A stretch of 64,000 nt of DNA. It comes from Pseudomonadota bacterium (GTDB taxonomy: Bacteria > Pseudomonadota > Alphaproteobacteria > Rickettsiales > SXRF01). Shown here one piece after another: positions 1-64,000 of this stretch. Under the pieces are notes generated by a model, which ran no database searches, was not told the origin of the DNA, and was given only the letters and a program-made list of their open reading frames with translations. The DNA is taken from positions 42,204 through 106,203 of the forward strand of contig JBBTBX010000011.1 of assembly GCA_038043465.1 (NCBI GenBank), given 5' to 3'. The stretch's first letter is position 1. Each line of letters opens with the position of its first letter. Made by a program: the position numbers and the translations under genes.

Positions 1-169
1 CCCTGTCAACATGCACCAAAGGATTTAGTGTAAGCCTTCCCATGCGTTTTGCGGTGGTGTCTCCGAAATAAAGCGCGGCATATCCGTGCGCGACTTCATG
101 CAATATTATAGCTGTAATAACTGGAATAATCCACGTTGAAGCATCAAGCAGCCACTGCATATTTTCCAT
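1..169 (-). CDS. Peptidase M50 / site-2 protease family metalloprotease, N-terminal fragment (gene runs off window start)
   Basis: Reverse-strand ATG at 167-169. Translation MENMQWLLDASTWIIPVITAIILHEVAHGYAALYFGDTTAKRMGRLTLNPLVHVDR has a TM helix followed by the HExxH zinc motif typical of M50. Confidence 0.6.
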   Translation of the reverse strand, partial: MENMQWLLDASTWIIPVITAIILHEVAHGYAALYFGDTTAKRMGRLTLNPLVHVDR

Positions 170-172
170 AAG

Positions 173-1183
173 CTAAACGCTCAGTAAGTTATTTACGGTT
201 TGTCTAGCCTCTGCAACTTTAAATTCCTTTGCTCTCCCTGCCCCAACCATTGATTTTTTTGCCCGCTCCAATGATTTTCCGGATAGTTCGCAAAGCCCCT
301 TCTCCACTTCCAGCATTTCCGCCATATCGCCATTGCAATGCAGAACCACATCACAACCGGCATTAAGCACATCCCGCGCTCGCTGCGTAAAATCTCCCTG
401 CATCGCTTTCATTGACAGATCATCAGACATAAGCAACCCATCAAAACCCAATTCATTACGTATCAGTGAAATTGCCCTAGGCGAAACAGTTGCCATTTTT
501 TCAGGGTCAATTGCCGTATAAAGCACATGCGCCGTCATCGCCATTGGCAGATGCGCCAGTGCCTTGAAAGTAACAAAATCAGTTTGCCGTAAAATTTCAA
601 TAGGCGCATCCACCACCGGAAGTTCAAGATGGCTATCGGCAAAAGCGCGCCCATGCCCAGGAATATGTTTAAGGATTGGTATAACTCCTCCATCAATCAG
701 TCCCTGCGCAAATGAATCAGCTAGTTCTATAACCTGTTTTGTGGTTTTACCAAAGGCACGGTCACCAATAATATCGTGCGCTCCGGGAACCGGCAAATCC
801 GCAAGTGGCGCGCAGTTTACAGTTATTCCTAAATTATATAACTCATAAGCAATTAAACGGGCATTGAGGTAAGTCGCTTTTTTTGCCGCTTCTAAATCTT
901 TCCCCGCAAGTTCAGCAAATGATCCGGCAGGTGGAAAAACCGGAAAATGCGGAGGTTTTAACCGTGCAACCCGCCCACCTTCCTGATCAATCAGAATCGG
1001 CAGATTATCACGACCGAAAAGCTCTTTTAACTTCCTAACCAGAGCTTTTATCTGCTCCGGCGATTCGCAGTTACGAGCAAATAAAATATAGCCAAAAGGG
1101 TTTACTCTGGAAAAAAAGCTTATTTCTTGAGGAGTTAAGCTGGTTCCGGAAATTCCAAAAATCGCTGCGGATAAATTTGTCAT
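173..1183 (-). CDS. nagZ: Beta-N-acetylhexosaminidase (GH3)
   Basis: 336 aa. Motifs LIDQEGGRVARL and KHIPGHGRAFADSH are typical of NagZ. It lies downstream of argS and the SPOR gene, as in many alphaproteobacteria. Confidence 0.85.
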   Translation of the reverse strand: MTNLSAAIFGISGTSLTPQEISFFSRVNPFGYILFARNCESPEQIKALVRKLKELFGRDNLPILIDQEGGRVARLKPPHFPVFPPAGSFAELAGKDLEAAKKATYLNARLIAYELYNLGITVNCAPLADLPVPGAHDIIGDRAFGKTTKQVIELADSFAQGLIDGGVIPILKHIPGHGRAFADSHLELPVVDAPIEILRQTDFVTFKALAHLPMAMTAHVLYTAIDPEKMATVSPRAISLIRNELGFDGLLMSDDLSMKAMQGDFTQRARDVLNAGCDVVLHCNGDMAEMLEVEKGLCELSGKSLERAKKSMVGAGRAKEFKVAEARQTVNNLLSV

Positions 1184-1260
1184 AAAACTGTAACTACCAT
1201 TAGGGTAAGGGTTGCGCTAGGATTATTTCACAATAAATAACCAATTATAGAGGAGTTGTT

Positions 1261-1674
1261 ATGGTAGATTCTAAACAGGATATGCTCGGCGCAATTAATA
1301 ATGCAGTGGTAGATGAGCTGAAAGCTAGAAATATATTGGCATCATCTGATCCGGCTGATCGTAGCAATGATAATATAACAAGACATCTTACAGAACATCT
1401 GCAAGCTGTATCTAATGCAAAAAATTTTGGTGATGAAGGTTCTAAAGATACAGAAAGAAAAACTCTGCGCGATTTGACCTCGATTACCAATAATCGTAGA
1501 GAAGAAGCCAATTTACAACCTGTAACTGAAGAAAAAATTACAGAAGCTGTAGTTTCCGGATGGAATAAAGTAGTACCTCAACAACATGGACAACAGCAAG
1601 ATCTAGCAAAGCCCGCTGACACATGGTCTGAAGAATTGCTAAAAAGACAACAATCACTTTATACTCAACGTTAG
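1261..1674 (+). CDS. Hypothetical hydrophilic protein (orphan)
   Basis: 137-aa ORF with a strong SD (AGAGGAG) 6 nt upstream of the ATG. No recognisable domain. It is on the opposite strand, wedged between nagZ and the SPOR gene. Confidence 0.45.
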   Translation: MVDSKQDMLGAINNAVVDELKARNILASSDPADRSNDNITRHLTEHLQAVSNAKNFGDEGSKDTERKTLRDLTSITNNRREEANLQPVTEEKITEAVVSGWNKVVPQQHGQQQDLAKPADTWSEELLKRQQSLYTQR

Positions 1675-1677
1675 CTT

Positions 1678-2508
1678 TTAATCCGCCACCAGCATGCAAC
1701 TCTGCCCTTTGGCAGTTAAGTTTTTGCACATCTCATTAGCTGAATCTCTGCTGGAGAATCCACCAAGTCGCAGCCGGTAAAAGGTTTTCCCTTTAACATC
1801 AGCGCGCAGGATAGCTGGAGTTTTTCCGGAAAGACTAGGGAATTTCTTTTGGATCTTCTGCCAGTTTTCACTAGCTTCTTTCTCCGAACTGAACGCACCT
1901 AGCTGGATTTTTGCCACACCAGACTTTGTTGAAGGTTTTGCGACTGGTTTTGCTGCTGGCTTCTGTTCAACAGGTTTATGCTTGGCATCAGTTTTTGCTA
2001 CCGTAGTTTTCACCACTTCCGGCTTTTTATCATCAATACCAACAGCTTCGATTTTTTCCACTTCTACAGCAGGAGATTCGATTTTGACCTCATTTTCAGT
2101 TTTATTACTTTCTACATTAGTAGTTCCAGCTACATCCTCAGTTTTAGGTTGCTCTGTGCTTTCTGCAACAGTTTCCGTCTGCTCACTATTAGTAATAGGC
2201 TCTTCCGGACTTGGTAATACACGTTCAACTTTTGCAGATGGTGGGGTATTAGAAAATGTTTCAAATATGGTTTTATCCTGATTAGGGAATTTCATTCCGC
2301 CCGGATCTTCAGGTTTTTCTTTAATCGGAGTTTTTTCAGCTTCAATAACCAGCAATTCTTCTTCTTTTACTGATTCTTTTCCGGAGTGATAGGCGTAATA
2401 TGCAAGCATTACAAATCCGGTAATCACGCTGACCAGCATGATAGTTGGAATCCATTTCATAACTCCAGAAGCGTTATCAATGTTTTCATCGTCTTCATTA
2501 TTCATCAC
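1678..2508 (-). CDS. SPOR domain-containing membrane protein
   Basis: N-terminal TM helix, a Pro/Glu/Lys-rich linker, and a C-terminal SPOR-like segment [16 protein letters not shown]...[18 protein letters not shown]. It overlaps argS by 4 nt. Confidence 0.8.
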
Positions 2509-4259
2509 CGCATCTCCTCAACTGGTTCCACTCCAAGCACCATAAGCCCCGAAGCTATCACACATGATAGCGCGTGGGCAAGTGCAACCCGCGCTGCTGT
2601 CAATTTTATATTATCCTTTATTATAAAACGCAAACCCGCATCACTATTTCCTTGATTCCATAAACTATGAAACGCTGCTGCGAGATCGTGAAGATAAAAA
2701 GCAATTCTGTGCGGTTCAAGATTATTTGCAGCGGATTCAACAATGCGCGGCCAGCTGCACATCAGGCGGATAAGCGCAAGCTCTTCCGGATGAGTTAGTA
2801 ATTTCATAATTTCCATGTCTAAAGATTTAAATGGAAGCACAGATTCCGGAATTTCCGCAGATGCATTGCGGCGTATCGAACGCAACCGCGCATGTGCATA
2901 CTGCACATAAAAAACTGGATTGTCTTTTGACTGTTCGGTGATTTTAGCAAAATCGAAATCAAGCGGCGCATCGTTTTTACGCGTGAGCATGATAAACCGG
3001 AAAACATCTTTTCCCACCTCTTCCACCACCTCGCGCACGGTAACAAATGTCCCTGCCCGCTTAGACATTTTGGCAGGTTCGCCATTCCGTAAAAACTTTA
3101 CCAGCTGGCAGAGTTTTATATCAATTTTCACCTGATTGTCAGATAGCGCACCTACAACTGCTTTAATACGCTTGACATATCCACCATGATCCGCGCCAAA
3201 AACATCAATAATCCAATCAAATCTGCGCTTGCATTTATCATAATGATAAGCAATATCCGGCGCGAAATACGTCCAGCTTCCATCTGACTTTTTTACAGGA
3301 CGATCTGAATCATCACCAAATTCAGTAGCTTTAAATAATGTTTGTGGTCTTGATTCCCAATCATCTGGAGTTTTGCCTTTTGGTGGCTCTAAAACACCCT
3401 CATACAGCAATCCTTTTTTTGCAAGCAAATGCATTGCGTCTTCAACTTCTCCAGCCTTGGTAATTGCCAGCTCCGAAGCAAATACATCATGTGAAATTCC
3501 TATAATCGCCAAGTCTTCTTTAATAATTTCCATCACCGCTTCTATCGTATATTCACGGATAACCGGTAACCATTCATCACGGTCTTTTTGCAATAATTTA
3601 TTGCCGTGAATGCGTTGCAGTGCCTCGGCTATAGGGATAAGATATTCACCCGGATAATACCCTTCAGGAATACCTTTGAATTCTTCACCACAAATTTCTT
3701 GGTAACGCAGGAACACTGATTCCGCCAGCTTATCAACCTGCGCTCCAGCATCGTTTATATAATATTCGCGGGTAACATCATACCCAGCCTTAATAAGCAA
3801 TGTTGACAGTGCGTCGCCAAACACTGCGCCACGACCATGCCCGACATGCATAGGACCAGTCGGATTAGCCGAAACATATTCAATGTTAACCCGTTTTCCC
3901 TGCCCAATATCGGAATTACCATAGCCCCGTCCTTCCGCTATTATATCAAGAACAGCCGATTGCCAGATGCTGGTAGAAAGGGTGATATTTATAAAACCTG
4001 CCCCTGCAATTTCAACTTTATCAATCCATTCTAAAGCGCGTAGTGGCTCAATAAATAACCCAGCAATTTCTTTAGGATTTTTTCCAATCTGTGCGGCAAT
4101 AACCATAGCGGCATTGGTCGCAACATCCCCATGCGCCACGTCACGCGTAGGCGTCGCCTCTACCTTATCGCTATTAACATCTGTGGGCAAAGCATTCGCG
4201 CTCTGCAACTGATCTATAATATTTTTAACATCGTTTTCTATTTTTCTAAATATATTCAT
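2505..4259 (-). CDS. argS: Arginine--tRNA ligase
   Basis: Class I motifs ([17 protein letters not shown]) and full-length similarity to ArgS. Start is set at MNIFRKIEN (ATG 4257-4259), because the longer ORF-track start runs into a palindromic repeat. Confidence 0.95.
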
Positions 4260-4296
4260 TTTTCTCTCTTTAAATTCCGGCAGAGCGTAATACTGC

Positions 4297-4376
4297 GTCA
4301 TTGTGAGCGTAGCGAAGCAATCCAGTCCTGAATTATTTATGGATTGCCACGGTCACTACGCTCCCTCGCAATGACG
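4297..4376. repeat. Nested palindromic element copy R1 (intergenic)
   Basis: Termini CGTCATTGTGAG ... CTCGCAATGACG and inner pair GAAGCAATCCAG ... TGGATTGCC. Same architecture as copies at 12916, 20368, 31314, 34745 and 42818. Confidence 0.85.
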
Positions 4377-4390
4377 AATACGGTGATAAC

Positions 4391-4858
4391 TTATAAATAT
4401 TCTTTTTCAATAAAGCCAATTTTTTCTAATATCCTTCCAATTAAATGGGCAAGCGTAACGTAACAATAACCTACAGGAATAGAAAGAAGGCATGGAACCA
4501 GCATCATCAGAAACATATCAATACCAGGTGGAGATATACTGGAAAGCATGACACCAAGAATGAAGCCAACAGCATAAAACGGTACAAAATAGAACGGGGC
4601 CAAATAGCTGAATTCTTTTAATTCCTTAGCCTCAGCCCCCCGATATTTAAACAGCGACCATACCATAAATACAACATATTGAATTATCCCAAATACCACC
4701 AAATAAAAAAGAATCGGCATTCCTTCCTTATTAGTCTCCGGTAATGGAAAAAATAAAAATGGCGGGAAACCAAGCGGCAGTAGCAATGCCAGATAATAAT
4801 ATTGGCGCAAACTTATGGTTATTCTTTTGGCTTTACCAAGCCTTTCTTTTCTTTTCAT
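4391..4858 (-). CDS. Hypothetical polytopic membrane protein
   Basis: 155 aa with about 4 hydrophobic helices. It overlaps the dgt-like gene by 1 nt. No recognised family. Confidence 0.5.
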   Translation of the reverse strand: MKRKERLGKAKRITISLRQYYYLALLLPLGFPPFLFFPLPETNKEGMPILFYLVVFGIIQYVVFMVWSLFKYRGAEAKELKEFSYLAPFYFVPFYAVGFILGVMLSSISPPGIDMFLMMLVPCLLSIPVGYCYVTLAHLIGRILEKIGFIEKEYL

Positions 4859-6033
4859 TATCGCCCCAGCCAGCTTCTAGCCTGCACATCAAACACTCTC
4901 CGGTATTCATCAAGCGCGAAACGATCGGTCATTCCGGCAATAAAATCCGCAACTACTTCTGCCGTTTTTATAGTAGCTTTTCCATCGGTCATGATGCGCC
5001 ATGCATCAGGCAGGCATTCCGGCTCATTCAGGAAAAATTCAAACAAATCCTTAACCACCCTGCCCGCCTTACTCGCCATGCGGTTTACCTTATAATGGCG
5101 ATACATATTACTCATCAGAAATTTTTGCAGTTGCTTATTAGTTTCCTGCATTTCCGGAGAAAAGAAAACCAGAGTTTTTCCAAGATTCCTAATATCGCCC
5201 ACAGTTTTTATTTTATATTCCTCAATATTTCTGCGTGTTTGGGAAATTAAATCTGTCACCATCCGGTTTATCAAACGCCGTATCGCTTCATGCGTCAGAC
5301 GTGGATTATCAATATCCGGATATTTTTTCTTCACCTCATAGAAAATTTTGGCAATCGGTGGAACTTCGTCCAGTTGTTCAACCGAAAGCAATCCCGCCCG
5401 CAGACCATCATCAATATCATGGTTATTATAGGCAATATCATCCGCCAGAGACGCAACCTGCGCCTCACCGCTGGCATAACTCGCAAGCCCAAGGTCATGA
5501 CGGTTATTATATTCCGCAAGTTCACGCGGGGCATTTTTCACTGGGCCATTATGTTTGGCAATCCCCTCCAGCGTTTCCCATGTCAGGTTCAACCCATCAA
5601 ATGCCGCGTATCTATGCTCAAGCTTGGTCAGGATTTTGATGGTATGGGCGTTATGGTCAAACCCGCCATATGGCTTCATAACTTCGCTGAGGGCATCTTC
5701 GCCGGCATGGCCAAAAGGCGTATGCCCAAGGTCATGCGCCAGTGCCAAAGCTTCTCCTAAATCCTCATTCAGCCCGAGCGAACGGCACATGGAGCGCGCC
5801 AGTTGCGACACTTCAAGGCTATGGGTAAGGCGGGTGCGGTAATGATCCCCCTCGTGATTTACAAAAACCTGAGTTTTATATTCCAGCCTGCGAAAAGCGG
5901 TGGAATGGATGATTCGGTCGCGGTCACGCTGGAAAATCGAGCGCGAATTGCTCTCATCCTCAGCATAAAACCGCCCCCGGCTGGCATCAGGATGGCAGGC
6001 ATAACCCGCTAAATTAATTGAATGATTGTTCAT
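4858..6033 (-). CDS. dgt: dGTP triphosphohydrolase-like HD-domain protein
   Basis: 391 aa. HD motifs HSLEVSQLARS and LAHDLGHTPFGHAGE are typical of the dGTPase family. Confidence 0.85.
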   Translation of the reverse strand: MNNHSINLAGYACHPDASRGRFYAEDESNSRSIFQRDRDRIIHSTAFRRLEYKTQVFVNHEGDHYRTRLTHSLEVSQLARSMCRSLGLNEDLGEALALAHDLGHTPFGHAGEDALSEVMKPYGGFDHNAHTIKILTKLEHRYAAFDGLNLTWETLEGIAKHNGPVKNAPRELAEYNNRHDLGLASYASGEAQVASLADDIAYNNHDIDDGLRAGLLSVEQLDEVPPIAKIFYEVKKKYPDIDNPRLTHEAIRRLINRMVTDLISQTRRNIEEYKIKTVGDIRNLGKTLVFFSPEMQETNKQLQKFLMSNMYRHYKVNRMASKAGRVVKDLFEFFLNEPECLPDAWRIMTDGKATIKTAEVVADFIAGMTDRFALDEYRRVFDVQARSWLGR

Positions 6034-6098
6034 AGGCTTTTGAAAATAAAGAATTTCATATCATATGGCAAGATATAATAATTGTGGTCGGCGTTATG

Positions 6099-6419
6099 CT
6101 ACCTTTCAATATCCAGTAAAGTCCACCAATTTTGGGCAGCATGTAACACACGCACAATGGACACTCCTTTACGGCGTGGAAGATAAAATATCAGGAATTT
6201 ATTAAATTCATTTACATGCCATTTACGCAAGCCTTGTAGCACCGGATGACGCAGCGCAAGCAACGCTCCCATCTTTGGCTGCAGAACAAGAGCATTAAAA
6301 CTTTCTTCTGCGTTTTTTAAGAATCTATCGGCAGTGACATCATTTGCATTTTCAGCTAGATATATATAATGCGCAATCAGGTCATGCCTTGCTGCTGACC
6401 GATAGAAAATTTTTCCCAT
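6099..6419 (-). CDS. parE: Type II toxin, ParE/RelE family
   Basis: 106 aa with a 1-nt overlap with the upstream ParD-like gene. Sequence is ParE-like (HYIYLAENANDVTADRFL...SIVRVLHAAQN). Confidence 0.8.
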   Translation of the reverse strand: MGKIFYRSAARHDLIAHYIYLAENANDVTADRFLKNAEESFNALVLQPKMGALLALRHPVLQGLRKWHVNEFNKFLIFYLPRRKGVSIVRVLHAAQNWWTLLDIER

Positions 6420-6682
6420 TAATTTCCGTTCTTCCTAACTTTTCTAATCTTCTTTACAGCTTCTGCACGAATTGTTTGCCACTCCGCCTTAGTTAGAGCA
6501 ATCTCTTCGCCTTGCAGCCCTTCTAACAACAAAGCTTCAAGCTGGTCTTCGGCTTTACGCTTTTCATCGGCACGGATTAATTCACGCATGTATTCACTCA
6601 CGCTTCCATAGCGTCCCTCAGCAATTTGTCCTTCTACAAACTGCTTAAGTGGCTCCGGTAACGAAATATTCATACTTTCCAT
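6419..6682 (-). CDS. parD: Type II antitoxin, ParD family
   Basis: MESMNISLPEPLKQFVEGQIAEGRYGSVSEYMRELIR is a typical ParD N-terminus. Start is chosen at ATG 6680-6682, preceded by SD AAGGAG. Confidence 0.8.
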   Translation of the reverse strand: MESMNISLPEPLKQFVEGQIAEGRYGSVSEYMRELIRADEKRKAEDQLEALLLEGLQGEEIALTKAEWQTIRAEAVKKIRKVRKNGN

Positions 6683-6818
6683 TATATTCTCCTTATGATC
6701 ATTGCTAATAATGCCATAAATGGCAGTAAATGGCAAGAACTGTCATTAGCAATTTATCACTATCGTATTTTGCTAAACCGCTCTTGCAAATTTGTAGTTT
6801 CTGCCCCATATTCACCTT

Positions 6819-7178
6819 ATGGAAACATCATCACAATATGCCTCAAGTTTTTCTCTGACTCCAAGTGCAGCAGAGCGCATCAACTTGCTTAAGACCAAAG
6901 AGAATAATTCTAACCTGCGTTTCCGCGTCAGCGTAAAGGGTGGCGGCTGCTCCGGTTTTCAATATGAATTTTTTCTCGATGACAAGCAACCAGATTCTTC
7001 TGACATCATAATTTCTGCCTCCGGTGCCGAAGCCGTGATTGATGACGTATCTATCGGTTTGCTTTCCGGTTCGGTGCTGGATTACACCGAGGATTTGGCG
7101 CATGCCGGATTTTCAATAAAAAATCCTCAGGCAACAGCAAGCTGCGGTTGCGGCAATAGTTTCTCCATTAATTTATGA
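6819..7178 (+). CDS. erpA: Iron-sulfur cluster insertion protein (HesB/IscA/ErpA family)
   Basis: 119 aa with GGGCSGFQYEF and a C-terminal CGCGNSF motif. Confidence 0.85.
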   Translation: METSSQYASSFSLTPSAAERINLLKTKENNSNLRFRVSVKGGGCSGFQYEFFLDDKQPDSSDIIISASGAEAVIDDVSIGLLSGSVLDYTEDLAHAGFSIKNPQATASCGCGNSFSINL

Positions 7179-7218
7179 GAAACAAAATCCACATGTGGGA
7201 TTTTGTTAGTTACTTTTT

Positions 7219-8007
7219 ATGAGTATCTCCATAGCCACGTGGAATGTAAACTCAATCCGTTCGCGCCTGTCGCATCTGCTCGATTGGTTACGCAACGACA
7301 AACCGGAAATAGTCCTGCTGCAGGAACTCAAATGCACTGATGATGTTTTTCCGGCAATGGAAATTGAAGAGCTTGGCTACAACATCGCCATCTACGGTGA
7401 AAAAACCTATAACGGCGTTGCCATACTTTCCAAATTTCCAATAAATGACATTGTGCGCGGTCTGCCTGACAATAGCGATGATGCCCACGCCAGATATATT
7501 GAAGCGGTGGTGAGTCTGCCTAAAACTGCAATCAGGGTTGCTTCGGTTTATGTCCCCAATGGGCAGGATATTTCTTCCGATAAATTTGCGTATAAACTGC
7601 GCTTTTTAGAAAAGCTGTATGCACACATAAAAACCCTGCTTTCCTATGAAGAAATACTGGTTATTGGTGGTGATTATAACATCGCTCCGGAAGATATAGA
7701 CGTACATGATACCAAGCTATGGGAAGGCAGCGTTCTTACTCATGATGAAGTTCGTAAATACTTCCGCAAAATAACCAACCTTGGGGTTTATGATGCTTGC
7801 CGTGTTTTAAACCCGACTGGTAAACCTGAATATAGCTGGTGGGATTATCGCGCTAATGCCCTAGCCTCTGATAATGGTCTTCGAATCGACCATTTACTGC
7901 TTTCATCGCAAGCCGCTGACCGGATTTCTACATACCATGTAAAGAAAGATATTCGTGAACTGGAAAAAGCCTCAGACCACGCGCCGGTGGTTATAAGTTT
8001 TAGTTAA
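7219..8007 (+). CDS. xthA: Exodeoxyribonuclease III
   Basis: 262 aa. N-terminus ATWNVNSIRSR and C-terminal SDHAPV are typical of the EEP-family Xth. Confidence 0.9.
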   Translation: MSISIATWNVNSIRSRLSHLLDWLRNDKPEIVLLQELKCTDDVFPAMEIEELGYNIAIYGEKTYNGVAILSKFPINDIVRGLPDNSDDAHARYIEAVVSLPKTAIRVASVYVPNGQDISSDKFAYKLRFLEKLYAHIKTLLSYEEILVIGGDYNIAPEDIDVHDTKLWEGSVLTHDEVRKYFRKITNLGVYDACRVLNPTGKPEYSWWDYRANALASDNGLRIDHLLLSSQAADRISTYHVKKDIRELEKASDHAPVVISFS

Positions 8008-8038
8008 TAGGTAAAAGTCGTATCGAGATTTTAGTGAA

Positions 8039-9430
8039 TCACCATCCGGTTGGAACATTGCCGACTGCCACCTTCACATTATTGCGCCCGCTATTCTTAG
8101 CGATGTATAACGCTTCATCTGCCCGCTTAATAAATTTCTCTGCGGTGTCTCCCTCTCCTGTCAGGTTTGCGATACCAATGCTGACTGTAAGGTTAATTGT
8201 ATTTCTGCTATCATCTATGACAAAAAGAGTCTTCTCAACCAACTCCCGCATACGATTTGCTACACCGAGGGCAGAAGTTGGATCTGTTTCTGGCATGAGC
8301 ATTACAAACTCTTCTCCACCAAAACGCGCCGGCAAATCTGTGGCTCGCGCTGCTCTGGTTATTATTGCAGCAAGTTGTTTTAAAACCATATCCCCAGCGT
8401 CATGACCATATGTATCATTTACATTTTTAAAATGATCCATATCCATAATTATCAACGCGAGTTTTTTTGAACTTTTTGTTGCCTGTTTGATCATATTGCC
8501 CAAGTGGGCATTTAAATAATGTCTGTTATAAAGACCAGTTAAACCATCAGTAAGTGCCATTGATACACTTTTTTGATATTGAGCTTTCAGTTCATCCTGA
8601 TAAAATTTGCGATGAAGCTGGGTGCGTATACGAACAGCCATTTCATTTTTATCAACCGGCACGGTTAGATAATCATTGATACCCATTTCCAGAGCCTTAA
8701 GCATAATATGACGTTCGTCTTCATCAATAAACACTATTATAGGAACATGCCGTGTTTCTTCCTGGCTTTTTATGTAGGAAGCAAGGCGGAGACCATCCAT
8801 TCCGGCAAGTAAGGTACTAACAATAATTACGTCGAAATCACCATTTTTCGCGGTTTCCAAAGCCAGTTCAGGGTCTTCTACCAGAGTTGTTTTATATTTC
8901 TCGTCAAGCTTTGCCAGAACCTGTTTAGATTGAACGCTATCATCATCAACCAAAAGAATTTTCGCACCAGTAACATCAGCGATAAAATCACTTTTCTGTT
9001 CCGAATCAATACCCATCTGGATGCCTGTCATATTACGTAAGCGCAGCTCATCCAATAAAGTTTTTATTCTTATTAAAGATTTTACGCGGGCAAACAACGA
9101 CACATCGTTTATAGGCTTGGTGATAAAATCATCAGCTCCAGATTCCAGACCTTTCAAGCGGTCAGATTTTTCTGAAAGTGCCGTAACCATAACTACGGGT
9201 ATATGTGCAATCTCAGGGTCAGTTTTGAGTTTTATACAGGTTTCAAAACCATCCATACCAGGCATCATAACATCAAGTAAAATCAAATCAGGTTTAAATT
9301 TTTTGGCTTTTTCAAGTGCTTCAAACCCATCGACTGCAGTGATAACTTTATAGTAATCACTAATCAGCTTTGCTTCTAATAATTTTACGTTTGCCGGAAC
9401 GTCATCAACTACTAATATCTGAGCTGTCAT
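8039..9430 (-). CDS. pleD: Response regulator diguanylate cyclase (REC-REC-GGDEF)
   Basis: 463 aa with two receiver domains and a GGDEF domain (active site GGEEF). It lies immediately downstream of a divK-like gene. Confidence 0.9.
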   Translation of the reverse strand: MTAQILVVDDVPANVKLLEAKLISDYYKVITAVDGFEALEKAKKFKPDLILLDVMMPGMDGFETCIKLKTDPEIAHIPVVMVTALSEKSDRLKGLESGADDFITKPINDVSLFARVKSLIRIKTLLDELRLRNMTGIQMGIDSEQKSDFIADVTGAKILLVDDDSVQSKQVLAKLDEKYKTTLVEDPELALETAKNGDFDVIIVSTLLAGMDGLRLASYIKSQEETRHVPIIVFIDEDERHIMLKALEMGINDYLTVPVDKNEMAVRIRTQLHRKFYQDELKAQYQKSVSMALTDGLTGLYNRHYLNAHLGNMIKQATKSSKKLALIIMDMDHFKNVNDTYGHDAGDMVLKQLAAIITRAARATDLPARFGGEEFVMLMPETDPTSALGVANRMRELVEKTLFVIDDSRNTINLTVSIGIANLTGEGDTAEKFIKRADEALYIAKNSGRNNVKVAVGNVPTGW

Positions 9431-9436
9431 AAAATT

Positions 9437-9817
9437 TTACAACACTTCCTTTTCGCCCAGAAACCTTCTTACAGTGTTAAGAAATGGTTGGATGGAGATA
9501 GGCTTAGAAATATACGCCTCACATCCTGCGGATAAGATTTTTTCTTCGTCATCTTTCATCGCAAAAGCGGTAACCGCTATTATGGGAATGCTACTTATTG
9601 ATTCATCAGCTTTCAGTCTACGAGTAACATCCAGCCCTGAAATTTCCGGTAATTGTATATCCATTAACACAAGATCCGGACGCTCATTGCGGGTAAGCAT
9701 AATAGCTTCGAGACCATCTTTTGTTTCCAGAGTTTCATAGCCGTGTGCAGCCAGAAGATCTCTAAACAATTTGAGATTCAGGTCGTTGTCTTCAACAATC
9801 AATATTCTTTTTTTCAT
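9437..9817 (-). CDS. divK: Single-domain response regulator
   Basis: 126-aa receiver domain (ILIVEDN...[10 protein letters not shown]) upstream of pleD, the classic alphaproteobacterial pair. Confidence 0.85.
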
Positions 9818-10033
9818 ATACTGTATAAGCGAAATGATTCCCGATATGTAATTGTTACATCCAAAGACTTAACAAACCACTAACTTGAAGAATTTTTATG
9901 AAAAAAATAATATAATTATATATATTAATTAATATATTAACGTATTTTAAATATTTGATTTTCCTCTGCTATTGGTATTTATGATATTTTATTAGAAAAA
10001 TCAATCAGTTAAACATATCGCTGTTGACATCTT

Positions 10034-10068
10034 CTCACAACTCAGCACTCACAACTCAGAACTCAAGC
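10034..10068. repeat. Heptamer tract H1 (CTCAnnA x5) spanning the serA stop codon
   Basis: CTCACAA CTCAGCA CTCACAA CTCAGAA CTCAAGC. On the coding (minus) strand this reads TGAGTTn repeats, which place TGA in all three frames. Confidence 0.7.
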
Positions 10069-11630
10069 AACTTCACCTGCTTCACGCTCGGAAGCTTGCC
10101 AATTTCTGCCAGCACTTCTTGAGAAACGGACTGATCAACTTCTACCAGCGCAATTGCTTCGCTGCCAGCTTCGTTGCGTCCTAGATGGAAATAAGCAATA
10201 TTGATTCCATTTTTGCCGAGCAAAGTACCAAGGCTACCGATAAATCCTGGTTTATCATCATTATTCACATACAGGGTTTTTGTCCCCAAGCCAGCTTCCA
10301 ATTTAATGCCGTTTACTTCCACAATACGTGGTTTGTCAGCAAACAAAGTTCCAGCTACAGTACGTGTGCGCTTTTCAGTAACCACAGTGATGCGAATCAA
10401 GGTTTGGTAATCCCCTGCCCGTTCATGGCTGGTAGCAGAAACTTCAATCCCACGCTCAGTAGCGATCACAGGCGCATTCACCATATTCACACCCTCGATA
10501 AGCGGTGAGAGCAAACCTTTAAGCGCAACAGCAGTCAGCGGTTTAGTGTTTAGTTTTCCGGCCTTGCCTTCATAATCAATCTTTACCTGCTTCAGCCCTG
10601 TTTCGGTAAGCTGTCCAGCGAAGCTTCCAAGTTGGTCAGCTAACTGTAAGTAAGGCTTCAGCTTTGCTGCATCTTCCGCTGACATGGAAGGAATGTTTAG
10701 TGCATTAGTAACAGCACCGGTGGTCAAATAATCTGACATTTGTTCGGCAACTTGAACTGCAACATTTTCTTGCGCTTCTGCGGTCGATGCTCCCAGATGC
10801 GGAGTGCAAATAACCTGTGGCATACCGAACAGTATATTTGTTTTTGCCGGCTCTTCTTCGAACACGTCAAACGCCGCACCCGCAACTTGCCCGCTTTCGA
10901 TCGCAGCTTTAATATCCGCCTCATTCACCAGCCCACCACGCGCGCAGTTAATAACCCGCACTCCTTTTTTGCATTTAGCCAATGAATCTTTATTCAGGAT
11001 ATTTTTTGTGCCTTCGGTAAGTGGTGTATGTAGAGTTATAAAATCAGCGCGTTTGAGCAACTCATCAAGTTCTACTTTTTCAATATGGAGTGCTTCAGCC
11101 CGTTCTTTGGAAAGGAATGGGTCATAAGCCACCACTCGCATTTTTAGCCCCTGCGCGCGGTCGGCAACTATTGAACCGATATTCCCCGCACCAATCAAAC
11201 CCAGAGTTTTACCAGCTAATTCTACACCCATGAACCCATTTTTTTCCCATTTACCGGCATGGGTAGAGCTATTAGCCTGTGGAATCTGCCGCGCCAATGA
11301 CATCATCAGCGAAATTGTATGTTCAGCAGTGGTTACAGAATTACCAAAAGGCGTATTCATCACCACCACACCGCTTGCAGTAGCCGCCGGAATATCAACG
11401 TTATCAACCCCAATACCTGCGCGCCCGATAACTTTTAATTTCTTGCCAGCTTTGATAAGCTCTGCAGTAGCCTTAGTTGCTGAACGCACCGCCAGACCGT
11501 CATATTCACCAATGATTTTGAGTATTTCTTCAGGCGATAAGCCCGTCTTAACATCAGCCTCCACCCCGCGTTGCTTGAAAACGTCAATGGCTTGTGTGGA
11601 TAATTTATCGGCAATCAGAACTTTTGGCAT
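10056..11630 (-). CDS. serA: D-3-phosphoglycerate dehydrogenase
   Basis: 524 aa with the NAD-binding GLIGAGNIG motif and a long C-terminal ASB/ACT region. Confidence 0.95.
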   Translation of the reverse strand: MPKVLIADKLSTQAIDVFKQRGVEADVKTGLSPEEILKIIGEYDGLAVRSATKATAELIKAGKKLKVIGRAGIGVDNVDIPAATASGVVVMNTPFGNSVTTAEHTISLMMSLARQIPQANSSTHAGKWEKNGFMGVELAGKTLGLIGAGNIGSIVADRAQGLKMRVVAYDPFLSKERAEALHIEKVELDELLKRADFITLHTPLTEGTKNILNKDSLAKCKKGVRVINCARGGLVNEADIKAAIESGQVAGAAFDVFEEEPAKTNILFGMPQVICTPHLGASTAEAQENVAVQVAEQMSDYLTTGAVTNALNIPSMSAEDAAKLKPYLQLADQLGSFAGQLTETGLKQVKIDYEGKAGKLNTKPLTAVALKGLLSPLIEGVNMVNAPVIATERGIEVSATSHERAGDYQTLIRITVVTEKRTRTVAGTLFADKPRIVEVNGIKLEAGLGTKTLYVNNDDKPGFIGSLGTLLGKNGINIAYFHLGRNEAGSEAIALVEVDQSVSQEVLAEIGKLPSVKQVKLLEF

Positions 11631-11663
11631 ATTTATTTTCCTTACTTTTTCTTGGGGATAATA

Positions 11664-11726
11664 ATGGTTGGTTACTAGTTGCTAGTTGTCAGTTACTGGT
11701 AACTAGTAACCAGTAACTCATAACTT
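11664..11726. repeat. Heptamer tract H2 (9 units) between serC and serA
   Basis: ATGGTTG GTTACTA GTTGCTA GTTGTCA GTTACTG GTAACTA GTAACCA GTAACTC ATAACTT. It abuts the serC stop codon (11727) and contains an 8-bp stem GTTACTGG/CCAGTAAC. Confidence 0.7.
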
Positions 11727-12896
11727 TTACGCTGCTTTCGCCTCGCTGTTTTTCACTTCATTCCATGCATAATCGAGCCATGGCAGAAGTTTTTCAATAT
11801 CTGAGGTTTCCACCGTTGCACCGCCCCATATACGAATTCCGGCAGGAGCGTCACGATACGCGCCGATGTCATAGGCAACGCCTTCTTTTTCAAGGATAGA
11901 TGCAATCTTTTTTGCCGCTTCTGCTTGAGCATCAGCACCTAACGAAGTAAACCAACTATCAGTTATTTTAAGGCAAATAGATGTGCAGGAAATGGTATTT
12001 TTATCTTCCGCTAAAAACGCCGCCCAATTTGATTTGGCAACCCAACCTGCGATAGCTGCAAGGTTAGCTTCCGAACGCTTGATAAGCCCTTTAATTCCAC
12101 CAACAGACTCACTCCATTTTAGCGCATCAATCTGGTCTTCTACACAAAGCATAGATGGCGTATTGATGGTTTCTCCTTTGAAAATTCCATCAATCAATTT
12201 TCCAGCTTTTGTCATCTGGAAAATCTTTGGCAGCGGCCAAGCCGGTGTATAACTTTGCAGGCGTTCTACAGCGCGTGGCGATAGCGCAATCATTCCGTGC
12301 GCGGCTTCTCCACCCAGAACTTTCTGCCACGACCAGGTAACAACATCCAGCTTATCCCACGGCATATCCATAGCAAATACCGCCGAAGTCGCATCACAAA
12401 TCGCAAGCCCTTCACGATTAGCAGGAATCCAGTCACCATTCGGCACGCGTACACCTGAAGTCGTGCCGTTCCAAGTAAATACAACATCCCTATTCCAATC
12501 GACTTTGGTGAGGTCAGGAAGTTTGCCGTAATCGGCTTTGTATATATTCAGGTCGGTTAGTCTTAGTTGATTTTTGCAATCAGCACCCCAGCCAGCACCA
12601 AAACTTTCCCACGCCAAAATATCCACACCGCGCGCGCCAAGCAACGACCACATCGCCATTTCAATCGCCCCAGTATCAGAGGCAGGAACAATACCCAGAA
12701 GATAATTATCTGGCATACCCAATATCTTTTTGCTGCGGTCAATCACTTCCGCCAGCTTATTCTTTCCAAGTTTGGCGCGGTGCGAGCGACCAAGCGCGGC
12801 ATCTTTCAGCGCATCAAACGACCAGCCCGGACGTTTGGCGCAAGGACCAGAAGAAAAACAATTATTTAACGGTTTAGATGTTGGTTTCATTAGCAA
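11727..12896 (-). CDS. serC: Phosphoserine aminotransferase
   Basis: 389-aa aminotransferase class V-type sequence, upstream of serA. Confidence 0.9.
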
Positions 12897-12915
12897 TATT
12901 CCTTATTATTGTTAC

Positions 12916-12999
12916 TCGTCATTGCGACCCCGCACTTGTTGCGGGGGAAGCAATCCAGCAAAAAAAGTGGATTACCGTGCCTTCGGCTCGCAATGACGG
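12916..12999. repeat. Nested palindromic element copy R2 (intergenic)
   Basis: CTCGTCATTGCGAC...GAAGCAATCCAG...GTGGATTACC...CTCGCAATGACGG. Confidence 0.85.
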
Positions 13000-13027
13000 A
13001 AATTCAACTAATATCTAGCGACATTTT

Positions 13028-13774
13028 TTATGGCTGGCAAAGGGTTTTTACTGCCTCACACATCATATTTAACTGCTCTGGCTCGGAAAGGCGGTGATTG
13101 CCGTCCTTAACAAGGGTGAGCCTAGAATTTTTTGAGGTAATAAGCTGCAAAAGTTTGGTGGAAACCTGCCACGGGACATCCTCGTCATTAGTCCCATGTA
13201 GCAAGCGAACCGGCATATCCAGCTTTATTTCCTTATCCAGAAGCAGGTGGTTTCTAGCTTCTTCTATCAATCTCAGAGTGATAGGGTACGGTTCTTCACC
13301 ATAACAAGATGGCGCGTAATATACGCCTTCCTTCTGTAAAATTTCCTTTTGCTCGCCGTTTAACCGTTCCCATATCAGTTTTTCCGTAAAATCCGGCGCG
13401 GATGCAATCCCTGCAAATCCTGCTACTTTCTCACGTCTTTCTAATGCACAAAGCAAAGCAATCCAAGCCCCCATGCTGGAACCGACCAAAATATTATTCT
13501 CTGCTCCAAGTTTGTCTATGACCGCCAGCGCATCATCCTTCCAAGCCCCGATAGTTCCTTCCTGAAACTTGCCGGAAGATTTCCCATGTCCGGTATAGTC
13601 AAAACGGATAAAACGCTGCCCCCGCTCTTTACAACTGGCTTCGAGTGCAGTAGCTTTTGAGCCTGTCATATCTGACTTAAACCCACCCATAAATATAACG
13701 CAGGGAAGCGTTCCTTCAGTTAAAACATAAGCTAGGCGATGATTATCAGCTAATTCAAGAAAAGATGGTTGCAT
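13028..13774 (-). CDS. Alpha/beta-fold hydrolase
   Basis: 248 aa with nucleophile elbow GSSMG and a C-terminal His region (DGNHRL). Confidence 0.7.
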   Translation of the reverse strand: MQPSFLELADNHRLAYVLTEGTLPCVIFMGGFKSDMTGSKATALEASCKERGQRFIRFDYTGHGKSSGKFQEGTIGAWKDDALAVIDKLGAENNILVGSSMGAWIALLCALERREKVAGFAGIASAPDFTEKLIWERLNGEQKEILQKEGVYYAPSCYGEEPYPITLRLIEEARNHLLLDKEIKLDMPVRLLHGTNDEDVPWQVSTKLLQLITSKNSRLTLVKDGNHRLSEPEQLNMMCEAVKTLCQP

Positions 13775-13832
13775 ATACTCTCATTTATATGTTTTTATGT
13801 GATAAATCATACAAGTCATAATAAATAAGCCC

Positions 13833-14969
13833 ATGAATTACAAGCCACCTGTGATATTACAAGTTTTACCAGAACTACGCAGCGGCGGTGTAGAGCGTGG
13901 GACTATCGAAATTGCCAGTGCTATAGTTAAAGCTGGCGGAAAATCAATGGTAGCATCTTCCGGCGGGCCCATGACCAGCCAGTTGCAAAAGATAGGCGCA
14001 ACTCATATTCAATTACCACTTGCCAGCAAAAATCCAATTATTATGTGGATAAATTCACTGAGGCTTGCCCATATAATTCGTAAACATAAAATAGATATAA
14101 TACACGCCCGCTCTCGTGCACCCGCATGGAGCGCATGGTTAGCAGCGCGAAAAACCGGATGTCATTTTGTCACCACATTTCATGGAACTTATGGGCTGAA
14201 AGGTAAATATAAAAAGCAATATAACAGCATAATGACAAGGGGCGAGAGAGTTATTGCCGTTTCACATTTCATTGCTAATCACATACAGGAAAATTATGAA
14301 ATAGACCCACAAAAATTACGTATTATTCATCGTGGCGTTGACTTAAACCTCTTTAATCCTGGGAGACATTCTACTGGGCATATGATTGAATTAACCAGCG
14401 AATGGCGATTACCGGAAGAATATCCGGTGATTCTTTTTCCCGGTCGTTTTGCCCGCTGGAAAGGGCAGGAAATATTCGTTAAAGCCCTTGCCCGCATGTC
14501 ACACCGCAATTTCTTCGCAGTTATTCTTGGTGATGATAAAGGGCATGAATCATACCGCGAGGAAATCGAGAAACTCATTATGGATTCTGATCTTGGCGGT
14601 CACGTCCGTATTGCTAGACATACGCATCATATAACCGAAGCATATATGTTGGCAAAATTAGTAGTTGCCACTTCTATTGAGCCGGAAGCCTTTGGCAGGG
14701 TTGTGTTAGAGGCGCAGGCAATGGGTAAACCGGTGATAGCAACCAATCATGGTGGGCCTCAGGAAACGGTAATTGATAAGGAAACCGGTCTGCTTATTGC
14801 GCCGGGTGATGCGGAGGCTCTGGCAGAAGCTATTGAGAGTGTGCTTGCCATGCCCGATGATTTACAAAAACAGGTAGAGCGCGATGCAATGGCGAATGCC
14901 CAGTTATTTTCATTGGAAAAAATGTGTGATCAGACTATTCGTGTTTATCTTGAATTGCTTAATCTATAG
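13833..14969 (+). CDS. Glycosyltransferase family 4 (GT-B)
   Basis: 378 aa with the C-terminal motif EPEAFGRVVLEAQAMGKPVIATNHGGPQE, typical of GT4. Confidence 0.8.
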   Translation: MNYKPPVILQVLPELRSGGVERGTIEIASAIVKAGGKSMVASSGGPMTSQLQKIGATHIQLPLASKNPIIMWINSLRLAHIIRKHKIDIIHARSRAPAWSAWLAARKTGCHFVTTFHGTYGLKGKYKKQYNSIMTRGERVIAVSHFIANHIQENYEIDPQKLRIIHRGVDLNLFNPGRHSTGHMIELTSEWRLPEEYPVILFPGRFARWKGQEIFVKALARMSHRNFFAVILGDDKGHESYREEIEKLIMDSDLGGHVRIARHTHHITEAYMLAKLVVATSIEPEAFGRVVLEAQAMGKPVIATNHGGPQETVIDKETGLLIAPGDAEALAEAIESVLAMPDDLQKQVERDAMANAQLFSLEKMCDQTIRVYLELLNL

Positions 14970-14979
14970 GAGAAGGATA

Positions 14980-15537
14980 ATGCCACTAAGAACCGTAGAC
15001 GCAAAAACACTAAAGCAATGGCTTGATAATGGAGAAGCTGTATTGGTTGATGTACGCGAACCGGCAGAGAATAAAGCACAAAATATAAAAGGCTCGTTTT
15101 TGCTGCCGCTTTCTGAGGTGAATAAATCATCATTGCCTGATTGCAGCGGGAAAAAGTTGGTTATGCATTGCCGCAAAGGCGGACGTGGTGGGTCAGCCTG
15201 TGAAAAATTGCTATCTGAAGATCCTGCTCTTGAAATTTATAATCTTGAAGGTGGGATTACAGCATGGGAAGAAACAGGATATCCCATAAACGATTCTGGA
15301 AAGTTTTTTCTGCCATTAGATAGGCAGGTTCAGATAACCATAGGTATTGGTATTTTAGCAGCAAGCTTATTAGGATATTTTGTCAGCCCGTCATTTTTTC
15401 TTTTAACAGGATTTTTTGGTGCAGGGCTAACCTTCGCCGGACTGTCTGGCACTTGCGGTATGGCGATGCTGATAGCAAAAATGCCATGGAATCAAGCAAC
15501 CAAAAGTGGCAATAGCTGTTGTATGCTGAAACATTAG
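14980..15537 (+). CDS. Rhodanese domain protein with C-terminal DUF2892-like membrane domain (YgaP-like)
   Basis: Start ATG 14980 follows SD AGGAGAAGG. Active-site loop is CRKGGRG, and the C-terminal hydrophobic segment is GAGLTFAGLSGTCGMAMLIAKMPWN. Confidence 0.7.
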   Translation: MPLRTVDAKTLKQWLDNGEAVLVDVREPAENKAQNIKGSFLLPLSEVNKSSLPDCSGKKLVMHCRKGGRGGSACEKLLSEDPALEIYNLEGGITAWEETGYPINDSGKFFLPLDRQVQITIGIGILAASLLGYFVSPSFFLLTGFFGAGLTFAGLSGTCGMAMLIAKMPWNQATKSGNSCCMLKH

Positions 15538-15543
15538 GTGTTT

Positions 15544-16512
15544 CTATTTCACTTTACTCATTTCCAACATTCGCTCTAATGGTTTTTTTGCGCGTATTAT
15601 AAGGTCTTGTGAGAGTTCGAGTGCTGGAGCGCGGTTTTTCATACAGTTATAAATCTTCTCCAGTGTATTTAGTTTCATATACGGGCACTCATTACAGGAA
15701 ACACAAGCACCAGCCGATTCTCCAGCCACACTAGGAACATCATAAAAAACGCTACCCGGCGAAAGTTTTTTCATCTGGTGGAAAATACCCATTTCCGTCA
15801 GCACTATAAAACTCTGTCCTGGTCGTTCCTGAGTGTAACGTAGCAGTGAAGATGTAGAGCCAATATGCTTTGCATAACGCAGTAGAGTTTCCGGACATTC
15901 AGGATGGGCAATAATATGTGCTTCTGGGTGTAATGTTTTCAATTTAATCAGCTCTTGCTCAGAAAACCTTTCATGCACCATGCATGTACCATCCCAAAGC
16001 AGCATATCTCGTCCGGTTTTTTTATTTAAATACCCACCCAGATATTTATCGGGCGCGAAAATAATTTTCTGTTCTTTGGGAAGCTGGTTAATTATCATTT
16101 CAGCATTGCTGGAGGTAACTATAATATCAGATAAAGCCTTTATTTCCGCAGAACAATTGATATAAGTTATAACCATATGATCGGGATGTTTTGCCTTAAA
16201 TGCAGCAAATTCTTTAGGTGGGCAGGAATCCTCAAGCGAGCAGCCAGCCTTCATATCTGGTATTAGAACCAGCTTATCTGGATTTAATATTTTCGCCCCT
16301 TCCGCCATAAAACGCACACCACAAAATACAATCACATCAGCATTTGTGGTTGCTGCCCGCCTTGCTAATTCCAGTGAATCGCCAACAAAATCGGCCAAGT
16401 CCTGAATTTCATCATCCTGATAATAATGCGCAAGTATAACCGCATTCATCTCACGACGTAGATGATTTATTTCTTCTTCAAAATCTATATTAATCCTGGC
16501 TAAATTATTCAT
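15544..16512 (-). CDS. nadA: Quinolinate synthase
   Basis: NadA-like throughout ([33 protein letters not shown]). Start is set at [10 protein letters not shown] (ATG 16510-16512) rather than the longer ORF that overlaps gpsA. Confidence 0.9.
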
Positions 16513-16546
16513 AGTTTCCCGATTATAGCGTAAATCCAACCAAACA

Positions 16547-17551
16547 TTAAATGGTTTCGCTAACAAAAGGCCTCTCTAATAGAGTTTCTATCACATGCTC
16601 AACAGGAGCATCTTCATGCACTATACGGTAGACTGCTTCACAAATAGGCATGGAAACATTATGTTTTCTGGCTATTTTGCATATGGATTCTGAGGAAATA
16701 ACGCCTTCCAGAGCTGTCCTTCCACGGCTACTAAGCAATTCGTCTTTGGCTTTGCCTTGTCCAATAGCTAAACCGAACGACATATTACGTGATTTTTCGC
16801 TGCCGCAGGTAAGAATCAGATCTCCAAGACCAGAAAGTCCCATGAGAGTTTCGTATTTACCGCCATTGGCAACCGTAAAACGACTCATCTCAGCAAATCC
16901 ACGCGTTACCAGTGCGGCACGTGCATTTTCTCCCAATTTCTTTCCTATGGCAATACCACAGGCAATAGCAACGACATTCTTCACAACACCGCCAATCTGG
17001 GTGCCTATAATATCATCGGTCATATACGGACGGAATAAGCGTCCTCCAATGGCATGCATCAGGGTATCCCATAAATTACTATCAGCACAGGCTAGAGTCG
17101 TCGCCGTTGGCAATCCTTTGGCTGCCTCGTCGGCAAAGTTAGGGCCGGAAAGAATGGCTACCGGATTATGCGGTAAAATAGCTTTCACCACATCACTCAT
17201 GAACATAAGGCTTCCGCGTTCAATTCCCTTGCTTGCAATCACGATAATAACATCGGGAGATAGCATATCTGAAATCGATATGCACATAGTACGCAAACCA
17301 TATGATGGCATTGCAAGAATTAAAACATCACTACGACATACGTCGATAAAACGATCAGTAACCTCAATATTAGGATCGATAAAGACAGAAGGTAGATAAA
17401 TGTCATTCATTCTCTTCTGTTTAATAGAAGCTATGACATTGTTATTCCTTGTACCCAGAGTAACCTTGCTGCCGGCACGATTAGCAACAATGCTGAGAGC
17501 AGTCCCCCAAGCACCACCGCCAATCACTCCGACTCGACAATTATTCTGCAT
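16547..17551 (-). CDS. gpsA: NAD(P)H-dependent glycerol-3-phosphate dehydrogenase
   Basis: 334 aa with N-terminal [10 protein letters not shown] and a GpsA-like remainder. Confidence 0.9.
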
Positions 17552-17587
17552 ACAAAACGCTGATTACACAATTCACTAAGTATGCCT

Positions 17588-18379
17588 CTATTTTCTATTC
17601 TTTCTGCCTTCTTTTTCTGCGAGTTTTTTCTCGTTAAACACACAGACAATATCATTACCATGACGCAAGGTGAACCGGGCACTTACGCGCTCTATAACTA
17701 TGTAATCACCTCTGGTACGGTAATTAATCATAGCTTCACTGTCATCATCAGCAACCCAGTAAAAAGCGGGAACCTCAGCATTTTTATCAGCAAACTGGAA
17801 GTAAGTGAATTCACCATCATCAAATATCCGCAGAGGAGCTACTTCATCACTACCGGAAATTGTATAGCTTGCATTATATTTTCCCGGCTCGTTTTCAAAA
17901 TCCGGGTCAGGAACTGCGTCAAGGTATGAATGAGAGCCTATGCCATCATTCTTATCGTTATATGTAAAGCGCATTATAAACACCATGTTAGGATCAGTGA
18001 TATCAGCTGCCTCACGCGCTCGCAGCTCAAACAGATAAAGCCTTTTATTGGTAATAAGGGTCATATTAGTGGTTGCATCATTCTCCACCGGCTTAAGGAA
18101 TAATCTGTTCCCGGAAGGATTTATCATCCATGCGGTTGAATCGCCCATAGATATAGTCTTAATCTCTTCATCTTTTTCAAACTCAATAGCTGATTGATAA
18201 CGGTAATGCCCGTCCATTCTAAAAACCTGATCAGGCTGATAAGGTATCACGCGTACACGAGAATCTATGGGAAGAGCGCGCGAATCAATCGCTGCATTAG
18301 CAACATTGCTTCCAAGTATTGAACAAACAACTCCAAGGAAGCTCAACCAGAATCTAACATTAACATTCAAATATTTCAT
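17588..18379 (-). CDS. virB9: Type IV secretion system protein VirB9/TrbG family
   Basis: Signal peptide, then IPYQPDQVFRMDGHYRYQSAIEF...NMTLITNKRLYLFEL, typical of VirB9. Start is at MKYLNV (SD AAGGTG). Confidence 0.8.
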   Translation of the reverse strand: MKYLNVNVRFWLSFLGVVCSILGSNVANAAIDSRALPIDSRVRVIPYQPDQVFRMDGHYRYQSAIEFEKDEEIKTISMGDSTAWMINPSGNRLFLKPVENDATTNMTLITNKRLYLFELRAREAADITDPNMVFIMRFTYNDKNDGIGSHSYLDAVPDPDFENEPGKYNASYTISGSDEVAPLRIFDDGEFTYFQFADKNAEVPAFYWVADDDSEAMINYRTRGDYIVIERVSARFTLRHGNDIVCVFNEKKLAEKEGRKNRK

Positions 18380-18389
18380 AATATACACC

Positions 18390-19127
18390 TTATAAACTCT
18401 CAATGTGGTAGGATGTTACAATAAAACCATATGGCTTAACTTTACCAGTTTCCTTATCTAAACTAATATCTTCGTATATAAAAGCAATATCTACCTTGTA
18501 TTTTTCCTGTTTAATTTGCTGTTCGCCCCTTTTAAGTACGGATTCATACTTCACCCGCATATTATAAAGCTTCCTGCCATTCTCCTTCTCATTACCATTT
18601 TCAAGCTCCTCAGTCGATATAATATTGATTTTTCTTTGAGTGTTACGCTGATACATGGCAACAGGACCATACGGATTAAGAGGAGAAACAAAATCTTCAT
18701 ATTCTTTAAGCACATCAGGTCTGCTTAAATATAGCACCGCATTATGGTCACGATCAAAGAATCTGGCATCATATTCCTCACGAAGCTTAACATAATGCTG
18801 TATCAAATGCCTTCTTAGGGCAAAATCAGGATTCTCCCCGACATAATTAAGCAGGGTTCTAACTTTTGGGTAATCATCAATTATATTATTGGTAGTAACA
18901 ATAAATGGGACATTTATCTTCAGTGGGAATAACGCCATGAAAGCAACCACGCCCATAGCGGTGATAATCAATGATAATGCCGTAATAAACATATACCAGT
19001 AACGATCTGCCATTGGCTCATGCACATCAATATTGAGCATAGTCCGCGCATCACGAAAATATTCGCCACTGCGAACCTTATCAGCAATGGCTACGTATTC
19101 ATCCGGTGTCTGTTCGTTTTTTTCCAT
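18390..19127 (-). CDS. virB8: Type IV secretion system protein VirB8 family
   Basis: 245 aa with a short cytoplasmic N-terminus, a single TM helix (YMFITALSLIITAMGVVAFMALF) and a periplasmic domain. It lies directly upstream of virB9. Confidence 0.75.
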   Translation of the reverse strand: MEKNEQTPDEYVAIADKVRSGEYFRDARTMLNIDVHEPMADRYWYMFITALSLIITAMGVVAFMALFPLKINVPFIVTTNNIIDDYPKVRTLLNYVGENPDFALRRHLIQHYVKLREEYDARFFDRDHNAVLYLSRPDVLKEYEDFVSPLNPYGPVAMYQRNTQRKINIISTEELENGNEKENGRKLYNMRVKYESVLKRGEQQIKQEKYKVDIAFIYEDISLDKETGKVKPYGFIVTSYHIESL

Positions 19128-19344
19128 CTATAACCTAAAAATGCGACTGGATAACTAAATTAAAAACAATTAACAATAACAAACTATTACAAGAAAACAT
19201 AGCAAAAAATATAAATTAAATTTATTTTGTTTAGCAGGACAAACAATTCATGAGATTATAGGAATTTCGTATAAAAACTATTAACTGCAAAAAACAATAA
19301 ATATTTCCTTGGTTTTTATAAAAAATAGCTTAAATATTAACAAT

Positions 19345-20352
19345 ATGACAAAAAAATCTTCTATTTTATCGAAGCAACCAGCCACGCTGGATACAATGTA
19401 CGCGCTCATTGGCGATGACCTTAAGCAAGTTAATGCCTTGATTATTGAACGTGTTAAGAACGAAATACCCCTTATTAATGACGTTGTTAGGCATATAGTT
19501 TCATCAGGCGGCAAACGGATCCGCCCCGCACTCACTCTTATTTGCTCTAAACTTTGTAATTATAATGAAAAGCGTCATATTTCTCTTTCTGCAGCGGTAG
19601 AATTTATCCATACAGCGACATTATTGCATGACGATGTGGTGGATGAAAGCAAACTCCGTCGCGGGTTACCTACTGCCAACGAGATTTTTGGCAATAAAGC
19701 CAGTGTTTTAGTTGGCGATTTTTTACTTAGCCAGGCATTCCAGTTTATGGTTTCTGACGGTTCTCTTAAGGTTCTGAAGATACTATCCGACGCTTCGGCT
19801 ATTATCGCTAAAGGCGAAGTTATGCAATTAATGAGCGAAGGAAATCCTCAGACAAGCATAGATGATTATTTAAGTATAATAACTTCGAAAACAGCGGCGT
19901 TATTTGCTGCAGCCTGTGAATTAGGTGCGGTTGTTTCGGAAAAAATCGAGCATGAGGCAGACTTAAGAAATTTTGGATTAAATATCGGAATTGCATTTCA
20001 GTTGGTTGATGATGCCCTTGATTACGTTGCTGACGAAGAAATTTTAGGAAAAACTGTAGGAGACGATTTCCGTGAAGGGAAAATTACCCTGCCGGTCATT
20101 ATAGCGTATTCCGCTGGCAATAACGAGGAGAAAGCATTCTGGACGCGTACGATGGGCGACCTTGAGCAAACCCATGATGATCTGGATAAAGCAATAACTC
20201 TTCTTGAAAAACATAATGCCATCAGCAAAACCATATCAATGGCAGAATCATACTGTGAAAAAGCTCGCAAATCACTGAGTAATTTCCCGCCATCGCCAGC
20301 GCGCATCGCATTATTTGACCTTGTAGATTTTTGCGTTAGCAGGGCGTATTAA
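19345..20352 (+). CDS. ispB: Octaprenyl/polyprenyl diphosphate synthase
   Basis: DDxxD motifs (LLHDDVVDES, QLVDDALDY). Start is chosen at MTKKSS (ATG 19345). Confidence 0.9.
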   Translation: MTKKSSILSKQPATLDTMYALIGDDLKQVNALIIERVKNEIPLINDVVRHIVSSGGKRIRPALTLICSKLCNYNEKRHISLSAAVEFIHTATLLHDDVVDESKLRRGLPTANEIFGNKASVLVGDFLLSQAFQFMVSDGSLKVLKILSDASAIIAKGEVMQLMSEGNPQTSIDDYLSIITSKTAALFAAACELGAVVSEKIEHEADLRNFGLNIGIAFQLVDDALDYVADEEILGKTVGDDFREGKITLPVIIAYSAGNNEEKAFWTRTMGDLEQTHDDLDKAITLLEKHNAISKTISMAESYCEKARKSLSNFPPSPARIALFDLVDFCVSRAY

Positions 20353-20367
20353 TGTCATCAACATAAT

Positions 20368-20463
20368 TCGTCATTGCGAGGCAAAGCCGAAGCAATCCAG
20401 ACCTCATGAGCGGTAAATTTTCTGGATTGCCACGCATTTTTAAAAAATGCTCGCAATGACGAA
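20368..20463. repeat. Nested palindromic element copy R3 (intergenic)
   Basis: TTCGTCATTGCGAG...GAAGCAATCCAG...CTGGATTGCC...CTCGCAATGACGAA. Confidence 0.9.
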
Positions 20464-20479
20464 TGAACTAACACTTTTA

Positions 20480-22657
20480 CTATCTCAATTGAGAAGGTTG
20501 TGACTCCATCACGCCAGGCATTGGCATATAAATTGGCGGTTGCGGGTGTGAGTAATCAGGGGTTTTCATCACCGGAGCAGATTTTGCCAAACGCACCATA
20601 TTGATAAACTCAGCACGATAACCAAACTTGTCCTCACCTTTTGCGGCTTGTGCAAAGTTAATCACATCATCATAGCTATAGGATTTTATATAGGAATCAC
20701 CGCGCAGTATTTGAGCGAAAGCAGCAACCGAAGTTACAAATCTGGCATCAGTTGGCACTTCAGTAATTTGCTTATATTCAACTTTGCTATCAACAGGAGT
20801 GGTTATAAGTTTGCTGGTGTCGCTATCAGGCAGTTTATAACGGATTTTTACAAAAGCATATTCTCCACTTTTATCCTTCTTCTCAGCCTTTTCTTCTGAT
20901 TTTTGATAGCGCGAGTCATCTATAAGACGAGCTTTGCTGCCAACTGGAGTTACTTCATAAACCGCAGTTACGGCATGACCAGAGCCAATATCACCAGCGT
21001 CAATTTTATCATTATTAAAATCTTCGCGGTTTAAAAGACGGGTTTCATAGCCAATAAGTCGGTATTCAGCAACTGTATCAGGATTAAATTCCACCTGAAT
21101 TTTCACGTCTTTAGCGATGGTGAATAGAGTAGAACTAGCCTCTTCAACCAAAGCTTTACGCGCTTCACTTAGATTATCAATATATGCAGCATTGCCATTA
21201 CCATTTTGCGCCAGAGTCTGCATTAAAGCATCATTATAATTTCCTCTGCCAAAACCCAACACTGACAGAAAAACTCCGCTATCACGCTTGCGTTCAATAA
21301 AGTTTTTCAATTCTTCCTGATTGGTAATGCCAACATTGAAATCACCATCAGTAGCCAGTATCACGCGGTTGACACCGTTCTTGTCAAAATGTGATTCCGC
21401 AAGTTCATAGGCGGTTTTAATACCTTGCGCTCCAGCCGTTGAGCCACCTGCCCCCAAATTATCAAGAATATTGATAATTTTAGATTTATCACTGATTTTT
21501 GTTGGTTCCAGCGCAACTCCGGCACTACCTGCATAAGTAACAATCGCCACTGTGTCATCAGCTTTTAAACTATCCAGCAACAGCTTGAAGGAATTTTTTA
21601 ACAATGGCAGCTTGTTTGGATCGTTCATCGAGCCAGAGGTATCAATCAAAAACACCAGATTGGAATGTGGTTTTTCTTTTTGTTCAATCTGATAACCTTT
21701 TATTCCAATATGCATAAGTTTAGTGTCGGGATTCCAAGGAGTTGGGAATACTGAAACATTGGCCTTAAACGGCTCAGATTTATCTTTGGGTACTTCGTAA
21801 TCATAAGGAAAATAATTGACCATTTCCTCAATCCGCACCGCATCTTTCTGTGGCAGAACATTGTTATTCAGCGATGCGCGCATGAAAGAATAAGACGAAG
21901 TATCAACATCCACCGAAAAAGTTGAAATAGGCTCTTCTTTCACCAGCTTGGTTGGGTTTTCCTTACTATCCTGAAATTTATCCCGACCTTCATTCTGATA
22001 ATAATTCTGTCGCCAGTCATAATCAGGGTACGGAGCTATCATATTGCTGACAGGCATATCTGCCGAACCGGTAGCCACGCCTGGCGACATGGCATCAGCT
22101 CCATTTTCTGCAGGATAAAAAAATACCTTATTTTTTGCCATTTCCTGTTTAGGTGCAGGTTCATACGCCATTGCTTCTGCTGGTGGTGGAGGTTGCAACA
22201 TTGCTACTGGTGCAGACGGAGATTGCACCGCAGAACTCTCTGCAGTCCACACCGATTTTTTATCAGCTATTACTTTTTCACCTGCATATTTTTCCTTCGT
22301 AAAAATAGTATCCTTTGATACATCTCCTTTATAAGATTCCTCACTTGCTGGTTTCGGCAATAAATCGCGTGATAAATAAGTGCTATTCATAAGTGTAACT
22401 GCCAACAGGCTCACACAAACCCCACCAGCTAATATATATGCTTTTCTCATGTTAAATTCTCCTATCGTATTTATAAAAGCAGAGCGAACTGCATCTATAA
22501 GACGAACCATAGGAGATATTCCTTGGTGAGATTTTGCATGTTTTTTTTCAAATTCCGCCATAGCCTTGGAAATAGCGAGGTTTTTAGCCACTTCTGATGG
22601 CTCAGGTGGCTTGCTATTTTTCAGCAGATTTTCTATTTCATCCCAATTATCAGTCAT
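20480..22657 (-). CDS. Membrane-anchored von Willebrand factor A domain protein, probable anti-sigma partner
   Basis: 725 aa: a short cytoplasmic N-terminus, one TM helix, then a VWA domain with MIDAS DTSGSM and a long C-terminal region. It lies directly downstream of an ECF sigma gene. Confidence 0.75.
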   Translation of the reverse strand: MTDNWDEIENLLKNSKPPEPSEVAKNLAISKAMAEFEKKHAKSHQGISPMVRLIDAVRSAFINTIGEFNMRKAYILAGGVCVSLLAVTLMNSTYLSRDLLPKPASEESYKGDVSKDTIFTKEKYAGEKVIADKKSVWTAESSAVQSPSAPVAMLQPPPPAEAMAYEPAPKQEMAKNKVFFYPAENGADAMSPGVATGSADMPVSNMIAPYPDYDWRQNYYQNEGRDKFQDSKENPTKLVKEEPISTFSVDVDTSSYSFMRASLNNNVLPQKDAVRIEEMVNYFPYDYEVPKDKSEPFKANVSVFPTPWNPDTKLMHIGIKGYQIEQKEKPHSNLVFLIDTSGSMNDPNKLPLLKNSFKLLLDSLKADDTVAIVTYAGSAGVALEPTKISDKSKIINILDNLGAGGSTAGAQGIKTAYELAESHFDKNGVNRVILATDGDFNVGITNQEELKNFIERKRDSGVFLSVLGFGRGNYNDALMQTLAQNGNGNAAYIDNLSEARKALVEEASSTLFTIAKDVKIQVEFNPDTVAEYRLIGYETRLLNREDFNNDKIDAGDIGSGHAVTAVYEVTPVGSKARLIDDSRYQKSEEKAEKKDKSGEYAFVKIRYKLPDSDTSKLITTPVDSKVEYKQITEVPTDARFVTSVAAFAQILRGDSYIKSYSYDDVINFAQAAKGEDKFGYRAEFINMVRLAKSAPVMKTPDYSHPQPPIYMPMPGVMESQPSQLR

Positions 22658-22666
22658 TATATCCCT

Positions 22667-22726
22667 CCATACCGACGAAAGTCGGTATCAAGTTTTTCTA
22701 CTGGATCCCGTGTCAAGCACGGGAAT
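22667..22726. repeat. Double-hairpin element between the ECF sigma and VWA genes
   Basis: CAT-ACCGAC-GAAA-GTCGGT-ATC ... TGGAT-CCCGTG-TCAAG-CACGGG-AAT. The design resembles half-units of the larger palindromic elements. Confidence 0.6.
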
Positions 22727-22732
22727 TGTTTA

Positions 22733-23266
22733 TCAGTCATTGTAACTACCTATTGCATTTTTCAAATATTTACGAATTTCATGCATCCGCCAAGAAATCG
22801 TTGATTCGGCGCAACCTAATATTTTCCCTGCTTCAGCATGGCTTAGTTCTTCCGTAAGCACTAAAAGAGCGGTTTCCTTCAATGATTGCTCCAAATTTCC
22901 AATCGTTCGGTAAAGCCACAATAATTTTTTATCTGAATCGTTTTTATCGCTTTGTTCATTTTTTTCTAAATCTATATAGTTGCTTTCCAACTTACGGTGA
23001 TTACTACGTTTTTTCTGGTAATCATGGCAGGAATTAACCACCACCCGATAAAGCCATGTGGAAAAGCTGCTTTTACCGTTAAAACTCTGCAATTTGTGTA
23101 CTAACCCCACACATACCTCCTGTGCAATATCCTCTGCATCCTGCGCCTGCCCGGTAAATCGATAAGCAACGCGGTACATCATACGATAATGCTGATCCAA
23201 CAATTGACGAAAAGCGGCAGCATCGCCTTTTTTTGCCAATTCTATTATTGTTAGCTCATTATTCAT
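22733..23266 (-). CDS. ECF-type RNA polymerase sigma factor
   Basis: 177 aa with sigma-70 region 2 (FSTWLYRVVVNSCHDY) and region 4 (LSHAEAGKILGCAESTISWRMHEIRK). Confidence 0.85.
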   Translation of the reverse strand: MNNELTIIELAKKGDAAAFRQLLDQHYRMMYRVAYRFTGQAQDAEDIAQEVCVGLVHKLQSFNGKSSFSTWLYRVVVNSCHDYQKKRSNHRKLESNYIDLEKNEQSDKNDSDKKLLWLYRTIGNLEQSLKETALLVLTEELSHAEAGKILGCAESTISWRMHEIRKYLKNAIGSYND

Positions 23267-23291
23267 TACGACTCACTTATTAGACGAACAG

Positions 23292-23924
23292 CTAAGCAGG
23301 TTCCTTGGGTAAATCAGCAGTTTTATTTTTAGAAGTAATAATAATTACAACAGTATTTGCCATTTTATCATGCCAGCCCTGCTTGCGTTTATTAAAATAA
23401 ATCCAGATAATACCGAGGAAAAACACCACGCACGATGGTATATAACCAAGTGCCCTGATAATAATCTGCCGGTTGGTCATTGGCTTCTCTGTTTCAGCAT
23501 CAACAACTTTGAGCCGTAGCAACATCTTTCCAGGAGTTGCCGACCAGATTTTCCAGCAGATAGCCGAAGCCGCAATAAGTAAGACTATTTGCAAGGTTGA
23601 ACTTAGCAAAAACTCATAAAGCTTTCCAGATTCGATCAATAATTTCTTGAATTCTGTATACTTGGATTGTGGATCTGGATTGTTATGAATAGCTGAAAAT
23701 TCTGCCTCGGTAATTTCTCTGACTTGAACCGAGTATTTCAGTATCAACTCTATAATAGGAGAAATAGTAAACATGGCAATGAAAGTGTCAATTGTAGCTG
23801 CAAATGCCCTGCGGTTCAGGCTTGCATATTTCTTATACTTCTCATCAATCTTTCTTGGACGAATTCGCAAAAATTCCATCAAATCAAAAGGCTTTGCTGA
23901 ACTATCTTTTTCTCTCATAAACAC
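23292..23924 (-). CDS. RDD family membrane protein
   Basis: 210 aa with an RDD-like C-terminal half (PGKMLLRLKVVD...RALGYIPS...KQGWHDKMANTVV). Confidence 0.7.
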   Translation of the reverse strand: MFMREKDSSAKPFDLMEFLRIRPRKIDEKYKKYASLNRRAFAATIDTFIAMFTISPIIELILKYSVQVREITEAEFSAIHNNPDPQSKYTEFKKLLIESGKLYEFLLSSTLQIVLLIAASAICWKIWSATPGKMLLRLKVVDAETEKPMTNRQIIIRALGYIPSCVVFFLGIIWIYFNKRKQGWHDKMANTVVIIITSKNKTADLPKEPA

Positions 23925-24577
23925 AGCCTTTTTAAAGATGACACTTGCTGACGTGGCAAAGTAACAATATCAATCGGTTTTTTCATAAAATTCTTTAGTG
24001 TATTAACAGTTTCCGCAAGTGACACAGTGCTATTTTCTGATTCATTGACTATAACAGCGTGCAACTTGATATTACTAGCTATGAGTGTGTGTACAGCAGT
24101 TAAAGTATGACTTATTGAACCTAAATAACTACCAGTTACCAATATTATTTTCCAATCTTTTAATTCAGCCATCAAATCAAGCACTGTATATTTATCATTA
24201 AGTGGAACACAAACCCCGCCTACTCCTTCCACCAACAAAATATCAGCGTCAAATTCCTCATGTTTTTTGCAAAAATTCACCAGTTCTTCAAACGATATAT
24301 TTTCCCCTTCCTCCCCCGCTGCCATATTCGGCGAAAGTGGAGCGGTAAATCGCCACGGTGAAATCTTTGCGACATTTTCTTCAGTAACTTCCTTCCCTAG
24401 ACTTTGCAGAATAAGCGCGCTGTCACTTCGCCTATCACCAGAATCATAACCACTAATAACAGGCTTTAACGCCACCACTTTTTTCCCATCCGCTATTAAC
24501 TCGCGGCAAAGTGCAGTAGTCACAAAGGTTTTGCCAATTTCAGTTCCGGTCGCTGTTATAAAAAATTTATCCATCAC
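23915..24577 (-). CDS. bioD: Dethiobiotin synthase
   Basis: 220 aa with P-loop-like FITATGTEIGKT. Last gene of a bioF-H-C-D run. Confidence 0.85.
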   Translation of the reverse strand: MMDKFFITATGTEIGKTFVTTALCRELIADGKKVVALKPVISGYDSGDRRSDSALILQSLGKEVTEENVAKISPWRFTAPLSPNMAAGEEGENISFEELVNFCKKHEEFDADILLVEGVGGVCVPLNDKYTVLDLMAELKDWKIILVTGSYLGSISHTLTAVHTLIASNIKLHAVIVNESENSTVSLAETVNTLKNFMKKPIDIVTLPRQQVSSLKRLCL

Positions 24578-24586
24578 TAGATTTCC

Positions 24587-25348
24587 TTAATTAGATGGCT
24601 TACCAATAACCATGGTCAGCACATTCCATTTAAGCGGATACTTACCGTCTTTCAATTTATAAGCTTTTTCAAGTTTTTTTAATTGCGCCGGGGTCATAAG
24701 CCCTTTGCGCCTGCCTGTTAATTTATTGCTGGCACCGATATTCTTTACAGAGCGCATCAACGATAAAATATCATCGTAATATTCTATATATGTCTGTTCA
24801 TTACCCACCTCAAGCATCATCCCACCCATATGTGCCGTCTGTAATAACAAATATCCTGCTTCCACAAACTTGCTGATATGTGGTTTGGAATCAACAGCCT
24901 TAAATGCTTCTTCCAATTCGCTTAAAGTTCCATCTACAAAAATAGTGATAACTGCTGTTCCCTGCGGTTTAAGCACTCGTAATATTTCTTTTATAGTCAC
25001 TTCGGGTTTTTCCACCCATTGCAGGGCAAGTGATGAAAAAACAGCATCCACGCTATCATCTTTGATTGGGAGAAAACTAGCATCAGCATTTATTACAACG
25101 GTATTTTTGCCAGCAGCCACAGCGCACATGCCATAAGAAATATCGATCCCGATAACTTCCCAGTTCTTTTGTTCAATAGCAAATTCTGCAGTGCCGCAGC
25201 CTAAATCCAGAACCTTCGCTTTTCCAGGGAAATAATTAGTCGCGATCTTTGCAGCTTGTTTTCGTATGGTTTCCTGTAATTTTGCATTTTTATCATAATT
25301 AGCAGCAGCCTGATTAAAATTTACTTTAATTATTTTCTTATCAAACAT
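24587..25348 (-). CDS. bioC: Malonyl-ACP O-methyltransferase
   Basis: 253-aa SAM methyltransferase (VLDLGCGTA), located between the bioH-like gene and bioD. Confidence 0.8.
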   Translation of the reverse strand: MFDKKIIKVNFNQAAANYDKNAKLQETIRKQAAKIATNYFPGKAKVLDLGCGTAEFAIEQKNWEVIGIDISYGMCAVAAGKNTVVINADASFLPIKDDSVDAVFSSLALQWVEKPEVTIKEILRVLKPQGTAVITIFVDGTLSELEEAFKAVDSKPHISKFVEAGYLLLQTAHMGGMMLEVGNEQTYIEYYDDILSLMRSVKNIGASNKLTGRRKGLMTPAQLKKLEKAYKLKDGKYPLKWNVLTMVIGKPSN

Positions 25349-26024
25349 GCAGATATTCTTTTATATGGAGTTTGACTAATTCACTATCATGCCAGTGCGG
25401 GGCATGTCCAGCGTTAGGAAAGCTTATGCATTTCGCTTGCGGAATAGTCTTTATAAACTCTACACTCTGTGCGTGGTTCACAACCGCATCCTGCTCGCCG
25501 TGCAACAATAAACTTGCTGGAAAATTGGCAAAATCAAGCTCGTTACAGCTGAAACCATCCAACATATCAAGCCAATGCAGCCAATTTTTCTCCATAACAA
25601 CCGTATTATTATAATTCTCTAGCCTATTTTTGATATATTCAGAGCTTTTATCGCCGATAATAATCAATTCCCATGCTTTTTTTAGTGTTTTTGGTGCATT
25701 TTTGGCATAATTATCCCTGAATTTATCAAATTGATCGCGTGGCATTCCCATTTTTAAATTATCATTACGCACAAATTGAAATGGCACACCAATAAGAATC
25801 AGTTTTTTAGGTTGCATTAAACCAGTGGCAATAGCCCGAACTGCCAACTGACCACCAAGCGACCAGCCAATAATAGCATCATGCTTTTTCGCTTCCTCAG
25901 CAATGCCCGTCAGCGCAGCATCTATGGTTTCATAATCTGCATAATCAAAATGCGTGGCATTTGGGGCTATATCAGCGAGTGCGTCATGCGGTTGCCCCCA
26001 TCCGCTTAAAGTAAGTATTTTCAT
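25341..26024 (-). CDS. bioH: Pimeloyl-ACP methyl ester esterase-like alpha/beta hydrolase
   Basis: 227 aa with the GWSLGG nucleophile motif and C-terminal GHAPH. Its position between bioF and bioC supports the call. Confidence 0.7.
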   Translation of the reverse strand: MKILTLSGWGQPHDALADIAPNATHFDYADYETIDAALTGIAEEAKKHDAIIGWSLGGQLAVRAIATGLMQPKKLILIGVPFQFVRNDNLKMGMPRDQFDKFRDNYAKNAPKTLKKAWELIIIGDKSSEYIKNRLENYNNTVVMEKNWLHWLDMLDGFSCNELDFANFPASLLLHGEQDAVVNHAQSVEFIKTIPQAKCISFPNAGHAPHWHDSELVKLHIKEYLHV

Positions 26025-27175
26025 GATTTACTAGCCATTTCCGTAAAAATTGGCAGTTTTTTGAGTACATCACACAATTTTTCAATCTGTTCTTTTGTAT
26101 GCAGCGCAGAAAACGTAAAACGTAACCTTGCCGTATTTTCTGGGACAGTTGGCGGACGGATTGCGGATACTAAGAAACCATTTTCTGCAAGTGAGGCGGA
26201 AGTGGCTGCTGCCTTTTTATTTTCACCTAAAACCAGCGGTACAACGGCACTTTGCGCTTCCGGCAACCCAATAATCTGGGTAAATAATCTAGCATTTTCA
26301 AGTGGTTTGTGGCAGAGTTCTGGCTCCTCTTTCATAATTTTCAATGACTCTATTGATGCTGCCAGACTCGCTGGTGGAAGCCCCGTAGAAAAAACTAGGC
26401 TGCGTGCCGCATTCTTCAAATATTCCACCAGGGTTTTTGAACCACAGACATAACCACCATAACTCCCTGCTGCTTTAGAAAGAGTTCCCATTTTGATAAT
26501 CCCCTCTCCCGCTTGCGGGGGAGGGTTAGGGAGGGGGTAAAAGCCATGCGCCCCATCCGTCATTAACCATGCGTCAAATTCCTTAGCCAGTGCCGATAAT
26601 TCCGCAAGCGGAGCAATATCACCATCCATGCTGAACACTGTTTCAGTTACAATCAGGCAGTTCTGATATTCCACACGGTTAGCCTCAAGCAACATCCGCA
26701 AATGTGCAACATTATTATGAGCAAAGCGGAGCATAGTAGACCCAGATAATTTTCCACCGTCAATAATGCAGGCATGTGCTAATTTATCAGCAATAATCAG
26801 GTCATTTTTACCAACCAGCGCAGGAATAGCGCCTATATTTGCAAGGTATCCACTCCCGAAAACACAAGCTGCCTGCACATCATAATATTCCGCAAGCAAC
26901 TCTTCCAGTTCGCTGTAAAGTGGGCATTCACCAGTTACCAATCGTGAAGCCCCTGCCCCTGCCCCATATTTTTGTAACGCAGAGGAAGCAGCAGCAATTA
27001 CCCGCGGATGACCGGACAATCCCAAGTAATCATTGCAGCTAAAAGAAACAAATTCCTTCCCACCACGCGAAATATGCACTCCACCATGGCGAAAACTTGG
27101 CAAAACTACACGTTTTTGCTCTTTTGCTAACAATATTTGCAGTTTTTGTGTAAGTATTTCGTCTAATTCTGGCAT
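26021..27175 (-). CDS. bioF: 8-amino-7-oxononanoate synthase
   Basis: 384 aa with PLP-lysine motif GTLSKAAG. It contains an atypical GC-rich hairpin-derived segment (see findings). Confidence 0.85.
   Translation of the reverse strand: MPELDEILTQKLQILLAKEQKRVVLPSFRHGGVHISRGGKEFVSFSCNDYLGLSGHPRVIAAASSALQKYGAGAGASRLVTGECPLYSELEELLAEYYDVQAACVFGSGYLANIGAIPALVGKNDLIIADKLAHACIIDGGKLSGSTMLRFAHNNVAHLRMLLEANRVEYQNCLIVTETVFSMDGDIAPLAELSALAKEFDAWLMTDGAHGFYPLPNPPPQAGEGIIKMGTLSKAAGSYGGYVCGSKTLVEYLKNAARSLVFSTGLPPASLAASIESLKIMKEEPELCHKPLENARLFTQIIGLPEAQSAVVPLVLGENKKAAATSASLAENGFLVSAIRPPTVPENTARLRFTFSALHTKEQIEKLCDVLKKLPIFTEMASKS
26501..26537. repeat. GC-rich hairpin element embedded in the bioF coding sequence
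   Basis: CCCCTCTCCCGCTTGCGGGGGAGGGTTAGGGAGGGGG stands out in AT-rich DNA. It has imperfect 11-bp arms and is read as PLPNPPPQAGEG. Confidence 0.75.
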
Positions 27176-27281
27176 TTTTTTATATCCAACTGAATATTAT
27201 CGTCCGTATACAAGGTGATAGACAATAACTGCTAATTTTGCTAGCATAAACACATATATTTTGTGCTTAAAGGAATTTGTT

Positions 27282-27575
27282 ATGCATATCAACTTTTCCA
27301 GTGCTGATAAAAATTTTATAAAAACTGAGGTAAGCAGCGGAACTTATATTAGTGAGGAAGAGCTTATACGTGTTGCTGTACAACATATGAGGGAAGAAAA
27401 AGAGCAAAAACAACGTTTTTCTGAAGCCGTAGCTAAAGGCACACAAGCTATAATGCGTGGTGAAATAGTTTTGCTAACTTCTGATTTACTCAGAGAGATA
27501 AAATTAGAAGCAATCCATAAAGCCAAAAACGATAGCCCTTACAGCACTACAGATGCCATCCCCAAAACCACTTAA
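27282..27575 (+). CDS. parD: Type II antitoxin, ParD family
   Basis: MHINFSSADKNFIKTEVSSGTYISEEELIRVAVQHMRE is a ParD-like N-terminus. ATG 27282 follows AAGGAA. Confidence 0.7.
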   Translation: MHINFSSADKNFIKTEVSSGTYISEEELIRVAVQHMREEKEQKQRFSEAVAKGTQAIMRGEIVLLTSDLLREIKLEAIHKAKNDSPYSTTDAIPKTT

Positions 27576-27855
27576 ACTTATAATATCTTTGCCAGCCAAG
27601 GACGATTTAAGGGATATTGCTCAATACACCATTACCAACTACGGTGAGAAGCAAATGGATATTTATTTGCAAACACTATATGATGCTATGCTGTTGCTTA
27701 CAGAAAATCCTAACATTGGTCATAGCAGAGAGGATCTGTTAGAAAATTATCAAATACTCAATGTAGAAAATCATGTTTTAGTTTTTACTATTCAAGAAAG
27801 CAGTATAATAATTGTTAGAATCATTCACCAAAGCAGAGATATTTATAAATTATGA
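27553..27855 (+). CDS. parE: Type II toxin, ParE/RelE family
   Basis: 100 aa, ParE-like (AKDDLRDIAQYT...IIIVRIIHQSRD). Its stop overlaps the rapZ ATG (ATGA). Confidence 0.75.
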   Translation: MPSPKPLKLIISLPAKDDLRDIAQYTITNYGEKQMDIYLQTLYDAMLLLTENPNIGHSREDLLENYQILNVENHVLVFTIQESSIIIVRIIHQSRDIYKL

Positions 27856-28691
27856 AACTCGTACTTGTAACAGGAATGTCAGGTGCTGGAAAAAGTATTG
27901 CCCTGAAAACTCTGGAGGATTCCGGGTTCGAAGCAATCGACAATTTGCCTTTGGCGTTTCTTCCATCGGTAATAAATTCCGGCATTTCTTCTAAGAATTT
28001 AGCGATTGGCAGCGACATTCGCAGCCGTGATTTTTCCATCGAGAATTTTATAGATGTAATATCAGAATTTAAAAATAACCCTGACATTGATTTTAAAATT
28101 TTATTTCTGGACTCTGATGATGAAACCTTGCGTCGTCGTTTTACTGAAACCCGCCGCCGGCATCCACTCGCTCTTGATAGAACAGTTCTTGATGGCATTC
28201 ATCATGAACGCTCACTCATAAGCAAGTTAAAAGAAAAAGCGGATCTACTGATTGATACCAGCGAAACCGAGGTTGCCGATTTGCGCAATATAATAATAAG
28301 CCATTTCGCCCAGAATGAGCGCACTCTTTCCGTCGTTCTAACCTCGTTTTCCTTTAAACTGGGCATCCCCCGCGAGGCAGATATGCTATTTGATGTGCGG
28401 TTTCTAAGAAATCCGCATTATGATTCGGGTTTGCGCCAGCTTACAGGGCTTGATGCAGAAGTAGGTGAATATATAGAATCAGACATAGATTTTGCTGATT
28501 TCTTTAAAAATATGACAACATTAATATCGCAGCTACTCCCTCGCTATCTGGAAGAAGGCAAGAATTACCTGACCATTGCCATAGGCTGCACCGGCGGTCG
28601 CCATCGCTCAGTTTATACGGTTCAGAAACTAGGAAATTTTCTTGAGCAGGCTGGATATAATATAACCCTGCGTCATCGGGATTTGGAATGA
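27852..28691 (+). CDS. rapZ: RNase adapter protein RapZ (YhbJ family P-loop protein)
   Basis: 279 aa with N-terminus VLVTGMSGAGKSIALKTLEDSGFEAIDNLP and C-terminal GCTGGRHRSV. Confidence 0.9.
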   Translation: MKLVLVTGMSGAGKSIALKTLEDSGFEAIDNLPLAFLPSVINSGISSKNLAIGSDIRSRDFSIENFIDVISEFKNNPDIDFKILFLDSDDETLRRRFTETRRRHPLALDRTVLDGIHHERSLISKLKEKADLLIDTSETEVADLRNIIISHFAQNERTLSVVLTSFSFKLGIPREADMLFDVRFLRNPHYDSGLRQLTGLDAEVGEYIESDIDFADFFKNMTTLISQLLPRYLEEGKNYLTIAIGCTGGRHRSVYTVQKLGNFLEQAGYNITLRHRDLE

Positions 28692-28705
28692 CTATATTTA
28701 TATTA

Positions 28706-29680
28706 TCAAACCGAAGTTTGATTTTGCTCTTTTTTAGCACTAGCTGAAATATGTGGTGAGGAAAGAGTACCAAGAGATGAATACGCAGAATCGCTGTTTT
28801 GCAGAGAAGATGTTTGTCCTCTGGATTTATTCAATAATTCAGTTCCTATTTTGCGCAGTTCTATCAACGCTGGCATATTTTTTCCATCATTCAAATCAAT
28901 ATGTTTTGCGCCTGATTTATCAACCAATATATCAAATTTTATATCACTACCAACAATAGTGACCATCTGCTCTTTTCCGTCAGTACGAAGATATTTTCCA
29001 TGCTCATCAGCAACAGACACATGAGTAGCTTTTCCTGTTCCATCAACTTTGATATGCATTAAACTAGGTATCTTATCCAGAGGTTGTATCTTTTTATTGC
29101 CATCCGCATCAACATAAATATTACCACCATTAGAATCTATACGCACCTTATTATCCTTAGATTTTTTAGACTGTACATCTTGTTGTACGTCAGGTACAGG
29201 AACTGTCGGGGTAGTCGGCTGTATTTCCTTAGAAGGCCCTGTTGATTTCGATGGTTCGTCTTTGTTCTTGAACATCCCGCTGAACATACCTGTATCTTTA
29301 TCCATGATAAACGCTCCGCCTAACAAAGCACCAATCGCAATCAGCGACGGCCATATAGAACCGCCTTCCATTCCAAAAACGGCTAATAGAGCAACTAACC
29401 CGCCCATCAGCAAGCCTTTATTATCACCCAGCCAGCCACCAGTTTTATCATCCAGCGTTTTCCCTGCATCTTTTACTGTATCTATTGCTTTTCCCGCATA
29501 TTCCTTGCCTTTATCATAGGAATTGCCAGCCCATGATTTAGTTTTATCCCACCATGATTTATCGCCATTAATAAATGAGTCAGCCTTATCACGAGCCTCA
29601 TCAGCCAATTCCCCAACCTTTTTGGTTGTTTTCTCAGCCAACTCTTTTGTACTTTCTAACAATGTTTTGTCTTCTCCCAT
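28706..29680 (-). CDS. Hypothetical membrane protein with bilobed Gly-rich hydrophobic domain (paralog 1)
   Basis: 324 aa: a Lys/Asp-rich helical N-terminus, a hydrophobic segment GLLMGGLVALLAVFGMEGGSIWPSLIAIGALLGGAFIM, and a C-terminal domain homologous to the adjacent ORF (IYVDADGNKK vs IYVDKDGNNV). Confidence 0.6.
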   Translation of the reverse strand: MGEDKTLLESTKELAEKTTKKVGELADEARDKADSFINGDKSWWDKTKSWAGNSYDKGKEYAGKAIDTVKDAGKTLDDKTGGWLGDNKGLLMGGLVALLAVFGMEGGSIWPSLIAIGALLGGAFIMDKDTGMFSGMFKNKDEPSKSTGPSKEIQPTTPTVPVPDVQQDVQSKKSKDNKVRIDSNGGNIYVDADGNKKIQPLDKIPSLMHIKVDGTGKATHVSVADEHGKYLRTDGKEQMVTIVGSDIKFDILVDKSGAKHIDLNDGKNMPALIELRKIGTELLNKSRGQTSSLQNSDSAYSSLGTLSSPHISASAKKEQNQTSV

Positions 29681-29682
29681 AC

Positions 29683-31029
29683 CTATTTTCCTTGAGTATT
29701 AGCGCGAGCAAATTCAAGAAGCACATTTGGAATTGAATGATTTGTAGCACCATCAGGTGTCAAAGTTACACCACTTCCTCCAGATTTTTTCTTCAATTCA
29801 TCAGCCTGCTCTTTGGCTCTTTGTTCCTTGTAATCTTCTGATGCAACATATCCATTCAATGAATTATCCACAAAAAGCTGCTCTGATGTTTCTCCAGTTT
29901 TCTCTGTCTTTACGTCTTTTCCCTGCTCTAGGCTTTTATCCTTAGTACTATTTTTCATTACGTCTTCTACAGATTCCCTCAATTTTTTTAAATCAGCCTG
30001 AACTGATTCTTCGCCGAGTTCAATATAGCTACCTGAGTCATTTTTCTGGATTTTAAAATTTACTGGATATTTAGGCGACATTTTTACAGGTTTAGCTTCT
30101 CCGTCACTTTTATCTATTAAAGCAACCTCAGCAACTGAGGCAGGCCCATTACCTGCTCCAGAATTAATTGTAATCTGCATTAGCTCAGCTATATTAGCAG
30201 GTACTCCTTGAGAAATAGGTACATTATTACCATCCTTATCAACATAAATAATGGTAGTTCCTGAAGGATCGAGTTTTACTATTTGCGAATTCAGTTCTTT
30301 TTCTACTTTTGGTGCTGGCGCGGAACCTTTTTCGCGCATTTTCTCTTGCCCTTTTTCCTTTTCCGGTTCCTTTTTATCAGAATAAGCATCAGATGCAAAA
30401 TTACCAAGCATCACACCGCCAATAGCCAACACAACCAAAGCAACAATACCAAGAATCCCGCCTTCGAGCCCACCTCCCATCGCCGTACCAGCCCATAGCC
30501 CAGCAGCAAGCCCAGCAATCGCACCCCAGCGTATACCGCCTTTTTTCGGATCAAAGAACGCTGAACCTATAGTGCCGAATATACCTACGCCATCCTTCGG
30601 AAGCTCCGGCTCAATAGCCTTATAAGCCTTTTCAATCTGACCATCCATAATAGCTGCAGGAACTAATTCATTAGCAGAAGTCTTAACTTTATCTTTTACC
30701 GAAACTCTAAATTCTTCATAAGCAACACCAATTTTTTTATTAATACCCTCCATACTCAATTGAGAATCAAATTCTTTCTTATATTCTTGAGCTGTAATAA
30801 CACCATCAATAAACTTTGGGAGATGCTCTTGATGCGCTTTTTTAATAGCATCGAAAATTCCCGGATGAATTTCTGGATGTTTTGCCTTTGCAGCATCAAC
30901 AGACTTTAAAAAAAATTCATCGCACTCGGCAAATTTTTTGCGAACTCCTCCATCAATGAGTCTGTTTTTCTCATCTGTAGAAAGCTCTGCTTTTATCTGT
31001 TCTGCCATAATATTACTAAATAAAGCCAA
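29683..31029 (-). CDS. Hypothetical membrane protein with bilobed Gly-rich hydrophobic domain (paralog 2)
   Basis: 448 aa with the same three-part architecture as the 28706-29680 product. The two genes are separated by 2 nt. Confidence 0.6.
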   Translation of the reverse strand: MALFSNIMAEQIKAELSTDEKNRLIDGGVRKKFAECDEFFLKSVDAAKAKHPEIHPGIFDAIKKAHQEHLPKFIDGVITAQEYKKEFDSQLSMEGINKKIGVAYEEFRVSVKDKVKTSANELVPAAIMDGQIEKAYKAIEPELPKDGVGIFGTIGSAFFDPKKGGIRWGAIAGLAAGLWAGTAMGGGLEGGILGIVALVVLAIGGVMLGNFASDAYSDKKEPEKEKGQEKMREKGSAPAPKVEKELNSQIVKLDPSGTTIIYVDKDGNNVPISQGVPANIAELMQITINSGAGNGPASVAEVALIDKSDGEAKPVKMSPKYPVNFKIQKNDSGSYIELGEESVQADLKKLRESVEDVMKNSTKDKSLEQGKDVKTEKTGETSEQLFVDNSLNGYVASEDYKEQRAKEQADELKKKSGGSGVTLTPDGATNHSIPNVLLEFARANTQGK

Positions 31030-31160
31030 AATATTATTATCCTAGCCTAAAGCTACCTAAATTAAGGATATTTCTCAAGTTAAGCTTTTGTTACAGCTTA
31101 TCTGCAAATTATTACAATTTCCCTAAACTCAGCAAACCACTGATAATTAATAGAATTTTA

Positions 31161-33446
31161 TCAGGATGGAGGCAGCTCCACAAAATCTGCCAGTAATTTT
31201 TTCTTTCCAGCCTTATCAAAGCTGATTTCCAGTGTGTTGCCGCTAATGGTTAATATATAGCCATAACCGAACTTCTGGTGGAAAATGCGCTGCCCCTTTT
31301 TAAACTTACTTTCTTCGTCATTGCGAGACGAAGCCGAAGCAATCCGGTCATTAGTCTTGTTTTTCTGGATTGCCGCGTCGGCGTTGCCTCCTCGCAATGA
31401 CGAGCTTGAACCGCTAGAAGCTAGAATATCCGCCACCTCCTGCCCCCAGTTTTGCAGACCATTCCTCGCCATATTAACCACACCACCGCCCAGTTGCTCA
31501 ACATTATCGCTGGGAATTTCACCAATAAAACGTGAAGGAACACTGCTTTGCCACTGGTTATAAATCCTGCGGTTGGCGGCGTACGAAATATATAATTTTT
31601 TGCGGGCGCGGGTAATCCCCACATAAGCAAGGCGGCGTTCTTCCTCCAACCCCTTCGCTCCCGACTCATCAATCGCCCGCTGGTGGGGAAATACACCCTC
31701 CTCCCATCCCGGCAGGAAAACCACATCAAACTCTAGCCCTTTAGCGGCATGCAGCGTCATCAGGCTTATCATATCGTTGCTATTATCGTTATTGGCAGCT
31801 TCGGTGACAAGACTCACATGTTCAAGAAATGCATTTATACTCTCAAACTCACCAATAGCCCGCGTAAGCTCCTTTAAGTTCTCCAACCTGCCCGCCGCTT
31901 CCGGAGTTTTTTCCTGCTGCCACATCTGTATGTATCCGCTTTCTTCAAGAACCAGCTCGGTAACTTCACCCAAGGTCAAAGTTGTAAGCTGCCCGCGCCA
32001 GCGTTCGCAGTCACTGATAAATTTCTGCAAAGAAGCTCCCAGCTTGCCTTTAATAGCTCCGGTTTTCAGCAGATTAATAGTAGCGTTGTAAAGCGAACTA
32101 TTCAGCGAGCGGGAGGTGCTATGCAATTGCTGCATCGTCGCCTGCCCAATCCCGCGCTTTGGCGTATTTATGATACGCTCAAACGCTAAATCATCCTGCG
32201 GCACGGCGAGAATGCGTAGATAAGCGACTGCATCGCGGATTTCCTGCCGTTCATAAAAACGCAGTCCGCCAATTACACGATAAGGAACGCCGAGAGTCAA
32301 AAATCGCTCCTCAAAAGCGCGAGTTTGGAAACCAGCGCGCACCAGAATTGCCATATCTTTAAGGCTGGTTTTCTGACGCTGCAAGTTTTCCACTTCATCA
32401 CCGACAAACCGAGCTTCCTCGCCCTCATCCCATACCGATTTCAGGCGGATTTTCTCGCCATCCTTAACCGGAGTCCATAAAGTCTTGCCCAAACGCCCGC
32501 GGTTATTGGCAATAACGCTGCTCGCTGCCGCCAAAATATGTGGCGTAGAACGATAATTACATTCAAGGCGGATAACTTTAGCATCCGGATAATCTTTTTC
32601 AAAACGCAGGATATTGCCAACTTCCGCGCCACGCCAGCTATAGATTGATTGGTCGTCATCCCCAACGCAGCAGATATTTTTATGATAGCTGGCAAGCAGG
32701 CGCAGCCACAGATATTGCGCCACGTTAGTATCTTGATATTCATCCACCAGAATATATTTAAAACGGCTGGCAAACTCGCGCAGCACTTCAGGAAAACTGG
32801 TAAAAAGCGTGAGCATATGCAGGATTAAATCACCAAAATCAGTGGCATTCAGGCTGCGTAACCGTTGCTGATAAAGCTTGTAAACATTTACGGCATGTCC
32901 GGCTGCCAATTGCAAATCTTTAGTATTGGTAATTTTGTCAGGAGTTAAACCCTGATCTTTCCAAGATTGGATAATTGCCAGAAATAATTTTGGTGGCAGT
33001 GACTTATCATCAATCTTCTGCTCGGCAAGAATGGTTTTCAACAAGCGCAACTGGTCATCAGTGTCCAGAATTGTAAAGCTGGAAGCAAGCCCGATTTTTT
33101 CAGCATGTCGGCGGATAATTTTCGCGCCAATTGAATGAAAAGTACCCTGCCACAATGCTTGCGACGAGCCGGTCAGATGATTTACCCGCTCTGCCATTTC
33201 CCTTGCTGCTTTATTGGTAAAAGTCACTGCTAGAATTTCACCAGGGTAAGCAAGGCGGTTAGTGAGTATATAGGCAATGCGCGTGGTAAGAACCCGCGTC
33301 TTGCCAGTCCCTGCGCCGGCCAGCACCAGCACCGCTCCCTGCGTCGCTTCAACCGCCTCACGCTGCTGCTGGTTGAGAGCAGAGGTAAGCGGGCTTTCCG
33401 TTTCCATAATTTCCAAAGGCATATGCTCTACGGTAGTGAGAGCCAT
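31161..33446 (-). CDS. uvrD: ATP-dependent DNA helicase, UvrD/Rep/PcrA family
   Basis: 761 aa with Walker A GAGTGKT, TFTNKAAREM, DEYQDTN and a C-terminal HQKFGYG domain. It contains an in-frame palindromic element. Confidence 0.9.
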   Translation of the reverse strand: MALTTVEHMPLEIMETESPLTSALNQQQREAVEATQGAVLVLAGAGTGKTRVLTTRIAYILTNRLAYPGEILAVTFTNKAAREMAERVNHLTGSSQALWQGTFHSIGAKIIRRHAEKIGLASSFTILDTDDQLRLLKTILAEQKIDDKSLPPKLFLAIIQSWKDQGLTPDKITNTKDLQLAAGHAVNVYKLYQQRLRSLNATDFGDLILHMLTLFTSFPEVLREFASRFKYILVDEYQDTNVAQYLWLRLLASYHKNICCVGDDDQSIYSWRGAEVGNILRFEKDYPDAKVIRLECNYRSTPHILAAASSVIANNRGRLGKTLWTPVKDGEKIRLKSVWDEGEEARFVGDEVENLQRQKTSLKDMAILVRAGFQTRAFEERFLTLGVPYRVIGGLRFYERQEIRDAVAYLRILAVPQDDLAFERIINTPKRGIGQATMQQLHSTSRSLNSSLYNATINLLKTGAIKGKLGASLQKFISDCERWRGQLTTLTLGEVTELVLEESGYIQMWQQEKTPEAAGRLENLKELTRAIGEFESINAFLEHVSLVTEAANNDNSNDMISLMTLHAAKGLEFDVVFLPGWEEGVFPHQRAIDESGAKGLEEERRLAYVGITRARKKLYISYAANRRIYNQWQSSVPSRFIGEIPSDNVEQLGGGVVNMARNGLQNWGQEVADILASSGSSSSLRGGNADAAIQKNKTNDRIASASSRNDEESKFKKGQRIFHQKFGYGYILTISGNTLEISFDKAGKKKLLADFVELPPS
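31314..31403. repeat. Nested palindromic element copy R4, in-frame inside uvrD
   Basis: TTCGTCATTGCGAG...GAAGCAATCCGG...CTGGATTGCC...CTCGCAATGACGAG. Translated as SSLRGGNADAAIQKNKTNDRIASASSRNDEE. Confidence 0.85.
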
Positions 33447-34036
33447 AATGGCAATATATCATTCATTTGCAGAAAATGTATAAAAGCAAAACCAGGAAAC
33501 GGCAGAAAAAATATCGCGGCATCAAAAATGGTCTTGCGGATAAATTTAGGTTTGGCATCCGCCTGCTCCGGCTCATTCCATAGCTTGAAGTTTGGTATCC
33601 AGCGCGGCACTTCCTGCTGATATTTTATATATGGTTGACCAAATTTATTTTCAAGAAACAGCTCTTCTTTTCCAACCACCACTGGATAATACAACATAAA
33701 AGCAGCCACTAAAATAGCCGTAATAAATAGCATTCCCGATTGCAGGCCTATTCCAACCATTGCTATGAATGAAAACACATAAAGCGGGTTGCGTACTACT
33801 GAAAACACGCCAGAACGCACCACCTCGTCATTCTTCCTTCCGCCAATAAAAACGGATGAATAAACCCGCCCAAACGCTCCAAAAATAACCAATATATAGC
33901 CAATCCAGAACAAGATATCACGGATAAAGCTTCCCTGCGACAACATTGGTTCACTAATCATAAGCAGAACAGCCAATATAACAGCAAATATCCGGCTGTG
34001 GAATTGACGAGCCTTGAGTAACGGATGATTATTCAT
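33428..34036 (-). CDS. Isoprenylcysteine carboxyl / phospholipid methyltransferase family membrane protein
   Basis: 202-aa polytopic protein. The segment VRSGVFSVVRNPLYVFSFIAMVGIGL is typical of the ICMT/PEMT family. Confidence 0.7.
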   Translation of the reverse strand: MNNHPLLKARQFHSRIFAVILAVLLMISEPMLSQGSFIRDILFWIGYILVIFGAFGRVYSSVFIGGRKNDEVVRSGVFSVVRNPLYVFSFIAMVGIGLQSGMLFITAILVAAFMLYYPVVVGKEELFLENKFGQPYIKYQQEVPRWIPNFKLWNEPEQADAKPKFIRKTIFDAAIFFLPFPGFAFIHFLQMNDILPLWLSLP

Positions 34037-34115
34037 AGATTTCCTGATAATTATTATAAGAATGCAGCATAATAGCTACATTATTCATTTTGAAAAGCAT
34101 GGATTATTTATTTTT

Positions 34116-34144
34116 TGACTTATTAATATTTTTTTACTATTATA
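34116..34144 (+). promoter_or_regulatory. Candidate sigma-70-type promoter for ORF 34179
   Basis: TTGACT-N17-TATTAT, about 35 nt upstream of the ATG. The AT-rich context makes chance matches likely. Confidence 0.3.
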
Positions 34145-34178
34145 AGAAAAAGCTTAACTAAGAAGAGTATAAATAACT

Positions 34179-34547
34179 ATGATGTTTTCCTGGGCAAAAA
34201 ATACAGTGAATAAATCCACCCCATCCATAACTCTTATAGATTTGGATAGTTTTCTTGATAATGCTAATAATAATCAACCTAAAGAATGGTCGCTAAACGC
34301 AGATATCCTTCTCAAATTTACTATTAGGGAGATTAAGGAGATTAAAAAGCATCCTGACACAGAATCAATAACCATTGATACGATAGAAGCTTCTGTCGAT
34401 AAAGTTGTAAAAGATTACGCAAGACCTGATAAAAAACCAACAGCAAGAGAAATCTCTGACGTAAAAGGTTATATGAGGGAAAAATTCAAGTTGTCTGCTA
34501 AAAAATCTATATCAGATAGCCAGCCAAACGGGGTCCTTTACCGCTAA
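34179..34547 (+). CDS. Hypothetical hydrophilic protein (orphan)
   Basis: 122-aa ORF with a promoter-like hexamer pair and a purine-rich SD region (AAGAAGAG) upstream. No recognisable domain. It is convergent with comEC (4-nt overlap). Confidence 0.4.
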   Translation: MMFSWAKNTVNKSTPSITLIDLDSFLDNANNNQPKEWSLNADILLKFTIREIKEIKKHPDTESITIDTIEASVDKVVKDYARPDKKPTAREISDVKGYMREKFKLSAKKSISDSQPNGVLYR

Positions 34548-36748
34548 TAACCACTGTTAACCCATGGCCTATCACCACGATAATCACTACTGCTTTCAAT
34601 CTGCGTTTCGCCATTATGAAAGCGCAGAGCCGTAGCCGCTTTCTCCTGTAAATATTCTGCGTCAATAAGCAACGGAACTGCCGCACAATTATCTATGTCT
34701 CCCAGATAATTCCTGGAAATAACAATATCGGGAATATCTGTTAATTCGTCATTGCGAGCCACATATTCTTTGTGGCGAAGCAATCCATTTTTCTTTATCT
34801 CGCTGTTTTTCTGGATTGCTTCGTCGGTTTCACCTCCTCGCAATGACAAGGGGAACAGACAACTATTCTCAATTTCTTTCTTGCCTTTGGTCACTACTAT
34901 TTTCTTACCATAAGCATTCATCACACATTTATATTTATCGCAGCTCCCAATATTTTTATCCAGATCGTCAAGCTGTGCGGCGTTTTCCTGTCCATGCGCT
35001 CGAAGCCACACCTGCCCATCAAAACTATCTTCTTTGCCACGCAGGAAAACAAACCTGCCATCATCAAGGCGTAAGGCAACCTTGCTGGCATCCGAACTTA
35101 TCAATAAATCATATGGCTTATGCAGCCCTATAGTTGCAACCCCGATTATTGCCAGTGGAATACCAAGTAACCGCCATTTATGCTGCCAGATACACAGCCA
35201 CAACCCACCAGTTATAAACAACAATAACCCATAAAAATGCGGCGATGGCAGTGCGATGGAAGCATAGGGAAGCTCTGCAAAAAACCTTGCTCCTTGCATC
35301 ATAAAAGAGATGCCTTGATCCAAGACAATAAGCGGATAATATTCCAGGTTAAACGGCATTGCCAGAAATACAATTACCGCTGCTGGCATAATCCACATGG
35401 AAACCAACGGCAAGAGCAGCATATTGGCGGCAATTCCCCACAAGGTAAAACGGTTAAAATGGTAAATAACCAGAGGCGTGGTAGCAAGAGTGGCAACCAG
35501 CGATGTCAGCATTATGCCAAAGAAATAAATCCATATACGGCGCGTAAACCCTATATTATCACTATATAACGCGCCACCATAACGCTCATAAATGGTAAGA
35601 ATCGCAAGTGTCGCTGCGAAAGACAGTTGGAAGCTCGCTCCAAGCAGCGATTCCGGTTGCCATAACAGCACAATAACTGCCGCCCACGCTAAGGAAAAAA
35701 CGCTGATGCCGGAACGGTCGCATAATATAGCCAGCATCACCACCGCCACCATGACAAATGAACGCACGGCAGGTACAGGGTATCCCGCCAGCAACAGGTA
35801 AATAAACGAGCTTAACAAGGCGACAAAAGCAGCTATTTTCTTTACAGAAACACGCAACGCCAACGGTGGATAAAGCGTAAGCAAAAACCGCACAGTGACA
35901 AACACCAGCATTGCCGCCAGCGACATATGCAAGCCGGAAATAGAAAGCACGTGGTAAATTCCCGATTCGCGCATAACATCGGCTGTATCCTTTGCTATTC
36001 CTGACATTTCGCCAACCATCAAAGCCGAAGCAACCCAGCCATTTTCCGGCGACATAGGTGCAAGAATGCGCTCTGTAAGTGCTAAACGCTTGCCATTCAG
36101 CCAATCATCAAAATCATTTTCTCTGGCTTTTTCCAGAATTACAGGTTGTCTTGGCGAATAGCCAACCGCGCCAAGTTGCTCATAATAAAACATCCGGGAA
36201 AAATCATAAGCCTTGGGCAGAACCGGAGTGGGCGGTGGAAACAGCGTGGCATTCAGCTGAATTTTATCGCCAATATTCAACCCCTCTTCCACTTTCTTTA
36301 AAGAAACGCTGATGCGCTTTGGCGTTTCGCTTTCCTCAAACCCATCAATCTCCACATTGCTGAGTATCAGTTTTTCGCCTTTTTCCCGAATCTGAATATC
36401 ATCAATATTACCCTGCACCGACCGGAAAAACACTTCTTCCTGCAAAATTGGTGCAGCGGCTGATTGCGTGCTGATTTCCGCCCGTAATATTCCAAGGCTT
36501 ACCAATAAACCCGCAATAAAAACAAGGCGACCCGCGCTTTTATTCCAAAACAATGCGGTGAGCAGAGCAAATAAACTACAAAACCCAGAAATAACCCATA
36601 TATCCGGCTCATAAGGCAGCAAATAATATATGCCGATACCAATGCCAAACAGCACCGGAATCCATAATACAAGGCGATCATGCTCCTTTGAGAAAATATT
36701 AAATAAATTTTTCGGTTTATCTTCCATGCATTTTTCTAGCAAAATCAA
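34544..36748 (-). CDS. comEC: ComEC/Rec2 family competence membrane protein
   Basis: 734-aa polytopic protein with the YHVLSISGLHMSLAA motif typical of ComEC. It contains an in-frame palindromic element. Confidence 0.85.
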   Translation of the reverse strand: MILLEKCMEDKPKNLFNIFSKEHDRLVLWIPVLFGIGIGIYYLLPYEPDIWVISGFCSLFALLTALFWNKSAGRLVFIAGLLVSLGILRAEISTQSAAAPILQEEVFFRSVQGNIDDIQIREKGEKLILSNVEIDGFEESETPKRISVSLKKVEEGLNIGDKIQLNATLFPPPTPVLPKAYDFSRMFYYEQLGAVGYSPRQPVILEKARENDFDDWLNGKRLALTERILAPMSPENGWVASALMVGEMSGIAKDTADVMRESGIYHVLSISGLHMSLAAMLVFVTVRFLLTLYPPLALRVSVKKIAAFVALLSSFIYLLLAGYPVPAVRSFVMVAVVMLAILCDRSGISVFSLAWAAVIVLLWQPESLLGASFQLSFAATLAILTIYERYGGALYSDNIGFTRRIWIYFFGIMLTSLVATLATTPLVIYHFNRFTLWGIAANMLLLPLVSMWIMPAAVIVFLAMPFNLEYYPLIVLDQGISFMMQGARFFAELPYASIALPSPHFYGLLLFITGGLWLCIWQHKWRLLGIPLAIIGVATIGLHKPYDLLISSDASKVALRLDDGRFVFLRGKEDSFDGQVWLRAHGQENAAQLDDLDKNIGSCDKYKCVMNAYGKKIVVTKGKKEIENSCLFPLSLRGGETDEAIQKNSEIKKNGLLRHKEYVARNDELTDIPDIVISRNYLGDIDNCAAVPLLIDAEYLQEKAATALRFHNGETQIESSSDYRGDRPWVNSGY
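34745..34848. repeat. Nested palindromic element copy R5, in-frame inside comEC
   Basis: TTCGTCATTGCGAG...GAAGCAATCCAT...CTGGATTGCTTCG...CTCGCAATGACAAG. Translated as LSLRGGETDEAIQKNSEIKKNGLLRHKEYVARNDE. Confidence 0.85.
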
Positions 36749-36833
36749 TAACTAAGGGCAATGACTTTTAACTGTCACAAAAGCTTAACTTTAAATGTAG
36801 TGAAATACTGGCAATATGTGTGGCGAAACCAAA

Positions 36834-36849
36834 TGTTCTGAATAGAACA
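36834..36849. promoter_or_regulatory. Perfect 16-bp palindrome TGTTCTGAATAGAACA immediately upstream of the small-protein operon
   Basis: 6-bp arms with a 4-nt spacer. It ends 2 nt before ATG 36852, an operator-like position. Confidence 0.3.
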
Positions 36850-36851
36850 TT

Positions 36852-37196
36852 ATGAAAGCAAATATTATGAATAAAATAATAAAAATAGAAAATAAAGCTG
36901 GTGAAGATTTGCCAGGAGTCGATAATTTTAGCTTTGCAGACAAAGCCTACACCATACCATCTGGCAGTAAGTCTGATGAAATCAAACAGCATATAAACAA
37001 TGCTATCGGGTTCGTTGACCATTTTAAAAGAGAAATTACCTTAATTGATACTGATAATAAGGTTGGGTTATCAATATGTACTAACTGTACACCAGAAGAG
37101 ATTCTTACTAAATACCAAAAACTAGCTAAGCCTGATGGCATAGGTCGTTCTGCCTCTGTAACATCTTCGCCGACTTCCCAAATTATGTTTAAATAA
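36852..37196 (+). CDS. Small protein, YTIP-motif paralog family, member 1
   Basis: 114 aa. It shares F-x6-YTIP (aa 26-36) and the C-terminal PDGIGRSASVTSSPT motif with the next three ORFs. The start may alternatively be Met6. Confidence 0.55.
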   Translation: MKANIMNKIIKIENKAGEDLPGVDNFSFADKAYTIPSGSKSDEIKQHINNAIGFVDHFKREITLIDTDNKVGLSICTNCTPEEILTKYQKLAKPDGIGRSASVTSSPTSQIMFK

Positions 37197-37209
37197 CAAG
37201 GTTAATAAA

Positions 37210-37518
37210 ATGAGCAAGAAACAATATCCAAATCCAAGCCTGTATAATCCAGAGACACACGAGTATACTATACCTCAGTGTTCAACAACGGATATGAACG
37301 ATCTAAAACTAAGAAAGTCTCTTGAAAACGCGCTAGTTATTGCCCAAGAAGAAAATGTCACGGTAACCTTTGTCCATAAAGGAAAAGATAAGAAAGGTAC
37401 CGGAGCTTTCAAATTGAGAGTGTCACCGAACAACGAAATAGAAGTAATAGAACCAAAACCTGAAGGTGTTGGGCATAAAGCTGAGGTAAAATCACCGCAA
37501 CCCAAAAAATCACTATAA
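37210..37518 (+). CDS. Small protein, YTIP-motif paralog family, member 2
   Basis: 102 aa with Y-x6-YTIP (aa 12-22) and C-terminal PEGVGHKAEVKSPQP. It starts 13 nt after the previous stop. Confidence 0.55.
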   Translation: MSKKQYPNPSLYNPETHEYTIPQCSTTDMNDLKLRKSLENALVIAQEENVTVTFVHKGKDKKGTGAFKLRVSPNNEIEVIEPKPEGVGHKAEVKSPQPKKSL

Positions 37519-37533
37519 AAAAACAGGAAAATT

Positions 37534-37899
37534 ATGGAACAGCAAAGTCATTATAACGAAAATGAGCGAACCTATACCATACCAAAAGTTCCGGAAGGTG
37601 TTGATAGCACAACTCATCATATTAACCACATTAAAGAAGCCATAAAACTTGTTCATAAAAAAGTTGAACAAGGAGAAAACGGACAAATACTTCTTGATGG
37701 TGCAAATAAAGATCACCCATTTGTTGTTGAACAAGCCCATACTGTGCAACAAATTGCTGAAAAATATAATAGACGGCATCCTGGCACTATTGACCTTAGC
37801 AAGGTTACTGAAAATATTGAAAGTGTATCTGCTAAAAATCCACCCGGTGAAGGCAGGCAAGCAACAATCGCAAGCCCTACCCCCTACATATATCGCTAA
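37534..37899 (+). CDS. Small protein, YTIP-motif paralog family, member 3
   Basis: 121 aa with Y-x6-YTIP (aa 7-17), C-terminal PPGEGRQATIASPTP and SD CAGGAAA. Confidence 0.55.
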   Translation: MEQQSHYNENERTYTIPKVPEGVDSTTHHINHIKEAIKLVHKKVEQGENGQILLDGANKDHPFVVEQAHTVQQIAEKYNRRHPGTIDLSKVTENIESVSAKNPPGEGRQATIASPTPYIYR

Positions 37900-37914
37900 A
37901 CAGAAAGATAAATT

Positions 37915-38334
37915 ATGAATTTAGGATCTGACTTTGATTATTCTACAAACACCATTACAATACCTGAAGGAAAGCTTAGCTCCTTAACCATAATATCAAC
38001 AAAACTATTATCTGCTATAAAAAATGCCGTAGCAGTGGTTAATGCCGGTGAAATTGATGGGGTTGCTATATCACACAAAAGATCAGGAATTTTTCTTAAA
38101 GTGACAAAATCAGACCTTAAACCTGAACAACATGTAAAGCAACTTGTCAGTGATGTTTTGACACAGCTTAAATCACCTTCACCGAAAGATTTTGAAAATT
38201 TTAATAAAAAATTAGCGGCAGATGTCCAAAATAAAATAAAATTGGATGGAGAATCGTTAGAAATTAGAACTAACGGAGTTGGTTATACCAGACCTTGTAC
38301 AAGCCGGGATAATAAGGCTGGAATGGAAAGATAA
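37915..38334 (+). CDS. Small protein, YTIP-motif paralog family, member 4 (divergent)
   Basis: 139 aa with F-x6-ITIP (aa 7-17) and a C-terminal TNGVGYTRPCTS variant. Confidence 0.5.
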   Translation: MNLGSDFDYSTNTITIPEGKLSSLTIISTKLLSAIKNAVAVVNAGEIDGVAISHKRSGIFLKVTKSDLKPEQHVKQLVSDVLTQLKSPSPKDFENFNKKLAADVQNKIKLDGESLEIRTNGVGYTRPCTSRDNKAGMER

Positions 38335-38336
38335 AA

Positions 38337-38600
38337 ATGTCATTCGCTAATAAAATAGTTGGTTCAGGCAATATGCAGGTTCATTTTATAACCTGCAAGG
38401 ATCTGTATGAGCGTGACTGTTTTTATTTTTTATCAGCATCGAGTGAAAAAATAAAAATGCTGAAAAAGGTCGCTGGCGGTGAGTTTGACCTGAATGATTA
38501 CGGCAAAATCCTTGCATCCGGCTATGGTCTTACGCCTTCGGAAAATGTAAAAAATAAACTGCGCGATGAGTATGGATTTGACGCAAATACACTTCTGTAG
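38337..38600 (+). CDS. Hypothetical small protein, last gene of the small-protein operon
   Basis: 87 aa, starting 2 nt after the previous stop. It is unrelated to the four paralogs and I recognise no domain. Confidence 0.5.
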   Translation: MSFANKIVGSGNMQVHFITCKDLYERDCFYFLSASSEKIKMLKKVAGGEFDLNDYGKILASGYGLTPSENVKNKLRDEYGFDANTLL

Positions 38601-38608
38601 TATCTGCT

Positions 38609-38678
38609 GTCATTCTGAGTGTAACGAAGAATCTCCCTGAGTTTTTTAGTTAAGATACTTCGCTCACGCTCAGTATGA
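38609..38678. repeat. Palindromic element variant R7 (TCTGAG type)
   Basis: GTCATTCTGAGTGTAACGAAGAATCTC ... GATACTTCGCTCACGCTCAGTATGAC. Same design as R1-R6 with different arm sequence. Confidence 0.75.
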
Positions 38679-38716
38679 CAATGCACCCCCTAACCCCTAA
38701 TCACTCATCCCTCTCT

Positions 38717-40087
38717 ATGACCGTAATAACCCGCTTCGCCCCATCTCCCACCGGTTTTCTGCATATTGGCGGCGCGCGCACTGCCTTATTTAACTGGCTA
38801 TACGCCAAGCACCATAATGGCAAATTCCTGCTGCGGATAGAAGACACTGACCGCGCCCGCTCAACTCCAGAGGCAACCCAAGCAATCATTGACGGCATGA
38901 AATGGCTGGGTTTGGATCATGACGGCGAGATTGTTTATCAATTCGCCCGCACACCGCGCCACGCCGAAGTAGCACACGAACTGGTTAAAAACGGCAAAGC
39001 CTTTTATTGCTACACAACTCAGGCTGAACTTGAAGAATTCCGCACTAAAAATCCTAATGCAAAATTCCGCAGTCCTTATCGTGATGCTAATAAAAATGCG
39101 CCTGCCGGAGTTCCGGCAGTTGTGCGCCTGAAAGCCCCCCTTGATGGTGAAACAACCGTGGATGACAAGGTGCAAGGTACGGTAAGTGTTAAAAACAGCG
39201 AGCTTGATGATATGGTGCTTCTGCGCTCCGACGGCACACCAACTTATATGCTCGCAGTAGTAGTTGACGATTACGATATGGGAATCACCCAGATTATCCG
39301 CGGTGATGACCACCATACCAACAGTTTCCGCCAACTTTTAATCTATCAGGCGATGGGCTGGGAATCTCCGAATTTCGCACATATTCCGCTGATTCATGGC
39401 GCGGATGGCACAAAACTTTCCAAACGTCATGGCGCGCTCGGCGTTGGTGAATATGAAAAAATGGGCTATCTGCCGGAAGCCCTCCGTAATTATTTGCTGC
39501 GTCTCGGCTGGTCGCATGGCGATGATGAAATTATCAGCACTGAGCAGGCAATCGAGTGGTTTGATTTAGATTCCGTAGGTAAATCGCCATCACGCTTTGA
39601 TTTCGCCAAACTGGAAAATCTCAACGGTCACTATATGCGCGAGGCAGACGACGCGCTGTTGGTGGATTTAGTGGTGAATAATGGGCAGTGGACAGTAAAT
39701 GGTGAGCAAAAAAATATACTAATCAAAGCCATGAATGGCTTAAAGCAAAGGGCGAAAACCATTGTTGAACTTGCTGAAAATGCTGCTTTTTATATCGCAA
39801 CAAGACCTTTGCAATTGGATGAGAAAGCAAAAGCAATTATTGATAAAGGCGGGCGGGAAATAATAACAGGCATCCTGCCCGAGTTAGAAGGGCAAACCGC
39901 TTGGAATCATGATTCATTGCAGCAGCTTTGCAAGGATTATGGTGATAAAATCGGACAGAAATTAGGCAATGTAGCCCAGCCACTGCGCGCCGCAATATCA
40001 GGAAAAACAACGTCTCCCAGCATCTTCGAGGTAATGGAAATACTAGGCAAAGAAGAAATTATTGGACGACTTAAGGATGTGTGTTAG
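38717..40087 (+). CDS. gltX: Glutamate--tRNA ligase
   Basis: HIGGARTALFNWL and KLSKRHG class I motifs. Start is set at MTVITRF (ATG 38717), because the longer ORF begins inside repeat R7. Confidence 0.9.
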   Translation: MTVITRFAPSPTGFLHIGGARTALFNWLYAKHHNGKFLLRIEDTDRARSTPEATQAIIDGMKWLGLDHDGEIVYQFARTPRHAEVAHELVKNGKAFYCYTTQAELEEFRTKNPNAKFRSPYRDANKNAPAGVPAVVRLKAPLDGETTVDDKVQGTVSVKNSELDDMVLLRSDGTPTYMLAVVVDDYDMGITQIIRGDDHHTNSFRQLLIYQAMGWESPNFAHIPLIHGADGTKLSKRHGALGVGEYEKMGYLPEALRNYLLRLGWSHGDDEIISTEQAIEWFDLDSVGKSPSRFDFAKLENLNGHYMREADDALLVDLVVNNGQWTVNGEQKNILIKAMNGLKQRAKTIVELAENAAFYIATRPLQLDEKAKAIIDKGGREIITGILPELEGQTAWNHDSLQQLCKDYGDKIGQKLGNVAQPLRAAISGKTTSPSIFEVMEILGKEEIIGRLKDVC

Positions 40088-40117
40088 AATGCCATAAAGA
40101 TTAATGGAGTAATTTTT

Positions 40118-40330
40118 ATGAATAATTTTGATTTTTCTAACCTTTCGGTGGGTGAGCGAATAGATCTTGCGCAAACTCTTCTTGATAGTGTTCAAGGAGA
40201 GATTTCCGAACCTAAAATCAGCGAGGCATGGCAACAGGAAATTGAAAAACGAGCATCTGAAATTGCTTCTGGTGCAGTGAAAACAGTGCCTTGGGAAGAT
40301 GTGAAGAAAGAACTGTTTTCCGGTTTATAG
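40118..40330 (+). CDS. Putative addiction-module antitoxin component (TIGR02574-like)
   Basis: 70 aa (LSVGERIDLAQTLLDSV...AWQQEIEKRASEIASG...PWEDV). It lies immediately upstream of the toxin with no gap. Confidence 0.7.
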   Translation: MNNFDFSNLSVGERIDLAQTLLDSVQGEISEPKISEAWQQEIEKRASEIASGAVKTVPWEDVKKELFSGL

Positions 40331-40639
40331 ATGACTGAAATATTATTCCACCCTTCTGCGATTGTTGATATAAGGTTATCACAAGATTGGTATAGTAAAG
40401 AAAGCAAAGTAGCATCTGACAGATTCGCTACATCAATAATAAAAACTATCAAAAACTTAGAGAAATTTCCATATTCCTATCCAATTTGCTTTTCCAATAT
40501 CAGGCGTATGATAGTGCATGGATTTCCATATAATATTTACTATCAATTTGATAATGATAGAATTATAATACTAGCTGTTTCTCATGCTCATCGAGACCCA
40601 GTTTATTTAAATGATATAATTAAAATAAGAAAAAGCTAA
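40331..40639 (+). CDS. Type II toxin, RelE/ParE family
   Basis: 102 aa with a ParE/RelE-like pattern (FPYSYP...RRMIVHGFPYNIYYQFDNDRIIILAVSHAHRDP). Confidence 0.7.
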   Translation: MTEILFHPSAIVDIRLSQDWYSKESKVASDRFATSIIKTIKNLEKFPYSYPICFSNIRRMIVHGFPYNIYYQFDNDRIIILAVSHAHRDPVYLNDIIKIRKS

Positions 40640-40656
40640 CTAATTGGATTAAATAA

Positions 40657-41262
40657 ATGACCATTCGCCCTATAATAATCGCGCCGGATCCACGGCTAAA
40701 AACCAAATCGTCTATTGTCGAAACCATTGATGATTCCATCAGTGAGCTGGTGCGTGATATGTTTGAAACTATGTATTATGAACGTGGCATAGGTCTCGCC
40801 GCCGTGCAGATTGGCATCCATAAACGGGTTCTGGTTGCGGATGTTGAGTGGAATGGCTCACGTTATGCCGAAGAGGAAGGTGCCGACGAAGAGCTGGTGA
40901 TTGGCAAACAGCATGTTTTAATAAACCCGCAAATATTAAATGATTCCGGTGACGAACAATCCTATAAAGAAGGTTGCCTTTCATTTCCTGATCAATTTGC
41001 TGATATTATCCGCCCATCATCTATCCGCGTGAAATTTACTGATTTAGATGGCAAAGACCGTGAAGAAAGCTTTGATGGTTTACTTGCCACCTGTATACAG
41101 CACGAAATTGATCACTTGAACGGCATAACATTTGTTGATCATATTTCACCTGTTAAGCGTGATATGATAACCAGAAGACTGACAAAAATGAAAAAAGCCG
41201 GTGCATTCGACCATGATCATGACCATCATCATGTGCACGATGAGAATTGTAACCACGGTTAG
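40657..41262 (+). CDS. def: Peptide deformylase with His-rich C-terminal tail
   Basis: GIGLAAVQIG, EGCLSFP and HEIDHLNG motifs. The tail is FDHDHDHHHVHDENCNHG. Confidence 0.9.
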   Translation: MTIRPIIIAPDPRLKTKSSIVETIDDSISELVRDMFETMYYERGIGLAAVQIGIHKRVLVADVEWNGSRYAEEEGADEELVIGKQHVLINPQILNDSGDEQSYKEGCLSFPDQFADIIRPSSIRVKFTDLDGKDREESFDGLLATCIQHEIDHLNGITFVDHISPVKRDMITRRLTKMKKAGAFDHDHDHHHVHDENCNHG

Positions 41263-41264
41263 GG

Positions 41265-41336
41265 GATAACGGATGACAGATGGCAGATAACGAAAAAGCA
41301 GAGAATTTGTCATCCGTCATAAGTCATCCGTTATCT
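41265..41336. repeat. Palindromic heptamer-word element between def and fmt
   Basis: Perfect 13-bp inverted repeat GATAACGGATGAC (41265-41277) / GTCATCCGTTATC (41324-41336). The words GATAACG and GGATGAC and their complements recur internally. Confidence 0.7.
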
Positions 41337-42245
41337 ATAGTATTTATGGGAACGCCAACGTTTGCATTGCCTGTTATTGAGGCTATTCAATCCAGTAAGC
41401 ATAAGATTATAGCAGTATATACCCAACCTCCGCGCCCATCCGGACGCGGACAAAAAGAAACTCCATCGCCGGTTCATCAGTTCGCTCTGGAACATAATCT
41501 ACCGGTTTACACGCCAACCAGCCTTAAATCTGTCGAAGAACAAAGCAAATTTGCTGCCCATAAAGCCGATATTGCCGTAGTAATTGCTTATGGATTATTA
41601 TTACCCAAAGCCATTCTTGAGGCTTATCCGCATGGCTGCATCAACGTTCATCCTTCCTTACTTCCGCGCTGGCGTGGAGCTGCTCCCATTCAGCGAACCA
41701 TTATGGCGGGCGATAAAAAAACCGCGATAATAATAATGAAAATGGATGAAGGTTTAGACACTGGCGATATGTTGCTCACCGAACATATTGATATTCCAGA
41801 CGCAACCAATGCAGGGGAATTGCATGATTTGCTTTCTGGGAAAGCTGCCCCGTTAATTATGAAAGTATTAGATGAAATAAACTCTCTAACATCGCAAAAA
41901 CAATCAGAAATCGGTGTTACTTATGCAAAGAAAATAAGCAAAGAAGATTGCATTATTGATTGGAAAAAACCCGCACAAGAAATTTATCAACAAATTCTTG
42001 GGTTATCGCCCGCGCAAGGAGCATGTTTCAGCTATAACAACGAGATAATAAAAATATTTGATGCAATAGTTGAGAAAACCACAACAACCGCAACAGCTGG
42101 TACAATTATTGATGATAAGCTCGGCATTGCTTGCGGAAATGGTATTTTACGACCGCTTATCCTGCAACGCCCCAACAAAAAACGCATGAGTGCTGATGAG
42201 CTGCTTCACGGCTTCAATATTCCGGTAAGAACCATTCTGGTATAA
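41280..42245 (+). CDS. fmt: Methionyl-tRNA formyltransferase
   Basis: IVFMGTPTFALP and HPSLLPRWRGAAPIQR motifs. The annotated ATG lies inside the palindromic element, and an alternative TTG start exists at 41307. Confidence 0.9.
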   Translation: MADNEKAENLSSVISHPLSIVFMGTPTFALPVIEAIQSSKHKIIAVYTQPPRPSGRGQKETPSPVHQFALEHNLPVYTPTSLKSVEEQSKFAAHKADIAVVIAYGLLLPKAILEAYPHGCINVHPSLLPRWRGAAPIQRTIMAGDKKTAIIIMKMDEGLDTGDMLLTEHIDIPDATNAGELHDLLSGKAAPLIMKVLDEINSLTSQKQSEIGVTYAKKISKEDCIIDWKKPAQEIYQQILGLSPAQGACFSYNNEIIKIFDAIVEKTTTTATAGTIIDDKLGIACGNGILRPLILQRPNKKRMSADELLHGFNIPVRTILV

Positions 42246-42252
42246 GTTCTTC

Positions 42253-42283
42253 CCTGACCTCTGAATCCCGAATCCTAACCTCT
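42253..42283. repeat. Heptamer tract H3 between convergent fmt and ssb
   Basis: CCTGACC TCTGAAT CCCGAAT CCTAACC TCT. It fills almost the entire 40-nt gap between the two stop codons. Confidence 0.6.
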
Positions 42284-42285
42284 TT

Positions 42286-42762
42286 TTAGAAAGGAATCTC
42301 ATCATCCATCAGCTCAGAAGGAGCTTTTTGTCCTTGAGCAGGTGATGATGCTTGCGAATAGCTCTGGTTATAATTTCCACCACCAGCATTTTCACCGCTA
42401 CCTCCACCGCTTTTACCATCAAGCATGGTAAGAACGCTGCTAAAGCCTTGCAGCACAACTTCCGTTGAGTATTTTTCATGACCGTCTTTATCAGTCCATT
42501 TGCGGGTTTGCAGTTGTCCTTCAATATATACTTTTGCACCTTTTTTCAGGTAATTTTTAACGACATTAACCAGCCCTTCGCTAAAAATAACAACGCGGTG
42601 CCATTCAGTTTTTTCCTTGCGCTCGCCGGTGTTGCGGTCTTTCCAGCTCTCGGAGGTAGCAATCGCCAGATTAGCGATTTCGCGCCCATCCTGCGTTGAG
42701 CGAATTTCCGGATCACGACCAAGATTTCCAATAAGTATAACTTTATTAACGCTGCCAGCCAT
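42286..42762 (-). CDS. ssb: Single-stranded DNA-binding protein
   Basis: 158 aa with an OB-fold N-terminus, a Gly/Gln-rich linker and the acidic tail DDEIPF. Confidence 0.95.
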
Positions 42763-42817
42763 ATTACTTCTCCAATGTTATTATTAATTAACAAGAGACT
42801 TCTGCACAATTCGTTTT

Positions 42818-42919
42818 TCGTCATTGCGAGCGACTGCAAGGAGCGTGGCAATCCAGTATCTTATATATTCATTCTACTGGATTGCTTCGTATTTTTCACA
42901 AAATACTCGCAATGACGAA
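42818..42919. repeat. Nested palindromic element copy R6 (intergenic)
   Basis: TTCGTCATTGCGAG...GGCAATCCAG...CTGGATTGCTTCG...CTCGCAATGACGAA. Confidence 0.9.
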
Positions 42920-43029
42920 TTATGCAGAGGTCTTAATAATGCTAATCTACATAACTACGGTTTTTCTACAAGCTAAAACTTCTGGCGGAAAGTGCTTTGC
43001 AACTTGTCCGCCTGCCTCTATCATTAGGT

Positions 43030-44877
43030 ATGGGAAAATCGTATAATCTGATATTTCATACGCATGACGTGCTGGTAATTGGTGCAGGCGGAGCGGGTCT
43101 ACGGGCTGCGGTTGCCGCCAGCGAGGGCGGTCTTTCCGTTGCCTGCATTTCCAAAGTTCCGCCCACCCGCAGCCACACAGTAGCAGCTCAAGGCGGAATC
43201 AATGCCGCCCTTGGCAACCGAACGGAAGATGACTGGCAGTGGCATATGTATGACACGATACGTGGCTCTGACTGGCTGGGAGATCAGGATGCAATCGCCA
43301 TGATGTGTGAGCGTGCGCCGGAAGCCATCATTGAGCTGGAACAAATGGGGATGCCCTTCACCCGTGATGAAAGCGGGCAGATTTACCAACGCGCCTATGG
43401 CGGGCAGAAAACCAATTTCGGCAAAGGCGGGCTGGCTTATCGCGCCTGCGCTGTGGCTGACCGGACTGGCCATTCCTTGCTGCATACTTTGTATACTCAG
43501 GCACTTCGCCAGAATGTTCAGTTCTTTATTGAATACACCGCTCTGGATTTGATTTTTGATGAAAACAAAAAATGTCTTGGGCTTCTGGCATGGCAGATGG
43601 AAACTGGTGAACTGCATGTGTTTCAGGCGCACACCACCATAATTGCCACCGGTGGTTTCGGACAGATTTACGCGGCAACAACCGCCTCCACCATCTGCAC
43701 CGGCGATGGCAATGCAATGGTTTTGCGTGCCGGACTACCGCTGCAGGATATGGAATTTATTCAATTCCATCCAACCAGCTTATATAATACAGGTGTACTC
43801 ATCACTGAAGGTGCGCGTGGTGAAGGAGCATATCTTAGCAACGCCAATGGCGAACGTTTTATGCAGCGTTACGCCCCATCTTATATGGAACTTGCCTCAC
43901 GCGATGTAATCTCGCGCTCAATGGTGCAGGAAATACTCGCCGGAAATGGTTGCGGTGAAAAAAAAGATCATCTGCATTTACGCCTCGAACATTTGCCAGC
44001 CGAGTTGATTGATAGCAAACTACCTTCCATCAAGGAAATCGTCAAAACCTTTGCTCGCCTTGATATACATAAACAACCAATACCAATTATTCCCGCCGTG
44101 CATTACACAATGGGTGGAATCCCAACCAATATGCGTAGTGAAGTAATTAAATCCTGTGGAGCGCGAAGCACTAGCACAATATCTCCATCAGCAGATTCTG
44201 TGCAGCCTGACGGCTCACAGGATTATAAAATCGTTGAAGGTTTGCTTGCCATCGGCGAAGCTTCCTGCACCTCGGTTCACGGAGCGAATCGCCTTGGTTG
44301 CAATGCCTTGCTTGAATTGGTGGTATTTGGAAAAGCCGCTGGTGAATTGGCGGTAGAAACTATTGGAAATCAAACTTCACATAAAAAAATTACCGATAGC
44401 ATGCTTGAGCAAGCATTGTCACGCTTTGACAAGCTGCGGAATACCACCGGCAATACCAGCCCTAATAAAATCCGGAAAGAACTGCAACAAACCATGCAAC
44501 AGCACGGCAATATTTTCCGCACTAATGATTTGCTGGTTGAAGGAGTAAATAAGCTTTCCAAACTTTGGGAAATTGCAAAGAATGATATGAAAGTGGCTGA
44601 TAAATCCCTTATCTGGAATAATGACCTGTTGGACGCTCTGGAAACTGATAATTTACTCCGATTGGCATCTGTTACCCTTACTTCTGCCCTGAAACGCACC
44701 GAAAGCCGTGGCGCACATTTCCGCGCTGATTTCCCGAAGCGAGATGATAAGAATTGGCTGGTACATAGCTTGGTTTCCATGAGTGAAAATGGCGAAATCA
44801 ATCACTCCACCCGCCCAGTACGCCTTGAAAATGCTGAAAAAACAATATCTTTCCCGCCGGAAGAGCGGGAATATTAG
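43030..44877 (+). CDS. sdhA: Succinate dehydrogenase flavoprotein subunit
   Basis: [19 protein letters not shown] and SVHGANRLG motifs. Start is at MGKSYN (ATG 43030). No sdhB/C/D is adjacent in this window. Confidence 0.95.
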
Positions 44878-44897
44878 TCATTTTTATGTCATTTTTA

Positions 44898-44926
44898 TTG
44901 ACAATATATACAATATGTATATATTA
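44898..44926 (+). promoter_or_regulatory. Candidate brnTA promoter with embedded 21-bp palindromic operator
   Basis: TTGACA (44898-44903), N16, then TATATT. The palindrome ATATATACA-ATA-TGTATATAT (44904-24) lies between the hexamers, and the brnT ATG is at 44932. Confidence 0.4.
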
Positions 44927-44931
44927 TTGAC

Positions 44932-45207
44932 ATGTATGAATGGTATGAAGAAAAGCAACTGCAGAATATCAAAAATCACGGAATGGATTTTATTGACGCG
45001 GTTCAGATTTTTGATGGTAGACCAGCTTTTACGTACATTTCAGAACGCAACAACGAAGAGCGTTTTGTTACGGTCGGAAAGATAGATGGAAAACTATGGA
45101 AAGTAGTTTGGCAAAAGCGCAATAAGAAAAAACGTATTATTTCAGCACACAGAGGCAGTGATGGCACAGAAAGAAAATATAATGAACTATTCGGCAAAGG
45201 AAATTAA
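44932..45207 (+). CDS. brnT: BrnT family toxin (DUF497)
   Basis: 91 aa. YEWYEEKQLQNIKNHGMDFIDAVQIF...RIISAHR is typical of BrnT. Confidence 0.8.
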   Translation: MYEWYEEKQLQNIKNHGMDFIDAVQIFDGRPAFTYISERNNEERFVTVGKIDGKLWKVVWQKRNKKKRIISAHRGSDGTERKYNELFGKGN

Positions 45208-45484
45208 GCAACTGCGCACTAAGGGCAAAAGTAAGACCGATTGGCGCAAAATTGACTCCATGACCGATAAAGAAATTAAAAATGCTATTGCCCATGACAT
45301 TGATAGTGCGCCAGACCCTTTTAATTGGGACAAGGTTATAGTGGAAGTTACACCACCTAAATCGCCTCTTTATATGAGGCTTGATGCCGATGTCCTAAAC
45401 TGGTTTAAAGGGCAAGGTAAAGGCTATCAAGGTACTATTAACGCTGTTCTACGGTCTTATGTAAACGCTCAGCAACATAAGTAA
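45161..45484 (+). CDS. brnA: BrnA family antitoxin
   Basis: The C-terminus MRLDADVLNWFKGQGKGYQGTINAVLRSYV is typical of BrnA. It overlaps the brnT 3' end. Confidence 0.8.
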   Translation: MAQKENIMNYSAKEIKQLRTKGKSKTDWRKIDSMTDKEIKNAIAHDIDSAPDPFNWDKVIVEVTPPKSPLYMRLDADVLNWFKGQGKGYQGTINAVLRSYVNAQQHK

Positions 45485-45533
45485 CCTGTGGTTTTATTCT
45501 CTACAACCACTGGACAGCGCGTAAATTTCCCTT

Positions 45534-45575
45534 ATAACTAACCACCATTCACTAACCGCCAATCACTATTCACCA
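45534..45575. repeat. Heptamer tract H4 abutting the thrS start codon
   Basis: ATAACTA ACCACCA TTCACTA ACCGCCA ATCACTA TTCACCA, ending 2 nt before ATG 45578. It is nearly G-free on the plus strand. Its reverse complement uses the same words (TAGTGAn / TGGnGGn) as tract H7. Confidence 0.7.
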
Positions 45576-45577
45576 CT

Positions 45578-47494
45578 ATGCCCATAATTACCCTTCCTGA
45601 CGGTTCAAAACGCGAATTTCCGAGTGCTGTAACAGGCGCGGAGCTTGCCTTGAGCATTGGTGCTGGGCTTGCCAAAGCTGCGCTGTGCGTGCGGGTGGAT
45701 GGCGAATTGCGCGATATTTACCTGCCAATAGAAAACGATGCTAATGTCCAGATAATCACCGCCAAAGACGCTGACGGGCTGGAATTAATCCGCCATGACA
45801 CTGCCCATATACTCGCCGAAGCAGTAAAAGAGCTGTTTCCGGAAACGCAAGTTACCATTGGCCCAGCGATTGAAAACGGTTTTTATTATGATTTTTCCCG
45901 CCCTACCCCGTTTTCCAGCAATGATCTGGAAGCTATTGAAAAACGAATGAAGGAAATTGTAGCGCGTTCTGAGCCTATCCGCCGTGAGGAATGGGATCGC
46001 GATGAAGCTGTAAAATTCTTCAAATCCATAGGAGAGCATTATAAAGCCGAGATTATTTCTGCAATTCCTGCCGACCAGAAAATTTCTCTATACCGTCAGG
46101 GCAATTTCATTGATTTATGTCGCGGCCCACACGCTGACTCAACCGCCAAAATCGGCACTGGCTTTAAACTTCTTAAAGTTGCTGGTGCTTACTGGCGCGG
46201 CAATTCCAACAACGAAATGCTGCAACGTATTTATGGCACAGCATGGGCTTCGGAAAAAGATCTGAAAGCCTATCTCACCATGCTCGAGGAAGCGGAAAAA
46301 CGTGACCACCGCAAACTCGGCAAAGAACTTGAGCTATTCCACATTGAAGAACACACACCCGGAATGGTTTTCTGGCATGATAAAGGCTGGACGCTATACC
46401 GCACCATTGAAAATTATATCCGCAACAAGATCCGCGCAAATGGCTATATCGAGGTAAAAACCCCAATATTGGTTGATCGCAGCTTATGGGAAGCTTCCGG
46501 ACACTGGGAAAAATTCCACGAAAATATGTTTGTGAGCAATTCCGACGAAGAGCGCACAATGGCAGTAAAGCCGATGAATTGCCCCTGCCACGTGCAGATT
46601 TTCCGTCAGGGACTCAAAAGCTACCGCGATCTACCGCTACGCATGGCAGAATTTGGCACTTGCCACCGTAACGAACCATCCGGCAGCTTGCATGGCATCA
46701 TGCGCATTCGCGGCTTCGTGCAGGATGACGCGCATATTTTCTGCACCGAAGACCAGATAACCTCAGAAACCGTTGCTTTCTGCGATTTACTTAAAGATGT
46801 CTATAAAACATTTGGTTTTACTCAGGTAAGCGTAAAATTTTCTGACCGTCCCGCCAAGCGTGCTGGCACCGATGCAACTTGGGATAAAGCCGAAAACGCC
46901 CTGAAAGAAGCAGTAAATGCTGCCGGTCTGGAATGGACTTTGAATTCAGGTGAAGGTGCATTTTATGGGCCTAAACTGGAATTTGTGCTGCGTGATGCTA
47001 TTGGTCGTGACTGGCAATGCGGCACATTACAAGTTGATTTCGTACTCCCCGAACGCCTCGATGCCAATTATATTGCGCCGGACGGAAGCAAACAACGTCC
47101 GGTAATGCTCCATCGTGCGATTCTCGGCTCGCTGGAACGCTTTATTGGCATTCTGATTGAAGAATATTCCGGCAAATTCCCGATCTGGCTTGCCCCTGTG
47201 CAGGTGGTTGTGGCAACCATTACCGAAGCAGCAGACGCTTACGCCGCAGAGATTTGCGAACTGTTAAAACAGGCTGGAATCCGCGCAGCACTCGACATTT
47301 CTAACAATAAAATCAATTATAAAGTGCGCGAACATTCCTTGCAAAAAGTTCCGGTAATGTTCGTAGTTGGGACAAAAGAACAGGAAAACCGCAGCGTCTC
47401 CATCCGCAGGCTTGGCTCAGAAAGGCAGGAATTGCAGGGTTTTGAAGATGCCAAGCACGCTTTATTGCTGGAAGCCGGAATACCGGATCAATGA
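45578..47494 (+). CDS. thrS: Threonine--tRNA ligase
   Basis: 638 aa with a TGS N-terminus ([14 protein letters not shown]) and class II core motifs (e.g. FRNE-type HRNEPSG). Confidence 0.95.
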
Positions 47495-47537
47495 TTTCTT
47501 TCTTGATTTTCTGCGGATTTCAGCTATTAGGGTACAG

Positions 47538-47562
47538 CGCAATAAATTATTAACTTATTGCG
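47538..47562 (+). terminator. Weak hairpin downstream of thrS
   Basis: CGCAATAA-ATTATTAAC-TTATTGCG (8-bp stem) followed by T-rich sequence. The AT-rich stem makes termination activity uncertain. Confidence 0.3.
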
Positions 47563-47614
47563 AATATAATTGTTTTATTAGTTTTTATTTTATTAATTTT
47601 TACAGGAGGACTGT

Positions 47615-47644
47615 TTGAATAAACTGTTGTTAGACTTAGCATGA
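47615..47644 (+). promoter_or_regulatory. Candidate 9-codon leader ORF (TTG start, MNKLLLDLA) translationally coupled to infC
   Basis: The only strong SD (AGGAGGA, 47604-47610) is 5 nt from TTG 47615. The mini-ORF stop TGA (47642-44) overlaps the infC ATG (47641-43). An in-frame TAA at 47620 prevents any longer infC. Confidence 0.3.
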
Positions 47645-48153
47645 GTCGCCAAGATGAACCACGCGTTAACCGCGAAATCACGTCCACATCAATCCGCTTA
47701 GTAGACCAGAACGGTAACATGGTTGGTGTCGTATCCGTATCCGAAGGTATTTCCCTTGCCGAAAGAGCAGGGTTGGATTTAGTAGAAATTTCTCCGACAG
47801 CATCGCCGCCGGTTTGCAAGATTCTGGATTACGGTAAGTACCGTTATGAAATTCAGAAAAAGGCACACGAGGCCAAAAAGAAGCAGAAGGTCGTAGTTAT
47901 AAAAGAAATAAAACTCCGACCAATGATTGACAAACACGATCTGGAAATAAAAATTCGCAATACACTATCTTTCCTTGAAGAAGGTGACAAAGTGCGTATC
48001 ACTTTACGTTTCCGTGGTCGCGAGATGGATCACTCTGAGATAGGCATGAAGGTCATAAATCAGGTGCAAACAGCACTTGTTGAGCATGCAAAAATAGAGC
48101 AGTCCCCGCGCATTGAAGGCAAACAGATTTCAATGTTGGTAGGACCGAAATAG
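47641..48153 (+). CDS. infC: Translation initiation factor IF-3
   Basis: 170 aa. RVNREITSTSIRLVD...LDLVEISPTASPPVCKILDYGKYRYE is typical of IF-3. Confidence 0.9.
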   Translation: MSRQDEPRVNREITSTSIRLVDQNGNMVGVVSVSEGISLAERAGLDLVEISPTASPPVCKILDYGKYRYEIQKKAHEAKKKQKVVVIKEIKLRPMIDKHDLEIKIRNTLSFLEEGDKVRITLRFRGREMDHSEIGMKVINQVQTALVEHAKIEQSPRIEGKQISMLVGPK

Positions 48154-48156
48154 TGG

Positions 48157-48256
48157 ATAGCAGTTAACGATTAATTAGCAAGTTAATGAGATGCGACTCC
48201 TTCTCCCTCTGGGAGAAGGAATTCGAGAATGACGCTAGTTAAACGTTAACTGCTAT
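48157..48256. repeat. 100-bp nested palindrome between convergent infC and ORF 48269
   Basis: Outer arms are ATAGCAGTTAACG (48157-69) / CGTTAACTGCTAT (48244-56), extendable to about 23 bp with 2 mismatches. The inner hairpin is CCTTCTCCC-TCT-GGGAGAAGG (48199-48219), and the right part ends with TTCGAGAATGACG, resembling the R-element terminus. Confidence 0.75.
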
Positions 48257-48268
48257 ACCACCAAATCA

Positions 48269-49690
48269 CTACGAATTCTTCTTCTTGCTACCGGAAAAAT
48301 CGCTAAGATCCTGGATAATGCGAAGCTTGATAGCATTGCGGTCAGATGCTGGAATACCATAGCGAATAGCCAGCAAAGAATAATCTTCATCAGAAAGATT
48401 AATTGGAATCTGCACTGCTTCCTGATGCGATACAGGAAGTTCTATAATGCGGCGCACCACATCAGACAAACGCATTTCATTACGTATTGCCTCATCAATC
48501 ACATGATTAGCAACACGCAGGTCGCATTCCACCGCTTCATTATCCATACCATTTACTGTTTTAGTCACTGTTTTAATCTCCTGTTTTAAATCTTTTAAAT
48601 AGCCAGACGCATAATCAGCGCCAGCAACGCCATTAGTCCCAAATTTAGCTTCACTTGTGGTTGATGCACTCATTTTGCTTTTCTCCTCGTCGTTATCTTT
48701 TATTGTTTCTGTTATAGTTGTATCATGCTTTGCAATCACAGGCTCTAGCGGTGTTGGCTCAAGGTGCGGAAGTGGTATTACATCAAGCTTAACTGCTTTC
48801 CTTCTTGGAGAATCGAACCTGTCTTTATCGTAATCTGCTTCGATTTCTTTCTGTATAGCCTTCATTGTTTCGAGATTTTCTTCTTCGAATTTTTCTTCTT
48901 CCTTCTCTGTCTTTTCTGGTACGATCAGATCCGGCTCTGGCTGTTCATTCGCCGTCTCTTTTTCCTCTGATTCTTTTATTTCTTCTTTATCAGTTATTTC
49001 GGCAAAATCTGGGGTTTTATCATCCTTAACTTCCGATTTAAAATCCACCACTTGCGATTTACCGGAATAGGTAATCTCAGAAATATCGCTGGTACGGCGA
49101 TAAATAGTAGCATAAACATCAACACTTCCATCAAGATAGGATTCAATCTCTATAGCATGTTCATTGCTGTTACTACCCAGTAAAGTATATTGGAATTCCT
49201 GACCAGAATGAGATCCATCACTGCCATCACGGAAATCAGATTTATGCAAAAATCCGCGCATACCCTGAATTTCTCGTTTATACCCACCAACCAGCCAGCC
49301 TTTTAATTCCGGCACATTATCCCGGCATTTAAAGGTAGTCATAGCTTCATCGGAGGTGATATTTTTTAACGCTTCGCTATCAAATAATTTGTTCCTGTCA
49401 CTTATGGAAATTCGCCGGGAAATAGCAAGATATTGCTCGCCCTGTGCCTCAGCAACAATCATGGACACTTCAACATCTTTATCATTGCTAAGCACAAAAG
49501 ACGTGAGAACATCCTGACCGAATTGATAGCTGTTAATTGCGGTTACCGTAAGCTTGCGTCCATTAAGAGCAACCTGTGGCACATAACCAAAACCGATAAC
49601 GCTACCGATCTGCAAATCTTTCAAGCTAAGTTTAGCTGGCTGCGCTGATTTTTTTACCGGTTTCCAGAAATCTGTAATTGCTTCCAACAT
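48269..49690 (-). CDS. Hypothetical acidic protein, possible DUF4178-like N-terminal domain
   Basis: 473 aa. The N-terminal ~170 aa has a pattern reminiscent of DUF4178 (LQIGSVIGFG...). A highly acidic Glu/Lys-rich middle and a helical C-terminus follow. Family assignment is tentative. Confidence 0.5.
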   Translation of the reverse strand: MLEAITDFWKPVKKSAQPAKLSLKDLQIGSVIGFGYVPQVALNGRKLTVTAINSYQFGQDVLTSFVLSNDKDVEVSMIVAEAQGEQYLAISRRISISDRNKLFDSEALKNITSDEAMTTFKCRDNVPELKGWLVGGYKREIQGMRGFLHKSDFRDGSDGSHSGQEFQYTLLGSNSNEHAIEIESYLDGSVDVYATIYRRTSDISEITYSGKSQVVDFKSEVKDDKTPDFAEITDKEEIKESEEKETANEQPEPDLIVPEKTEKEEEKFEEENLETMKAIQKEIEADYDKDRFDSPRRKAVKLDVIPLPHLEPTPLEPVIAKHDTTITETIKDNDEEKSKMSASTTSEAKFGTNGVAGADYASGYLKDLKQEIKTVTKTVNGMDNEAVECDLRVANHVIDEAIRNEMRLSDVVRRIIELPVSHQEAVQIPINLSDEDYSLLAIRYGIPASDRNAIKLRIIQDLSDFSGSKKKNS

Positions 49691-49718
49691 ATATAATACC
49701 CATTTTTACCACAGTTTA

Positions 49719-50231
49719 TTAGTTTCTATTCCGCATAATCCTGGCCTTATCTCTCTGCCAGTCTCGTTGCTTTATAGTGTCACGCTTCTCATACTGTTTT
49801 TTACCCATTGCCAGTGCCAATTTTATTTTCGCCAAACCGCGGCTGTTGAAGTAGAGCGACAGCGGCACCAGCGTCACTCCTTTAACTTTTAATCTTCCGA
49901 GCAACTTGCGTATCTGTTTTTTATGCAGCAGCAACTTGCGCGGACGGTTGGTTTCGTGGTTAAAACGATTCCCACCAGCATATTCCGCGATATAGGCATT
50001 AAACAGCCATATCTCGCCATCTTTCTCGCCGGCATACGCATCAGTTATCTGAACCTTATTCGCCCGTAGCGATTTAACTTCAGTTCCTGTTAACACAATA
50101 CCCGCTTCAAATTCTTCTTCAACAGAATATTCAAAACGCGCTTTGCGATTTTGCGCAATACTAGAACTGGTTTTATTACTGCCAGAGCTTTTACCAGCTG
50201 TATTGTTTTTTACCGACTTTTTTTCCGACAT
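49719..50231 (-). CDS. smpB: SsrA-binding protein
   Basis: 170 aa. [32 protein letters not shown] is typical of SmpB. Confidence 0.95.
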
Positions 50232-50274
50232 GGAATCATTCCAATACGACTACTAATAAAGATGAAAAAATCTT

Positions 50275-51150
50275 TTATAGCAAGCGCAAATTATTTAATT
50301 TTTTTTCAATCTCTTTTTGTGACGATTCTGACACCCCAACTAAAGGTAGGCGCAGATTAGCAAGGCACTTACCCATAAGTGACGCTGCATATTTAACCGG
50401 AGCAGGGCTAGTCTCGCAAAACAAAACAGAGTTTAACGCAACCAACCTATCATGCAAAGTCAGCGCACTGACATAATCTTTTTTCAAACATGCTTCCTGA
50501 ACTTCCGCGCAAGCTTTCGGCATTATATTGGACGCAACGGAAATACACCCCTGCCCGCCAGAAACATTAAACGCCACCGCCGTCATATCTTCACCAGATA
50601 GCAGACAAAAATCTTTCTTTAATTTTGCCCTTAGAGTATATGGTCGCGCCAGATCCCCAGTTGCATCTTTAAGACCAACAATATTAGGCAGTTCTGCCAG
50701 ACGCGCAATAGTCTCGTCTTTAATATCAACAATAGTTCGCCCCGGGACATTATATAAAATAATCGGTATATCCACAGCATCATTAATTGCTTTAAAATGC
50801 TGATATAAGCCTTCCTGATTCGGCTTATTGTAATATGGAGCAACCACCAGAACGCAGTCTGCCCCCGCCTTTTTAGCGTGACGCGTGGTCATTATCGCTT
50901 CATCAGTCGAGTTTGAGCCAGTTCCAGCCATAACCGGCACTCTACCCCTCGCCACTTCCACGCATAAATCAATAACACGGTTATGCTCATCATGAGTCAG
51001 AGTCGGTGATTCACCAGTAGTTCCACAAGGGACAAGCCCATGCACCCCCTGCCCTATCTGCCATTCTACAAATTTCTGGAATGCAGCTTCGTCCACAGTG
51101 CCTTTGGCAGTAAATGGGGTAATTAATGCAGTATATACGCCTTTGAACAT
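50275..51150 (-). CDS. dapA: 4-hydroxy-tetrahydrodipicolinate synthase
   Basis: 291 aa. ALITPF...GLVPCGTTGESPTL is typical of DapA. Confidence 0.95.
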   Translation of the reverse strand: MFKGVYTALITPFTAKGTVDEAAFQKFVEWQIGQGVHGLVPCGTTGESPTLTHDEHNRVIDLCVEVARGRVPVMAGTGSNSTDEAIMTTRHAKKAGADCVLVVAPYYNKPNQEGLYQHFKAINDAVDIPIILYNVPGRTIVDIKDETIARLAELPNIVGLKDATGDLARPYTLRAKLKKDFCLLSGEDMTAVAFNVSGGQGCISVASNIMPKACAEVQEACLKKDYVSALTLHDRLVALNSVLFCETSPAPVKYAASLMGKCLANLRLPLVGVSESSQKEIEKKLNNLRLL

Positions 51151-51176
51151 AATTTTAGTTGACAGTTAGTTGTTGA
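51122..51176. repeat. 55-bp direct repeat, left copy (dapA 5' end plus 26 nt upstream)
   Basis: ATTAATGCAGTATATACGCCTTTGAACATAATTTTAGTTGACAGTTAGTTGTTGA is identical to 53417-53471. Confidence 0.95.
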
Positions 51177-51211
51177 GGTTGTTGTTGGATAATGGTTATT
51201 AAACCTTCATA

Positions 51212-51844
51212 ATGCAATCGTCAACAAATATGCCAACCATTTATCAGCTTAAAAGTCGCTTTCAAGCCATATTGCGCCCCATGGTTAAAAACCTTGCATT
51301 GAGTGGAGTTACAGCCAATCAAGTAACACTCTCCGCCATCGTTCTTTCTGCATTGGGCGGTTTGTATATGCTTATTGCACCAGAAGCGCGGTTACCGTGG
51401 TTATTATTATCTCCATTACTATTTATCCGCATGGCACTTAACGCTATAGATGGAATGTTAGCACGTGAATATAATATGCAATCAAAACTCGGGGCGATTC
51501 TCAATGAACTAGGAGATGTACTGTCGGATATATTTTTATATTTGCCATTTGCATTAATTATTGGGGTTGAGAGCTGGATAGTAGTTATTATCTGCTTGCT
51601 TGCAGTTATAAGTGAAATGACAGGATTAATCAGCATCCAAATTGGTGCAAACAGACGTTATGATGGACCAATGGGAAAGAGCGATCGGGCGTTTGTATTT
51701 GGCACAGTTGGTTTACTGCTAGGGTTAGGAATAATCTCAGTATTCTGGCTTAATATAATTTTTGCTATTGTAGTTTTATTATTGCTGATAACAATTTATA
51801 ATCGTGCCAATAACGCCTTAAAGGAAGCAGAAAAGCGTGCCTAA
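51212..51844 (+). CDS. CDP-alcohol phosphatidyltransferase family protein (YnbA-like)
   Basis: 210-aa polytopic protein with signature DG(x2)AR(x8)G(x3)D(x3)D seen as AIDGMLAREYNMQSKLGAILNELGDVLSD. Confidence 0.8.
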   Translation: MQSSTNMPTIYQLKSRFQAILRPMVKNLALSGVTANQVTLSAIVLSALGGLYMLIAPEARLPWLLLSPLLFIRMALNAIDGMLAREYNMQSKLGAILNELGDVLSDIFLYLPFALIIGVESWIVVIICLLAVISEMTGLISIQIGANRRYDGPMGKSDRAFVFGTVGLLLGLGIISVFWLNIIFAIVVLLLLITIYNRANNALKEAEKRA

Positions 51845-52766
51845 TTCAACAATTATCTATGCTACAGGATGCGTATGGATATTGTTGTTTATAGCCAGCA
51901 TTATTGTTTTCGCACTTACCAAACACAGCCCAGAGAAGGATTACAAAGAATTAGTCCTCCGTACCAAAAGTTGGTGGGGAATGATTGCGATTTTTACCTT
52001 CGCTATACTTACCAGCCGTACAGTATCACTGTGGTTTCTTGGTTTATTAAGTTTCCTTGCACTCAAAGAATTTTTATCCATGATCCCTACTCGTCGCGCC
52101 GATAGGCGAGTGTTGTTTTGGGCATATATCACCATCCCTATTCAGTATTATTTGGCAGATCAAGAATGGTATGGAATGTTCATTATCTTCATACCAGTAT
52201 ATGCCTTTCTCTTTGTTCCTTTTCGTATGATTATCACTCAAAAAACCGAGGGTTTCTTAAATGCTGTTGGTAATATCCATTGGGGATTAATGCTGTGTGT
52301 GTTTGCAATTAGCCACACCGCCTATTTGCTTGTTCTACCAACGTTACCCAACCATCTATCTGGCGGTACAGGACTATTGCTTTATCTAGCCTTTCTTACA
52401 CAACTAAATGATGTGGCACAATATATGTGGGGAAAATCTTTTGGAAAACATAAAATACTTCCTATCGTTAGTCCCAAAAAAACATGGGAAGGCTTGATAG
52501 GTGGGGTTTTTACTACTACCCTCACCGCTATCATCATAGCTCCCTATATAACTCCTTTTGATATACCGCACTCTCTTTTAGCTGGTTTATTGATTAGTAT
52601 CGCTGGATTTATCGGTGATGTTACTATTTCCGCCATTAAAAGGGATATAGGAGTAAAAGATACGGGAGCAATAATTCCAGGACATGGTGGCATTATGGAT
52701 AGAATCGACAGCCTGACTTTTACCGCACCATTATTTTTCCATTTTACTTATTATTTTTATTACTAG
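51837..52766 (+). CDS. Phosphatidate cytidylyltransferase family protein (CdsA paralog, YnbB-like)
   Basis: 309 aa with C-terminal signature SPKKTWEGLIGG...IKRDIGVKDTGAIIPGHGGIMDRIDS. It overlaps the previous gene by 8 nt. Confidence 0.8.
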   Translation: MPNSTIIYATGCVWILLFIASIIVFALTKHSPEKDYKELVLRTKSWWGMIAIFTFAILTSRTVSLWFLGLLSFLALKEFLSMIPTRRADRRVLFWAYITIPIQYYLADQEWYGMFIIFIPVYAFLFVPFRMIITQKTEGFLNAVGNIHWGLMLCVFAISHTAYLLVLPTLPNHLSGGTGLLLYLAFLTQLNDVAQYMWGKSFGKHKILPIVSPKKTWEGLIGGVFTTTLTAIIIAPYITPFDIPHSLLAGLLISIAGFIGDVTISAIKRDIGVKDTGAIIPGHGGIMDRIDSLTFTAPLFFHFTYYFYY

Positions 52767-52790
52767 ATCATAAAAAATATACACGATCTC

Positions 52791-53417
52791 ATGCGTTTGC
52801 TGTTTTTTATATTGGTAAGAATAATTGTGTTAATATTGCTCGGATTGAATGTCCGCAGGGGGAAATTATTACCAACCGAAGGACCTGCAATTATTGTTGC
52901 AAATCACAATAGTCACCTAGATACACTAGTTCTCATTAGTCTTTTTCCACTTAGACAATTACACAAAATTCATCCCATAGCTGCCGCTGATTATTTTCTA
53001 AAAAACCGATTGCTGGCATGGTTCTCCACACAAATTATCGGTATCATTCCAATTTCTCGTGGTAAAGCCAGTAAGAGCTATGACCCGCTACAACCATGTT
53101 GCAATGCGCTTAATAATGGAGATATTATTATATTATTTCCAGAAGGTTCGCGCGGAGAGCCAGAACATATTTCGCAATTTAAAAAGGGAATTGCCCATAT
53201 TGCTGAACGATACCCTAATATTCCTGTTACACCAGTATTTATACACGGGCTAGGTAAAGCCCTTCCCAAAGGTGATTTCGTTTTAGTCCCATTTTTTTGT
53301 GATATATTTATAGGAAATGCATTTTATTTACAAAGTGATAAACAAGAATTTATGAACTCACTTTCCAATCAATTTGAGGCTCTATCAAATGAGAAAAAAT
53401 TTGCCCCTTGGGAGTGA
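52791..53417 (+). CDS. Lysophospholipid (1-acyl-sn-glycerol-3-phosphate) acyltransferase family protein
   Basis: 208 aa with the HX4D motif (NHNSHLD) and FPEGSRG. Its stop TGA ends exactly where the right 55-bp repeat copy begins. Confidence 0.8.
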   Translation: MRLLFFILVRIIVLILLGLNVRRGKLLPTEGPAIIVANHNSHLDTLVLISLFPLRQLHKIHPIAAADYFLKNRLLAWFSTQIIGIIPISRGKASKSYDPLQPCCNALNNGDIIILFPEGSRGEPEHISQFKKGIAHIAERYPNIPVTPVFIHGLGKALPKGDFVLVPFFCDIFIGNAFYLQSDKQEFMNSLSNQFEALSNEKKFAPWE

Positions 53418-53471
53418 TTAATGCAGTATATACGCCTTTGAACATAATTTTAGTTGACAGTTAGTTGTTGA
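53417..53471. repeat. 55-bp direct repeat, right copy (contains a 29-nt orphan dapA 5' fragment on the minus strand, 53417-53445)
   Basis: Exact copy of 51122-51176. Sequence diverges immediately after ...GTTGTTGA. Confidence 0.95.
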
Positions 53472-53495
53472 TGGTTAAAGAAGATGTCTCGGAAT

Positions 53496-53527
53496 TTTGA
53501 TGATTTGATGATTGGATTATTAGATTA
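53496..53527. repeat. Octamer tract (TTTGATGA TTTGATGA TTGGATTA TTAGATTA)
   Basis: Four consecutive 8-mers with single-step substitutions, upstream of the tRNA-Pro promoter region. Confidence 0.6.
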
Positions 53528-53559
53528 TTAAGCGAAACAATGCAATTGCTTTATAACCC

Positions 53560-53587
53560 TTGCTTAGTCATCAAATTATCTGATAAT
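53560..53587 (+). promoter_or_regulatory. Candidate sigma-70-type promoter upstream of the tRNA-Pro 5' fragment
   Basis: TTGCTT-N16-GATAAT, ending about 14 nt before the first CGGGGAG (53602). Confidence 0.35.
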
Positions 53588-53598
53588 CTGATCATCTA

Positions 53599-53620
53599 TG
53601 TCGGGGAGTAGCGCAGTCTG
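53599..53620 (+). repeat. Orphan 5' fragment of tRNA-Pro (first 19 nt plus 3 upstream nt)
   Basis: TGTCGGGGAGTAGCGCAGTCTG is identical to 53686-53707, and the sequence then diverges (CCACC vs GTAGC). Confidence 0.9.
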
Positions 53621-53688
53621 CCACCTGAACGTGAGTGAAGGATAAATTATAAAACGCTACCAGACGTTTTCTGGTGGTTGTTACGTGT

Positions 53689-53750
<62 letters not shown>

Positions 53751-53765
<15 letters not shown>

Positions 53766-55229
53766 CTCTTTATAAGAGTGTTTACCTACCATTAGTTGGA
53801 ACGGATTACGCAAGGAATACTCTAGGTTTCCGCCCTTCAAAGCGAGGTTCGAAAAAACGAATCCAATCAACTGGCGTTTTTCCTCAATTTTCGAACTTTC
53901 AAAAATTTCATAAGCTGTTGATGCTATAGAAAACAAGCCTTCCACTGTGATTTTAAAGCTATCATCACCGTTTTCATGGTTCTTTGACATGATGTTAATT
54001 TCAAGCTGCCGTTCTTTAAGTGACTGCGCTTTTATGTCGTATTCATTCTTAGTAATACTCTTATCAAGGCGCATTTCTAATAAGACATTAAGTTTATCCC
54101 TTATTTCTACATATTCCTTTTGCAGGCTTTTAACTGCTTCCATGTGAAAGTCTTTTTCGGCTTCATGTCCTGATTTTAGATGCTCGGTCAGTGCTGCTAT
54201 TAAATTGGCTGGCAAGTGGAATGACTTAAAAACTTCCTTAATCTGTTCTAAAATCTGGTTTTCAGGAATAAATAACCGCTTTTCTGGATTTTCGGGGTCA
54301 CGGCAAATCAGATAAACAAACTTGCCTTTTTTAAGGTCACAAGTAACGCGCCTGCCAGATACCGCACATTTCAACAATCCACGAAACACAAATGGCTTTT
54401 CAGTAGTTCTAACTTGTTGGGTTCTATTATTACCTAAGCGAACTTCCTGACACTTATCAAATAACTCTTTGGTTATTAATTGTTCATATTTATGCTCGTA
54501 TAGATTTCCTTTAACCTTCATTACACCATAATAAAATGGGTTTTGTAGCATCAAGTGAATCTGGCTGGATGTTATTGGTGAGTTTGTTTTTCTGTTAGTA
54601 AGACCCCACTGTTTAACTTTTCTGGCTAAATCGCCTGAAATTGAATTTGTGCCATTGGCATATTCCATAAATAACTTACGAACTAAAAACGCTCTTTCTG
54701 GGTCAAGTATGATAGAGGCTTTACCGCTATTATTGCGAACATTGAGATAACCAAGCGGTGCTGCACTTGTCCATTCGCCATTACGAACCATGTATTCCAT
54801 GCTACGGCGCACATTCTCGGAAAGGTTAAGTACATAAGACTTTGCACCCATAACCGAAAAATCCCAACGCAGAATATCAGAAGAAGTTGCATTCTGGTTG
54901 ATAATCATATTTTCACGGTAAAAATGCAGTTCAACCAATCCCTTTTGCCGTAACTCATCAATCATTACCGATTCTTTGAAACTACGCTGGAAGCGGTCTA
55001 CGGCATCGGCAACTATAGCAATGGTTTCTTTCTGGACTTTGGCAAAATCCAACATAGCGTTAAATTCAGTTCTTTTGCCCCTTGTGGATGATTCTATAAT
55101 TTCAAACACTTTGATGACTTCAAGCCCTTTACGCTCACAGTAATCAATTAAACGCTGTTTCTGTGCGGAAATGGAATGTCCATCTTCCTGCTCTTTGGTT
55201 GATACACGCGCTAATATCACGGCTTTCAT
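53751..55229 (-). CDS. Large serine recombinase (resolvase/invertase N-domain + recombinase domain + zinc-ribbon)
   Basis: 492 aa with N-terminus AVILARVSTKEQEDGHSISAQ (catalytic Ser region), the recombinase-domain pattern PLGY...LKCAVSGRRVTC and a coiled-coil C-terminus. The last 15 nt overlap tRNA-Pro. Confidence 0.85.
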
Positions 55230-56125
55230 AAAACTGCCTTTCTATAAATATCATTTAGTGTACGACCATCAGAAAGTTTCCATGTTATCCAGCCATTAAG
55301 GGAGTTGCCAACAATCAAACTTGCGGCGGCTGATGGACTTGGAAATAAATAATTTTCTACAAAAAAGAGAGTTCCATTTTTATCATTAACAACATTATCC
55401 TTAATCAATTTTTCTCGAATATTAACCACATTTGTTTTTGATAACGATTCGCTTAAATCCTTTGATAACTTTGCACCCGCAAATACTAAGAACCCCTCCT
55501 GAGTATATTTGCCGGATGCTTCTGCGCCACGTCCTTTAATTCTAAACAACATATCATCTGATGATTGTATCGTATTAGTATTGCCGGAAATAGTTAGAGC
55601 AGGTTGCCTAGTAGAAGTTAATGGCTGGAATATATTTAATCCTAATGTAGAAACCAACAAATCAATACTATCAAAGTTATCAAATAAATCAGCTTCTGTT
55701 GATTCTGGCGCATAAGGTTTTGTTGGTATATTGCCGTTTTCTAATAAGCACCTATTGGCATTAGTTGCTTTATTATGACAAAGCCATTCCAAGAATTTGA
55801 CATGCGTTTTTGTTAAATGCTTACTGTTGGAAGTTAGGGATATAGCATAATTCCAAAAGTCCTTATTAGCATTGTGATTTAGAAGCCTTGTATAAACCAC
55901 CTCGGCTTCGCCAATATATACTAGCGGTTTTGCATGTTCTTCAGATGAACCTACTAATAAATATATTCCCACCCCTTGCAATGACTCACGCGATTTAAGG
56001 TCACTTAGCTTTGCTCTTGGTATATAAGTAGCCTCTATATTCCTATTACGGATATGGGCAACCTTAACCCCTGTAGGCTCACCATCTGGAAGGAATATTT
56101 CTATGGTACGCGCTCCAGATACCAT
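55226..56125 (-). CDS. GIY-YIG nuclease family protein with C-terminal DUF4357-like domain
   Basis: GIYLLVG...VYIGEA (GIY-YIG), an N-terminal TIEIFLPDGEPTG segment and C-terminal FPSPSAAASLIVGNSLNGWITWK. Start is taken at MVSGART (ATG 56123-56125). Its stop overlaps the recombinase ATG (ATGA). Confidence 0.7.
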   Translation of the reverse strand: MVSGARTIEIFLPDGEPTGVKVAHIRNRNIEATYIPRAKLSDLKSRESLQGVGIYLLVGSSEEHAKPLVYIGEAEVVYTRLLNHNANKDFWNYAISLTSNSKHLTKTHVKFLEWLCHNKATNANRCLLENGNIPTKPYAPESTEADLFDNFDSIDLLVSTLGLNIFQPLTSTRQPALTISGNTNTIQSSDDMLFRIKGRGAEASGKYTQEGFLVFAGAKLSKDLSESLSKTNVVNIREKLIKDNVVNDKNGTLFFVENYLFPSPSAAASLIVGNSLNGWITWKLSDGRTLNDIYRKAVL

Positions 56126-56126
56126 C

Positions 56127-56447
56127 TTATACCCCTGCCCTGTGTTCAATATGCTGGTAGGGCTTTATTTTGGCTACCTGTGCGGATATTTTCTGTCTGG
56201 CTTCCTTTGTGTCATAGAGAATCTGCAACTTTTGGAAAAATCCATCGGTAAGACCAAAAAACTTACACAAGCGCAAATCGGTATCGGCGGTTATGTCGCG
56301 TGTTCCATTGACAATGGCATTGATACGGTTAGGGGGTACGCCAATAGCCTTTGCCAGTGCGTTCTGGCTCATTCCTATTTCATCTAAAAGTTCAGTTTTT
56401 AGAATATCCCCAGGATGTGGGTTCTTTAATTTGTTTGTCATAATCAC
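56127..56447 (-). CDS. higA: HigA family antitoxin (XRE-type HTH)
   Basis: HPGDILKTELLDEIGMSQNALAKAIGVPPNRINAIVNGTRDITADTDLRLCKFFG is typical of HigA/VapI. Confidence 0.85.
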   Translation of the reverse strand: MIMTNKLKNPHPGDILKTELLDEIGMSQNALAKAIGVPPNRINAIVNGTRDITADTDLRLCKFFGLTDGFFQKLQILYDTKEARQKISAQVAKIKPYQHIEHRAGV

Positions 56448-56469
56448 AACCTTTCAATCACTACTGCTT

Positions 56470-56751
56470 TCAATGATAATCAACTATTTCAACTTTCTCG
56501 ACCTCGCCGTCATTCCATACAAAACAAATGCGCCATTGGTCATTAACTCTGATACTCATTTGCCCTTTCCTTTTGCCAGATAATGATTCTAAGCGATTAG
56601 CCGGAAAACGCCTTAAATCTTCTAGTTCAAGTGCTGTATCCAGCAAACTTAGCTTTTTAAGCACCCTGTCCTGAATGTCGGCAGGGAATTTTTTAGATTT
56701 CTGCACATTCCAGATTTTTTCAGTTTCTTTACAAGCAAACGAGATAATCAT
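56470..56751 (-). CDS. higB: HigB-type toxin (plasmid maintenance system killer, RelE superfamily)
   Basis: 93 aa. FACKETEKIW...LEDLRRFPANRLESLSGKRKGQMSIRVNDQWRICFVW is typical of HigB. Confidence 0.85.
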   Translation of the reverse strand: MIISFACKETEKIWNVQKSKKFPADIQDRVLKKLSLLDTALELEDLRRFPANRLESLSGKRKGQMSIRVNDQWRICFVWNDGEVEKVEIVDYH

Positions 56752-56780
56752 TTTACACCTTTACTATATCATTGTACGCT

Positions 56781-57905
56781 TTACGTAACAAGTACATTTT
56801 TATCTATATTCACTGCCTTCAATAAATATCCATCTTTTGTTATTTCGACCTCAAATGTTCCAAAAAATGGAATATATGTAAGCTCTTTACTACCTTTATA
56901 TTCTGGAACAGAAACTTCGCTAGCAAATTTACCATTTGCCGTAATCAACTGTTTATTATTATCTTTTTTAATATTAAAGTTCCAAATAGATAGGGGTTCC
57001 ATATTAATTTTAGCTGACAATTTTTTTAATTTATCCAAAACGTGGGCATGTGATGGATTACTAATAATTTGGTCTTCAATAAATATAGTTATAACTTCCC
57101 TCAGGAGATTTTTTAATCCTGCTACAGGCTGTTCAATAAGCCTATCCCAGTTTTCAACACTGTCTTCATAATTTCCAGCCCAGAAATTTTCTATTTTATC
57201 AAGCAACTCTGTCTTAGCACGCTCATAATCAGACTTGAGGTCATCAGATAAAGAGCGGTTGTGCATAATACAATTACGAGTATTTTCAATTGGAGTTAGA
57301 ATTGCTTTAATAGAAAGCAAAAAATCCTTATGTGTTTCATTTTGAACGCCTCTATCCAAAATAATGTTTCTGAATTGTTCAAAAGTTTCTGTTTCTGTCA
57401 GTAAATTAGTAACATCTTGTTCGCTTAATTTCTTATTATCAAGCAGGTTGGTATAATGTGAAAAAAGCAGATAGAAGAATTCATTGCTATAATTATTACT
57501 ATGTTCATTAGCTCGCTTGTCAATGTATTTAGCCAGGGTCTTATCCTGGTATAGTGGCGTTATGTTTGTATATTGCAGCAAATTATGAGGGTTTTCTGGA
57601 AATCTATTCAGAAATATATAAGTTAGAACCTCACGCAAACTCATTTCTATAGTGAAGATTTCCTGATATATAGTTTCATGTTGTTTATATAAAATAGGGT
57701 CATAAAATTTTACAACAGCTTCAATTTGCTCTACCGCCTGCAATGCTTTCAATATGTCTGGAATTACAATTTTATTTTCACCAAAGTTTTCAGCAATTAG
57801 GCTTACACGAACAAGTATTTGTTTATTTGGCAACCAGTCACAACTTTCTAAATCTACCATATCGAGTAATTGTTCATTAGAAAGCTCTTCTATTGAACTA
57901 TACAC
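56781..57905 (-). CDS. Hypothetical protein with HEPN-like Rx4H motif (Swt1/Abi-like), candidate abortive-infection effector
   Basis: 374 aa with a GTG start. Helical region aa ~85-240 carries MSLREVLTYIF and TRNCIMHNR (R210-x4-H215, DNA 57261-57278), followed by a ~130-aa beta-rich C-terminal domain. No confident family match by eye. Confidence 0.45.
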   Translation of the reverse strand: MYSSIEELSNEQLLDMVDLESCDWLPNKQILVRVSLIAENFGENKIVIPDILKALQAVEQIEAVVKFYDPILYKQHETIYQEIFTIEMSLREVLTYIFLNRFPENPHNLLQYTNITPLYQDKTLAKYIDKRANEHSNNYSNEFFYLLFSHYTNLLDNKKLSEQDVTNLLTETETFEQFRNIILDRGVQNETHKDFLLSIKAILTPIENTRNCIMHNRSLSDDLKSDYERAKTELLDKIENFWAGNYEDSVENWDRLIEQPVAGLKNLLREVITIFIEDQIISNPSHAHVLDKLKKLSAKINMEPLSIWNFNIKKDNNKQLITANGKFASEVSVPEYKGSKELTYIPFFGTFEVEITKDGYLLKAVNIDKNVLVT

Positions 57906-58494
57906 CTGGCTGATGGTATCGTGAATTAGCCATTGCGAATTGTTCTTTTTTACTACTAAAATCTACTCCTGTAGATATAGGAAAACCACCCCTTTTACGC
58001 CATGTTCCAGACATATTGTCACGACAAGAAAAAGGCAAAGTGCTTTCAAAAACACTTTTATGATTTAGGAAAGCCCAGAAAGACTTGGCATAATTGCCTT
58101 TTAATGAATCAAAATTTTCTAAAAAATCTATGTTGCAATATCGGCTTTCATCCAAAAGAAGTTTTACTCCTGTATCATAAGAAAGGGCGAAAATATCCTG
58201 AAAGTCAGTATCTATATTTGCCCTTGCCTTATCTGGTAATTGCTGGATAGCATCAAACAAAGGTGCAATATTTGTTGGTCTTATTTCATTAAAATCAATG
58301 TCGCTTAATAATCCATCACGCTTAAAATACTCTGCCAACATATCGTTGGGTACTGCTCGTAAGAAGCCCTTGAGTGCATAGTGCCGCATAATACTACTTT
58401 CAATAAATACATCTTTCCAACCTCTAATGAGAACTAACGGCACTGCCTGCGCCAAGTACAATATATAGTATTTTTGCGGACTATTCAATACCAC
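57898..58494 (-). CDS. Hypothetical protein, upstream partner overlapping the HEPN-like ORF by 8 nt
   Basis: 198 aa from GTG 58494 (163 aa from ATG 58389). No recognisable domain. It could instead be the N-terminal part of a frameshifted single ~570-aa gene. Confidence 0.4.
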   Translation of the reverse strand: MVLNSPQKYYILYLAQAVPLVLIRGWKDVFIESSIMRHYALKGFLRAVPNDMLAEYFKRDGLLSDIDFNEIRPTNIAPLFDAIQQLPDKARANIDTDFQDIFALSYDTGVKLLLDESRYCNIDFLENFDSLKGNYAKSFWAFLNHKSVFESTLPFSCRDNMSGTWRKRGGFPISTGVDFSSKKEQFAMANSRYHQPGV

Positions 58495-58582
58495 ATCAGG
58501 TAATTTCTTATAGCAATCAATGACTATGTAAAGTTGTACACATATAAAACTCTCAACATTGATAAATGCAGCTATTTTTAGC

Positions 58583-58600
58583 GGTCGTGGGTTCGAATCC
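58583..58600 (+). repeat. tRNA-Pro T-arm-like 18-mer (candidate att remnant)
   Basis: GGTCGTGGGTTCGAATCC versus GGTCGTAGGTTCGAATCC at 53734-53751 (17/18). The downstream sequence cannot complete a T-stem or acceptor stem. A second shorter TGGGTTCGAA lies at 58686-58695. Confidence 0.6.
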
Positions 58601-58853
58601 GTACACAGGATTCATATTACAGTACTATGCCGCCTTTGAAAACTTGGGCATATAGCTTGATAGTTTGATAATTTCCGCATAATGTTGGGTTCGAAGTGTA
58701 TCAACTACTTTCGACCATATTCTTCAAGGTTCATACCGTGGACGCAGGTTACGCATTAAGGCATTTGGACGTATGCCCTCACCCCCAAATACACCTGACT
58801 AACGAATATCATTTAACAAAACTGAAATAGCAATTTGCCACCAGCGTTTTTGC

Positions 58854-60302
58854 ATGGTAAAAATAGGAATGCCTTCCAGTAGACATTCTAACTCGTTCAG
58901 TACTGTCCTCAAGACAATTATGGTGGTTTCCGGACCTACCTTGGTCTTGCTTTCATTATATGTTCTGCTCGGAGAGCTTGATTTCAGCTACTTTATATAT
59001 GGCTATGTAGCTGTTATGGTTACATCGGCAATATTTGTTATACCTTTTCTCTCCAATATTTCAGCTCTCACGGAATATGTAAATGATCTCGCGCAGGACA
59101 AACGTGTTTCCGCGCCTGATTTGAGTTTTCTCAGTAATGTCGGGCAACTTTCTGGCGCACTGGGCAGGTTACAGAGCTCCTGGGAAGACAAGCGTCATGA
59201 GATGGAAACTGTTATCACCGAGCGTGAAATTCTGGTGGATACACTGCCGGACATTCTGATCATGACCAATGATGACAAAGACATTGTCCGCACCAATCGC
59301 GCAGCACGCAACATTTTCGGGCAGAATCTGGCGCATAGGCCGCTGCGTGACATTATTCCTAATGACAAATTGCTGAATTCCATAACCACTGTGGTTGAAG
59401 ACCTGCACGGGCAAGAGATTGAATTTCACCTGCCGGAGCCATTGCCGCGTGATTTTCAGGCGATTATAGAGCGTTTCCCGATTCCATCAGAAGGCGGCAT
59501 AACAATTATCATTACCATGACCGATATTACCCAACAGAAGCGCGTACAGCGGATGCGGGCGGATTTCGTGGCCAATGCCAGCCATGAAATACGTACGCCG
59601 CTTGCCAGCATTATTGGCTTTATCGAAACTCTGCGTGGTCCTGCTAAGGATGACGCAAAAGCCCGCGACGAATTCCTGCGGGTTATGGGTGATCAGGCGG
59701 AGAGAATGTCCAAGCTCGTGAATGATTTGCTGTCACTCTCAAAAATCGAAATGAACGCGCACAGCACACCGATTTCCAGAGTTGATTTCCTGAAGATTGT
59801 ACGTACGGAAAAACAGCATTTTGAATGGGCATGCAAACAGAAAAATATAACGCTGAAAGTCAAAGTAAATGATAATCTCCCGGCGACTAAGGGCGATGAT
59901 GATGAGCTGGCGCAGGTAGTGCGCAATCTGCTTGGCAATGCTATAAAATACAGTAATCCGGATACTGAAATTGTAGTGACGGTAAAACTAACTTCCAATA
60001 TGCCGGATGACCCGAACTTCCGCAATCTGAAACGGGCGATTTGTTTTTCGGTGCAGGATCATGGCGAAGGTATCGCGAAAGAGCATATCCCACGCCTCAC
60101 CGAGCGTTTTTACCGGGTGGATACGGCGCGAACCAGAACAGTCGGCGGCACAGGTCTTGGTCTTGCCATAGTAAAGCACGTGCTGAACCGCCATCACGGC
60201 GCACTGGTTATTGAAAGCAATATTGGCGAGGGTAGCACTTTCTCAGTTTATCTGCCGGTATATGAAGATATTACCCAGATACAATTTGAGAAAAAAGAAT
60301 GA
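58854..60302 (+). CDS. phoR: Phosphate regulon sensor histidine kinase
   Basis: 482 aa with two N-terminal TM helices, a PAS-like region, the HisKA box FVANASHEIRTPL and HATPase motifs (GTGLGLAIVKH). pstAB lie nearby. Confidence 0.85.
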   Translation: MVKIGMPSSRHSNSFSTVLKTIMVVSGPTLVLLSLYVLLGELDFSYFIYGYVAVMVTSAIFVIPFLSNISALTEYVNDLAQDKRVSAPDLSFLSNVGQLSGALGRLQSSWEDKRHEMETVITEREILVDTLPDILIMTNDDKDIVRTNRAARNIFGQNLAHRPLRDIIPNDKLLNSITTVVEDLHGQEIEFHLPEPLPRDFQAIIERFPIPSEGGITIIITMTDITQQKRVQRMRADFVANASHEIRTPLASIIGFIETLRGPAKDDAKARDEFLRVMGDQAERMSKLVNDLLSLSKIEMNAHSTPISRVDFLKIVRTEKQHFEWACKQKNITLKVKVNDNLPATKGDDDELAQVVRNLLGNAIKYSNPDTEIVVTVKLTSNMPDDPNFRNLKRAICFSVQDHGEGIAKEHIPRLTERFYRVDTARTRTVGGTGLGLAIVKHVLNRHHGALVIESNIGEGSTFSVYLPVYEDITQIQFEKKE

Positions 60303-60451
60303 TGATTCACACTTAACGCTATCCCGATTTGCCAGCCCCAAATAAATTACTGTTAATTCTTTATTATTTAGTATTATTTACTTGCAGTAACAACATAGTT
60401 AGTTTAACAGAGCAATGGCAATTAACTAATGTTTAATAAGAATATTTATAA

Positions 60452-61216
60452 ATGACGCGCTATAAACTAACTATTGAATATGATGGAAGACCATATGCCG
60501 GATGGCAGCGGCAATCAGACCAACCAACTGTACAGGAAGCATTAATTAACGCAATTTTTCTTTTTTCAGGAAAAAAAGTCGATGTTATCGGTGCCGGAAG
60601 AACAGATGCAGGTGTACATGCATCCGGTCAGGTCGCACATATTGATCTTGATATGGAAACTGACAGTTATAGAGTTATGCAAGGCATAAATTATTATCTA
60701 TTCAATCCACCGCCTGATTCTACCTATCCTGAAAACCGCATAGCTGTTTTAGATAGCGAGTGCGTGATTGATGAATTCAACGCCCGCTTTTCAGCTATAA
60801 GGCGGCATTATATATACCGTATAATTAACCGCAGGGCGCGTCTGGGGCTGGATGCTGGAAAGGCATGGCATGTAATTGAAGAATTAGATGAAAAAGCGAT
60901 GCAGGATGCTGCGAATATACTCATAGGTCATCATGATTTCAGCACTTTCCGTGATACTCGCTGCCAGTCAAAATCACCGGAAAAGACGCTGGAAAAACTT
61001 AATATCACTCGCCGTGGCACCGAAATACACATAGTCGCTTCCGCACCATCCTTCCTTCACCACCAGATACGTAACATGGTGGGAACTCTGAGCTTGGTTG
61101 GCAAAGAAAAATGGGGAGTGGAGAATGTAAAAGAGGCTCTGGAAGCAAAGGATCGCCGCGCTGGTGGCCCCACCGCCCCACCGGACGGGTTATATTTCAC
61201 CGGCGTGGATTATTAA
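60452..61216 (+). CDS. truA: tRNA pseudouridine(38-40) synthase
   Basis: 254 aa. YDGRPYAGWQRQ and GAGRTDAGVHA are typical of TruA. Confidence 0.9.
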   Translation: MTRYKLTIEYDGRPYAGWQRQSDQPTVQEALINAIFLFSGKKVDVIGAGRTDAGVHASGQVAHIDLDMETDSYRVMQGINYYLFNPPPDSTYPENRIAVLDSECVIDEFNARFSAIRRHYIYRIINRRARLGLDAGKAWHVIEELDEKAMQDAANILIGHHDFSTFRDTRCQSKSPEKTLEKLNITRRGTEIHIVASAPSFLHHQIRNMVGTLSLVGKEKWGVENVKEALEAKDRRAGGPTAPPDGLYFTGVDY

Positions 61217-61219
61217 AAA

Positions 61220-61251
61220 TAGTGATTAGTGACTGGTGGCTAGTGACTAGC
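61220..61251. repeat. Heptamer tract H7 just after the truA stop
   Basis: TAGTGAT TAGTGAC TGGTGGC TAGTGAC TAGC, starting 4 nt after the truA TAA. It contains overlapping TAG/TGA stops in all frames. Confidence 0.7.
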
Positions 61252-61262
61252 AAAACACTGTC

Positions 61263-61282
61263 ATACCAGCGCAGGCTGGTAT
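61263..61282 (-). terminator. Hairpin terminator candidate between convergent truA and pstB
   Basis: ATACCAGC-GCAG-GCTGGTAT (8-bp stem). On the minus strand it is followed by GACAGTGTTTTGC. It is flanked by TCAT...ATCC, like the half-units of the palindromic elements. Confidence 0.5.
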
Positions 61283-61364
61283 CCATGCTTAACCATAAGC
61301 GATGTAATTAATGTTCAGTTAGCTTACGCTCTTTGGCAGAATAACATCACACTCTGAACTCCTA

Positions 61365-62123
61365 TCAACCATACCTTCCGGTAATATAATCCTGCGTCTG
61401 CTGATGTTCCGGCGAAGTGAATATTTTGCTGGTTGCGCCGGATTCCACAATCTTTCCCATATGGAAGAAGCAGGTTTTCTTGGAAACTCGCGCTGCCTGC
61501 TGCATTGAATGGGTAACAATCACAATGGTGAAATGTTCTTTAAGCTCGTCAATCAACTCTTCAATTCTCGCAGTGGCAATCGGGTCAAGGGCGGAGCAAG
61601 GCTCATCCATCAATATTATTTCCGGATTAACGGCAATAGTACGTGCTATACAAAGTCTCTGCTGCTGCCCGCCGGAAAGACTTGTTCCCGAATCATGCAG
61701 CCGATCTTTCACTTCCTCAAAAAGTCCGGCACGACGCAGGCTATTTTCCACCAGCGCGTCAAGCTCACCTTTATTCTTTGTCATATTATGGATGCGTGGG
61801 CCATACGCCACATTATCATAAATGGATTTTGGAAAAGGGTTAGGTTTTTGAAAAACCATGCCAACCCATGAGCGCAGCTGCACCACATCCTGCTCACGCG
61901 AGTTTATATCACGCTCTTCCACCATTATTTCGCCTTCAACCCGACAACCGTCAATAGTGTCATTCATCCGGTTAATGCAGCGCAGGAAGGTCGATTTACC
62001 ACAGCCGGACGGGCCAATCAACGCGGTCACGCTATTTGCCGGCATATCAATATTAATGCCAAACAACGCCTGCTTCGCACCGTAAAATACATTGAGATCT
62101 TTTGTTCTTATCTTGCTTGTCAT
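61365..62123 (-). CDS. pstB: Phosphate ABC transporter ATP-binding protein
   Basis: Walker [10 protein letters not shown], signature LSGGQQQRL and Walker B ILMDEP. Start is at MTSKIRT (ATG 62121-62123). Confidence 0.95.
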
Positions 62124-62127
62124 ATTC

Positions 62128-63396
62128 CTACCACCGCACCTCAAATTTCTTCCGAAGTATAATTGCCAGCATATTCATGGCGATAAGTAGCACGAGTAAA
62201 ACCAAAATACCAGCGGCGGTTTTTTCGGCAAATCCCGCTTCCGGACTTCCCGCCCACAGGTAAATCTGCACGGGCATAACTGTTGCTGGCGAGGTAAAAC
62301 CGGAAGGAATATCGGCAATAAACGCCACCATCCCAATCATCAACAACGGCGCGGTTTCGCCAATGGCGCGTGCCATCCCTAAAATAGTTCCGGTCATAAT
62401 CCCCGGCATGGCAAGCGGCAGAGTATGATGCCACACCATCTGAATCGGCGTTGCACCAAGCGCGCGGGCAGCATCACGTATCGAACCAGGAATAGCCTTC
62501 AAAGACGTACGGGTGGTAATTATAATCACCGGTAGAATCATAAGAGCCAATGTCATCCCGCCAACCAGCGAAGCACTGCGTGGTAATCCCATAGTATTTA
62601 TGTATATCACCAGCCCCAGAAGCCCGAACACAATGGAAGGAACAGCAGCCAGATTGTTGATATTAATCTCAATAAAATCCACCAACCGGTTTTTCTTAGC
62701 AAATTCTTCAAGGAATACAGCAGTCGCCACACCAAACGGAAAAACCACCAACAGGCAGATAATAAGCGTAAAAAATGAACCAACCATAGCACCAAGAAAA
62801 CCTGCGCTTTCCGGATTGCGTGAATCACCTTTTGAAAAGAAACCGCTATTAAAAACCTTCCTGATTACTTTATCTTCATTCAAAGCTTTTAACCAACGAA
62901 TTTGATTATCATTAAGATTTCTATCACCTTCCGGAGTATTTTCAGAAATCCCACCCTTAAAAAACAAGTCGGCACTGCTGGAAAGAGGCAGCCATATTTC
63001 CTTTTTTACTTCTTTATCAAACAAAGAATTATCCGCATCCACCATCTTTTTTAACTCAAGGCTGGCGTTATTCGCAAGCAATGCATACAAATCTTTCAAA
63101 TCATCTTTTGTATTAACATCAACAAATATATTCTTTAAAGCGAACCGTACCAATGGCATATAGCGGGAAGGAGTAAGCTCATCAATCTTCTCATCTTCCT
63201 TTAAACCTATATCAGATTTATTAAAAGTTACCGGTATTCTTACCTGATACTTAATAAAACCGGATGCTCCACTCTGCACAAGGCTGCCTATCAGCAAAAA
63301 CAGCATGAACACCGCCACAATAAGCGCGGCAAGTCCATAACACCGGAAACGCGCCTCACGACGCAAACGCTTTTTATGCCATGCCTCTTTATTCAT
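62128..63396 (-). CDS. pstA: Phosphate ABC transporter permease PstA (long form)
   Basis: 422 aa with an N-terminal TM helix plus a large loop, then the permease core containing the EAA-like region ([13 protein letters not shown]). Confidence 0.9.
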
Positions 63397-63746
63397 CTTA
63401 CACCGGGTTTTTCATTAGAGATTGCAGAGACTATAAATGGCTGGATATTTATTATTTCATCATGAAGCCGTTGTTTCGCATGCCATAAATCATAACCTCG
63501 TTGTTTGTTCAGCCATAGCTCAGCGGAAGTCGAAAATGCCATCCCCAAACGAACCGCCATTTCCGCAGTAATAGAGGTGTGTCCGTTAATCAACCGCGAA
63601 ACAGATTTACGTTCTACACCCATACGTTCAGATACTTCCTTTATAGTAAGACCAAGCGGTTCAATATATAAAGTCAGTAAAGATTCACCAGGATGTGGAG
63701 GGTTATACATTTCCCCATCGGTATCAATATCATTTTTCTTTTTCAT
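63393..63746 (-). CDS. higA: HigA family antitoxin (XRE-type HTH)
   Basis: HPGESLLTLYIEPLGLTIKEVSERMGVERKSVSRLINGHTSITAEMAVRLGMAF. Its stop overlaps the pstA ATG (ATGA). Confidence 0.8.
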   Translation of the reverse strand: MKKKNDIDTDGEMYNPPHPGESLLTLYIEPLGLTIKEVSERMGVERKSVSRLINGHTSITAEMAVRLGMAFSTSAELWLNKQRGYDLWHAKQRLHDEIINIQPFIVSAISNEKPGVR

Positions 63747-63756
63747 AATTCACTCC

Positions 63757-64000
63757 TCAGTGGTAATCTACATAGTCCACTATACTTACATTTGCATTTT
63801 CAAATTTAAAAGTTATCCGCCAATTTCCATTCACTTTCAATGCCCACAATCCTTTTTTGCTACCTTTCAACTGGTGTAATCCGGAATTAGGAAAATTTAT
63901 ATCTCCAATATTTGTAGCAGTGTTTAGATGTTCCAATATAATCCTTAATTTTGCAGAATGCTTCACTTGGATACCAGATTTTGAACCAGTCTTAAAAAAT
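63757..64000 (-). CDS. higB: HigB-type toxin (killer protein), 5' end beyond window
   Basis: The in-frame upstream extension reads ...FFKTGSKSGIQVKHSAKLRIILEHLN...GLHQLKGSKKGLWALKVNGNWRITFKFE, the conserved HigB pattern. The ORF-track GTG start is therefore probably internal. Confidence 0.75.
   Translation of the reverse strand, partial: FFKTGSKSGIQVKHSAKLRIILEHLNTATNIGDINFPNSGLHQLKGSKKGLWALKVNGNWRITFKFENANVSIVDYVDYH

Follow-up and report, generated by a model that had tools for sequence, protein, structure and literature searches.

A lipid-gene operon bracketed by an exact 55-bp duplication of the dapA start in an uncultured alphaproteobacterium

Some genomic islands enter a gene at its 5′ end and bring a replacement for that end; islands that target dusA or a tRNA gene restore the target gene, and the CIMEs of Streptococcus thermophilus are cis-mobilisable elements that are flanked by att repeats and carry no integrase. 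The single crossover of a circle also duplicates the homology around the insert. Known illegitimate routes in bacteria include homology-facilitated illegitimate recombination, SPDIR (double illegitimate recombination over short patches; bioRxiv 10.1101/2023.11.22.568220) and template-switch insertions. Among lipid genes, the closest described relatives of the operon reported here are ynbA and ynbB of Escherichia coli, which are followed by ynbC, encoding a hydrolase/methyltransferase, and ynbD, encoding a phosphatase. In E. coli the CdsA paralogue YnbB is dispensable; it raises the levels of the glycolipid MPIase but cannot replace CdsA (PMC6362211), and regulation of ynbA by BglJ-RcsB has been reported (PMC3950696). 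The literature found on ynbABCD or on the three-gene cluster held nothing beyond these two reports.

The repeat and the genes between its copies

The window, which is the whole 64 kb stretch of DNA analysed, comes from an uncultured, Rickettsiales-like alphaproteobacterial species with scattered VirB8/VirB9 genes. In it, dapA (50275–51150, minus strand) encodes an intact 291-aa 4-hydroxy-tetrahydrodipicolinate synthase (TIGR00674, 355 bits; PF00701, 308 bits), which aligns over its full length with those of relatives at 75–87% identity. The 5′ end of this gene occurs twice. Positions 51122–51176 and 53417–53471 are identical at 55 of 55 nucleotides by exact comparison, and the similarity stretches to 61 nt at 97% identity. 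Each copy comprises the first 29 nt of dapA and 26 nt of its leader, the dapA ATG being at 51150 (minus). The left copy, with dapA codons 1–10, is the one in functional use; the right copy is an orphan dapA start with its leader, and a tblastn search with DapA picks up the orphan fragment at 53445–53359. There is no third copy across the 64 kb window.

Both copies, identical and with a spacing of 2295 nt, are present in four independent metagenome assemblies: L001 (MEGAHIT, ERZ27245622), L002 and L003, both assembled with SPAdes from Hainich groundwater, and L097 (JGI 3300025173). In addition, two Logan unitigs built with k=31 (L004 and L005), of 2300 nt each, run from inside one copy to inside the other, as expected of a genuine 55-nt repeat. 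The repeat pair is not an assembly artefact. The first-pass annotation of this DNA had already proposed the identity of the two copies and their composition from the dapA start and its upstream bases, and both proposals hold.

Three plus-strand genes lie between the copies. The first (51230–51844, 204 aa) encodes a YnbA-like CDP-alcohol phosphatidyltransferase; its ORF could also begin at 51212, but the calls in other assemblies and the homologues make 51230 the likelier start. The product matches PF01066 with 35.9 bits (cut-off 22) over profile positions 3–151 of 152, and its full-length match to E. coli YnbA shows 47% identity across 195 of 204 aa (E 6e-49). It departs from the canonical four-Asp motif D1xxD2GxxARx8Gx3D3x3D4 and reads NxxDGxxARx8Gx3Nx3Dx3D, with N71 and N92 at D1 and D3. 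Asn is invariant at these two positions in the eight family members aligned, E. coli YnbA included, so gene 1 has a YnbA-type variant and not the textbook transferase motif.

The second gene (51837–52766, plus strand, 309 aa) overlaps the first by 8 nt and encodes a YnbB-like CdsA paralogue. It matches PF01148 with 229.9 bits, and its full-length alignment with E. coli YnbB (294 aa; E 4e-90) has 47% identity; on the CdsA equivalog model it reaches 118.8 bits (cut-off 385), over the C-terminal half only. Gene 1 and gene 2 are clearly orthologous to E. coli ynbA and ynbB.

The third gene (52791–53417, plus strand, 208 aa) encodes a PlsC/Aas-like HX4D acyltransferase (PF01553, 81.8 bits), in which the blocks HNSHLD (HX4D) and FPEGSRG (FPEGxR) are present and conserved. 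It scores 74.9 bits on the Aas-type acyl-ACP phospholipid acyltransferase model and 70.1 bits on TIGR00530 (NCBIfam AGP_acyltrn, the model for 1-acyl-sn-glycerol-3-phosphate acyltransferase), which is below the cut-off of 102.95. The protein has its native C-terminus (...APWE), and the W-E-stop ending is kept in homologues; the TGA stop at 53415–53417 has its last base in common with the right repeat copy.

The gene and Pfam survey found these three lipid genes only, with neither a recombinase nor a transposase inside the cassette. Within the 64 kb window there are no paralogues of the three proteins (housekeeping cdsA, pgsA, plsC). The GC content is 38% in the cassette and 42% in the flanks. 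The first-pass annotation had read the cassette as a CDP-alcohol phosphatidyltransferase, a CdsA-family cytidylyltransferase and an HX4D acyltransferase with no recombinase beside them, had likened the first two genes to ynbA-ynbB, and had placed the acyltransferase stop at the repeat boundary. All this agrees with the results above, except that the signature given for gene 1 is not the full canonical DxxDGxxAR..G...D...D motif, since Asn replaces Asp at two of its four positions.

Empty sites, flanking sequences and homologous operons

The order infC-hyp-smpB-dapA is kept in five related species (L007, L008, L009, L010 and L096). In these, dapA lies about 90–310 nt from tRNA-Pro(UGG), the distance being about 150 nt in three, and the cassette genes are absent within 8 kb of dapA. 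A single metagenome DNA scan gave one locus only, an empty site. Among 80 other alphaproteobacterial dapA loci, a limited sampling, none carried the dapA 5′ end twice within about 8 kb. In a neighbour-joining tree of DapA and SmpB, the window species is nested among the empty-site relatives, with L010 as the outgroup. This nesting points to a single lineage-specific gain, which parsimony favours over three or more losses.

The sequence that adjoins the right copy on its right (53472–53598) aligns with the dapA-tRNA spacer of the relatives L007–L009 and L096. It contains the block GGTTAAAGAAGATGTCTC, kept by relatives upstream of their dapA, and is the ancestral dapA-tRNA-Pro spacer. The 53-nt junction segment between the left copy and gene 1 (51177–51229) does not align with this spacer in the multiple alignment. 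It is assigned a foreign origin and supplants the ancestral dapA upstream sequence beyond −26. A resemblance of this left flank to the ancestral spacer, seen by eye, was dropped when the multiple alignment with relatives gave it no support. Consensus-level promoter-like sites at the left junction (51186–51213, plus; 51236–51209, minus) are no more numerous than in shuffled sequence.

Beyond the spacer, and outside the cassette, is an 87-nt unit (53599–53685) made up of 22 nt copied from the tRNA-Pro 5′ end and of a 65-nt insert with an inverted D-arm fragment and a terminator-like hairpin on the minus strand; L008 has two such units, and L007 and L096 have none. It is followed by tRNA-Pro(UGG) (53689–53765, plus), the 3′ end of which is an integration hotspot. 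A large serine recombinase (53751–55229, minus; PF00239 and PF07508), outside the repeat-bounded segment, is the first gene of a low-GC island (31–39%) that extends to about 58.7 kb, and the window holds no second copy of the tRNA-Pro 3′ end bounding this island. In L001 and L097 it is replaced by a tyrosine-integrase island with a type I restriction-modification system. The two strain types, with different islands 3′ of the tRNA, bear out the hotspot noted at first pass. The proposal that dapA was separated by an insertion from its ancestral upstream region is likewise upheld by the five empty sites, the aligned right flank and the tree, and a look for dapA directly adjoining tRNA-Pro in relatives, which had been advised as a check, found it in five species.

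Homologous operons, with YnbB 61–81% identical, occur in at least six different, unrelated neighbourhoods, and the closest homologue is 73% identical in DNA. One of these operons, L087, is from an organism that has vWA and ECF-sigma genes in common with the window (77% and 67% DNA identity, respectively). Around the homologous cassettes of L087, L088 and L089, the search for flanking repeats gave chance-level matches only.

In L087, L090, L092 and L098, a gene of 184–196 aa begins 10–62 nt before the acyltransferase stop; it starts 29 nt before this stop in the two closest operons, L098 and L090, and its ATG or GTG is in the same register in L087, L090 and L098. By comparison with the closest homologous operons, a tentative remnant of such a fourth-gene start, MRKNLPLGSD*, cut at the junction, can be read at 53389–53421 (plus). 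The right end of the insert thus probably falls inside the fourth gene found in the closest homologues, and an insert that ends at the native acyltransferase stop with a readable fourth-gene start suggests an arbitrary breakpoint. The fourth-gene frame overlaps the conserved 3′ end of the acyltransferase, so this evidence is not independent.

Origin of the insertion

We consider it probable that the arrangement arose by a single illegitimate integration, guided by microhomology, in which 55 bp of the target were duplicated and dapA stayed intact. Foreign DNA of about 2.24 kb would have integrated once into the dapA 5′ end in the lineage of this species, bringing the ynbA-ynbB-acyltransferase operon, probably cut from the four-gene operon of another, related alphaproteobacterium. 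One end of the insert would have joined dapA codon 10, and the other a point 26 nt upstream of the start codon; since these positions are 55 nt apart, the intervening 55 nt would be duplicated. The left copy would then leave dapA intact, and the right copy would be the orphan start, attached to the ancestral spacer and tRNA-Pro. Illegitimate recombination guided by short imperfect microhomology is the most likely way of joining, with template switching and double illegitimate end-joining as possible routes, and survivors would be limited to products with an intact, essential dapA. A dedicated mobile element was probably not at work. The analysis shows the repeat, the gene families, the empty sites of the relatives, the nesting in the tree and the varied locations of the homologous operons; how the ends were joined, the donor and the enzymology are inferred. 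The product does not by itself reveal its mechanism, and a target duplication of 55 bp is unusually long. The operon may also have reached dapA by intragenomic relocation within the clade instead of horizontal transfer.

The bases adjoining the right junction match in register at six of eight positions, with an estimated chance probability of about 0.01, and the similarity just left of the right copy is at most microhomology. Three mismatches at this place, in third positions of dapA codons 10–12, had been considered as a divergent dapA allele with an attP-like signature. This reading was rejected because TGG GAG TGA is the conserved native C-terminus of the acyltransferase (W-E-stop) in all homologues. 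No significant extended homeology was found at the right junction between the donor proxies (L087, L090, L098 and others) and the dapA 5′ region, the value for L088 being marginal.

A Campbell-type single crossover is unlikely, although it would yield exactly the observed geometry: a circle with a dapA 5′ segment and the operon, possibly released by loop-out from a sibling strain, would have entered by homologous recombination within the 55-nt identity and left the homology duplicated around the insert. A length of 55 nt is within reach of RecA-dependent recombination, and the repeats would also permit loop-out. However, a 2.3-kb circle of this kind has no replication or transfer function, and all contigs with this exact cassette protein have it in the dapA context. 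Such a crossover would account for spread and not for origin, since the first junction of the acyltransferase stop with dapA codon 10 would still need an illegitimate event.

Quite unlikely is also a non-autonomous integrative element, in which the cassette would be a cis-mobilisable islet that brought a replacement dapA 5′ end, with the repeats as attL and attR and a recombinase acting in trans, the candidates being the tyrosine integrase or the serine recombinase of the tRNA-Pro islands. The locus is a proven integration hotspot, and in both strain types an integrase lies 0.3–0.6 kb away on the other side of tRNA-Pro. Exact direct repeats that enclose the cargo, include part of the target gene at both ends and restore the dapA 5′ end are in keeping with such an element, and at this length they also resemble the att sites of integrase-driven elements. 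Yet the cassette has no site-specific recombinase of its own and no identifiable cognate one; the nearby ones belong to islands that enter the tRNA 3′ end and not dapA. Serine recombinases are not known to produce long repeats. In the limited sample of 80 dapA loci and the empty site from the metagenome scan there is no sign that the dapA 5′ end is recurrently used as an attachment site, and the three homologous cassettes checked elsewhere lack such repeats. The right end is placed exactly at a stop codon, probably within a truncated fourth gene, and not at a defined element end. The repeat itself is unstructured (MFE −0.2 kcal/mol, z-score +1.3), with no dyad symmetry, hairpin or Rfam family, which also disposed of an Xer/dif-like or attC-like site suspected by eye from a half-site resemblance of ATGTTCAAA. 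Insertion sequences and transposons do not fit a 55-nt duplication with neither a transposase nor terminal inverted repeats at the insert ends. An integron gene cassette does not fit either, as there is no attC hairpin and no IntI, and the repeat is native dapA sequence in relatives.

It is very improbable that the cassette was ancestral at dapA and was lost by the relatives through recombination between the repeats. Such a deletion would yield their single-copy empty site, but at least three to four independent precise losses would be needed on the tree, that of the outgroup L010 included. Moreover, the orphan copy is unconstrained and still identical at 55 of 55 positions, when the same segment varies at several positions between species, and related organisms carry homologous operons at other loci. 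An assembly or chimera artefact, which the probable origin of the window in a metagenome-assembled genome might suggest, has a negligible probability, given the same structure in four assemblies from two assemblers, different samples and k-mer sizes above 55, and unitig breaks that fit a genuine repeat.

Lipid function and comparison with known systems

The inserted operon may be an accessory lipid module. The YnbB-type enzyme would convert phosphatidate to a CDP-diacylglycerol pool, the YnbA-type transferase would hand the phosphatidyl group to an acceptor, and the acyltransferase would supply or remodel acyl chains. The route proposed at first pass, from lyso-PA to PA, CDP-DAG and phosphatidyl-X, is putative. 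The ynbA-ynbB-acyltransferase operon is 60–80% conserved across Alpha-, Beta- and Gammaproteobacteria. We find it quite unlikely that the operon, with or without the small fourth membrane protein, amounts to a self-contained pathway that moves horizontally and makes an uncharacterised lipid, and that in this species the 55-bp repeats permit its recombinase-free loop-out and re-entry into sibling genomes. Under that reading, one candidate product is an MPIase-type anchor, a sugar-pyrophosphate-diacylglycerol; if this were true, the Asn-for-Asp YnbA would use a phosphate acceptor and not an alcohol acceptor.

The locus is a clean example of gene gain and not a new class of mobile element. It is a well-resolved natural case in which a complete operon entered an essential gene at its start and the cell survived, the insertion having duplicated the first 29 bases of dapA with 26 leader bases and exchanged the remaining upstream region. 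It also draws attention to a strongly conserved ynbA-ynbB-acyltransferase operon, often with a fourth gene, at many genomic positions, and the sister species provide a natural comparison with and without the cassette that is usable for lipidomics.

The operon begins like E. coli ynbABCD, with two closely linked genes (ynbA, b1408; ynbB, b1409) in the order found there, and E. coli YnbA shares the variant motif in which Asn stands at D1 and D3. Unlike in E. coli, the partner of ynbAB here and in many Proteobacteria is the HX4D acyltransferase, often with the 184–196-aa membrane protein. As in dusA-specific islands and CIMEs, repeats bracket the cargo, the dapA 5′ end is duplicated with the gene left intact, and there is no internal integrase. 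The locus differs from them in that none of the 80 loci marks the dapA 5′ end as a recurrent site, no cognate integrase was found, the three homologous cassettes checked are unflanked, and the insert ends at an arbitrary point in an operon. It resembles known illegitimate integrations in needing no recombinase, in its short imperfect junction matches and arbitrary cargo ends, and as a one-off event in one lineage. However, known illegitimate events usually replace or delete the target or are confined to short patches, whereas here a 2.24-kb operon came with a clean 55-bp duplication.

Cassette genes and homologous operons

Exact alignment verified the reported identity of 51122-51176 and 53417-53471 (55/55 positions); the match lengthens to 61 nt with two mismatches, and no third copy occurs within the window. 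As described in the first-pass annotation, each copy consists of the first 29 coding nt of dapA (minus strand, 51150 to 50275) plus 26 nt of its leader. The three genes said to lie between the copies were each matched by a Pfam family. On the plus strand, gene 1 (51230-51844, start possibly at 51212) encodes a YnbA-type CDP-alcohol phosphatidyltransferase (PF01066); gene 2 (51837-52766) encodes a YnbB-type CdsA paralogue (PF01148); and gene 3 (52791-53417) encodes an acyltransferase (PF01553), in which HNSHLD and FPEGSRG are present.

Comparison with the E. coli K-12 ynbA and ynbB sequences (NC_000913.3) bore out the suggested resemblance to this gene pair. Gene 1 shares 47% identity with YnbA over 195 aa (E 6e-49), as does gene 2 with YnbB over 294 aa (E 4e-90), which makes the analogy an orthology-level match. 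Gene 2 matches the NCBIfam CdsA model in the C-terminal half only, with a score far under the cut-off, which fits YnbB as a CdsA paralogue (PMC6362211). The acyltransferase falls under the NCBIfam cut-off for 1-acyl-G3P acyltransferase and scores about equally on Aas-type lysophospholipid acyltransferases. The assignment of gene 1 to the CDP-alcohol phosphatidyltransferases stands at the family level, but the full canonical motif attributed to it does not, the first and third Asp being replaced by Asn (N71 and N92). Both replacements are invariant across eight family members, including E. coli YnbA, and the family motif reads NxxDGxxARx8Gx3Nx3Dx3D (for example, in the family member at L095 3622-4227). 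An invariant block, RRYDGPxGKSDRA, is also found in the YnbA family, E. coli YnbA included. The Asn-for-Asp motif points to altered metal binding or to an acceptor other than the usual one.

Homologues of the YnbB-type protein number in the thousands, and the top 120 are all about 310 aa long and 61-81% identical; the named ones belong to Alpha- (Stappia, Roseibium, Micavibrio), Beta- (Nitrosomonas) and Gammaproteobacteria. Context look-ups of homologous loci showed the same order, ynbA, ynbB and acyltransferase, in neighbourhoods unrelated to one another. In L087, PGM and tRNA-Pro(GGG) are followed by the cassette, which adjoins vWA; in L088, tRNA-Pro(GGG) is followed by a cassette adjoining BrnA; L098 has lon, HU and GNAT on one side and xseA on the other; and L089, L090 and L092 present three more contexts, all different. 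In five of seven contexts (among them L087 8518-9108; L090 8553-9110; L092 8577-9146; L098 8553-9107) the 3′ end of the acyltransferase gene is overlapped by a fourth gene of 184-196 aa, which the window, L088 and L089 lack. Its product is a membrane protein with a faint VTT/DedA-like Pfam signal.

In L087 (tRNA 6240-6316) and L088 (tRNA 6178-6255) the cassette lies 78-139 nt downstream of tRNA-Pro(GGG); unlike these, the window cassette is upstream of a tRNA-Pro with anticodon UGG. The tRNA-Pro proximity in the three loci may reflect linkage or be coincidental. Downstream of the cassette in L087 and L088 no repeat of the tRNA-Pro(GGG) end was seen, and no flanking repeats surround the three homologous cassettes checked (L087, L088 and L089). 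L087 and the window share DNA identity of 77% in vWA and 67% in ECF-sigma; vWA is neighboured by the cassette in L087 and by a polyprenyl synthase in the window. The nearest cassette DNA is only 73% identical to that of the window, where the GC content is 38% for the cassette versus 42% for the flanks. The cassette may have come from a related lineage by horizontal transfer, or it may have been relocated inside the clade.

Junctions and mode of entry

Both repeat copies and their flanks were aligned with the dapA-tRNA spacers of relatives. The segment following the right copy (53472-53598) proved orthologous to these spacers and includes a conserved GGTTAAGAAGGTGACTC-like block, which lies about 30-47 nt upstream of dapA in the relatives, whereas the 53 nt right of the left copy (51177-51229) gave no alignment with them. 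The insert thus spans 51177 to about 53416, together with one repeat copy, and the ancestral spacer found right of the right copy agrees with the proposal that a segment had entered between dapA and its ancestral upstream region. Only 26 nt of native upstream sequence are left to dapA; the block that ancestrally lay upstream of it now points, in antisense, at the 3′ end of the acyltransferase gene. Hexamers resembling promoter elements are present on both strands in 51186-51236, but they are no commoner than in shuffled sequence, so the position of the present dapA promoter, predicted to be within 51177-51240, is putative.

The acyltransferase C-terminus (...APWE-stop) is conserved in all homologues, so the insert ends exactly at the native stop codon. 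This stop had been placed at the repeat boundary, and its last base is indeed the first base of the repeat. The fourth gene of L087, L090 and L098 has its ATG/GTG upstream of the acyltransferase stop in the same register, at a distance of 29 nt in L090 and L098. A frame encoding MRKNLPLGSD* starts in the window with an ATG at 53389 and continues into the dapA fragment. The cut in the donor segment probably fell within gene 4, a reading that is only suggestive because the frame overlaps the conserved coding end of the acyltransferase. Directly left of the repeat, six of eight bases match in register between the copies (chance estimate about 0.01), which is read as junction microhomology. A divergent dapA allele was considered for this match and dropped, since the bases encode the native W-E-stop of the acyltransferase. 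Longer homeology at the junction, searched using donor proxies, was not significant.

The segment encodes no recombinase, as had been stated, and no transposase, and it has no inverted ends; the repeat presents no hairpin and no RNA family match; and a second dapA 5′ end is found in none of 80 alphaproteobacterial dapA loci. Together, these results favour a single illegitimate, microhomology-guided integration. Among the rivals, Campbell-type entry of a circle is improbable, and an integrase-dependent islet with the repeats as its att flanks is slightly less probable again. In the favoured integration, the two fragment ends would have been joined 55 nt apart, through either template switching or a pair of staggered end-joining events, and selection would permit the persistence only of products that keep dapA intact.

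Relatives, strain types and tRNA-Pro surroundings

When DapA was searched against the GTDB species genomes, the window fell in an uncultured alphaproteobacterial group, in which several MAGs are labelled Rickettsiales. The genes for VirB9/CagX and VirB8 (17588-19127) stand alone beside gpsA and nadA, away from other type IV secretion genes, a layout typical for Rickettsiales-like bacteria. The related species L007, L008, L009 and L010 (DapA 75-87% identical) retain dapA-smpB followed by a gene for a 473-aa hypothetical protein, beyond which infC is found in L007 and L008; the metagenome contig L096 (DapA 87% identical) contains dapA and smpB. The first-pass annotation had suggested looking for dapA beside tRNA-Pro in relatives, and this arrangement is present without the cassette in all five, with a divergent tRNA-Pro(UGG) upstream of dapA at a distance of about 90-310 nt (in L007, L009 and L096, about 150 nt). 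Cassette genes were found near dapA in none of 80 alphaproteobacterial dapA loci searched within 8 kb. The neighbour-joining DapA+SmpB tree nested the window species (with L001, a contig of the same species) among L009, L096 and L007/L008, with L010 outside. Compared with repeated precise losses, a single gain on the branch to the window species is by far the more parsimonious account, and an ancestral cassette lost in the relatives is very unlikely.

Both copies occur at 2295-nt spacing in four other assemblies (L001, MEGAHIT; L002 and L003, SPAdes, Hainich groundwater; L097, JGI). Three Logan k=31 unitigs begin 30 nt before the left-copy end and two of them end 30 nt into the right copy, the pattern that a genuine 55-nt repeat produces in a de Bruijn graph. 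The repeat pair is real, and the chance that it arose as an assembly artefact is negligible.

Two strain types, 99.56% identical across the region, carry different islands 3′ of tRNA-Pro. The cassette is present with identical repeats in both, so the insertion took place before the strain split and after the sister-species split; from dapA to the tRNA they differ by one cassette SNP and one 8-nt spacer indel. Over 6.8 kb, 18 of the 22 SNPs between strain types fall in 670 nt around smpB (49634-50300) and are mostly synonymous, a cluster that looks like a recombination patch. The window island (53751-58700; GC 31-39%) includes a large serine recombinase, whose stop codon overlaps the tRNA-Pro(UGG) 3′ end, a DUF4357 protein, HigBA and two ORFs. 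The alternative island (L001 11938-20930; L097 6371-10372) includes a tyrosine integrase, AlpA, a type I restriction-modification system and Fic. A search of the window gave no second copy of the tRNA-Pro 3′ end. L007 has a second, partial one (tcaatcctatctccccgac, 7600-7640) about 150 nt downstream of the tRNA; a small or decayed island probably has its far att site here.

Just upstream of tRNA-Pro, an 87-nt unit (53599-53685) joins a 22-nt stretch that exactly duplicates the tRNA 5′ end (with 3 nt upstream) to a 65-nt insert. An inverted copy of the tRNA D-arm (CGCTACCAGAC) occurs in this insert, along with a terminator-like hairpin on the minus strand. Two units are in tandem in L008 (7692-7865), and none is present in L007 and L096. 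The geometry of the unit matches that of the cassette, with duplicated target sequence on either side of an insert, which hints at template-switch events at the locus.

Proposed function and known systems

In E. coli, YnbB is non-essential and does not substitute for CdsA, and its overproduction leads to more of the glycolipid MPIase (PMC6362211); ynbA is activated by BglJ-RcsB (PMC3950696). The likeliest working model, drawn from family membership, has three steps: the YnbB-type enzyme would supply a dedicated CDP-diacylglycerol pool, the YnbA-type enzyme would pass the phosphatidyl group to some acceptor, and the acyltransferase would feed or remodel acyl chains.

The original observation is thus confirmed and its interpretation supported. 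One detail is notable, the clean 55-bp target duplication that preserves the essential gene dapA. The locus is a lipid operon of the YnbAB type, probably gained through illegitimate recombination, and both the operon type and this kind of acquisition are already known.
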